A stretch of 63,998 bases of DNA, the filler included, from Dimargaris cristalligena (lineage: Eukaryota): assembly GCA_003614675.1 (NCBI GenBank). It is 9 parts of 9 records of this genome, joined end to end, with 100 filler letters (N's around TTAATTAATTAA, not from the genome) between each part and the next. Parts side by side here need not be neighbours in the genome. Positions count along the whole stretch, not along the records: positions 7,186 to 14,264 come from ML003456.1; 8 more parts are not named here. One strand, given 5' to 3'. The first letter of the stretch is position 1; each line of letters begins with the position of its first letter. A program made the translations under genes and the position numbers. Below the pieces are notes generated by a model. The model was not told the origin of the DNA. It saw only the letters and a program-made list of their open reading frames with translations, and searched no databases. Below are positions 1 to 63,998 of this stretch, one piece after another.

Positions 1-21
1 AATATTGCTAGTTCGAATTTG

Positions 22-585
22 ATATCCCCTTGGCCCTCAATACTCCCACACTAGTTGGCAACGTAGACACTCTTAACATTATTAAGCATCTAATAGCCCC
101 CTCCGAATAGTCCGCCCGTATTCGGCCAGTCTGCATTACGTAGTGTAGCAATGACTGTCGCAGTTAGCTGTACCATTGGAGTTTTTAACCCCGATTATTC
201 CGCTTTACTTCCGTGGGATGGCATTCGTCTGACCTTCTGTATGTACGCTCTGGCCTAGGCCCACACCTATCATCCATATATTGGGCTGGGCTTGCTTATG
301 TCTAACTGTTAATGGCATATTAAACGCTGGCATCACTTGGTCCCAATTCTAGGAACGATTGCGGTCCATATGACATGGCCATTGTTTTTCAGGTGTTTCC
401 AAGACCACCAAATTTGTGTTGGTGAGGTTGGGGTGATATATACAGCTCCATTGAAAGCAGAGTTCAACCAGTTAACCCGAAAGCCGGGAGAGAGGTTTTT
501 TTTTGTTTCAACAAATATGTAATCGTGGGACCCAATGGGCATGATGAGCTATGGGATAGTTTACTGTACCGGTTGGGCGCAGGTC
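22..585. repeat. Diverged direct duplicate, copy 1 (copy 2 at ~4695-5279)
   Basis: Colinear shared blocks, e.g. CTTGGCCCT..ACTCCCAC, TCTAATAGCCCC..GAATA, TTAAACG.TGGCATC.CTT.GTCC..ATTCT.GGAAC.ATTGCGG, GGGTGATATATACA, AAAGCA.AGTTCAAC, ACAAATATGTA, GACCCAATGGGCATG, GGCGCAGGT. Confidence 0.85.
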
Positions 586-2492
586 AAAATGAATATTGGA
601 ATCTGCGGACGGTGCAATATAACTGGAAGTAAAGTGAGAATGCAGCCAAACGACCGCAGATGCCTATAGGCGGTTAGTTTTATTGAACAGTATACTCAGT
701 AGGGCGAAATAAAAATGACCACAGCCTAATTAAATAAACTAACGTAATTGGTGGATATGGGAGAGGGTGCAAGATCCGTCGGGACATATTTTTCAACAGT
801 TGAAAGGTCTATTAAATAAGTAATATAGCCGATTGCACATCTTTATTTATGTAGAACTCCGGTCTTGGGATACTCGGCTTGTGGAAGCGGGTGGAGGCTC
901 CCACTTCACTTTTGGCGCAGCATAAAGCTGCATTGGCTGGCTCCCTATACGCAGAAAATAGGAAATCTATAAAAATATGTTTTTTAACAAAAAATAGTTA
1001 AACTTGGTGGGGATTATTTGGATTTAATAAACAGAAAAACGGTATTCTTAGATAAAGCGAATGAATCGAGATAGCGTAACGATGAATCCCTTGGAGAATG
1101 ATGGTTGATCCATTGAATATATTGGGACATGGTATAGTACTTGGGATGCTGCACTGGCTACGACATTGGTGAACTAAATAACAGCTGCCGAATTTATGGC
1201 GTACAAGATCGATAATACTAGAGAGCTAATTAGACCATCCATCTTTAATGGAGTTTTTCAAAAAGAACCCACTTCGACTAATCCTCATGTACAGCAATAC
1301 CCAAGTCAAGTGTATCTGGGAGCGCGGAATCGTTGTCGACGACCGATTTCCCCCCGGAACTTACTAATAATTGCTGTTTACCATAGGTTTAGTGTAATAA
1401 TATACCATTAGACATACCTGTATAATAGAGCAGACGGGTCTTTCAGGAAGCCAAAAGTCAACATTCCCCGAAAGATACAGAACTATTCATTCGCACATTT
1501 CCCCCACAGTCTTTCATTCAAACAACACTACGACTATCCACTGTTTTGTTATTTAAATAGGCAGCACCGTTGAAAGTCTAGTTATAAATATACCAAGTGC
1601 AGCGCCTGGAATAATTGATCATAGCAGCGATTACGAATGGTCAATAGCAGCACAGTTGATTACTAAAGACACACTTACGAGTCCCACTATGGCTTTACAG
1701 GGAAATAAAAAAATACGAGACAGTCTTTCATATTAGGAGATTTATATTGTGTTTTATATCATAGCCGAATTGGTGCAAAAGTATGTTATTTTTTTGGATA
1801 TTTTCTGGCCACTAACCTCGCTGCAAAGGATAACGCATCATCGAAATCACCTGCCCAGAACTTCGAATTCCAATATTCCGATTGAACGATGGGTCAAAAA
1901 ACAAGTTGATATATCAATAAGTACTAAGTATTGGAGTAGGAGATATGTTAGGTGTTGGATAAACCACTGCATAAAATATGGCGAATAAAGGTGGATAAGA
2001 GCGCCAGTGAGGCACCGGCTTTGGTAAAGACCCATTGTACCGTGTACATCAACCGAGCAATTTAGAGAAGGGTTACGACGCTTTGAACAGATAGCAATAG
2101 CAAGGTCCGTAACCTAACCACCCCAGCCTCCCAAGGCTACTCGCATGGATATATTCCCTTGCATAAGGGCGACGGGAGGGTTAGCCAACTTGCAACAAAT
2201 TCTATTAGTAGTAAAATGAGCCACTAGACAGTCAATCACACCATCGCCGCCACTTGAAGCCACTTTAGATTACTATCGCAATTGTTCAACCACTACAAAT
2301 ACCATAAGAAGTACGGGTGAAATATAATCTGCAGCTACATTATTACCAAGTACTTTTCTAACCAACTATCTTGGACCCATCCCAATTGCATATGAACAGT
2401 GGCCGTCAACTCCCCTGAGCATATTAGGACAATAGCATATAAAATCACAATTTTATTTAAAATAATTAGAAATCGCAGGCTGGGTAATAAAA

Positions 2493-3731
2493 CTACCCAT
2501 CTGCGGCTTGCTCTATATAATCTTGATTTACGATATTATTGTATTCCTCAGTTGAGAGGAAGTATATTTTCATCCGAGGCAGAGCATTGCGAAGGGCCCG
2601 GCAGATTGGCCGGCCCGGTTTGTATATGCTTAATAGCAGTAAACCTTGTTGATTGCGTAGAGCAGGTAAAAGCGACTTAATCACAATAAACCTTATTGCA
2701 ACCCGCATATACATTAGATTGTTTGTAGAAAGATCACTAGGGATCAAACCCCTGGTGAATACCTTGTCGCGGTGGCACAAATCAAAATACGAAAGCCGCG
2801 GACAGAAACGCAGTGCGTAGTTGATTTCTTCCTCTTCGCAGGCACAATTTATCAAACACAGTTTCTGTAGGTTCAACCCGACTACGTCAATTACCTTTTC
2901 CAAAAGAGTGCTATAAAGAGTCACCTCGTAAAAAACCAGGCTGGTAATTGACCCGGCCATGGGCTGGTTCATATTTAATGGCACCGCCTGAGGGGCCCCC
3001 ATTCCGACGGGGATATTAGCCACGAGGTGCCGAAACACCACTGTTTTAAGAGTAGCACAGTGCTGAAATGCTCTACATACATCAACTAGATGCCAAATAG
3101 CCGTGTTCTGGAGGACTAGGCTATGTAGACTGCGGCGACTGTAAAATATGGCCGGCCAATCAAGCATATACCAGATGATATTTCCCTCCAGAACCAGGCT
3201 TCTATTTTCATTTGGAATTCCATGAGGCAGATTCGCTGATGCGAAAACGGCCCCTGGATGGATGATGGAATCCATGCGTTTGGGGCCGACAAGTTGTAGG
3301 TTCTCGACTAGTTGAATAATCCTCCCCAAAATCCGCACAAGCCTAGGCAACAGGGCGGTGTGGTGCACTTCAATAACTAGACTTTTCAAGACTTTCAGTC
3401 CGTCAGTGGCATTGCCAAGGAGCGAACAGAATTGGGGGTCAGCTGTGGTGTCACTTTCCAAAACAAGTGTGACCCGATGAATGGTTTCCCGGTACTTGTA
3501 AAGAACGCGATACATTTCTTGAGCATCGGGGGTGCTGGTTTCCATGCGCATACTTAGGAAACAAGGGGGGCGGAGGACCTGGGATTGGGCACGACAGACC
3601 GAAGAAAACGATAGCATATCCCTATTGGGGGCATATTGGTTCTGCTGGGCCACGCAATTACGTCCAAGCTCATTTGGTTGAAAGTTGGGGATAGAATGAC
3701 CGGTGGGTTGGTTGGGCACGCTGGGGTTCAT
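2493..3731 (-). CDS. Hypothetical protein with RNI-like/leucine-rich-repeat character (412 aa)
   Basis: Long intronless ATG ORF with repeated LxxLxL segments (LKVLKSLVIE, VENLQLVG, LHSLVLQN, LKTVVFRH, LQKLCLINC, CPRLSYFDL). No clear F-box. Confidence 0.65.
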   Translation of the reverse strand: MNPSVPNQPTGHSIPNFQPNELGRNCVAQQNQYAPNRDMLSFSSVCRAQSQVLRPPCFLSMRMETSTPDAQEMYRVLYKYRETIHRVTLVLESDTTADPQFCSLLGNATDGLKVLKSLVIEVHHTALLPRLVRILGRIIQLVENLQLVGPKRMDSIIHPGAVFASANLPHGIPNENRSLVLEGNIIWYMLDWPAIFYSRRSLHSLVLQNTAIWHLVDVCRAFQHCATLKTVVFRHLVANIPVGMGAPQAVPLNMNQPMAGSITSLVFYEVTLYSTLLEKVIDVVGLNLQKLCLINCACEEEEINYALRFCPRLSYFDLCHRDKVFTRGLIPSDLSTNNLMYMRVAIRFIVIKSLLPALRNQQGLLLLSIYKPGRPICRALRNALPRMKIYFLSTEEYNNIVNQDYIEQAADG

Positions 3732-4694
3732 TTTGTGGTTTTGGTAAAGATTTCTGGATGTCGAGATGTGCGTTAGGAGCTGTCAGGTTTTTGGAGCCGG
3801 GAATGATTGGGCGGCGGATTGGTCGAATGGTAGTGGGTTTTAATAGGATTGAGGAGTATAGCGACTATTTAGTATAAGAGTAGTGTGTAGCTAAACAATG
3901 AAGAGAGTAGGTAAAGTATTACTATAGTGTGTTGTTGACGGGTCTGGTTGGAGAGTGGAATGCTGCCTTTTTATCCTCCTCAATGCCAATTGCTGAAGTA
4001 AGGTAGCTCCTAAATTTTGCCGCACTTCGCATCGCCTGGATCGACTAGGCCCGGCTATCTATTTGAGAAGGGACGAAGAATCTGCCTTCCAAACGACCAT
4101 TGCGAAGCCACACCGAACCTGTAGCTCGACTCCCTAGCCCTATCTATCGGACATTTCGTAGCTTCCAGCCAAGGTCGAAGGCATATTTTTTAGTGACGGA
4201 TCAACGCATCTTCGCGGTCAGCAACCGACCTGACCGTATGCTTACCAGATAAAAATGTGGCCTACGATCGCCGTTGACCTTATTCTGGGTATCACCGACT
4301 TCACTGTCATCATCCATCTACTATTTAGCCAAATCCTCGACTTGTAAACTGCGGCGATTCCCCGTTCATCAAAAACTGTGCCAGGCCCATCGACGGTTGT
4401 CTATTTACAATATCTGAAAGCGGGGTAAGTAAAAGTATTCCGACCCAGACTTGGTTGAAGAAGGCTGAAGCGGTGAGAAATAGTCAGGCCCTCCCCCGGC
4501 AATTTCGAATAGCTGCTAAATCCTTCGCCCTTTGATCTCCCGTCTGGCGGGGTTCGATTATGCCTTAAGAAAATTTGCGAAGTTCCATGTCAAACTGTAT
4601 GCCCATTCATACGACGATTGGTGGTTACTTTCGATGCTGTACTCCCCCTTCCAGCCCATCAATCCGCCATTTAGAATATCGTAAGTCCGGATGT

Positions 4695-5279
4695 GATGTC
4701 CTCTTGGCCCTAAGCACTCCCACGCCAGCTATTAATATTGGCACTGGCAACAGTGGCAAGTATCTAATAGCCCCTTCTGAATAAGCCGCCCTTATTCTAC
4801 TAGGCAAGATTAGACTGTGTAGCGACGACTATCCTAGTTAGCTGGACCGTTAAAGAGTTACACTTGGTTATTCCGCCCAACGTTTGTGAGAGGTCATTCA
4901 CCTGGCATTCTGCATACACGCTATAGCCTAAGCAAACACTTATTATTTATTTATTTGGCTAGACACACGAATTTATACCTAACCGAGGGCATGTTAAACG
5001 TTGGCATCGCTTAGTCCAGATTCTGGGAACTATTGCGGCTTCTTTGGTATGGCTGCTGCTATGATTTACTGTCCAAGATTGCTGAATTCATGTTGGGGAG
5101 GTTGAAGATTACATGTAGGTCTGGGTGATATATACAACACCATCGAAAGCACAGTTCAACTAATCAACCTGATAGCCCAGGGGAATATTTTTATTTTTAT
5201 TTAACAAATATGTATTTGTAAGACCCAATGGGCATGGTTAGTTATACCATAGTCCATTAGGCTGGCTAGGCGCAGGTAC
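4695..5279. repeat. Diverged direct duplicate, copy 2 (copy 1 at ~22-585)
   Basis: Colinear with 22-585, with a short extra segment near 5103-5124. Confidence 0.85.
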
Positions 5280-5540
5280 TGATATCAAATATCAAGCAAT
5301 GGTGGAAACTCAGGTGGACCTGGGGTGTTAGTGACGTTTTAGTTTGCAATATTTGGATTGCGGGATATATGAGGCATATTAGCATTTCCTTGGAATATAG
5401 TATAATGTTCAAAAAAATTGAGGGCACATCCTGAGTGATTAGGGTCAGAAGAGCCTGTAAGTATATACAAAAGGACTGGCCGACTATTTTAAAAAACCAT
5501 ATAGATAATGTAAGTAAACTCAATTCTTTACTGCCTAATA

Positions 5541-6159
5541 TATCAGAGCACTTGTATATCTAAATTCCAGAAATACTAATGCCGGCCCTCCTAATCTGAC
5601 TTAATCTGGACCTAATGATTGCCCATCCTTATTAGGCCTTATAGCACCATATTAACCCTCCCATAGTCACCCCTGGTACTATGGGGTAATCACTTATTAT
5701 ATAACCCCTCTCCTTCCAGCCCCAATGCTTTGCACCATACACTCAACTTGCCAATCCAAGACTCTTCTGGCTCCCATGAGAGTCTTCCCAATGTGAAGTC
5801 ATCTAGTTGGATTGCTTACTTATCCATACCTTAATCTTAGTAGTATTTCCCTTGGGACCTCCCTCTGGAGCTGTCCCCACATTTATATAACCAGGCCCCA
5901 CTAGGACTGGTTCAATTCCTTAGCCTATTCTTACCCCCATAGTTTACCCTAATAAACTCTATATATGCTCACCCCTCATACTGATCAGTAAGTGTACCCA
6001 CTGCACATCCCTTGCATCTATCTGTGCTTATCCTTTATTGGTTAGTACCAATCCCTCCCTAATACTAGTAGCCCACTTAACCAGGTCTAAGCCCCACCTA
6101 CTATTAGACACCTACCCTCAGGACTCTTGATGGACTAAGAGTGGTTACCCTGGGTGACA
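5541..6159 (+). mobile_element. LTR / solo-LTR family, near full-length copy (~620 bp), CpG-depleted
   Basis: Ends in GGTGACA like copies at 13578 (-) and 43318 (+). The start TATCAG matches the TGTCAG start of the 36037 (-) copy after one G>A. Shares GGGACCTCCCTCTGGAG, TTCAATTCCTTAGC.TATTCTTACCCC and AATAAAC. 5' boundary approximate. Confidence 0.7.
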
Positions 6160-6589
6160 ACTAACCAAAGGGTAAATGCCAAATTGCCTTGAAGTAACTT
6201 AAAGGAATATTAGGAGAGGGAAAAACCCTCAGGTGGAATTTCTAGATGTGCATGATTAGTTTTATTGTGCTAGATTAAAGGAATTATATATTCAGACTTA
6301 TGCTCTGAGTATGGGGTGATACTGCCAACAACATGGAATTGGCAGGATGGGATAAATGAATTTACAACTATCTCCTGCTTAGGTGACTATCAATTAGCCC
6401 ATATCAGATTTTCAAGCTAAATGTACCTGTAATAAGAGTTACACCAATTAGTGTACTATATCTGACTCAGAATGGTCACCATTGGCTATTATAGGACAGG
6501 GGCACCTTGAGGTGGAGTAACTGTGAGACTGACCCTTAGAGCCCTAGGATCCCCTGTTTTCTGTAACTCTATTCATAATTCAATCCCCA

Positions 6590-6895
6590 TCAACTTTTCA
6601 AGTCTATAGAGCAATAGGTACCAGCATGCAGAGATAAGCTAAAGGTATAGAGGCTCACTTTTCTACTTATGAGGATTATTTGTCATGTTTTAAATCAATT
6701 TATTGGCACTGGCAGAAATTCACAGACTGTTATTAACTGCATACCCCTTAGTTGGCTATGAGCTATAAATATAATTGAATAATTTACTTTGTGTCCACAC
6801 AAGAATGAGGCATAATTTCTATATATTGAGTGTAATACTTGCCATACCTTCACTGGAGGCATCTGTTGCATGTAGATAGGGGAAGAGGCTGTCCC
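6590..6895 (-). pseudogene. Possible relic of Ty3/Gypsy RNase H
   Basis: Minus frame reads LFPYLHATDASSEGMASI...I*KLCLILVWTQSKLFNYIY...ACWYLLL. This resembles the TDAS / EKxCLAxVWxxxKLxxY / RWxLLL pattern. Several stops, no CpG. Confidence 0.3.
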
Positions 6896-7085
6896 TATTA
6901 GTGGGGTTTTTGATGTGTAGATAATAGTACCACAAAGTACATACCTCTCCTATCTATATTAAAATATTTCACATTGGGTTCCCTATTGTAAAGAACTGAA
7001 CTCAAATCCTTGAAAACTGAACTTTATTCAAAAAGATAGGTGATAAAAAGGGAAAGGTGATGATAGACTTACTGTTCCAAGAGGT

Positions 7086-7185
7086 NNNNNNNNNNNNNNN
7101 NNNNNNNNNNNNNNNNNNNNNNNNNNNNNTTAATTAATTAANNNNNNNNNNNNNNNNNNNNNNNNNNNNNNNNNNNNNNNNNNNN
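7086..7185. other. Artificial contig linker (also 14265-14364, 21399-21498, 28522-28621, 35626-35725, 42725-42824, 49820-49919, 56913-57012)
   Basis: Identical 44N-TTAATTAATTAA-44N block eight times, with stops in all six frames. Intervening pieces decrease monotonically in length. Confidence 0.99.
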
Positions 7186-7331
7186 ACCATATAATAATAA
7201 AAATGGAGGAAAAATGACTATACTCATCAGGGGCAGGGGCTCATTCACTCATCAGGGGCGTACTTCCAATAAGTGCAAAAAATGGATTAAAAATAAAAGT
7301 AAGTAAAAAATTTGGTAAGTTCACCACACTA
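7186..7331 (-). mobile_element. DNA-transposon terminus (hAT-like), inverted copy of 14058-14264
   Basis: Read inward: TAGTGTGGTGAACTTACC followed by subterminal CCCCTGATGAG / CCCCTGCCCCT repeats. Similarity to the 14058 copy stops exactly at TAGTG. Confidence 0.55.
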
Positions 7332-7341
7332 GCTAAAATAA

Positions 7342-7791
7342 ACAAGAAACCCAAGATATGGACATCACAAATGCAACTGCTGACTTAGTGACAAATTGCT
7401 TGTGGAAAGTCATGCTAAGTTACATGCTACTAGAAAGGAAGTACCTTGTAAAAAATGTAAGTGTCTATGGACCAATTCAACAGCCTTTAATAAGCACCAA
7501 AAAGTTCCCTGTGACAACACTTGCCCAAATTGCAAGAAATAATTTGATCATCAAGACACTCTTTACCTTCATCAGTGTACCAAAAAAGGTTGCCTATTTT
7601 CAGGGAACTGTGCTGAATGCAGTGAATTTTTAGATGATCCTGCCAAATACAACAGTCACGTGACAAATGGATATACTGGTGGCGGGACTCACAGTCTATG
7701 CTGGCTCAATGGCAAATATTTTAGGTTGGCGGGTATTTTGAGAAAGCGTCACTATGCGAAAATGTATGAGGGGGTATATGTGGTGCTGTGA
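7342..7791 (+). pseudogene. Decayed multi-C2H2 zinc-finger coding sequence
   Basis: Frame absent from the ORF track: ...KCNC*LSDKLLVESHAKLH..CKKCKCLWTNSTAFNKHQKVPC..CPNCKK*FDHQDTLYLHQC..CAECSEFLDDPAKYNSHV..CWLNGKYFRLAGILRKRHY. Stops at 7381 (TGA) and 7540 (TAA). Confidence 0.7.
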
Positions 7792-10700
7792 GAATTGACA
7801 CGAATGGCACACATGGTCAATCTAGCTGATAGCAAACAATGTGACTGTCTGACTTGCGATTCATACCGATAATGAGCTTACAATGGCGAGTCAATCAAAG
7901 CCAGCATTACCAGACCACAAACTATTATTATTATATACATTTTATTTTAATGTTTTAATTCGTAAAAAAACATTATATTTTCGTTTGATAGTACTGTTGA
8001 CTGATCCCGAGATGAAAGGAATCGTCCTTCGTCATGGGAAAAGTTTCTTAGCAAATTGATAAATCACGAAAATGATACATCACCGGTTTGTTCGATGGAT
8101 GGATAGAGCGTAATAGACAGGTAAATACATAAACCAGGCAATATCCTGCCGTCAAAGAGGAGAGTAGATCATCATTAATCGCTATTATTTTAATATAATT
8201 ACCACTATCATCTCATTCGCATAATAATAAAATTTACTTCCATTTTTTTTCTTCTTGACGATGTCTTCGAACGAAGGAACCCCAGCCCAGAAGAGTGTCG
8301 CCCCCGGAGAGCCCTCGAATACCGCGCACGGTGAAAAGGGGAGCGTGACCCCCACAATCACCGAACACACCATATACACCTGTCGTAAATACCGTAAAAT
8401 TTCATTTGAAAATAATTGCCAGAGAATACTTCAAGATAAATGCAAAAGCTCTTGACACACGTCCAGGACCTGGTGTGCCCAATGAGACACCCCGTTTGAT
8501 TATCATTATGTTGTATCCACAAAACGCACTTCCACTACCAACCCAATGCTATTAACACAAGACCCGGCTCTACATTGGCTTTAAATAAAAACCAAACAGC
8601 CCATGTCACTACTTTCGATGTTGACATAAATACTATGATAGTCGAATATGCCGTCTGTCAGCTGGCTATCCTATTGGTTGGATCGGAGCACCCTCTACTA
8701 GGATGTTCACTCAACCACTACTTGCCCAATGTTGGGTAGAAAGTCCCGATTAAAGCACATACCATAATTTTGACCGCCACTACTACGCAACACTATCTTT
8801 GATAGAAGAATAATAAGAGCTCTAATTATCACACATCACCTATAGGCCTTGAATTGAAAATATACTAGTCGTTCAACTAGCGGCTGACAACAGTCCATAA
8901 ACTACCTGCTTTACATGATTGATCTGAGGCCATCTCTGTATGAGGCATCGGCCAATTGGGGATTCGGTTTTCTGTAATGTTAACTATTCGGTACGGTTTG
9001 GCATATGGCTTTAACAAATAAATAAGAGGTAATCGGGTGATGATGGAGTATCAGATGTAAAATAATGGCCTTGAAATAGAATATCCGAATGGTTAGAAAA
9101 CGCGTATGCCGCCAAATAGTAAGCGTCCCAATCTCCGGAAACAACAGCTATAACTGTCCGTTGCCTACCCAGAGCCCATATAAAATATCTATAAAAAAAT
9201 GGAATCTTAACAGAACCAGAGGCCATGGTGGGTGACATGCCGTCAGAATACTATAATGTAAATCTTGGCTATCAACTCATAGACAGAACTCGACTAATGG
9301 AGTATTTGCGGTATAGATGGTTGGACTCACTCTGTAAGTGTTTGAATAACCAACTAGTGTTTATTTCTTGTGGTTTCAAATCAGGAACATTTAACCCAAC
9401 TGTGGGAGAAATAGATAGCGGGGTCATATAGTATATGTTTTGGAAAGGTGGATATGGGCACACTTTCTATACCGGTTCGGAAATCAAAGAAAAAATAGCG
9501 AAGCTGCGAAAATTCGGGATTTCAAGTTAGAGCGGGATTGTCACGGTGGCTAGTGCTCTGGCCAGTGCCTCACTCTGGTGGCTAGGCAAATTTCCGCTTA
9601 GAACTAGTTTAAATGCGGCGGAGGTTTCCTGGGCTCTACCGATATAGGCGATGCCTATTAGGAATGGGTGAATGCGGCCTCAGTGCACTTCACCTTGTTT
9701 GTGACACTTCTACTCTTGGATGTGACCTGCGACATCTCACTACCCTGCAACTGTCGACTTTTCAATAGTTTCGGATATGAGGGTCCTTGAAAGGGGACAA
9801 TCGATCATTGACTTCACTCCATGAACCGTGGTACCACCTTACTATATTTTTGACAATTTATTACCAACCTTGATATATGAGCACGTTGATCGGATAACCG
9901 CGGCTTACCCCAGTTGCCGATCTCTCCACCCCAGGACACCCAACTAACTAGGATACGATACGGCCCACGAGCAAAGAGAGAGGTAGGTCTGCTTCGAAAT
10001 GGTACGGCCGGAAGGTTAGGTTGTGGCTGAATCCGAGACTCATTAATAGCACTTCTACCGCATGGGTTACACATGGGTGGGTGGGACATGTCCTTGATGC
10101 CAAGGGTTATCCTACCTCTCTCGTTAGCCTGAGTAATAATAGGTTTTGCCGACTGGATACCGATAAAGTTCGGCTTGAGCGAATAATGATCGATGGGAAG
10201 TGACACAACGCATGGCCTGGATGCTTGTCTTATGGGTGCTCAACTGCCCTTTAGAATGATACAACATTGTCTTCCCTTTACCTCATGTGGGCTAAAAGGC
10301 TGGCCCTACCGATTTTCACCATAAAAGAGAGATGTGGCTGAGTAAGGGGGATACGGCGGGGCTTGCCATTGACCAGCCTTGGCCATCCGTATGAAAGCAC
10401 AACGTACTACCCAACTTAGACATTTTCTCATCCATTCACTCGACATACTCTTCACTTAATGTACCATATACCACTTTAATCCCTAGGAAGTTTTACACTT
10501 GGTAATATGAGTTAGAAGTTGGTCTGTATTTTTTTCTTAAAAATACCATCTAGCTAGGTTACCAACGGTACGGCTGTTGTGTCCATTGGCAAAGGCAAGG
10601 TCTTGCGAAGCGATGGCTGGGATAAGTCAACTGGCGGGAATGGCTATGAGAAGAGGAACGCCACAGAGTCAGGTTGTCATGATTAGAGAGTAGTTATGGG

Positions 10701-12244
10701 GAAATGTCGGGTGTAGGATACTAAGGTACCAGTATTCAAGTAGTTGATTAGAAAAGGTGTAATATTAGTATCAATCTTCGCGGCGATAATTAAAGAAGGG
10801 GGCAGGAAGGAGCCTGTCTCTACCGACACAGTCTGGCGATGGAAATTTGATGCAGCGGTCCGGATTACTACATTTGGGTGGCAGGGGCAATGTACCGACT
10901 GACCCTCGACTGGAGCAAAAGAGGAATTACCCAACCGGCATCGGGGACTCTAGTCGAAAAAAAAATGACAGACTTATGCACATGTGCTCAATCTCTTAGC
11001 ATCAGAAATGCATGCGTACGTTTTCCCTCTATGGCCACACAAGCCATGGTCTGTGCGCTTTGGATTCCCAAATCAGAACGTGTTTCAGCGGCATCGCTGT
11101 AATGTTGCATTGCCATGGTTAACCGCCCCATTCCAGAACCAAGGTTCAAGCGGGTAGGCTTCTCAAGGATATAGTTCCAGTAGTCATCCCATTTGGAAAT
11201 CATGGAGAGGGCTCAAGAAGAGGGGGGGGTCAAAAAAACATATGAGCACAGAAGTGCGAAAGACTAGCCAATAGGTCACTATATCAGAATTTGATGGTGT
11301 AAAGCTAGATAAATTAAAATTGGTGGACTGGCAGGTCTTAGCTAGGGGTTTATTTTTTACGGTGGGGGCAATGCTGATAGGACGGCACTGCAAGTTATCT
11401 GTGGGCATCCCCAAATACTCTAATGGGAACTGAGGTGGGAAGGGTTGGTGCAATAGGGAAAATATAGCAGAGATGTCTTTTGGGTATTGGCTGGATTAGG
11501 CAACCGTCCATCGTGGTACTGGGAGCTACCATGGGAAAGGCGGCCTACCATGATACGAGTCAGGTTGGCGGCTATCTAAAGTTAAGGCCCAGTCGAAATA
11601 GCACCAACTACCCTTTGCGGCTGGCCGTGGTATTGTCCTATACCTCGCCCTGTTCTTTGACATGAGGTTTATCGGAACATCTGCTCTAATACCCTGCTAC
11701 TATAATGCCTCTGTGCCCAATTAATGATTTGACAACGGGTCACTAACGAAGCGACTGAATGAGTGTTAGGAGTATTCACCAGGCCAGCGACTTATGGACC
11801 TTGCCTATAGAGGTTACACCCGGCGTCAAAGAGTGGCCAATTAAGCATTTCTATATAGTGATTCCATGAAAAACAGGCCCTAATAAGAGCATATCGCTTC
11901 GATTATTTTCTACATTTAACCGTGTGTCGCACAAACTACTTCATGGGTGTAGCCGTACTATTTATGATAGGGACTAGCTGAAATATTTCCGGCATGATTT
12001 CCCACTAATTAGGACTCCATATGAAGGACAATGTCCATAACAGGCGGTTCTGTCATTGGCGGCTTGAAAGGCAAGAAAGGCGACCATCAGTTGTTTTGAA
12101 TTGGTGTCATTGACGCAAGAGGGAGGGGGTGGAGACCGGCCAAACCAAGGCCCACTGGATCAATCATTGCAATTGGGTACGGTGAATTAAGCGGACACGC
12201 CTTTGGTTAGAAACCCCCGACGCACCTATTATTATTTGCAAGAA

Positions 12245-12252
12245 TATATAAA
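12245..12252 (+). promoter_or_regulatory. Probable TATA box of the 12419 gene
   Basis: TATATAAA about 170 nt upstream of the ATG, followed by a C-rich leader. AATAAA lies at ~12804, downstream of the stop. Confidence 0.45.
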
Positions 12253-12418
12253 GACCTGGACATCCCCCCTTCGAGGTAAGACACCAACCGACATACAACC
12301 ACCGGATCAATCGATCACAGACTGATATAACATCCCCCCGCTTCGCTTCACGCCCCCCAGCTCCCTCGCCCAAGTAATCCAACCTTCGCCCCGCTTGCTC
12401 CCCCCTTTGTACCTAACC

Positions 12419-12700
12419 ATGCAGCTCCCTAGCCTGTCCCTGTTGGCTCTTATCGCCACCACCACTATTACCGTCGCCAACGCGGCCGTATTGCCCAGCA
12501 CTGCCACGGGCAATGCCGTCGCCAATCTACCAGTGAACCTGGCCCATGCCTCTAACGGAGATCATGCGACCCCTGTGAACCAGGCCAACAGCAATGACGA
12601 TGACGATGACGATCCACCTCATAAATGTGGCAAGTGTGGTCTTAAGTTTTACAATACTCAGCAGTATTTGACCCATCTTAATGAGCATGCGAAAGGCTAG
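12419..12700 (+). CDS. Small signal-peptide protein with one C-terminal C2H2 zinc finger (93 aa)
   Basis: ACCATG start. MQLPSLSLLALIATTTITVANA|AVLP is signal-peptide-like (ANA cleavage). A D6 tract precedes HKCGKCGLKFYNTQQYLTHLNEH, an exact C-x2-C-x3-F-x8-H-x3-H. Confidence 0.8.
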   Translation: MQLPSLSLLALIATTTITVANAAVLPSTATGNAVANLPVNLAHASNGDHATPVNQANSNDDDDDDPPHKCGKCGLKFYNTQQYLTHLNEHAKG

Positions 12701-13577
12701 ACCTCTGAAGACCGGCACACCCTTTATCTTTGGATGAAGTTACCCACTCCCCGTATCGCATTGTCCACTCCAATAGAGTTAAAAATTGGAACGAGTCTCC
12801 ATAAATAAACTTGAGATTTAGATATATGCATTGTAATGGACATCCCTGTGGAGAGGCGTATATATAATCAGAGAATGGGGACTGTAATCATTTCAATTAC
12901 AGGCTTTTGGCCGTGGTTATATGGCAGACCTCTATTCACTTACTACGACTTTAAAAGGCTACCAGGCTGGTTTATCTTTGAAGAGCAACCTAAGACAATA
13001 CCCTTCTTTCAAAGGGGGGGTTACAAGCAACCCAACTATTTACTGAATACTTCTTTTGCAAAATGAAATCCTTCCTGTTAGCTATTTTCGGTTTTGGTTA
13101 TCCTTGTGTATATTATTCAAAGTTTTCTGTAGCCATATCGAACATCTTCCAGGTGTATTACTTTCAATTTTCTGGGAAGGAGATTAGGCCTACGCATGGC
13201 CGGGTTAGGCGGGGATTAGTAAGACATTGCTGACTTCATCTATATTTAAAATACTACAATGTCAAATTAATTGAATCGTCCAATTACTGGCCAAGTATCA
13301 AAAAGAGCGGAAGTTAAACCCTAATTTACTAGTGACTAGTGCCATATGCGTTTGTAGTACTGGATAGCCCCACCTTTGAAGTACTAGGTTTAGGAAGCTG
13401 CAAAACAGCCTTTGCTTCATTCTCAGGCTGTTCTGATTTTGCAATGGAGGATCTCTGGCTCACAATATTGGGGATACCTGAGGACACAGACTGGCTGGAT
13501 TCTGGGATGTAGGAACTTATTGTAGGTTATGGGCAGGTCCATAAATAACAAGGAATTTTACTTATTGAAGTATGTGG

Positions 13578-14057
13578 TGTCACCAGGGTCAACTACTCTT
13601 AGTCCATTAAGAGTCCTAAGGATAGGCTTCCAATGGTAGGTGGGGCTTAGGCTTGGCCAAGTGGGCTACTAGTGTCAGGTATGGGGCATGGTACTAACTA
13701 ATAAAGGCTATGGCAGGGATATGTAAGGGATATACAGTGGGTACACTTATTAGTCAGTATGAGGGGGATGAGTGTATATAGAGTTTATTGGGGGTAAACT
13801 AAGGGGTAAGAATAAGCTAAGGAATCTAATTAGTCCCAATGGGACCCAGTTATATGTATATAGGGATGACTCCAGAGGGAGGTCTGGGGGAAGGTTACTA
13901 CTAAGACTATAGGATAGATAGATGGGCTGATTAGATAGCTGCAGGTATCTGGAAGGCTCTGAGGGTAACTAGAAGAGTCTTTGGATCAGTACTCAAATGA
14001 TTAGTACAAAGAGGCAGGGCCAGAAGGGAAAGGGTTATATAATATAGGATGATCCCA
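13578..14057 (-). mobile_element. LTR family copy, interrupted by the hAT-like terminus at 14058
   Basis: Begins TGTCACC (reverse complement of GGTGACA). Colinear with 42825-43318 and ~5680-6159. No CpG. Confidence 0.8.
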
Positions 14058-14264
14058 TAGTGTAGTGAACTTACCCCATTTTTTACCTACTTTTATTTTT
14101 AATCCATTTTTCGCACTTATCAGAAGTACACCCCTGATGAGTGAATGAGCCCCTGCCCCTACCCCTGATGAGTATAGTCATTTTTCCTCCATTTTCATTA
14201 TTATATTATTTTTCCTATTATTATATTTTATACCCTTGACTGTGATGTACCCCTGCCCCTGACC
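14058..14264 (+). mobile_element. DNA-transposon terminus (hAT-like)
   Basis: TAGTGTAGTGAACTTACC..., with subterminal CCCCTGATGAG x2 and CCCCTGCCCCT x2. Reverse-complement match to 7186-7331. Confidence 0.55.
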
Positions 14265-14613
14265 NNNNNNNNNNNNNNNNNNNNNNNNNNNNNNNNNNNN
14301 NNNNNNNNTTAATTAATTAANNNNNNNNNNNNNNNNNNNNNNNNNNNNNNNNNNNNNNNNNNNNAGGGAGTCAGGTGACCACTCTAGTTCAGGGGGACCG
14401 ATTCCCTCTGATGGTGGCATATGCGAGTCCACCTCTCCTGTTGTAGCGAACCCAAACATAGGACACCTACCAATTAAAAGGCATACAGGCGCAGGTATAA
14501 GTTTACTACCTACTTTCTCAACGATTCCCGCATTATACTATTATTAATAAATAAGGACAATTGGCGACATGCTGTGCTGCTCTATAATCACGCCCCCACC
14601 CGACCTAATCATG

Positions 14614-14752
14614 TGGACGAGGTCCAGCCAGGCTGTATAACGAAAAATATATTGGACGAAGTAATTACAACTTGGTTGCAAATGAATCCCCCGTCTATTT
14701 TTCCAAACACGTATCATTCAAACCCTTTAATAGTTGACCCAAATTTCACCCA
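14614..14752 (+). mobile_element. ~138-bp MITE family, diverged copy
   Basis: GGCTGTATAACGAAAAAT core, ending TTTCACCCA. Confidence 0.75.
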
Positions 14753-15522
14753 TTTGAAGACTCCCCCATTCCAAATCCGAGTCTTCCACAGATACCGGTA
14801 GTCTCCGAATAATGTCTCTGTTAATACTTCCAGGGAGGCCCTCTAAAGTCCTATGGGCATATAACTACCCTTTACATGCTACAATCAGCCAGTTCCTTAG
14901 CTTATATTACTTCTAGTATATCTTAATAAACACGGATAAACTGGCCCCGCTTTTTAGTAACTGTGCCACGGCACTCCTTTATGGCTATTCCCCATTCCCA
15001 TCCCCCGTTCCTCCCAAGTAGGCACCGAATGAGAATACTCTCGATGTAATAACCATTGTAAGCTTACCCGCGTGAACTCTTGGCAAATTATAAGTGGTGT
15101 TCCATTGCGCCAAATTCAAAAATCGATTAAAAAGGGTGTCATAGGAATCCCACAGCATGAAGCATACAAATGGGGTGACATTGCTAACTAAATAAGATAC
15201 ACCAAATAGGTGGTATGTGTTGCTAAGTAATTGTTTATTCGGAACTAAATAATAATTAAATAAACTAGAGACACTATTAAAGGGGGTTTGATATATAATA
15301 GGGTTGATCATTGTGGTATATCCAACGCATACCAAGGTATGGTATAAGGCAGAAGAGGTGATTACGGGGGTGTTCAGCCTCTTCTAAACGGCCATACACC
15401 TAGGCCATCCAATAGCAGCAATCAAGCGGGGCTGCTGACCCATAGAAAATCCTGAATTGTTTTGATGTTTGGTGACTGGGGGGACCCAATATGGGGCTTC
15501 GTGTGGCAGACCACCGATACGA

Positions 15523-16542
15523 TTATTCAATTTTCAGGGGTTTCAGGTAATCGTTTACGAGCGTTTCCAGGGTTTGGTCTGGAATTCGGGCCCCCATGGC
15601 ACGATTGGTTTCCAGTAGGGCTCGTTGAAATTGGGGCAGGGACGGGTTGCACGGTAAGCTCTTAATAATGGAAGTCATTAGCATGAGGATATACTCCTGG
15701 GGACTCGCATCGGCAATAGTCCGAAGCTGACGATTATTACTGGCTGTGAGAGCGGTTCTCTCGGTAGAAGAACTGCCTGTCCCCAGAATCGAGTAAAGGT
15801 GCAGTCCGAAATTTGTGATGACCTGGTCCTGAACCATGACCAGCCGTTCATCAATTAGAGGAGATTTATAGGCGGCCGATTTGACAATTACATCATCCAA
15901 GGTACGTTTCATGAACTCCGTCTCGGTGCTGAAGGGACCAGGTCGGATCGAGCGTTTTTCGGTTGTGGTATATTGACGCGCGAAAGTAATGCGCGGGAGA
16001 AATGAGTTATCTAGAGGCGCATTGTCCGCCACCTGGGAGGAGAAGGTCCCTGGTCGGCCATTTAGGTCGGGACGGCTGGAATCGGTAGGGGAGTTGCCCG
16101 TAGGGAAGGGCGACGGGGTTATTCTCTGGCCAAATAAAGCCTCGTCATCTACCAATAGCGCGAATAAATCGGAAAGGGCCCACACAATGACTTTGCTAGA
16201 CTGGGTAAGGGTGCACATATTAGCATCGCGTAAAGATTCGGCCGTGGGCAAAGATGTGGTCGAGGAGCTGGGGGGTGCGAGAGTCAACTTCAAATGAATA
16301 CCACCCAGATGCCGCTCGGTAAACCAGTTGAACAGGAAATGGTCTATAAGATGGGGATTATCCATGTCCTTGTCGTAAGCTTCGGGGTTTTCCGAATCAA
16401 CGAAATAAAAAAGGTGCGCTACGGTAGGTTGGTCTCGATCGATTTGTAAATAATGGTGACTGGCCATTTTATGGCCTGTCTTCTTATTGGGGACCACATT
16501 CCACCATTTGGACGACGACCGAGGCTTTTTACTGGTGGCCAT
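15523..16542 (-). CDS. Hypothetical protein; possibly an internal part of a larger spliced/decaying gene at 14985-18275
   Basis: Open frame >1 kb with first ATG at 16542. Intron signals upstream and a frameshifted continuation downstream. Confidence 0.55.
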   Translation of the reverse strand: MATSKKPRSSSKWWNVVPNKKTGHKMASHHYLQIDRDQPTVAHLFYFVDSENPEAYDKDMDNPHLIDHFLFNWFTERHLGGIHLKLTLAPPSSSTTSLPTAESLRDANMCTLTQSSKVIVWALSDLFALLVDDEALFGQRITPSPFPTGNSPTDSSRPDLNGRPGTFSSQVADNAPLDNSFLPRITFARQYTTTEKRSIRPGPFSTETEFMKRTLDDVIVKSAAYKSPLIDERLVMVQDQVITNFGLHLYSILGTGSSSTERTALTASNNRQLRTIADASPQEYILMLMTSIIKSLPCNPSLPQFQRALLETNRAMGARIPDQTLETLVNDYLKPLKIE

Positions 16543-17114
16543 AATATATAGATAGGTGTAGGTGCGCAATGGAGTAGCAAAGATAGGTAGTGCCAAATAA
16601 AGTTAGGTGGGTGGAATACAGGGAGTCGTTGTAAATAGCCGATCCATATAACTCCCGATGGGTTTTCAATAGGGTGGTGAAAGCTAGGATATAACGCCGA
16701 GGCATCGTTCGTTTTTCTTTCAAGGGTGTCAGTTAGCTAATTGGAATCTAGCATAACAGTATATTAAAATATACTTACGTCAGGCTGATGTACATGGTAA
16801 ATTGGAGGGGTTCATCGGAAGCTTCCCGACCTTCAATGCCACTTCGGGACGATGTACCAAATCCATACTTAGAGAGAATATCGATTCGCTGTAATATGGC
16901 GCAAATTATTCCATTTTTTTTGGGGGGGGGCGCGAGTAGACAAATAGATATAAAAAATGCTAGCTCAATTAAATAACTTTGGATTTTGACCTATCTAGAC
17001 ATACCATTATACCCCAAAAGAATTTGAAAGATTACCCCTAGGTGAATTTATCTGGGCAGATCAACAGGTGATAACAGTTAAGGGCAGCCGATATGTACTG
17101 TCACAGTCATGGGA

Positions 17115-18275
17115 TTAAAAGGCTCTACTTACATCTGCAATGCGATTCTTGACCCCTTTAAAGAAGGCATCTCCTTTGCCACCAGTAAGATAGGTCCGTG
17201 TTGTTTCAATTATCCCTCGACTGTCATCTGAAAACCTCATTCGCACTATTGAGGTTGGGTTTCCACCCCGGAGACTTCGGTTCTTTTGCTTTTCTGTCAG
17301 AGCGGGCAACGACTCCAAGGATACATACTCCAATTTTTCCTGGGATCTAGTCGTGGCGTACGCCCTAATTTCACGGTGGGTGGGGTAACTAAATAGTTTA
17401 GTTACATGTCCGTACCCCACGGTAGTCCCCGCATGATTCCCGTAGGTTAAATCGACTACCTCCACTGGCTGCAAATTACGGCCAAAGGCCATCCATTGTG
17501 TTGGTCCAGGAATCTTGGCCGCGATTGACCATTCGATCCCACGACGTTTCTTGAAACGGAACTCTCGAAGTTCTTCGTTGTATTCGTAGGGTAGCGAGCT
17601 TAGACCGGCGATATAGTCCCGAAAAGTAAAAAAGAGCTGTGTTGGCATGTCGGGCGCTTTCCCCACCGTCAACTTACGGGTAATGAATTCGGTGACTTCG
17701 TCCTCGTTGATAATGGTTGGATTATTTGTCAAGGGTTGACCATTGCCCGTCTGGCCAGCGCCTCCGTTAACCGGAGGGCCTGGGGCAGGGATCTCACTTA
17801 CTTGCAGGGTGAGGGACTCGCCCCCGACGCGCTTTTTCGAACTTATGCGGCGTTGTATCCACACCAGATAACGGCGGGTAATGCCACACCAACGCACATG
17901 CACAATCTCTAAAGCCGTCGGAATGGGGTCTTTCATTTTTTTGAACATCATGGGAGTAGACTCCACCTGGCTATTTCTCAGATATGCAGTGGCAGCTTTC
18001 CCTTTTGTGCTCACTCCGTGGTCGACGACGAACCTGTTGACAATTTGTTCGACCCGCTGCCGAACCCAATCCTGGATATCGGCGAAAGGAAGCGGCTCGC
18101 GGCTCGGCGTAGGGGCCGGGCCATTGAGGGGGTCCCATAGTCCCAGGACCGGAATGGCTTCGCCTATCTTGGGCGCGGGACTAGCGTGGGCCACACTGGT
18201 AAACACGACTAGAGCGAAAAGCATCCCCACCGTGGCGTAGGCCAGAGGTCGGTAGCGGGAAAAGATGGGGCACAT
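17115..18275 (-). CDS. Signal-peptide hypothetical protein (386 aa if unspliced)
   Basis: ACCATG start, hydrophobic VGMLFALVVFTSVAHA|SPAP, basic clusters RRISSKKR and FKKRRG. A GTAAGT donor at 17132 suggests the gene continues. Confidence 0.7.
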   Translation of the reverse strand: MCPIFSRYRPLAYATVGMLFALVVFTSVAHASPAPKIGEAIPVLGLWDPLNGPAPTPSREPLPFADIQDWVRQRVEQIVNRFVVDHGVSTKGKAATAYLRNSQVESTPMMFKKMKDPIPTALEIVHVRWCGITRRYLVWIQRRISSKKRVGGESLTLQVSEIPAPGPPVNGGAGQTGNGQPLTNNPTIINEDEVTEFITRKLTVGKAPDMPTQLFFTFRDYIAGLSSLPYEYNEELREFRFKKRRGIEWSIAAKIPGPTQWMAFGRNLQPVEVVDLTYGNHAGTTVGYGHVTKLFSYPTHREIRAYATTRSQEKLEYVSLESLPALTEKQKNRSLRGGNPTSIVRMRFSDDSRGIIETTRTYLTGGKGDAFFKGVKNRIADVSRAF

Positions 18276-21200
18276 GGTAGGTGATAGTGAATAGGCAAGG
18301 GAGGGGGGTAATAAAGATAATACGATACAAAAAAACGGGTCCTTATGAAATTGGTAAAGGCAGAAAGTCGAGGATTAACCCACGACTATATCGAACAGCG
18401 GCAATACTGCCCGTGTTCAAGCGAATGACTGAATAGAATGTGATAGGTAATAGGATGAATAATTAGAGGTAACTTATGCGAACCCGAAAAGGTAGCATCA
18501 AATAATGAACGGAGATAATAGGGAGAGATGGGAATTGTGCGTAATTTATATAAGGGTGAACGATAGTGGTGGTGATTTGTCTGAAGACCAGTCAAGTAGT
18601 GCCTTGGCCTTGAAGGAGCGAATATCACAATATATCCAACCGCCTGGAGTGGGTGAGACCAAAAAGGCCTATAGAGGGGGAGGTGGTACTAGGGCTTTTC
18701 CTTCAATCCCATTATGTATTCCACTTCATTGAACCATTTAGGTTACACTGTACGCAGTCTATGGTAAAATGGGGAGGGTATCGATTGGAATTAAAATGAG
18801 GGGAATAATAGTATGATATCCCCCTTTTTACCAATAATGATCGCGGTTTGGAGCCCAATTTACAAGCTGGCTTAGAGTGGATAGTTGTGGGTGAAAAGTG
18901 TGGGCTTATATCCCCACTTGAGGGCGCATGGGTGAGAGTGAATTTGGGACTCAATGGATACAACATGGAAACTGGCCGAACGAAAATGCTCCTTATGCTG
19001 TGAAAAAATAGAGGGACAGCCGTCTGCGGGTGTATACTATGTGCTCTTTCTAGATTTCCGCCGCACCTATTCTCCGTGATACAATAGAGACAGGTCTAAA
19101 TACAATGCGCGGTTGGACTGGGCTAAGTTCCATATTTTGCTTACCAAATTATACACGGCCATCACATTTTCTGAACCTGTAGCAAAAACCACACCTGACT
19201 CGGCTGCTTTTAAACCGAGAAATTTATGTTGATGACCCAACTACACACCCAATACTTGCTAATCGACAGAAACATGTATTAACCGGCAAACCTAGTAAGT
19301 GCCAGCTTAAAGATATAGACTAGGTGTATTTTATATTTGGGTCCAATATTCGGTCTATTCTATATAAGCGCAACATACCGAAAAACATATGCTCAACGGC
19401 TGTATCGCCACTTTTATTTGTAATTCACCATTCGACTCTTGGAGGAGGACGGGCCGCAAAAGTGGGGTCGTAGGGGTGCAACCCAACCTCTACGACTGGA
19501 GGCCGAAAAAATAAATATAGCAATACGCCAATATAATGGAGCAGAGGGCACATAGGGGACTCGCGATAGCGACGGGGTTGATGTCCAACTACGAGGGATT
19601 GGGAGAAAAAGGGACAGGGTTAAGCAAAAAGAGGCTTGGCAAAAATGGATAATCTCAAAGAACGATAAAGACGAATTCAAAGAAAATGGATCGGGAGTAG
19701 GTGTAGCTACAGTGTATGAAAAAAAACGGATTTGTTAGGTAAACAGTGCTGGAGTTCTATGACGCAATTTTATTTAAACGAGGAAGACCTGTCCCGATGA
19801 TTTAGTGGTCCAAAAATGGGGGGAGATGGTGGCTTTTTGTGAAAGAGGACTTTCGTTTCACAGCCGCGAGCAATATTAGGGCTTGGGTGTGCAATAGGCG
19901 AATGTGGTGGGGGGGGGGGTGTGAGTGGCGATAGGTATTGGTGGAAGAGAAGGGTGAAACGATGGTGACAGTGGTACCCTCTTCTCTCATTGTAACCTGG
20001 ACTAGCTTCGCGTTGGTCTTCTCCAGCCTTTCATGGTATCGACTCACTTTGGCTGTTTAATATTATACCTACTCCTCCAAGGCCTGTACGTAGCCCCCCT
20101 TTTTTTGTGCATGTCACCACTCTTTGGTTGCAATACAGTTGCGCAGAAATCAACGCTTCCGGCTATGATCAGAGGCAGTCATGCCGCCCCATTCGGCAAT
20201 ACTATTACCACTGCTATACATTGGGTTGGTGGCCGCTATAGTAAAATGCTTATATATATTGTTCTCACTAGTCGAAGGTGGCCTGTGGGTGAGTGGGGAA
20301 TGGTCAACACCTCTGGTTGAAGAGCTCATGACAACTGAATCAATCGAGCCATCAATGGAATGGCCAGATTCAGTTGGATGTGTAACCGGAGTAAAGTGAC
20401 TTGGCACCCCCTATTAAATAACCCTTCATCCTAATGACTTTACCCTCACTTTTTTATTCTCTGTCCCCCAGTGTTCAGTGCAGAATTTTCTGTGATGGAC
20501 AAGATTGGCTAGTTGGATGATTTGTATAGAACCAAGGTATATGGGGGAGCTAGAATGCTTCTGCTGCTGGGAGTCACAGGTGATAGTGGTTGTGCCAATG
20601 TGTGAAGGGTTTGATATGAGTAGTACAGGGATAATAAACTCAAGCATATAAAAATATACAACTAAACCCACATGGGCTGATTTGGAGTATAAGCATAAAT
20701 AATGGTTATTATCCCCAATATGTTGCTTAGAGCCCTTAGGGGGGATGGCCTGACTAGCACCAATATTTTTGGGAAATCTTTGATACTTGGTGGGGGGTCT
20801 CTCTCTGTGAAACAGTAGTCACTGTGGTCCAATTGGAGAATAGATATAAGTGGGCTGTGTATTAATTGGCAAGCTATAATCAGGCTCAAAAAGGGTAGAC
20901 AGTAGTGGCATGAGGAGCACAATATTCATGGAGTAGTTTATGGGTACAGGTAGTATGCAGAATTTGGAAGGTGAGTTATTCAAATTTAATAAAAATAGTG
21001 GTTAATAAACTTGATAATTACAAGTAGTTCTAATCTAATGAAACATAAATAAGTGAGGATATTCCTGGTAATTATTATTTATAGTATCAAATCAATATTG
21101 GCCTAAATATTAATTTAGGAGGAATTATGATAGTTTGGGGATTATATATGACTATTTTTCTGAATATAGTATTGAAAATAGGTTAAATCACAGGTCATAT

Positions 21201-21343
21201 TACCTCATGATGTTATTCAATTATACTAATTTAAAAAAAAAAAAAACTGCTCCTCAAACATAATAGGACCATGTTTCTTACCTATAATATATATAAAAGC
21301 CAGTTATTAAATAGTTCTGCAAGAACAGCAAATTTCAAAATAT

Positions 21344-21398
21344 TGGAGGACCAGGGTATCGATCCCCGTGCCTCTCGCATGCTAAGCGAGCGCTCTCC
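21344..21398 (-). tRNA. tRNA-Ala (AGC), 5' end cut by contig edge
   Basis: Minus strand GGAGAGCG CTCGC-TT-AGC-AT-GCGAG AGGCA CGGGG-ATCGATA-CCCTG GTCCTCCA. The ATCG T-loop is typical of eukaryotic tRNA-Ala. T-run downstream. Confidence 0.93.
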
Positions 21399-21498
21399 NN
21401 NNNNNNNNNNNNNNNNNNNNNNNNNNNNNNNNNNNNNNNNNNTTAATTAATTAANNNNNNNNNNNNNNNNNNNNNNNNNNNNNNNNNNNNNNNNNNNN

Positions 21499-21555
21499 TA
21501 ATATTGGCCGAATCTAATGGATTTTTCGTTATACAGCTTGGATGAACTTCTCCCA
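21499..21555 (-). mobile_element. ~138-bp MITE family, partial copy at contig edge
   Basis: One mismatch to the 63928 copy over the shared length. Confidence 0.85.
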
Positions 21556-21586
21556 TATTATCTATCCTACTCTATTGCAATAAATA

Positions 21587-22880
21587 CACGGTCTGACCAA
21601 AAAGTTTTATTACTGGGGCTGTAAAATTGGTTTCACATGCACCATCTTTTATTATGAAACAGTTTTAAATAGATAAATAAAAACTCTATTGTGGGAAAAT
21701 TTGAAAGCTGTAGTATTTTTAGTTTTTTTACTATACTATTTTTCCTACCTCATCATGTATTCAAAATTTGATATCCAATTGAACATTAAGCTCTGTTATA
21801 AGCTTGGAAAAAGTGTCAATGAGACCCTAGAGATAATCCAAAATATCCATGGGGATGGTGCTATAACCCTTAGGACTATTTTCCATTTGTTTGCAAGCTT
21901 TAAAGAAGATTGGAAGGAGATCAAGGATAACTCCCATTCAGGATGCCTAAAGGAAGGGTGTAGCAAGAAACACATCCAAATAGTTGCTGATATCCTGAAA
22001 ACTGACTGGCAGATAACCACCCAATTACTTAAGGATATGACTGGAATACTTAGAGGTCCACTACTAACAGGATTCTGGTTGAGGATTTACTGAAAAAGAT
22101 CTGCACCCAGTTTATCCCCCATTAGCTAACCAATGACTAAATGATGTCCAGAGTGGACTATAGCTTGGATATACAGAAAATGGGTGAAAATGACCAAAAT
22201 TTTGCTGGAAGTATTGTTGCTGGTGATGAGACTTGGTGCTTCCAATATGAGCCATTAACAAAACATAATAGCTCTAAGTGGGTAGGTACTCGAGATCCAA
22301 GACTGAAGAAATCACACCTTCAACTGAGCCAAATCAAGACTTTGCTTACTATTTTCTTTGACTCTAAGGGGATTATCTACTAGGAATTTACTCCCCAAAG
22401 CCAAACAGTCACTGGTCATTACTACCTGGGAGTCTTAATACACCTACTGGCAAGGATCAACTGTGTAAGGCTAGAGTACAAGAAGTAAGGATCCTGGAGT
22501 ATCCTCTATGATAATACACCTGTACACAAGTGTAAAATTATCTGGGCATGTTTAGCTAAAAGAGGTGTAGTAGTACTTAACCACCTACTGTATTCACCTG
22601 ATCTAGCCCCAGCTGACTTCTGGCTATTCCCAAAACTTAAGCTGGATATAAAAGGGGAGCATTACAGCTCTATACAGGACATCTAAGACACTGTGACTGA
22701 CATCCTAAAGGGTATCTCAAAGGATGGATTTCTAAGCTACTTCCACTCATTATTTAGGCGATTCCAGTGGTGTATTAATGAAAAAGGATCTTATTTTGAA
22801 TAAACAGAAAAAAATATGTAAATATCTTAAACTATTTACATTTTAGAGCACTAGTAATAAAACTTTTGGGTTAGACCATG
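21587..22880 (+). mobile_element. Full-length mariner (DD34D) transposon, 1294 bp, inactive
   Basis: TA on both sides (21585-6, 22881-2). ~40-bp imperfect TIRs: CACGGTCTGACCAAAAAGTTTTATTACTGGGGCTGTAAAA vs CATGGTCTAACCCAAAAGTTTTATTACTAGTGCTCTAAAA. Confidence 0.95.
21755..22803 (+). pseudogene. Mariner transposase pseudogene
   Basis: HTH start NIKLCYKLGKSVNETL, then IVAGDETWCFQYEP and YDNTPVH...YSPDLAPADFWLFPKLK with 34 residues between the 2nd and 3rd Asp; ends GSYFE*. Frameshift near 22050-22090; stops at 22138, 22381, 22486, 22684. Confidence 0.95.
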
Positions 22881-22934
22881 TATTTATAAGTTTTATCATT
22901 AATACATAAATCCTCACTACTGAGAAGATCCATA

Positions 22935-23209
22935 TAGGTGAAATTCGACCCAGCTATATATGGGTGAAGTTTAGCTTGGTTGTATAAGGTTTTAACCAAT
23001 ATGTGTATGGGGAAATCGGTGAGATGTTTATTTTCAACTAGTAGTATTTGCCTCATCAAATGGATTTTTCATTATACAGCCTTAAACTACTCCCATATGG
23101 TTTTGAATGATATGTGTATGGGAAGATAGGCGGGATATTCATGTTTAACCAGTAGTATTCGCCTTAACAAACGGATTTCTTGTTATATAACCTGGTAGAA
23201 CCTTTCCCA
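22935..23209 (-). mobile_element. Nested MITE pair: younger copy 22961-23095 inserted at a TA inside an older copy
   Basis: The outer copy is split between AAAACCA-TA and TA-TATAGCTGGG. Removing the inner copy plus one TA restores the spacing seen in the 45596 copy. Confidence 0.85.
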
Positions 23210-23419
23210 TATTGCGACTACTCAGTAGAAGCATAGGCTGGTTAGTAGTTATGTTTACCTGATAATGCCCCGGTCCCAGCCAACAAACACCGCATTAGAC
23301 CATGTGACAGCTTATATATAGTGGAGGTTACATTGATGCCATTTTCTTTGATTTGGGACTAATGTCGAGTAGAAGGGCATCCTTCTAATAATGATGCATC
23401 TCCCACATCTCTGTATATA

Positions 23420-23557
23420 TAGGTGGAGTTCAGTGTAGCTCTATAAGATTTTGAATGGTACAGGTATGGGAAAATATATGGGAGGTTCATTTTTAACCAG
23501 TGGCTTTTGCCTCATCCAACGGATTTTTTGTTACACAGTCTGGTTGAACCTATCCCA
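23420..23557 (-). mobile_element. ~138-bp MITE family, diverged copy
   Basis: TA-flanked, with recognisable TIRs and GCCTCATC..ACGGATTTTT.GTTA.ACAG core. Confidence 0.8.
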
Positions 23558-24012
23558 TATGAATAACACCGGTATACCTATATTATTGAAAACATATAAG
23601 TGAATAAACCATACAATCCTGAAATATTAAGGATATATAGTAGGATACTCTAGATATTAAATGGGAAGTAGGGATTGGAAATGGCATTAGTTCCTAGGGG
23701 CTGATAAAGAGCCTTAATTAGAGTAAGGCAGTAGTAATATGCCGAGAAAGGTAATAAATAATTTCGATATACCTTTCTTAGTCAATAATTAAGAGCCAAT
23801 AGAGTGAACGATAACCAATTGGCGCATCAAATCAAATATGGGGAAATAAGTGTACATAGAAAGAAGTAGAATAAGAGAGAGGGGGGGTGGCCAATACCGG
23901 TTTGGTCAACCGAAAAATAAGGGGTAAACCGTAACATCGATATATAAATATAATCCGATGGGTAAACAAAAAACAAACGAACAGAACATGGTATCCATAG
24001 ACGAAGAAATGG

Positions 24013-25299
24013 TTAGTTATACATGGCCTTGCACGAGTCAAAAATGGCGGCGCAAGTAAGATTTTTACACCAGGGACAAATGTTAGTCAAATCATCCTTG
24101 TCGTAGAAAGTGACCAGACCGGTGGTGAACAAAGTAATGATAACGGCCACCGAAATAACCCAGGCCACAAGGCGAATCCATTTAGTGTATTTATCGAAGG
24201 GCAGGTTAGACAGAAAGATGAGACCCGCGAAGAGACCGGCGATGAAGCCACCGATATGGGCGAAATTGTCGATACCGGGCAATAGACCGAGCACGAAGGA
24301 CAGGCCAATGACAATGACGAATTTGGAGAGCTCTAGGCACGGATTATGAATGCGATGCCAGTTAAATAGGATCTCCAAGAGTTGGCAGGCGAGGAGGCCG
24401 AAAAGGGCGCCTGATGCCCCCACGGAGGCGAATAAAGGGGGCGATAGGATTGATCCTAGAATGATGCCACCTATACCACTGAGTATGTAAATGGCGCCGA
24501 AGCGCCACCAACCGATTTCCCGTTCCAGTTGGCTGCCGTAGGACAGCTGGTGAAGCAGATTGAAGAGTAGGTGGAGTACGCCGGCGTGGAGGAATATCGG
24601 GAGAACAAAACGGAAGCCCTGGTCCGGGGTACCGTCGGGCTTAAATCCATCGAAGCCGCACAGCTGCTCCCAGGTACAGGTGGTGTTAGTGGAATAGATG
24701 CCGCCGTCCTGCAGACAAGGAGCGGGCTGGTTGCTGTACGGGCCGGGGCGCATACAGGGCACAAAACGGGCACCGGTGTAGATGAGGGTAGCGGTGGAGG
24801 GGCCAATCATATAATTGAAGGGGCTGGTTTGAATGACACTACCAGTGAGTTGGTGGTTGATAATGAGCTCGACGACGAGGGCGATAACCTGGCCGAGGGT
24901 AAAAAGCCATACGACCCACGGCTGGCGTCGACGCAGGAAGGTAGTGGGGCCCCGGGCCTGGGGGTCAACTGTCTTGATGTCCACCAGCGGAATCACGGGG
25001 TGGGCCAAGGCGTTCTGGGAGTACTTGTCGGACACCATACCCAGGGCTGGGGCAGCGGGTGGTGAGCCGTACGGGACGGGGCCGCCAGCGGCATAGTAGC
25101 CGCCCTCGAGCTGGGGGGGTTGTGTTGAGTGGGAGTAGCCGGAGCTGTAGTATGACGAAGCAGCACCCGGGCCCGAGACGCTGGAAGGTGGCGGGTGGGG
25201 GTGGATGGCTAGATTATCGGAGGGGCTGGGAAACTCCCGGATAGGCTGATGGGCGAAGTCCGTGTGGTAAGGCCCCGCAGGTTCGAAGCGGCCGTTCAT
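24013..25299 (-). CDS. Rhomboid family intramembrane serine protease (428 aa)
   Basis: IFLHAGVLHLLFN, LEREIGWWRF..IY..SG, catalytic SVGASG and IDNFAHIGG; seven hydrophobic segments; C-terminal CPWCKNLTC. Confidence 0.96.
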   Translation of the reverse strand: MNGRFEPAGPYHTDFAHQPIREFPSPSDNLAIHPHPPPSSVSGPGAASSYYSSGYSHSTQPPQLEGGYYAAGGPVPYGSPPAAPALGMVSDKYSQNALAHPVIPLVDIKTVDPQARGPTTFLRRRQPWVVWLFTLGQVIALVVELIINHQLTGSVIQTSPFNYMIGPSTATLIYTGARFVPCMRPGPYSNQPAPCLQDGGIYSTNTTCTWEQLCGFDGFKPDGTPDQGFRFVLPIFLHAGVLHLLFNLLHQLSYGSQLEREIGWWRFGAIYILSGIGGIILGSILSPPLFASVGASGALFGLLACQLLEILFNWHRIHNPCLELSKFVIVIGLSFVLGLLPGIDNFAHIGGFIAGLFAGLIFLSNLPFDKYTKWIRLVAWVISVAVIITLFTTGLVTFYDKDDLTNICPWCKNLTCAAIFDSCKAMYN

Positions 25300-26085
25300 A
25301 ATGTCGGAGTAAGAGGGTCGTTTGGAGCCCTGCGGCAGAGCGTGATTAGGGTGGAATAAGGAAGAAAAGGGTGGCTAAACTAGTCGAATAGGCGAAGGGA
25401 TGAGGCGCAGGTTCCAAAGGACCGGTACTGGCTATTAGCGGAGCAACAAAATAAAACAGGTGGGAGCAGAGTTGCCGAATTAGAATCAACCAGCTGTTAG
25501 CTGGTGTGCTGTATTATACTAAAGCAACCCAGTGGGGAAAGGGGTTTTAGGTCAGGCCAAGTACTTTAAAAACAGTTGATAAATTGGTAGCCCGTGGCGG
25601 AGAAAAAGGCCAAGGACGGATAAAAGGGGGGCAATGGTATTATTAATATTATTATTATATACAGCGCCCCCTTCATAGAAGAGCGCACCCGGAAAGCAGC
25701 GATAGAGGAAGCAGGCGGCCCAAAATGAGTTACACCAACTGAACATCCATCGAATGGCTTGGCGGATGGTAAGAGTGAGTGGGAGTGAACCTATTGTTCT
25801 TTTATATATCTCTGTGCATATAAAACCCGACCCTTTCTTAAATTCCATAATAATCATAATGATATATATTTAAGAAGGAGAATAGTTCAGAACTATCGCC
25901 AATTAAACGAGTGCGCGCCAATTGCCTCGTCGCAGTTACTTACGCTACAGCATATACAGCCAATGGAGGGGCCTTCAATGGTAAATCCCCACTGGTGGTT
26001 TTTAATAGAAAAGGCACCGAGCAGAGTATAGAGCTTTCCATTGGAGTTTGCCCTTTCGTTTTACCATGGTGCTTGTATATATATA

Positions 26086-26223
26086 TGGGAGTAGTTCAAA
26101 AAGGCTGTATAACGAAAAATCCATTTGATGAGGCAAATACTACTGGTTGAAAATAAACATCCCATCGATTTTCCCATACACATATTGGTTAAAACCTTAT
26201 ACAACCAAGCTGAACTTCACTCA
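26086..26223 (+). mobile_element. ~138-bp MITE family, young copy
   Basis: TA-TGGGAGTAGTTCA...TGAACTTCACTCA-TA inside a (TA)n tract; very close to the reverse complement of 22961-23095. Confidence 0.9.
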
Positions 26224-27087
26224 TATATATACATATGCGTGTGTATTATATAGGCGGAAGGGTTATTAGTTCAGTACCGCATCGCACTGGAACTACATTG
26301 GCGGTGCTGGGGAACTAGTGTTTAACCACACCACTGCACTGCACTGGCTTCATAATTAATCCCCGCAGGCACAGTCCCTTTGACAAATCCCCCACCCAGG
26401 CGTGCATGACATCATCTACCCAATAGAGCCAGTACTTTAAAAGAAGGTGGATTATTAGTTTGATTGATTGATTTACTCGGCTGCTCGGGATTTAAATGCC
26501 GGGTTTCTATAGTCGTATATGATTTGGGTTAGTTTATCTATAGGCTTGGCCACCACTACAATGCTAAACAGGCCTGTTGTTTATATATAACAACCAAACG
26601 GACGGCGACTGGTTGTTATTCAGTACAAAAGAAAAGCACCGGGATACCAATCTAAACCAGCAGCTCTAATGTTGGATGGGCCATCGATCATCCCTCTCGC
26701 TCTCCTACCCATATCCTAAGGTGGGGTGGTCGCGTAGTTCGGATCCCCAAATCATTTATAGACAAGGCGGTTGATCGAGTGTATTCCTGGAAGAAAAAAG
26801 GTTTCGCTGGTCCAACCCACAGGTGGTGATTTTGTTGGGATAGTTGGGTAAAGGCAGCCCTTTAAGGTGTGCTCACTAAAAAACTGCTCTATTGGATTAT
26901 CTCTCACCAACCTGCAAAGGAGAAGCAAAACATTGAAAAAAGGGTTCCTGGGCTTCGGTTACACTGGCGTGCTGGTTGATAATGCGCTTTTATTTTTGAG
27001 TTTAGCTATAGCATTTCCGCTTAGAAAGTATAGCATAAGTTCTAGCATTCCCTTGTAAGTTGGAGCAGCTTCTCCCATCTAGCCTAA

Positions 27088-27117
27088 TAGCATATAGCAT
27101 ATAGCATATAGCATAGT
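27088..27117. repeat. (ATAGCAT)n 7-bp tandem repeat, ~4 units
   Basis: ATAGCATATAGCATATAGCATATAGCATAG. Confidence 0.9.
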
Positions 27118-27523
27118 TGTTCCCCCCGCTTGCGTCGGGAGTGCGTTACTTCTTCCCCCAAGGGCTTCCTTCTCATCCAGCCCGTCTCTTTCTCCTCTCT
27201 CTCTCTCTCTTTCTCCCTCTTTCTCCCTCTTTCACTTATTATATCCCCCCTTGTACCGCCCTAGCCGGCCATCCCCGACCTGCGCCCCGACGCTACTCGG
27301 TTCCCCATGTCCTCAACATATATTGCTAACTCTTATCCTACCCTCAGTTCCTAGGCATCTTCCTTCAAGGCTGGCTATTCCCGCTCTCTACGTTTAGTAT
27401 TTCCTCTTTTGCGCCGTACTCCTTCTACCTTTGCTACTCTTCTATTTTTAACCCATACCCTCTCGATAACTCTAAAGTCCAGTACCACCTCAGCGCTGGC
27501 CTGAAGTTGTCCTCATTCCTTCT

Positions 27524-28521
27524 ATGCCGCCCAACTTTGAGCATCTTCAGGCGTCCAGTCCCCCTGTCTACCGTATCCATTCCGATCCCTCCAACCCCTA
27601 TCGGTCGTCCAGCAATGCTAAACCCCACTCTCTGCCCAGCCAGCAGCACTCGCGGCCTCCCAACTTCTCGCCCCAGCGTCGTCTAGCCCCGGACCAGTCC
27701 CGGAGCGCCTCCCCCAAACCTCCAAACCCACCCCAGGCCGCCTCTAGTCCTGGGACACGGCTCCCCCACCACCATGCATACCACGGACCGCCCCCCGCAA
27801 CTCAGCCAAACCTTCACTTAACCCCGCCAGCGGCCTCCCAAGGGGGCATCCGCCTGCCGCTTCATTTGCCCCCTCCCATTGAAGTGACCTTTCTTAATGA
27901 CGAACCACCCGCCCAGCGTGGCCGGAGTCCCATCGGCCGTAAACCCACAGGTTATATTCGCCGCCAACCGCCCATCAATAATAAAGGGGCGCGCCGCACT
28001 TCTTACCGTCCCGAGGAACCTAGGCCCGAGCCACCGCCGACCATTCGGCATAAGTCCCAGCCCAATATCCACCGCGTTGCCCCCGATGGTCCGCCCCGTG
28101 AATTAATCCCTCATGCCCAACGCAATGCCCGCGATACCGCGACCCATGGTCCCCCACTCCGGGAACCATTATTACCCTATCCTCACCCGCCCCTCCAGCA
28201 GCGGTCTAGCACTCTCCCTCCGCAATCCACCCTTCCCCCATCGGCCCGGCGGCGACGACAACTCAATCTACGGCGCTCCAAGACTCTCAGCATCATCGGC
28301 CGGGATGCGACCGCTATCCACTTACAGGAGGCCCTCATGTCTCCCCTCGATGCCTTGATCCAGCATTTTTCGTCCGAGTTGGCCGGTCTAAGCCAAGCTG
28401 CCAAGTCCTCGGGCCCTCATAGTAACCACCCGCCCCCTCCTCACTGGGACCGTTCCCAGCCTCCCCCCCGCACTTTGGTTCCCTCGCCCATCCAGCGCTC
28501 TAACACCTGGGACCCCATCCC
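27524..28521 (+). CDS. Proline-rich disordered N-terminus of a protein truncated by the contig end
   Basis: ATG after a pyrimidine-rich leader; GC-rich frame open to the gap. No domain recognised. Confidence 0.7.
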
Positions 28522-30973
28522 NNNNNNNNNNNNNNNNNNNNNNNNNNNNNNNNNNNNNNNNNNNNTTAATTAATTAANNNNNNNNNNNNNNNNNNNNNNN
28601 NNNNNNNNNNNNNNNNNNNNNGTTATAGTCATACTGAGTTGAGCATCTTGGGCATTCGAACAAGATGACTAGAGAATTATGGCTTCTGGTCCAGCTGCCG
28701 GCTCCATTGATATAATTTATGATACGATTATATTTCTCTTCAGGTAGGAGGTACCTTTTTTAATTAGCGAGTGACCATGTCCCACAGGCTCCTCCCCTCG
28801 CCGTCCTGCTCCTAATTGAATGGTCGGTGGTTTCCTATCTGTGATTGATTGTATCACCAACATCGTTGGAACATCCCTCAGACCCCCCCCCCTTCGGGAA
28901 GAGTCCCGCTAGTCAACACCCAATAATGGTCACATTGCTGTAGGTCAGTCACAGTCAACCTACTTATTGCAATAAAGAAAAGAAAAAATAAAAATCGCCC
29001 CCCTTCGTCTAAGTAGATTGCCAAAATCTCGTATTTCATAACCCCCTCCTCCGCCCCTATTTTCGCGACCTGATAATGGGCGTTTAGGTCTTTGTTGTAT
29101 CAAATGCGCCCTTTTGCGACCCCCTTGCCAGCGACAATCCCATAGTTGCTTCTCACCACATTCCGCCCAATATTCTGTGGCAGGGCCAATACCAGTGGTA
29201 TTGTTGAAGTGACGCAGTCCTGCTCGAGCAAGACTACTCGATTCCTAATTTACCGGAGAGTCGAATCTCGCGATTAGTAATTGATAAGTTTTGTCATCAA
29301 AGGGCAACGGAAATGTATCACCAGCCAGCCTTCCATTATTTATAAAATGATTTTCCCGCGACCTATGCCTATGCCTATAGTCCAGCCCCCCTCGACTATA
29401 ATTCGCATATTAAGCAGGGTATTGATTCACTCAGTGGCATTCTTGAGCCTAGTCCGGGCGGAAACCAGCCAGTAGTACCATTTTCCTTTTCGAACAAGAA
29501 CACTAGCACTGTCAATGGAACCGGTTTAAAATAGACCTCCAGAATAGGGGTACATTCAGTGCCTATAATTCGGGATGTGCCAAGATGTTAGTGATTCCAT
29601 AATATTTAGGTTTTCAATTGGCTAGCGATTACTTTTAGTAGCCGAGGAAAGGAAAGGAAGGGGCGATTGTAATAAAAATAGTATACAGTGCCAAAAAAAT
29701 ACCATGCATATCGGCTACGCTTAAATTCATCAATACCGTCAACCGGAGGAAAGGATGAGAGGGGGGATGGGGATTCATCTACAAAGCAAGGTGTATGGCA
29801 GTGGACCACCGCCCGTATCTCTCTCTCTTTCTCCATGCATCAAGACACTGGAAAGAGGTCCGGCTATGCAGAGCTTTTCCAAATGCTCCCAATCGCATCG
29901 GGAAAGCTGAGCCGTTTGGTGGTGAAGCGAGAAGCGTCGGCTGTGTACCTGCAGATTTGCTTAACGAGGTGGAGGAGATGAAAGAAAGGGCAATGGGGAG
30001 AGAGGGCGATCATGAATCTTTAGTAATGAGATGGGTAATCCGTTCGGCCCAAAATAGAGTAGTCAGGGCGGGTCGTTGAAGGTACAAGTGGAAGGAAGGT
30101 AGAGGGGTCTAAATTCAGGTTTCGGAGGTCAGAAGAGAAGAGGCGCGGCTATAAAATGTCCGTTCGCCGTCGCCCCCTTCGGGGGTCAAAAACTCTCATT
30201 TACCCACCACCATAGCATTTCTGTATTTTTACACACACACACACGGTTCACCTACCCATTAGGGAATACGTTGATTAGGTCTGTATTGCATTCTATATTT
30301 CGGCATTTCATACACTAGCGAATCTCTTGCATACCAGCCGCCTTGTACAACACCACTATTCTCTATTATGGTTATCGTTTAAATTACGTGTAGGCCAACC
30401 GACATTTATCTGGACTTACAGTTGCTCGTGCGGACACATTGGGGTGACACTGTTGCTAAACTACGCCCATATCTTGTCTTTTATCCATTAGAGCGTTTTT
30501 CCATTTTTATATATAGATATTTCCGTCTCCTTTATTACTTCTACGCAGCAATTACTACCTCACTTTTACTTTAACGATAGTTTAACCACGCACTCCCACT
30601 AGGCCCCCCATCAACTGGACGACGTCTAGTCATCCCAAGAGCACCAAGGATTAATTTATTTGGAGCGGGTACTAACTATTCTGCCCGTGAATGCCGCCCT
30701 AGGATCCCGAGTCTCCAGTTCCTTGACTTGTCCCAGTTTCCCCGAGCACCGCACCCAGTAACCAAAGACCGCCCTTTACTTGTACGCCCGTCTTGCCATA
30801 ACCCTTGTACTTGCCCTTTCTATTCATTTATTACTGCCACATCCGGCCGCCCATCACCACTCGGTTTTCTCTTTAGCCTGACCAGCGGTATTAGTATCCC
30901 TCTCTACTGCCACTGCCACTACTACTACTATTCTTATTCTTTTATTATTTCTATTATCGACTTGGACGCCAGT

Positions 30974-33900
30974 ATGCGGCCACCTTTTCGAGCCTTACTT
31001 CCGGCCATTCTGGGCTGGTGTGCTGTTTCTTTTCACCTGGTCTGCGCCTCTATATTTATCCCGCTCACCAACCAAACATTGAAGGCGTACGACTTTTACG
31101 GCAATACCCGACAGAAGTACATCTCGGTGAGTTCGCCGCTCATTCCCCTCCCTATTACAGGGCCGTCGTGTACTGTAAGTCCAGTGACATCGTCGGGGCT
31201 AAATATTACGAGTTCTTCCTGGACCACCAGCTTTGACAAGGTCATGCTGTTCGTAAGCGGTACGCAGGCCGAGCGGGCCAACTGTGTATCTATGCCACAG
31301 GTAAGTACACCATTCCGCAGGTGGTTTGGCAGAGGGCCGTTTCGGTTAGTTTATTTAGGCAACCGAAAGGTTAGGCGTGTCTGCATTATGCTCTGGACTA
31401 GCGACATGCGGCGTAGTACGAATTGGTTGAATATGCGCAGTATCAGCTAGCCCTATTCGCACTTCGCAACTAGTCAGACGCACATAGTGCCTCGATTTTG
31501 TGTTTTGTGAAGAGCGGGAGGGGGTACCCATCTTGCCCTTGGCTATTTACCATAGTATAAGCGGGAATTGGTTTTTCCCGCTGCTGAGTAGAACGGGGTT
31601 CCTTCATACACTGTCGACTTGTCCGTAGCAGTAGTAGTAGTAGTGGTGCCTCGTTGGGACAGGGAGGGAGATTGGCCCGGGATCTTCCTTTCTTCTGACT
31701 TAATGCGGCCCTGTCACACTGGAACAGGATCTCGATTGCCTGCCACACTACCCGCTCCCCCTGGATTGTGATGATTTTAAATGATCGCCGTGTGATTCAT
31801 TTGTTCCGCCCAGTGGTGCCTACCGTCCTCTAGAGTGGTTGGTCTCTTCTACTGTAGACGCAATCGGGGGACTGTCCAGGGTTTTGGGGAGGGCCTGGCG
31901 TAGTGCTACCCGTTTTTAATTTACAGTGACAACTGGCCCTATAGTATACACGCCTATCTTTCGAGTTAACAATCCCTTGCGATTATTTCATTTAGGAAGA
32001 TTTTCCCCCCTTTTACAAGCTGGGCGGTTTCGACGCCTTCGATTTTCTTCGTGTGATACGACGGCGGGCAACCTTTCCCCCCTCTCTTTCGGCAACTAAC
32101 CAACACCATTCACTGCTCTCTCTCTCTATATTTGGCCACCTCCTTCGGTGCAGATTCTCGACCAACTCATTACTGTCCAAAACTGGCTTTCGAGTGCCCA
32201 CTACCCCCCCGTGTACAACATCATCTTTTCCACCCAAGCGGGCGAGAATGACAGCTTCGGCGGCCCGGACCGGAACAATTACGACTCCTACCAGTCTTAC
32301 CTCCAGACCAACGTGGCCCTGACGGTCGTAAGCTCCGATGCTGAACTCCCCCTGGCCCACCAGGCCGAGCTTTCGCTCACTACGAGTAATCCGGACATGG
32401 TGATTGTGCTCCAGGATAATGGTCCCTGGAACGACCTCTTCGAATCGGTCCTTTTCACGTCCTTGCGCTGGCTGACCCTGGGCCTGCATCTTTTTCTGGC
32501 CATGTTCGCCCTGGGCTACGCCGTAATAACCCGGTTTAAGCAGGGGGCCGCCATGGGTGTTTTGCCCTTGGGAGTGTGGGTGACCTCCTTCCTGTGGCTG
32601 GTGGGTCTAATGGCCTTCCCACCCGGCTGGCCCGCCCTCACCACCCAGGTGGCCTTTGCCAGCGTGACCTTCACCCTCTTTGTGGTGGCTCTCTATGTCA
32701 CAATGCTCCATTGGTTCACCGTCGTAAGCAGCCTCCTGTCCCCCCAGCACCGCCTGTGGCCCTACCGGACCGCGGTCCGTTGGGTCCTCATCCTGCTGGG
32801 CGCTCTGGCCGGCCTCGTCTACACCGCCGCTACATTTGCCTACACCATCAGCTTCAGCCCCAATGCGTTGGTACACGGTGCCCGGCTGGTCAGCGATCGG
32901 CTGTTTTACATGGTGGTGCCCGCCTTTGTGCTGGGGGCGCCTCTAATCACCGTGGGCTTCGCCATTCTGTACCTCCCCGAAAAAAACTACTTCGAAAGCT
33001 CGAAGCGCAATGTCTACGCCCTGGCAAAAAACGTCGCTATATTCCTGGCCCTGGCGAGTTTCAGCGGCGGGGTAGGGCTCGGCGCCTACCTCATTCTCCT
33101 CGGCTACCCCTCCAGTCTGGACAAGATCACTCAGTATGCCGTGGCCTGCCTGATACGGTCCGCCTTTTCCGTTATATTCACCGTGTTGTGGTTCCTATTC
33201 CTCGTTAACCTGACCAAACTCCGAACCATGGGCCAAAAGGGCGGCAGTAGGGCCTCTGACCCCACCAACTCCAACCGGTCCCGGATTAATTCGTGCTCCA
33301 GTACCGCCCCCATGAATCCCGCGGGTACCGACGTCGTCTACAATGACAAACTGGCCTCCCCGGGGTGGACCAGTGGGGACAAGAGTAGCTTCACCGCCGG
33401 AGCGTCCGCTAATTCGTCGCTGATGCTCGACCCCTATCAGACGCCGCCATCGAAACGGGTGGGCCCTACGCCGCCGAAGAAGAAGAAGAAAGGCACCCGG
33501 AAGGGCGACAGCAGTCAGCCCTTCCGCATCAGTAACCCGATTGTGCACATCAACTCCGGTCTGGATCACTACCTTAACGTCCCGGCCGCCCCCCCGGTGC
33601 CCCCTATTCCCTTTGCCATCACCACCACTGCCAACAACACTGGTGCTCCAGCGCCCCACCAGCCCCAGTTGGTGATGGGTCCGGCCCTGATGCCGGCGGA
33701 GGGAATGGGTCTGGCCCCACCCCCGGAATTTCTGAACAGCTATTCCATCGCCGGCGCGTCAGTAGGTGGAACCGCCTCAGGTATCGGCCTACCGGAGCAT
33801 GATTTCCCCTTCCCCGAGGGCCCCCGCGGTAACCTCGACCATTTTGAAGACCAGGACTACGCCACGGACCACTTCCCCCAGGAAAACAGTTTCGCCAGCT

Positions 33901-34334
33901 CCCAGGTCATTGCCGCCCCCTCCTCCAAAGGTTACTCCCGGTATTTCCGGCAACATTCGTTCCAGGACCGCATGCCCAGTCACGAATACATCGCCCAGAG
34001 CGACATCATTGTCCACCGCCGAACAGCCAGCGAAAGTTTACCGTCGTTTTATAATGCCCATTTCTCATTTGACCAAGGCGGCGGGGGAGGTTCCATTATC
34101 TACCAATCCCCGCCACGAGTGTCGCAGAACTCCGACCCCTCCAGGGTGGAGTCCGATTTGAATACCTCCATGACCTCGACCCAACTGGGCTACACCTACT
34201 ACAACCGCCAGACGGACGAACAAGACGAGGACAACGCCTTCCGGTCCACCAGCAAACCGAACAAATATAAACCCAACAAGAGTCTGCCGCCCCTACCCCG
34301 GGGGGAAGTGATGATGACCCCTAACGTTATTTAA
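30974..34334 (+). CDS. Signal peptide + ectodomain + 7-TM + long disordered tail, receptor-like (835 aa); exons 30974-31300 and 32154-34334
   Basis: CAG|GTAAGT donor at 31301, ACTAAC branch at 32095, TGCAG acceptor at 32153, phase-0 join. Seven hydrophobic helices follow GPWNDLFES. Confidence 0.85.
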
Positions 34335-35725
34335 TCCTATTTAGACTAGGCGGGTATTATATATAGCCAGAATTGGTACCGAGCCTCTTTTTATTTATTT
34401 TTCCTCCCCTCTCTCGCTGTTCGAGGACACCGTGGCGCATGCCTTGTCAACTTTTTTTTATAGCCCATGCATCTTTATCGATTGGCCTTCCCCATTGTGC
34501 CTATATGTATAGTATTACCTTTCCCCAACAAGATAGGTTGCCTTTACGCCTGTGGATTGAATATTAGCTGGTCCGATATTCAATTAATAAATCCATCTTA
34601 TCGCTAGCAGTATGTGGAGGGTCTGTATTCAGGGGCTCATACTGACACTGTGCCTCGACATGGTTATTTGGCACAGTCTATTTAACATTACCGGTATGTA
34701 TAATACCCTTTTGTTAGTACTGACCCACTATCCCGAATAGACCATAGTAAATCATCATCACGTTTCATTACACCGATAGAGCTCCAACAAATCCAATCCC
34801 AGTAGCGAAATTGGGTGGCAATAGGAAGGTTACCCAGACTCATTATGGCATTTTTTGTGCCCGCGGCAATATGCCTCGGATATATAAATAGGGTGCTTTG
34901 GTACAGCCGTTTCTTCGAACACTTACCGCTCCCATGTTTGATTAACGACACATTCCTCAGTTGCATATACGTCTAATCATATATGTTTGTGGTTGTTTAC
35001 CATGGGCCTTAAGCACCAACCTATTTTCGAAATACTATTCAACAATTATCCATATAGACCTTCTTCAACTAGCGTGGAATCCTCGGTTTGGGCAAAGCCT
35101 AAATGCGATCCAGGGCCCTTGTTATTGATAAAATATCGTACATTTCGACAGTTAGCACCTGCCGTTCAAAACATCTATCGAGTCTGCATAAGACAACTTA
35201 CCTGTAATAACACCCGTAGTCTCCAGAAGGAGATTCGGATATGAAGAAGGTTTGAGCTTAGCACTAAGAACCGTATGACTCTCTTTTTTTCCCATAGGGG
35301 AACTTTAAAGACTGCCCAAAGTCCAGTAAGTCGGGGGATATTCCCACAGAGGGGCGTACTGGATTTGGTATCATTGTAGGGCGAATGTGCATGCGGAAAA
35401 GGCGGAGCAATTGCGAGTTGGACCATACAACAGTGTACAGATTAAAATATCGCCCTATACCTAAGTGGGGAACCATTTACGGAAAAAAATAGGTGAAAAG
35501 TAAATAAACCCAGGAAAACTATATAGGAAAGTCAATGCCAGGAATTATTCACCGGAAAATTGGGGGAGGGGATCCAGGCGGACGAGAAAGGGCAGCAATG
35601 GCGCAGAGATGGCCTATGCCTAAACNNNNNNNNNNNNNNNNNNNNNNNNNNNNNNNNNNNNNNNNNNNNTTAATTAATTAANNNNNNNNNNNNNNNNNNN
35701 NNNNNNNNNNNNNNNNNNNNNNNNN

Positions 35726-36037
35726 CTAAGGAACTGAATCAGTCCCAGAGGGGCCTGGTTATTTATATGTGGGGACTGCTCATAATGAGGGGTCCTTAAG
35801 AGTAATGGGATGAGTAAAGAAGAGGTAAGGGTCAGGGCCTCGACCAGGGGGCTTGCATCTGGAAGACTCCACTAAGAAAGGAGGAATATTGGATCAGCCA
35901 GTGGAGTATTGTGTGAGAAGCATTGGGGCCTGGGCATAGTAGGTTATATAGTAAGGGGAGAGTAATATGGTGCAATAAGGCAAGATTGGATGGGATGATC
36001 AGTATTCCGTATTTAGGAAGGATTAGGCAGGCTGACA
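35726..36037 (-). mobile_element. LTR family, divergent 5' half
   Basis: Reverse complement starts TGTCAG and shares GAGTCTTCCAGA, CCCCACAT..ATAACCAGGCCCC and TTCCTTAG with the other copies. Confidence 0.65.
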
Positions 36038-36496
36038 AATATCAAGACAGCTTATGTGGCCTCATAATAATAAATAGAACTGAGTAAATATGGTTAGATA
36101 GTAGAGGGACTTTATCTGAGAAACAGCTGTTGTCATTTATGTTAGCATCAGGTATTACATCTGAACCAGACCTCACCTTAATATTCCTGGTATGGGTATA
36201 TATAACCCTAACTGGCTTAGTAGACACCACAGAAATCAAGATTGCCAATTGGGGTGTTGGCAATAAATATGGTTAATTATATACACTCGATTATTTAGGG
36301 AACTATTTATTTATGTATTTTTTAAAACTCATGTAAAAGATAACTAGTGTCCAAAGGGAGGGCAGTGTTACTGAGTAAGTCATTCTAGATGAGCTATCTA
36401 GCCTAAAAGGGATGAGTTCTACTTGCATTTATGGATAATATCGACGATCCCTCATAGCGAAGTGGTGATAGTATATAGATTTGTCCACTCGGATCT

Positions 36497-38425
36497 CTAA
36501 TCTTTAGAGGGAATAGATTCTGCATCTCCTAGAAATAAAATATCCTCGAATTCCTGGTGTACCTCTAGGTGGTTTTGGATATACAATGTCATGGTGAAAC
36601 TATTGAGTAGGCCATTCATCGGATAATATCTAGTCCACTTTTGAGCCAGTTCGACCAGTAGCCTGCCCCGGTGTTTATAGCCTGGCAAATGAAACGTTAA
36701 ATACATGGCACGCTCTTTTTTGGTAATCCGGTCAAAGAATATTTTGAGATATTCGTCAAAGCTAGTCATTAGCTTAAGCACACCCTGCCCAAAAATACGG
36801 ATCCTATAGCGGAGCAAATGGGCCCGTAGCAACATCGAGGTGCGACTCGAGTGCCGGGCTACAAAATCACGATTCATATGTTCCAAAATGGTATTTTGCT
36901 GTTCGACCAGGTCGGTGGCGGCTGGGGCCTGACTTCTCGGGTACAGCATCTGCTCAAAAAGGAGGAAGAATTGCGGGTCGCATGAATCGTACCATTGGAG
37001 TTCCAACTTGGAGGATCGCTTGGCCTCGCTATGCAGGTAGATGCCTGTCTGGAGTAAGTAGCGCAACACTTGATTAATCTGCTCCATCATTTGCTCGGGG
37101 CTGACTTTTCCGCGGCGCAGAAATTCGAAGATGCGCACGATATGGTTGAAGTAAGCCTCGGTATCCCGGTAAAAGTAAACCTGGCGACTGTAGACGCCGT
37201 CCCATAAAAGCAGGTCACCCAGCCGAAGAGCCAGAAATTCCGTTTCACCCGGAAGTTGAGCCCACGGAGGAATGATCCGAGTCGGCGGGTCGTTAGTAAA
37301 TTGGACCGGACGACCGATAGCCTGGCCATTGACACCGGCTAAGGTGTGGGGAATATATAGGGCACTTTTCCCCCAGACAGACCCGTGAACGAACCCCAAT
37401 TGAGCTAATATAACGGATGTTGGCTCAGCGGACCTATCTAACTCTGTTTCAGGGTCGTTGTCGGGAACAGGGGCTGGCTTGCCCACCTTAGGTCGGGTAC
37501 GCACTCTGTCTCCTTTACATTCGGGGACGGACGGCGGGCTAACGCTCTTCCCTTGGGCGGCTTTGGCGACGGGGGCGGGGGGCTGTTTGACCAGCTTAGA
37601 CCAGGCATGCTCGTCATTTTGTTTCGGTCCGGAGGTGGAAGCTGGGCTAGCCGAAATTGGCGCAGGCGTATTAGTAAGCTTCACTCGGTCGGTGTTGATG
37701 GTAGAAGGGAGGAGTTGTTTACCCAACTCAGGCCAGTCGCTCTCACCTAATTTCAATTTGGGAGCGGAAACCGGGTGCTTCGGTTTAGCCCAGGCGGAAT
37801 TTTCTACCTTTGGCCGGGGATTCTCGACGTTAGGGAATGATGCTCGTTCAGCTACTTTGTCAAAGGTTGGGGTGGGTAATTTGCCCTTTACGGCCATACT
37901 ATATGACGAGGGATTCGATTTTTTGACCTCATTCCACGACTTTTGATTGGTTTTTGAACACGTAGACTTGCTGGTCCCCAAGTGGACATCCCCCTCGACT
38001 ACCAAACTCGTCTGTGACTCAGGTAACGGGTCCTCAACCGATGAGTGGCTAGTCATGACCCCAGCTTGGGACAGGGCGTCGCTTCCATCCACGGAATTTT
38101 CGATCTCCCAATCAGAAAGGTACTCGCCCTCGCCCCCCTCTCCCCCTATATCGCTGGGAATATTGGAATCGGGGAACTGCGCTCGTTTATCCCCGTACGA
38201 AATAACAGAAGGGGTCCCAGAGGAACTCGCCCAGTCAGTACTCCCCGGCTCCTCCTGTAGTAGAGGATAGTCCGCCCAGTCTGAGACTTGATGCATAATG
38301 TCACCAGAATTTGCGACACTCACCGGATTGGCCTGTATCAGGGAGCCTGGCGATGAAAGGGCCAACCACAACAGGAGGGCCACCGGAAACGTACATTTTC
38401 GCGAGGAAGCAATCGGGTGCATCAT
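36497..38425 (-). CDS. Signal-peptide hypothetical protein (642 aa): low-complexity N-half, helical C-half
   Basis: ACCATGATG start, FPVALLLWLALSSPGSLIQA|NP signal-like, intronless 1.9-kb ORF. Confidence 0.8.
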   Translation of the reverse strand: MMHPIASSRKCTFPVALLLWLALSSPGSLIQANPVSVANSGDIMHQVSDWADYPLLQEEPGSTDWASSSGTPSVISYGDKRAQFPDSNIPSDIGGEGGEGEYLSDWEIENSVDGSDALSQAGVMTSHSSVEDPLPESQTSLVVEGDVHLGTSKSTCSKTNQKSWNEVKKSNPSSYSMAVKGKLPTPTFDKVAERASFPNVENPRPKVENSAWAKPKHPVSAPKLKLGESDWPELGKQLLPSTINTDRVKLTNTPAPISASPASTSGPKQNDEHAWSKLVKQPPAPVAKAAQGKSVSPPSVPECKGDRVRTRPKVGKPAPVPDNDPETELDRSAEPTSVILAQLGFVHGSVWGKSALYIPHTLAGVNGQAIGRPVQFTNDPPTRIIPPWAQLPGETEFLALRLGDLLLWDGVYSRQVYFYRDTEAYFNHIVRIFEFLRRGKVSPEQMMEQINQVLRYLLQTGIYLHSEAKRSSKLELQWYDSCDPQFFLLFEQMLYPRSQAPAATDLVEQQNTILEHMNRDFVARHSSRTSMLLRAHLLRYRIRIFGQGVLKLMTSFDEYLKIFFDRITKKERAMYLTFHLPGYKHRGRLLVELAQKWTRYYPMNGLLNSFTMTLYIQNHLEVHQEFEDILFLGDAESIPSKD

Positions 38426-38807
38426 GGTAAGGTTGGGTAGAATCCACGAGTAATCAATCCAACAATAATAAAACCTAACTCATAAAATGTGAACAATAAA
38501 GGTAGCAGTCTAGTTCGGAATAATTCGCTTTGACTACCTAGAATGAGGAAATATGGCACAATAGGGCCAAGTATTTATACTTTAATGACGTGGATGTCAA
38601 TTAGCGGGGTGGACTTGGCTCTCCCTATCCTTGTCACTTTGTGGAGCTTCAGAACAAAAGTAAATATAAAATGAACTCGCCTCAGCTCAGCGACATTGAC
38701 CTCTAGGTTGGCTCCTAAAATAATACTCAGCCCATTCTTTCCGATGGTCGTACTGTTGAATAAGAATACCAAAAGGTGATATTTGACTATGGGTATCCTA
38801 AATACCA

Positions 38808-38944
38808 AAGGGCAAAATTCAACGTAACTTCAGAAGACTTTGATTGATGTATGTATGGGAAAATCTACGGTATGTCTATTTTTAACGAGTAAGGTGCCTC
38901 ATCGAACATATTTTTTGCTATACGGCCTGATTGAGCCTCTCCCA
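38808..38944 (-). mobile_element. ~138-bp MITE family, old copy
   Basis: GTATGGGAAAAT, GCCTCATC, TTTTT.CTATAC.GCCTG and CTCTCCCATA match the family. Confidence 0.7.
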
Positions 38945-41120
38945 TATGAACCTGATATTTCAAATAACCGTCGGACATGCCGTTACACTATTCACATACG
39001 ATATTCCCATGGGTACCCCCTCTTCCTTCATCCCCTATGGGTATTTCCAAGACATCTTAGGTTGGGTTGTACTATTCAGCCTCTTGTATTCGGTATACTC
39101 ATCCCATTCACCTATACAGGGTAGGTGATCATAGTATATTTGACGAATATCATTTGTATAGTAGGTGGTACAACAGACCATTCATTGATGGTCGATAGGA
39201 GGAATGTACATGGTCCCATTTCAGACTGCGGGTATTTCTGGACGGCGAAGGGAAAATGTCAACGAGGTAATGGGGTTGTAAATGGTTTAAAGTCGTGGTC
39301 CTCAATATTTTGTGGTCAGGGTATTATCGCTCGAAGGACATCCGGTGCGGGAGTTTAAATGTTAATAGAAAGCTGATATACCGACGGTTCATTGTAATTT
39401 ATCCTACTCTATCTTATCCCAATATCAAAAAACCGATATTCCTTTAGGTCACATTGTCGGCTAAAATCACAAGAGCGATGTTTTATTGATATTTTATATT
39501 TCCCTCCCCCTCATAACTCAATACCCCGGAAGACTTGGTCCACCTCAGCAGTGTTTCTGGAATGCCTCAAGCGGCGTAACCCAACTATATTTCAAAGGCT
39601 GTTACACTTCATCCTAATTCCCCATTTCCCCTACCTGTGCTCCGTGAAATAAATGGGTTCACCGTACGACTATGGACCACTTGTGGAGTGCCGTTCGGCC
39701 ATCTGATGTATGACAACAGCTTCCGGAAAGGCCAATTACACCAATTCGGTAGATGAGCCTTAGACAACCGTTGTTCGGTGCGATAGGTTGGGGGAAGCTT
39801 TTGACTATTGCTTAGTAATTCATGAGAGATTCCTATAAACGATAACATTGGCTAGTTATCTCGACCTATGCGGTTTTCACGGAGAGATCCTGATTTGTGA
39901 GTCCAGTTTTAGTTGAACCTAGAACCTGAAAACCAACTAATTTCTGTCTATGCCAAATAATACGATTGCAACCGACTTTCAGACTGGCGATCTAATGTTA
40001 GGACACCAAAGAGAGTTGGCCACAACTAACTGACTTCAACTTTGTGGGTATCGCATTAAAAAATTGATTGACACCTAATATTGGTATGTCTATATGGATG
40101 AAATGTAAACGGTAGAATATATGGGAGATTGGCTTGGAGTCTTACACTGCCTGTCTCATAGAACATGTATATTTCCCGTTTCACAACTGGACTGAACTTC
40201 TTAACGACTGTTTCTATTAAATATATTTAATTGGCTCGTTGGTGCCTGCTATACCATCGACCTCTTTGGATATCTTTCTTACAAATCACCTACCTATTTA
40301 TAAAATTACATTTTCCCACCTCGATTGATCGCCTTTTAAACCACTCGAAAATTAATGCAAAAATAATTCCCTTTAATTAACATATCTGTCGGTTATTATG
40401 GGGGAATTGGCCCGATAGGCTTGCGACTCCCAAGAACCTATCACTGCAATTTCCACCTAATAAAGCCGCGTAGAATGCGTTAGAAATTTAGTTATCCTGC
40501 CCCGCCGATTCTATACCTTGGGCTACATCATCCCATGTTCGGATCATCAATTTTTCATAATTGCTTCTTCTATCCAACTAAATAAAACTAACTGTGGGCG
40601 TATAGCTATACCAATTGTGGGTCTTTCTCTCTCCTATTATCGTTAATAGATGCCGTCGACGTTTTGTTATTTATTGGCGATACTTATTTCGCTCAATGGA
40701 CAAGTCCACGGTCTATAATAACCGAAAGGTCGTCGTGTACAAGTGTAAAGAACACGGCAGAGACAAATTTGAACGTAAAAATAGAATAAACTAATAGGGT
40801 CGGCTGGTAGGAAGGAATAAAAGAAGGAGAAAGATAGAGAAACAAATTTTCGCTAGAAAATTTTTCCTTTCTACTTCGGGGAAAGTAATATTTTTACGGA
40901 AAAATTTTTCTTTCCCCTCTATTAACATAATGAGTTTTTAAAAACGAATTATCGTTAATAGATGCCTATTCCCAATAACCCTAACTCTCGAATTGACGAC
41001 TCCATTACAATGGAGTTGTCTGAAAGGTTCTTAACTAAATATAAAACTTATAACTAGGTAGACTAAATGGATAGAAACTTGAAGAAATTGACATGTGATA
41101 ACTGAAAATAGTTGAATCCT

Positions 41121-42272
41121 TTAAATGATAAACGAGAAAACTAATTGGAGATCCGGATGATAAGGTAAAGATACTCGGCAATAAGCCCTCATAGTTTCTA
41201 ATGCCTCCCAACGGCCCCAATCCAATACCCTCAATGGATTAATCTTAGCCGCGAGCATACCAGCAACCATTGTCTTCCTCAAACTATGTGATGAGTAGTC
41301 AGAGGCAGTGATACCCTGATGCCCAAATGATTGGAATAGGGCTTGGATACTCCGGGTAACCCAGGCTGCTGGGTTGCTCTTGAATGTTTGCCACAGCCTG
41401 TCTGAGGTTAGTGATGCTAGATACTGTTCAAGAATGGCTTTAAAGCCTGGGCAAATTGGACTGGCCACTCGATGGATACCTTCTAAGTGTGCCTTACGTT
41501 TTTCACCTGCAATAAAGACAGACAATGTAAGACCCTCGAGGGTCACATCCTGCCGTCGTAGACTGGCTAATGAATTCGCGCGTAGACCAAAAATAATGCC
41601 AATGATAAATAGAGCACCCCATTCTAATTGTACCTTATTCGGGACCCACCCCAGGGAATACAGACACCTATATAGATGTGTGGGGATTGGGCGTGCTCCT
41701 TGGGGATCCCTCGACTCTGGAAAGTCCTGGTAAAAGGTAACTGCGTAGCCCTTTCGAAACTGTGATGCGGCCTCCTCAGAAAATTCGACCTGGCCATAAG
41801 TGACCCTATCAAACTTTGTTATCGGTGCTAGCCTCCCAGGTATTGACCGGGGATTTACCCTTAAGGTATATAGGTATACTAGGTATGAAATTAGAGTCGC
41901 GTCTGAGATCGGGTGTGCCGGCATACTTCTCAATTGACAAAATTGCAGAAATTGGCGATGATGATTCTCGTAGGTCTTCCAAGTTGCCTTGGAGAGGCTG
42001 TTCTTCAGGATAGTTGATGCCATACTTCCTTCTGGTAAGTTTGGGGCCAAGTGTGCCAACCACCGGTCTGTAATCACAGAAGAATAATCCCCCTGGGTCC
42101 TAAGTGAGCCTAAAATCGAGCTACGATCATTTTCCAACGTCGATTCATGAATGGTTCTGGGAGTAAATTGTGAGACCCCATCGGTGGGATTGCCCACTGG
42201 CCATGAATCGGAAGTTCGCTGATTGATTTTGCATGCTTGACTAGGGGTGGCCACCAGGGTTGGCTCCGCCAT
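41121..42272 (-). CDS. Tyrosine recombinase of DIRS-like element (frame open from 42470, first ATG 42272)
   Basis: N-domain SLSKATWKTY..QFLQFC..LISYLVYL; catalytic FGLRA (R), YSSHSLR (HxxR), GRW (W), MRAY (Y); PICP motif. Confidence 0.92.
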   Translation of the reverse strand: MAEPTLVATPSQACKINQRTSDSWPVGNPTDGVSQFTPRTIHESTLENDRSSILGSLRTQGDYSSVITDRWLAHLAPNLPEGSMASTILKNSLSKATWKTYENHHRQFLQFCQLRSMPAHPISDATLISYLVYLYTLRVNPRSIPGRLAPITKFDRVTYGQVEFSEEAASQFRKGYAVTFYQDFPESRDPQGARPIPTHLYRCLYSLGWVPNKVQLEWGALFIIGIIFGLRANSLASLRRQDVTLEGLTLSVFIAGEKRKAHLEGIHRVASPICPGFKAILEQYLASLTSDRLWQTFKSNPAAWVTRSIQALFQSFGHQGITASDYSSHSLRKTMVAGMLAAKINPLRVLDWGRWEALETMRAYCRVSLPYHPDLQLVFSFII

Positions 42273-42523
42273 AGGGGTAGAATAATTGTCCCTCACGCCT
42301 GTTCTTGTATTATTTTCGCTAATACCCGATTGATTACTCCAAATGGTGGATTGAACCACCCGTTTTCCTGTGACCAATCGAGGGAGAAGGCATCCTGTCT
42401 GACTGCTCTGGGATGTGGGTTCAAGGTGCAATAGCGGGTCAGCTGGGCATTCCAGGGACTTGCAAACCAATCGATTGTGTGCGGCCCGAATGAGTGATCT
42501 AGGGACCTGAATAATTCACGCGC
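42110..42523 (-). pseudogene. Dam-like DNA N6-adenine methyltransferase domain (C-terminus of DIRS RT-RH-MT ORF), one premature stop
   Basis: Manual translation: RELFRSLDHSFGPHTIDWFASPWNAQLTRYC...DAFSLDWSQENGWFNPPFGVINRVLAKIIQEQA*GTIILPLWRSQPWWPPL...WKMIVARF*. NPPF at 42341-42352; TGA at 42293-42295. Confidence 0.9.
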
Positions 42524-42824
42524 TGTGGCAAGGTGAAGTGTCCCCTTAAATTGCCACAGGTATGCACAATTATTATTTACTTATTATATTTATATACAAG
42601 GTATGAAGTGGCTTTTTTGTCTGGTATATCCAGTTTTTTTCCCTTCCCTTTTAACCCATTTCTTCCACACGAATTTTCCTTTAATTTTAGTTATATTTCT
42701 ATTGGTGGATGCATGCTTTCACTGNNNNNNNNNNNNNNNNNNNNNNNNNNNNNNNNNNNNNNNNNNNNTTAATTAATTAANNNNNNNNNNNNNNNNNNNN
42801 NNNNNNNNNNNNNNNNNNNNNNNN

Positions 42825-43318
42825 CCAGTACTATGGGATCATCCTATATTATATAACCCTTCCCCTTCTGGACTCTGCCTCTTCACACTAATCACTCAAG
42901 TGCCAATCTGAAGACTCTTCTGGTTACCATCAGAGTCTTCCAGATACTAGTGGCTATCCAGTTAGCCTATTTTACCTATGCCCTAGTCTTAGTAGTAGTC
43001 TTCCCTTGGGACCTCCCTCTGGAGCTGTCCTTGCATATATATAACTAGGCCCCATTATGGACCAGTTCAATTCCTTAGCTTATTCTTACCCCCTGATTTA
43101 CCCCTAATAAACCCTATATATACTTACTCCCCCTCATACTGACTAGTAAGTGTACCTGCTGCACATCCCTTATATATACCTGCACTTAGCCTTTATTAGT
43201 TAGTACCATGCCTATACCTGATGCTAGTAGCCCACTTGGCTGAGCCTAAGCCCTGCCTACCATTAGAAGCCTATCCTCAGGACTCTTGACAAACTAAGAG
43301 TAGTTAACCCAGGTGACA
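42825..43318 (+). mobile_element. LTR family copy, 5' cut by contig edge
   Basis: Colinear with 13578-14057 (-) and ~5680-6159; ends GGTGACA; no CpG. Confidence 0.8.
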
Positions 43319-45595
43319 GCAAATAAGTACCAAAACATTACAGAAGTCTACATTAGTTACAATTCAGTAGCTTAAAATATTACATTGTCATAGTAATAGC
43401 CCAAAAATGAATTGTTAATATTATACAACTATGCAACCATGGAGACAATAGGCTGGTAAAAGTAGTTGTATAATTGAGAATGTAGTAGATAAGAGAATCT
43501 GGGACTACTAATAGTTTCTTGAACCAATGTAATAGTCTTTGTCTAAAATCACAGGGGTCCCCCTGGTACAGTACTATGGAAGGGGTATGTGAAGCCTTCT
43601 GGTTATAGATTCAATATGACCAATTCTTAGTTAGGATTTCAAATGGTATTCATCATTGCCATTAACATGACTGAAATTACTAAGACTATGTGATTTACTA
43701 ATCCATGGATGAGGCATGTAAAACATGTATAGTGTCCCATAAAGGACAGGCCGTAGTTTCCAAAACAATTGTGAACTTGCCAGGAATTGGCTTCTTTTTT
43801 GAAAACTTCACAATTTCAATCCCAATAGGTAACAAAGGGCATGGTGGAGATGCAAAGTACTTTTGGGCTTATTCAGTCTATCCATTATGAATCCACCAGT
43901 TGTTCTCCTGTCCTTTCTTTTGTTAAGCAAAGCTGCCCTAACTCACTGGGGTCACAAAGTTAGAATTTCCAACAGTGTACCACTAATATTTTTTTATAAG
44001 AAAAACATGTATAAAAGGCACTGGTTCTCCCCACATTTATCCATCAACTTTTTTCATTTGCACACCATAATATAATGTCAGTGTTAAAAAGTATTATCCA
44101 TTCCATCATTCCTTGCAGCCCCATAGGCAACCAGGGGCCGTACTCTGCAAGATTGCAGACAATAAATCAATATACACTACCCTGTCAAGGTAAAGGGCAA
44201 AAACCCCACAAAAAATCATGGAGGGATTTCCCTGACTTCATATGGTCAGCCCCTTGTTTATCCCAAGAGGGTGGCACCCCCCCTCCTCTGTCTGACCCAG
44301 AGTGAAATACTAGGGATCATGTGATGGTGGAGGGTTTCTATTCTTTGGAATATATGTAGCATGTTATTAGTATTACATGTATTTTGATTAATTGCTTTTT
44401 CTAATGAGGAACTTCCACCTTTTTATATAGATGTGGCTTCATCTACTAAAATGCTCCTTATTTGTCTGGTTTATACCAATCAATTTTATGTGGTATTGGA
44501 AACCGAAGACTAATTGACGATTTGGCACCAGTCATCCAAGCAACATACAAAGGCTTGGTGGCTGAGTTCATCAGTTAATACATGGCGGCAGAAATGAGCT
44601 TGGCTTTATTTACTAGTAATTTTGTCTCTTGAATAGATGGTAGCACCGAGCTCTGGTCGAATTTAAAATGAGTTTAGAACCACCATTGGACTCATTTTTC
44701 CTTATCCACTTCAATAATATCTCTACGCCCTAATATTGATTGAAATCACAATCCATAGGTTATTGTAAACAACTCGAATTCTTTTCAACTAACCCAAAAC
44801 AAAAGGATTTTCCCTTTTATTAATAAAATTCAGTTCAGTACATCTATATTTCGATTTTTATATCGACTGGATATTGAGCACACACCTAATTTACTGGATA
44901 TCAGCATATATATTCGCACTTTTATTGTGTTTTATGATTATTTTGAGATCAAAAATGGCAACACGGAATAGGGCATGTTGCCATTAATGCAATTAGGGGC
45001 TGTTGTAAGGAATTATAATCAGTTCGGTTGGGTAGGCCCAAGAATATATGGCGCTACTATCGATATCTTCAGACAGGGTACAAGTGGCCCAAAAAGCAAA
45101 TATATTACACGTTCTTATGCGCCAAAGTTACAGGACATTTGTTATACCAGCTATATCCATGGTATGGCCACGGGGTTTGGTCGTGTTCAACTTAAACTCA
45201 TTGAATGGCTGCTGTCAGGCAGGAAACTGCCACCACTGGGATCGTTTAGTGTGCTAAAGTAACCAAGACCTAATCTAATATATATCAATCAATTATTTAG
45301 TCCAGTAGCATAGTACCCGAATTACCATTACTCTCGGCACTAACCCACTTGCACCGGTCGAATCAAAGTCCAGGTTTATTAATAGGGCCTCAGATGGTAA
45401 TGTTCAGTGGTTTAGAGACAACTACCAAGGCACTGCGCAGTTGGGAATGGTGTAAAGGCCCTTACTTCATGTTATCCCGTCGGATGTTCAATATCAATGA
45501 CCAAGTAACTATCTTGGACCACTCATTACGTTTCCCGAAACTTAGATCATTATTTTGCCTGGATAGTCTTTCCGTTACCCGGGGCCATATACAAA

Positions 45596-58929: not shown

Positions 58930-60852
58930 ATGGAGGAGAGCGAGTCCAGGCAGCGTGATAGGCCCCAGTGTCGGGTTTGGAAAGGCCAGGCAAGGTACGG
59001 TATGCGTCTCTATCGGCGTGGACCCTGGAATGACCTCTCCTTTCGCCAGCCTCCCCTTCTTCACCATTGTCACTCCACCCTTTATACTACCGAGCCATTG
59101 ATTCATTCCCGACCCTCTCGGTGGAAGACCGCTATTACCCGGCAGCAACCTTGCTCTTCCCGATTCCCAACCATGCAGACGCCCCGTTTACTCAAGTAAG
59201 TTGGAAGGCACTTCTATACTACATGGCCCAGGTACCCGCTGGTTTCGTACATTGGGGTACCCACATCGCCTAGGTATAACTCACTACCTGTCGGCTATTT
59301 GCTTTCGACCCATGACTGAGGGCTTGCCTTTACCGTTCCGAGCTTACCGCAGTTTTCTGGGCTAATTCCGTATGCTGACAACCCTCCTCCTCCTCCTCCT
59401 CCTCCATCGCAATGGCCCGGGCGTATCCAGGAGCCACAGCGAAGCCCTTTGGCTACCCCGGGACGGCCTGGCTTTTGTCTATACCGTTCGTGGCAACCTA
59501 TCCAGTACGCTAGGCTTTACCTACCGCGGCCATATTTACCTGAACCCCGAGGAAGCCCTTTTCGAAGCCGAGCGCGGTGCCCTTAGTCTCCGCCTCTACC
59601 CCGCCAACCGGGACTTCGAGCCACCCACCGCCCTGTCCGACCCCAACCCCCACCTGTACCGCCAGCTCCACCTCCCCGAATGCTACCAGTTTCTGCTCCA
59701 TCGCCGGGTGGCCAACTTTAGTATGCCGCTATTCCAAACCTACAGCTATCTGCGGCGGCTGGGCTATGTGGCCATTCGGTCGTGGGTCTATTCCCTTCAC
59801 CTTCGGCGGATGATATTGGCCCAGTCCTCCGCTGACGAAGCGTCTAGCTTGTCGTCGATGGATTCGGAGGGTCTCTCCCCCTCGCTCTCGCCCACGGTGG
59901 CCTCGAGCGGCGCCTTGTCGGACCACGATCTTGCCGACGAACCGCCTCTGGATGACAGGGCCCAGGTCTCTATCTATCGACCCATTATTGAACCCATACT
60001 GCGGGCAGTCTCGTGGCTAGGACTCTACACGAACTGGCGACATGCCCCACCGCTATTAAGTCGCCCTCTGATTCGAAGCAACGGTGAGTGGTTTTTCAAT
60101 CATTGATGTCCTTAATTCCTACTATATTTGCCGTTAGTATTTCACCCGGATACCCAAGTCCTAGCATACGATCCTGGGGCTGATTTCAACTACTATATAT
60201 ATATATATATATTTGCGTATATGTCTAATTCGCGTCCTCTCCTTCAATTTAATCACTCCCAATCCCTGAACCACAGCCGATATCTACCGGCGGCTGAACA
60301 TTGTGCCCTACTCCAGTCTCAAAACTCTACTACCTTTAGTTACAAGTCCGCGGCAGGTATCCCCCGAAACAGGCTCCCCATTTTTCTCTGAATTAGAACG
60401 ATTATCCCATGTCCATTTTTGTGTGTATAAGCCGTCCTCCTCTTTTAAGAAGAAACAACTCCAGGGCCCCGATTACCGGCTTTTTGTGCAAAGGTTAGTG
60501 AGATGATAATGGTGGATGAAGGATCCATACGACGTATCAGACTTGGTTTGCAATTATTCCCCCAATCTCCATCCCTCCTCACCCGATATATATTCAGCCG
60601 TAATTTGATATCTAGTTCTAACCACCCCTTCCCTGCCACAATCTGCCCGGTACATTACCCCACCATAGCCTGAATGACCAAGAGTCGACTCTGGCAGATT
60701 ACCAAAGAAAGTTTCAAGACGCCAATTTTCCAACCGCCATTTCCCTGGCCATTGTTGAGAATGGTGGCATTGTATTTTTAACCATCGGCGACAAACCGAT
60801 TGAACAGCTTCATCATGATCAGCCTGCCCTCCGTTCCCGGCTCCTCTCGTAG
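58930..60852 (+). CDS. SEN54: tRNA-splicing endonuclease subunit Sen54; exons 58930-59195 (tentative), 59431-60083, 60277-60493, 60669-60852
   Basis: RGNLSSTLG..IYLNPEEALFEAERGAL, FQTYSYLRRLGY, DIYRRLNIVP, FCVYKPSSSFKK..PDYRL, LAIVENGGIVFL. Splice phases are consistent. Confidence 0.88.
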
Positions 60853-61398
60853 CCTTTGGGAATCTGGGAGCTGGTACCCCTTTCCTTTTATTTACTTTAC
60901 CCGTGTATAATATGCGCTTTCGGATATATTAGGCTTCTTTTTTTTTTTCACTAGATGTATAAATTTAAAATGGCAAGTAATGGTCATTTAGGCGCTGGTT
61001 ATGGTGCAGTACCTATTTAATACGGAGCGAGGCGGAAAGCAAAGTGTTCTGATTGCCTGAACAAGGGGGAGAGGGTGTAGAATTAGTTGATTGGCGAAAT
61101 GATATCTTGGGCAGGTTTTATCTGATCCGGGCATTATTGGAGGGAGATATCAGAAGGAAGTGGATGTCTCTGGCATTTAAGAGCCCCCCCCCCAGGCACC
61201 ACCATGGTTGGGGTGGGAGCTCCGAAGCACTTAGAGCCAGGGAGAGAAGTGCGCCCACTGAGGCCTATGAATTGAACTTCCAAAGTACGTGGATTGAAAT
61301 CAGCCCAGCCGGATTCACCGAGTTATACCCCCTACTGGCCTCGCTCCCGAATTGTTATCCTTTTTGGTCACTGTTTATTTAGCCCTTTCGTTTCCCCC

Positions 61399-63066
61399 AT
61401 GCTGCCACGACCCTACCGGCCAGCCCGGTCAATCACGGGCCTCCTACGCCGACTAGGCGGCTCCCTCTACTCCCCCCCATTTGCTGCCACTGATTTCTCC
61501 TGCCTTCAGCAGGGAGTCCGTTCCACCCTTTTACCCCTTTTGGCTTCCGGAAGATCCTTTGCGTCCCGGCGTGAATTCAAGGAAGATGCCTGGCAGCCCA
61601 ATCCAGGGCCCAGTGCCATACCCCGCATGTCGTCGGTACTCCAAGAACGGGCCGCTTCGAGATCGAACACCACCGCCGATCCCCAGCAGTCCCCGGACAA
61701 TCCCAATGCCTCGCTGGGGGTGGTTTCCCAGGCCCTCATGGCTCTCTTACCGTCACTCCAGGCCGATGCCACCATTGATACCAAAGGCTACCGCCGGGTA
61801 ACGGCCCGGGATTTAGTTGCGGCCAAACAGCCCCCGGTCAACACGCAGATGCTGGTACGGGACTTCATCGACGACTGCCTGTACAACCCCCAGTACGGCT
61901 ATTTTTCCAAACACGCCACCATTTATTCCCCCGAACAATTGACCGATTTCACAGCGTTACAGGACTCGTTGCAGTTTATGAACCATGTAGCCACCAAGTA
62001 CCAGGACCTGGAGGGCCAGGCGGAACATCCCACCAACCGGTTGGCCCGGCAGGTATGGCATACCCCCACCGAGTTATTTAACCCCCATTTCGGACATGCG
62101 ATTGCCAAGTACATTGTCACGGAATATAAATTAAACCACTACCCCGAGGAGGACCTGATCATCTACGAAATGGGAGCGGGTAACGGAACCCTCATGACCA
62201 ACGTCATGGACTACCTACAGACCCACGAACCCCAGGTTTACGAGCGCACGCGGTACAATATCATTGAAATTAGTTCCCAATTGGCCGAAGTCCAGGCTAA
62301 CCAACAGTCCGTACGGTCGTCGGCCTCGGCGGTGCACCGGGGCGTCCAATTCGTCAATCGCTCTATTTTCGACTGGGATACGGAAGTCCCTCATCCGTGT
62401 TTTTTTATCGCCATGGAGGTGATTGACAATTTCGCCCACGACCTCATTCGCTACGACCCGCTTTCGGGCCGGGCCTACCAGGGCACCGTGCTAACGGACC
62501 GCAACGGTGACTTCCACGAGGCCTTTGAAGCGGTCGCGGACCCTTTAATTATCCGGTACCTCCGGCTCCGTCAACAAACGGGGTACCAATCACCCCTGTT
62601 CCACCGCCGGGCCCATTTCTGGCGGCAGCTCCGTAGCCATTTCCCGTTTCCCCCTAATCTAACGGAACCCGAATTCGTCCCCACCCGGCTGTTACAACTC
62701 ATGGATGTACTCCAACGCTATTTCCCCCGGCACCGGCTCGTGGTCTCCGACTTCTTCCACCTACCTGAAGCGGTTCCGGGTATTGATGGGCCCGTGGTCC
62801 AGACGCGCTACAAACAAACCATGGTGCCCTGCTCCACGTACATGGTCCAGCCGGGGTGGTTCGATATTTTCTTCCCGACCAATTTTGAATTGATGCGCGA
62901 TATGTATTCCCAGGTGTGCCGGCCGTATGCGCCCTACAGCCAAACTAAAGTGGTCGGACAGCGGGTTTTCCTGGAGCGGTACGCGGACCTCGAGGCGACC
63001 ACGACTCAATCGGGGGAAAATCCGATGCTCGATTACTATGAGAATAACAAATTCCTGCTGACGTAG
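61399..63066 (+). CDS. Mitochondrial SAM-dependent methyltransferase, NDUFAF7/MidA (DUF185) family
   Basis: Arg-rich targeting peptide from ATG 61399; MLVRDFIDDCLYNPQYGYFSK, WHTPTELF, IYEMGAGNGTL, IIEIS, AMEVIDNFAHD, DIFFPTNF. Confidence 0.92.
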   Translation: MLPRPYRPARSITGLLRRLGGSLYSPPFAATDFSCLQQGVRSTLLPLLASGRSFASRREFKEDAWQPNPGPSAIPRMSSVLQERAASRSNTTADPQQSPDNPNASLGVVSQALMALLPSLQADATIDTKGYRRVTARDLVAAKQPPVNTQMLVRDFIDDCLYNPQYGYFSKHATIYSPEQLTDFTALQDSLQFMNHVATKYQDLEGQAEHPTNRLARQVWHTPTELFNPHFGHAIAKYIVTEYKLNHYPEEDLIIYEMGAGNGTLMTNVMDYLQTHEPQVYERTRYNIIEISSQLAEVQANQQSVRSSASAVHRGVQFVNRSIFDWDTEVPHPCFFIAMEVIDNFAHDLIRYDPLSGRAYQGTVLTDRNGDFHEAFEAVADPLIIRYLRLRQQTGYQSPLFHRRAHFWRQLRSHFPFPPNLTEPEFVPTRLLQLMDVLQRYFPRHRLVVSDFFHLPEAVPGIDGPVVQTRYKQTMVPCSTYMVQPGWFDIFFPTNFELMRDMYSQVCRPYAPYSQTKVVGQRVFLERYADLEATTTQSGENPMLDYYENNKFLLT

Positions 63067-63927
63067 GGCTCGACACGCTTCCTCTTTATAGATATATATA
63101 TATATATATATATTAGGGGGGTGAGGTGGTCTCTGTAGACGTTGGATAATAGGGACAATAAATCACTTATCATCATAGGTCTTCAGTGCATATCTCCTAT
63201 ACCTCTAATTGGTTGAAGCTATGATTACGACCACCTTGATTGATTTTTATCACACTTGCGGTAAGGCAAGACGAAGAAGATAGTGAGTGTCTTGTTTGGC
63301 ACTCTCCGGAATGGCGTTTCTGGGCGAGTTGTCTATAGAGAGAGGGTTTATGAGTCACGGTGTTCTATTTTGGGAGAGACGCCAAGGGGAAGGGTAAATA
63401 ATATTAGTATTCATTTGATTCCTGCTGAATGAAATAAGGCCAACTGGCTTTTTTAGTTCCAAGCGCTTCGCCGGGTGACTATGGCCCACACCCTAGGGGA
63501 TTCGCAGCATAGTTTCCCCTGAGCAAGTAAAGGGGCCCGATGGCGTGCTCGAATGAATAAAATGATGAAGAAGTGGTTTAGCGTGAATGATAGGGATTGG
63601 ATTTACCCAGTAAGAGAAAAAACCTAGCCCTTTGATTAATAAGGCCACGCTGCTTTTGTGGGTATGGGCGGTGATAGAGTTTGTCATTAGACTTGGGCAG
63701 AGCCACGGCCGCCGTGGCACTCGCATAGCACCGTGGTGGACAGGAATATATATATCCGATATTTGACAAGCCCTTTTTCCGCGCCATGGATAGTATTTTT
63801 AGGGGCCAACTGGAAATTGGTGGCCCCAGGGGCGGGCTGCCTAGCATTCGATTTATTTATAACGAGGGTATATTATAAATGGCCAATGGAACGCAAAGTA
63901 CGTTATATATATATATATATATATATA

Positions 63928-63998
63928 TGGGAGAAGTTCATCCAAGCTGTACAACGAAAAATCCATTAGATTCGGCCAATATTACTAGTTAAAAATAT
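63928..63998 (+). mobile_element. ~138-bp MITE family, partial copy at contig end, inserted in (TA)n
   Basis: TGGGAGAAGTTCATCCAAGCTGTACAACGAAAAATCCATTAG after a long TA run. Confidence 0.85.

Follow-up and report, generated by a model that had tools for sequence, protein, structure and literature searches.

Dimargaris cristalligena carries a small gene whose 93-residue product is probably secreted, judging from its predicted signal peptide, and ends in one classical C2H2 zinc finger. The open reading frame (ORF) is a real gene. Its product would be the smallest in an arsenal peculiar to the lineage, with 27 or more C2H2 proteins that start with a signal peptide. That over two dozen zinc-finger genes of this fungus carry export signals suggests that the parasite may send gene regulators of its own, together with decoys, into its host. 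For the 93-residue precursor itself we tentatively favor, at a little short of an even chance, a role as an exported, host-acting effector that binds protein. D. cristalligena is a mycoparasite that lives biotrophically by means of haustoria. According to the available part of PMC9866270, Dimargaritales parasitize Mucoromycota and some Ascomycota by means of an appressorium and a biotrophic haustorium.

The 93-Residue Open Reading Frame

The window, i.e., the whole stretch of 63,998 nucleotides that was analyzed, is a string of separate contigs of ~7 kb, and the gene lies on the one at 7186–14264 (G000:C1249, ML003456.1). It is intronless and runs on the plus strand from ATG to TAG at 12419–12700. 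Everything that the first-pass annotation had read in it was found again: an N-terminal ANA site, an Ala/Asn-rich linker, a D6 tract and a C-x2-C-x3-F-x8-H-x3-H finger, with a TATA box and an AATAAA signal on either side. The TATA box (12245–12252, +) stands 174 nt 5′ of the ATG with no intervening ATG and is kept in the promoter of a paralog on contig C467, hereafter paralog B; the promoter region shared by the two genes (12050–12300, +) is 65–74% identical per 100 nt. The polyadenylation-like AATAAA (12804–12809, +) follows the stop codon by 104 nt. A candidate 85-nt intron in the 5′ untranslated region (12276–12360, +) has a GTAAGA donor, a branch-like site and a CAG acceptor and contains no ATG; its donor is lost in paralog B. 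Such an intron was considered as a family trait and dropped, being a candidate in just 2 of 20 genes.

Residues 1–22 (12419–12484, +) form a signal-peptide-like segment. The N-terminus is hydrophobic, an A-x-A site precedes residue 23, and cleavage is predicted after A-N-A by our own heuristic, which combines hydrophobicity with the (−3,−1) residues and is not SignalP. The segment is kept in paralog B and in the public model KAJ1973649.1. It is followed by a low-complexity Ala/Asn/Pro linker (12485–12595, +), predicted to be disordered and free of Phe, Trp and Tyr, and by six aspartates, D60–D65, encoded by a GAC/GAT repeat (12596–12613, +) at which paralog B lacks 18 nt. The single classical finger (12626–12688, +) presents C70, C73, H86 and H90 in the spacing C70-x2-C73-x3-F77-x8-H86-x3-H90, with Y83 also present, and so agrees with the pattern C-x2-4-C-x12-H-x3-5-H with a core aromatic. 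Its helix positions −1, 2, 3 and 6 are N, Q, Q and T, without an Arg. Pfam zf-C2H2 (PF00096) matches residues 68–90 with 15.6 bits (E 0.022), under the curated cut-off of 25.2 bits. The 15 residues before the finger include one basic (K/R) and six acidic (D/E) ones, and just three residues follow it. The mature chain as a whole has 8 D+E vs. 4 K+R, as well as 5 His and 2 Cys. Simple mono- and bipartite patterns of a nuclear localization signal (NLS) gave no match in the 93-residue protein.

AlphaFold2, given a three-row alignment, modelled the mature chain with a mean pLDDT of 63, residues 1–40 being at ~50 and the finger at 73–86. The finger is predicted as a hairpin followed by a helix (58–70, mature numbering), that is, a beta-beta-alpha fold. 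The matches listed by Foldseek were all classical C2H2 proteins (rmsd 0.6–2 Å over 24–30 residues, none at E 0.001), the best VIA-align Z was 2.9, and C2H2 proteins were also among the matches listed when solved structures were searched with a profile; over 25 residues, no higher scores would be expected. The rice blast effector AVR-Pii was absent among the matches listed by all three (profile search, Foldseek, VIA-align), which is not evidence of a different fold.

The Start of the Protein

A public gene model, RKP33930.1, gives a protein of 129 aa, with 36 more residues from an extra exon (11531–11580, +) joined by a 780-nt GT-AG intron ending at 12360. The exon is probably spurious, since paralog B has ACG in place of its ATG, then an in-frame stop, and has lost the donor. 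Were translation to begin there, the 129-residue product would have its signal peptide buried and would stay with the parasite, as a single-finger protein inside its cells or anchored in a membrane. We regard this as very unlikely. The public model with its GT-AG intron and the negative result of the signal heuristic on this form speak for it, but the model's ATG, frame and donor are absent from paralog B, indels of 28 and 19 nt relative to paralog B between the acceptor at 12360 and the ATG at 12419 break its frame, and the conserved TATA promoter would fall within its intron. Another public model, KAJ1973649.1, begins at the same ATG as the 93-residue ORF. The lost exon features, the intronic TATA box and the indels make the 93-residue form the preferred one. 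It had been asked whether the ORF might be the last exon of a longer, conventional transcription factor; RKP33930.1 adds only 36 residues through an exon whose features paralog B has lost, and neither gene model turns the ORF into the terminal part of a long transcription factor. Gene predictors truncate or bury signal peptides of this kind (RKP33930.1, RKP37687.1), which may explain why the repertoire described below was missed.

Close Relatives and Constraint

A search of the genome with the 93-residue protein returned five matches: the protein itself, paralog B, a protein C, and L003 and L004, the last two being dropped as low-complexity or signal-peptide-only matches. Paralog B (G000:C467; 83 aa, 54% identity) has an open frame and keeps the signal peptide; its finger is altered to C-x-C ... 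C-x-H-x-H, with the hairpin sequence still kept. Protein C (G000:C253; 99 aa) has a signal peptide and an intact finger and forms a cluster of its own; at 26–28% identity and E 3.3, its likeness beyond the finger falls short of establishing homology. Signal peptide and finger are retained in both of these mini-proteins, the finger being intact in protein C and altered in its ligands in paralog B. The D6 tract is shorter in paralog B, and a basic stretch takes its place in protein C.

Public collections contain each of the three mini-proteins at full length and almost unchanged (P0002, P0012, P0006). In a word-index search of protein databases the sole full-length match among five candidates was a 93-residue D. 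cristalligena protein, 99% identical. Among the best 150 matches to a profile run against 1.84 billion representatives, those over the full length were the three mini-proteins plus another model of paralog B; the others covered the finger alone and belonged to long poly-finger proteins. These word-index (one match among five candidates) and profile searches, both of low sensitivity, found no relatives outside D. cristalligena. The ESM Atlas returned generic C2H2 clusters, under 0.9.

The comparison of the gene with paralog B (dS 0.65, dN 0.33; 26 differences over 60 synonymous and 49 over 186 nonsynonymous sites; Fisher p 0.016) gives a dN/dS of 0.50, which points to moderate constraint. The coding indels are of 18 and 3 nt; of the 21 indels in the upstream flank, 18 are not multiples of three. 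Under neutral simulation at two divergence levels, both frames stayed open in 40 and in 11 of 20000 runs. Nucleotide identity per 100 nt is barely higher in the coding part than in the flank (65–72% vs. 60–74%). The ~1.6 kb of non-coding DNA upstream (window 10800–12418) is still alignable to the paralog B locus at 60–74% identity, so the duplication took in a long upstream region.

It is quite improbable that the gene descends from a larger secreted zinc-finger gene and is now in decay, with hardly any function left, or none. The moderate dN/dS and the modest contrast between coding and flanking nucleotides would agree with decay, as would the many broken members in the genome, among them L050 (start lost), L091 (decayed) and the fragments L061, L066, L093 and L131. 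However, both paralogs still have the start, the signal peptide and the frame after a dS of ~0.65, the finger-free part matches no larger family, and TATA box, ATG context and AATAAA are all intact. L091 (1130–1707 of the locus, G000:C113) is itself a decayed two-finger gene that retains a TATA box and, in a different frame, the remains of a signal-peptide-like segment; among 158 other fingers, its first one comes nearest to that of the 93-residue protein.

A Genome-Wide Repertoire of Signal-Peptide C2H2 Proteins

The finger motif is not due to chance, since the finger DNA pattern of the 93-residue gene has 101 matches in the genome vs. 3 for the reversed pattern. Three finger patterns were searched in all, with 101, 39 and 17 matches and 3, 6 and 2 in the reversed controls. 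The places translated were the matches listed, and one of the 101 is not among them. The scan covers unsplit fingers of the three searched spacings, and fingers split by introns or spaced otherwise are missed. It yielded 90 distinct strict-finger frames, 36 of which were removed (19 without a Met before the finger, 17 with fewer than 45 residues before it), so that 54 were scored.

A signal-peptide-like start is present in 27 of these 54 ORFs by our own heuristic, not SignalP. The same heuristic was positive for 139 of 10800 shuffles, for none of 250 internal Met starts, and for 6 of 35 other ORFs of the window (≥90 aa), a background that differs from 27/54 with p 0.002. Recognizable native C2H2 regulators turned out negative; these are presumably the fungal CreA, PacC, Ste12, Crz1 and the like. 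One native four-finger regulator (L019/L020, G000:C73:12748–16903) occurs as two near-identical tandem copies ~1.1 kb apart with one end differing, a recent duplication or an assembly artefact. The 27 do not include paralog B, L050 (start codon lost) or L091 (decayed). Pairs that are almost the same, such as L009/L043, could be allelic, since Dimargaritales-type fungi are described as possibly non-haploid in the available part of PMC9866270. A TATA box 60–300 nt upstream accompanies 18 of 26 signal-positive vs. 6 of 25 signal-negative ORFs, and an ATG stands between TATA box and start in 11 of 20 repertoire genes examined.

Clustered by their finger-free parts, the 27 proteins and paralog B fall into 13 clusters. 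The largest has 14 members, and two singletons align with it. Contig C253 holds three of the members and C259 two. L032, L041, L054, L055, L057, L060, L090, L101 and L108 are further signal-peptide C2H2 proteins (L055, a 570-aa ORF, being a singleton by its finger-free part), and their unrelated N-termini point to repeated independent fusions. No translocation motif common to the clusters was seen behind the signal peptide.

A family of two-finger proteins of ~240 aa (L008, L035, L037, L039, L040, L044, L045, L064, L069 and L116, on G000:C253, C259, C7, C332, C546, C588, C1239, C1133 and C291) consists of a conserved signal peptide, an acidic helical region, a Ser/Gly tract and two TGEKP-linked fingers with Arg-rich helices like those of native fungal regulators. 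Arg stands at −1 and mostly at 6, as in the native L006 and L021. Among nine of these paralogs dN/dS is 0.51 in the signal peptide, 0.71 in the linker and 0.37 in the fingers, and M1, L12, G13 and Q23 are invariant. The value of 0.51 indicates that the signal-peptide segment is coding and not a leader that happens to be read in frame. Outside the fingers the family matched only D. cristalligena (4 matches of 8000 scored), in searches of low sensitivity, one of which missed a known member; the ESM Atlas gave no usable match for its N-terminus.

The longest arrays occur in signal-peptide proteins of 400–456 aa with 4–8 Krüppel-type fingers (L026, L072, L074, L009, L043 and L050, on G000:C127, C1481, C1735, C14, C474 and C644), with 6–8 fingers each in L026, L072 and L074. 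The many broken relatives found elsewhere point to a fast turnover of this multi-finger family, with genes born and lost. Across the repertoire, TGEKP-like linkers are found in 14 of the 27 signal-positive members, the larger members have acidic linkers with 4–12% aromatic residues, and 8 of 9 larger members scanned pass a Pfam C2H2 cut-off. A classical NLS-like motif is present in 4 of the 27, which counts against a nuclear reading; finger arrays often bring their own nuclear import signal.

In a search of freely accessible literature and of the main texts of PMC6784888 and PMC9866270, whose supplements may give domain tables, no paper on secreted zinc fingers in Dimargaritales was found. By term counts on the main text of these two genome papers, as available, neither 'C2H2' nor 'zinc finger' appears; the same text discusses enzymes and metabolites.

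Contig Setting

The first-pass annotation had placed the gene alone in a gene-poor contig bounded by transposable elements. The first part stands, as all other ATG ORFs of the contig are at most 91 aa long in an ORF scan, and a high-copy repeat does lie at both ends in inverted orientation (7189–7331 at the left and 14058–14206 at the right, strand not assigned). However, the repeat has 312 candidate places in the genome and terminates many other contigs, so the bounding by transposable elements is weak evidence, and the idea of a mobile block was dropped.

Other contigs of the window hold two single-exon ORFs, of 386 aa (17115–18275, −) and 642 aa (36497–38425, −), which begin with a signal-peptide-like segment and match nothing in Pfam; both are orphan effector candidates. 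A 383-aa tyrosine-recombinase-like ORF (41121–42272, −; Phage_integrase, E 1e-5) is, we presume, part of a DIRS or Crypton-type element, and a mariner-type transposase fragment lies at 21755–22093 (+; HTH_48, E 1.9e-5). Ordinary genes by Pfam are a rhomboid protease (24013–25299, −) and a Methyltransf_28 protein (61399–63066, +).

Proposed Mode of Action

For a zinc-finger protein, a signal peptide makes sense chiefly when the protein is destined for a different cell. Once expressed, the precursor would lose its signal peptide in the endoplasmic reticulum and become a 71-aa, mostly disordered peptide with one zinc-stabilized beta-beta-alpha finger. This peptide would be exported into the host mould, most likely at the haustorium. 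There the finger would offer a compact protein-binding surface and block or divert a host protein, as AVR-Pii does, and would not read DNA. The earlier idea of a secreted zinc-finger effector of a parasitic fungus thus gains indirect backing from the haustorial mycoparasitic habit, the two other mini-proteins and the 27 signal-like starts among 54.

Protein binding of the AVR-Pii kind seems likelier than DNA binding because the finger has no basic flanks. It is unlikely, in our view, that the peptide is delivered to the host nucleus and there, in the manner of MoHTR1 and MoHTR2 of Magnaporthe, changes host transcription by binding DNA with its single finger. Some features do agree with this: the canonical finger overlays DNA-binding fingers, larger relatives have Arg at −1 and 6 and TGEKP-like linkers, protein C has a basic flank, and a 71-aa peptide could diffuse into a nucleus without an NLS. 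Furthermore, MoHTR1 and MoHTR2 bind DNA with one finger each, yet single fingers require basic flanks, according to the available part of PMC7672089. In the 93-residue protein the signs of DNA binding are missing: the flank is acidic, the N-Q-Q-T helix has no Arg, the linker has none of the aromatic residues of an activation domain, the D tract is variable, the ligands are changed in paralog B, and simple NLS patterns give no match. For these reasons, the proposal that an acidic patch plus a finger mimics a transcription factor was given up for this member. The three mini-proteins need not work alike, and protein C, with its basic flank, could bind DNA.

The favored protein-binding effector also has to be weighed against a secreted peptide that acts outside cells, either by binding zinc or keeping it from others, or against rival microbes in dung or where parasite and host meet. 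The mature chain is small and acidic with its 5 His and 2 Cys, and paralog B retains a Cys/His-rich end with changed spacing. Nevertheless, one finger holds one zinc ion and makes a poor scavenger, and the DNA-type finger arrays of the wider repertoire are sensible only within a cell, so we consider an extracellular role improbable.

The larger members, with an acidic, aromatic-rich linker and 2–8 TGEKP-linked fingers, resemble complete transcription factors, presumably made for the host nucleus; their recognition residues are like those of native fungal regulators. We propose, with confidence just below even, that signal peptides and C2H2 fingers were fused repeatedly and that a library of Krüppel-type factors is injected along with single-finger decoys and rewrites host transcription, a eukaryotic parallel to TAL effectors, passed from one fungus to another and separate in origin from the Magnaporthe effectors. 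Should half of the scored C2H2 genes indeed encode exported proteins, biotrophic parasitism of fungi on fungi would employ effectors inside host cells in the way that plant pathogens do, and would share with Magnaporthe a convergent choice of the zinc finger. The multi-finger members lend themselves to a direct test: the sites on host DNA to which they bind could be mapped without culture of the parasite, revealing the host genes that a mycoparasite must control.

Comparison with Known Systems

The first-pass annotation recognized no described family with this architecture, a statement that has to be withdrawn, since MoHTR1–3 and AVR-Pii with its ZiF family share the plan. In Magnaporthe oryzae, 20 secreted proteins with DNA-binding domains (MoHTRs) have been listed, half of them C2H2; MoHTR1 and MoHTR2 enter rice nuclei and bind DNA with one finger between basic flanks, and GAGA likewise has basic flanks around a single finger (PMC7672089, available part). 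MoHTR3 combines a signal peptide, an NLS and a C-terminal finger, and such candidates went undetected in two other ascomycetes (PMC10189765, in the portion available). The D. cristalligena protein resembles MoHTR1–3 in having a signal peptide (here by our own heuristic) and one C2H2 finger, and about ten secreted C2H2 candidates are likewise found within one M. oryzae genome. It differs in its acidic flank and in giving no match to simple NLS patterns, vs. the basic flanks of MoHTR1 and MoHTR2 and the NLS of MoHTR3. The Dimargaris set as a whole is larger than the C2H2 set of MoHTRs (27 or more) and has arrays of up to 8 TGEKP-linked fingers.

AVR-Pii is a protein of 70 aa, unresolved at 20–43, with a C-X2-C-X12-H-X-C finger at 44–70 that binds Exo70 (PMC9618136, as available). 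The ZiF family comprises ten tribes with varied targets and includes MoHTR2, so that variants of the ligand motif are tolerated (10.1101/2023.10.18.562914, available part). The likeness lies in a small secreted protein (here predicted) with an unstructured N-terminal part and a stabilizing zinc finger at the C-terminus, and, for ZiF, in several divergent members per genome, some of them pseudogenized. On the other hand, the AVR-Pii finger is LIM-like, whereas the one described here is a classical C-X2-C-X12-H-X3-H; the host is a plant there and a fungus here, the phylum is another, and homology is not shown. The 93-residue protein most likely works like the MoHTR and ZiF effectors, as a counterpart of them rather than an established member.

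With Krüppel-type C2H2 proteins (PF00096; Zif268, IKZF2 ZF2) it shares the ligand spacing, the core Phe and the predicted beta-beta-alpha fold, but it has a single finger below the Pfam cut-off, no TGEKP linker and a fused signal peptide. The TAL effectors of Xanthomonas are modular sequence-reading proteins that a parasite makes, with an acidic region, and that act in the host nucleus after bacterial type III delivery. They are an analogy with the larger family members only, not with the single-finger protein, and their fold is unrelated. In general, the architecture is already known from Magnaporthe MoHTR1–3 and AVR-Pii/ZiF; what is new is the kingdom of the host and a far larger repertoire, apparently not reported before, in which some members are like transcription factors.
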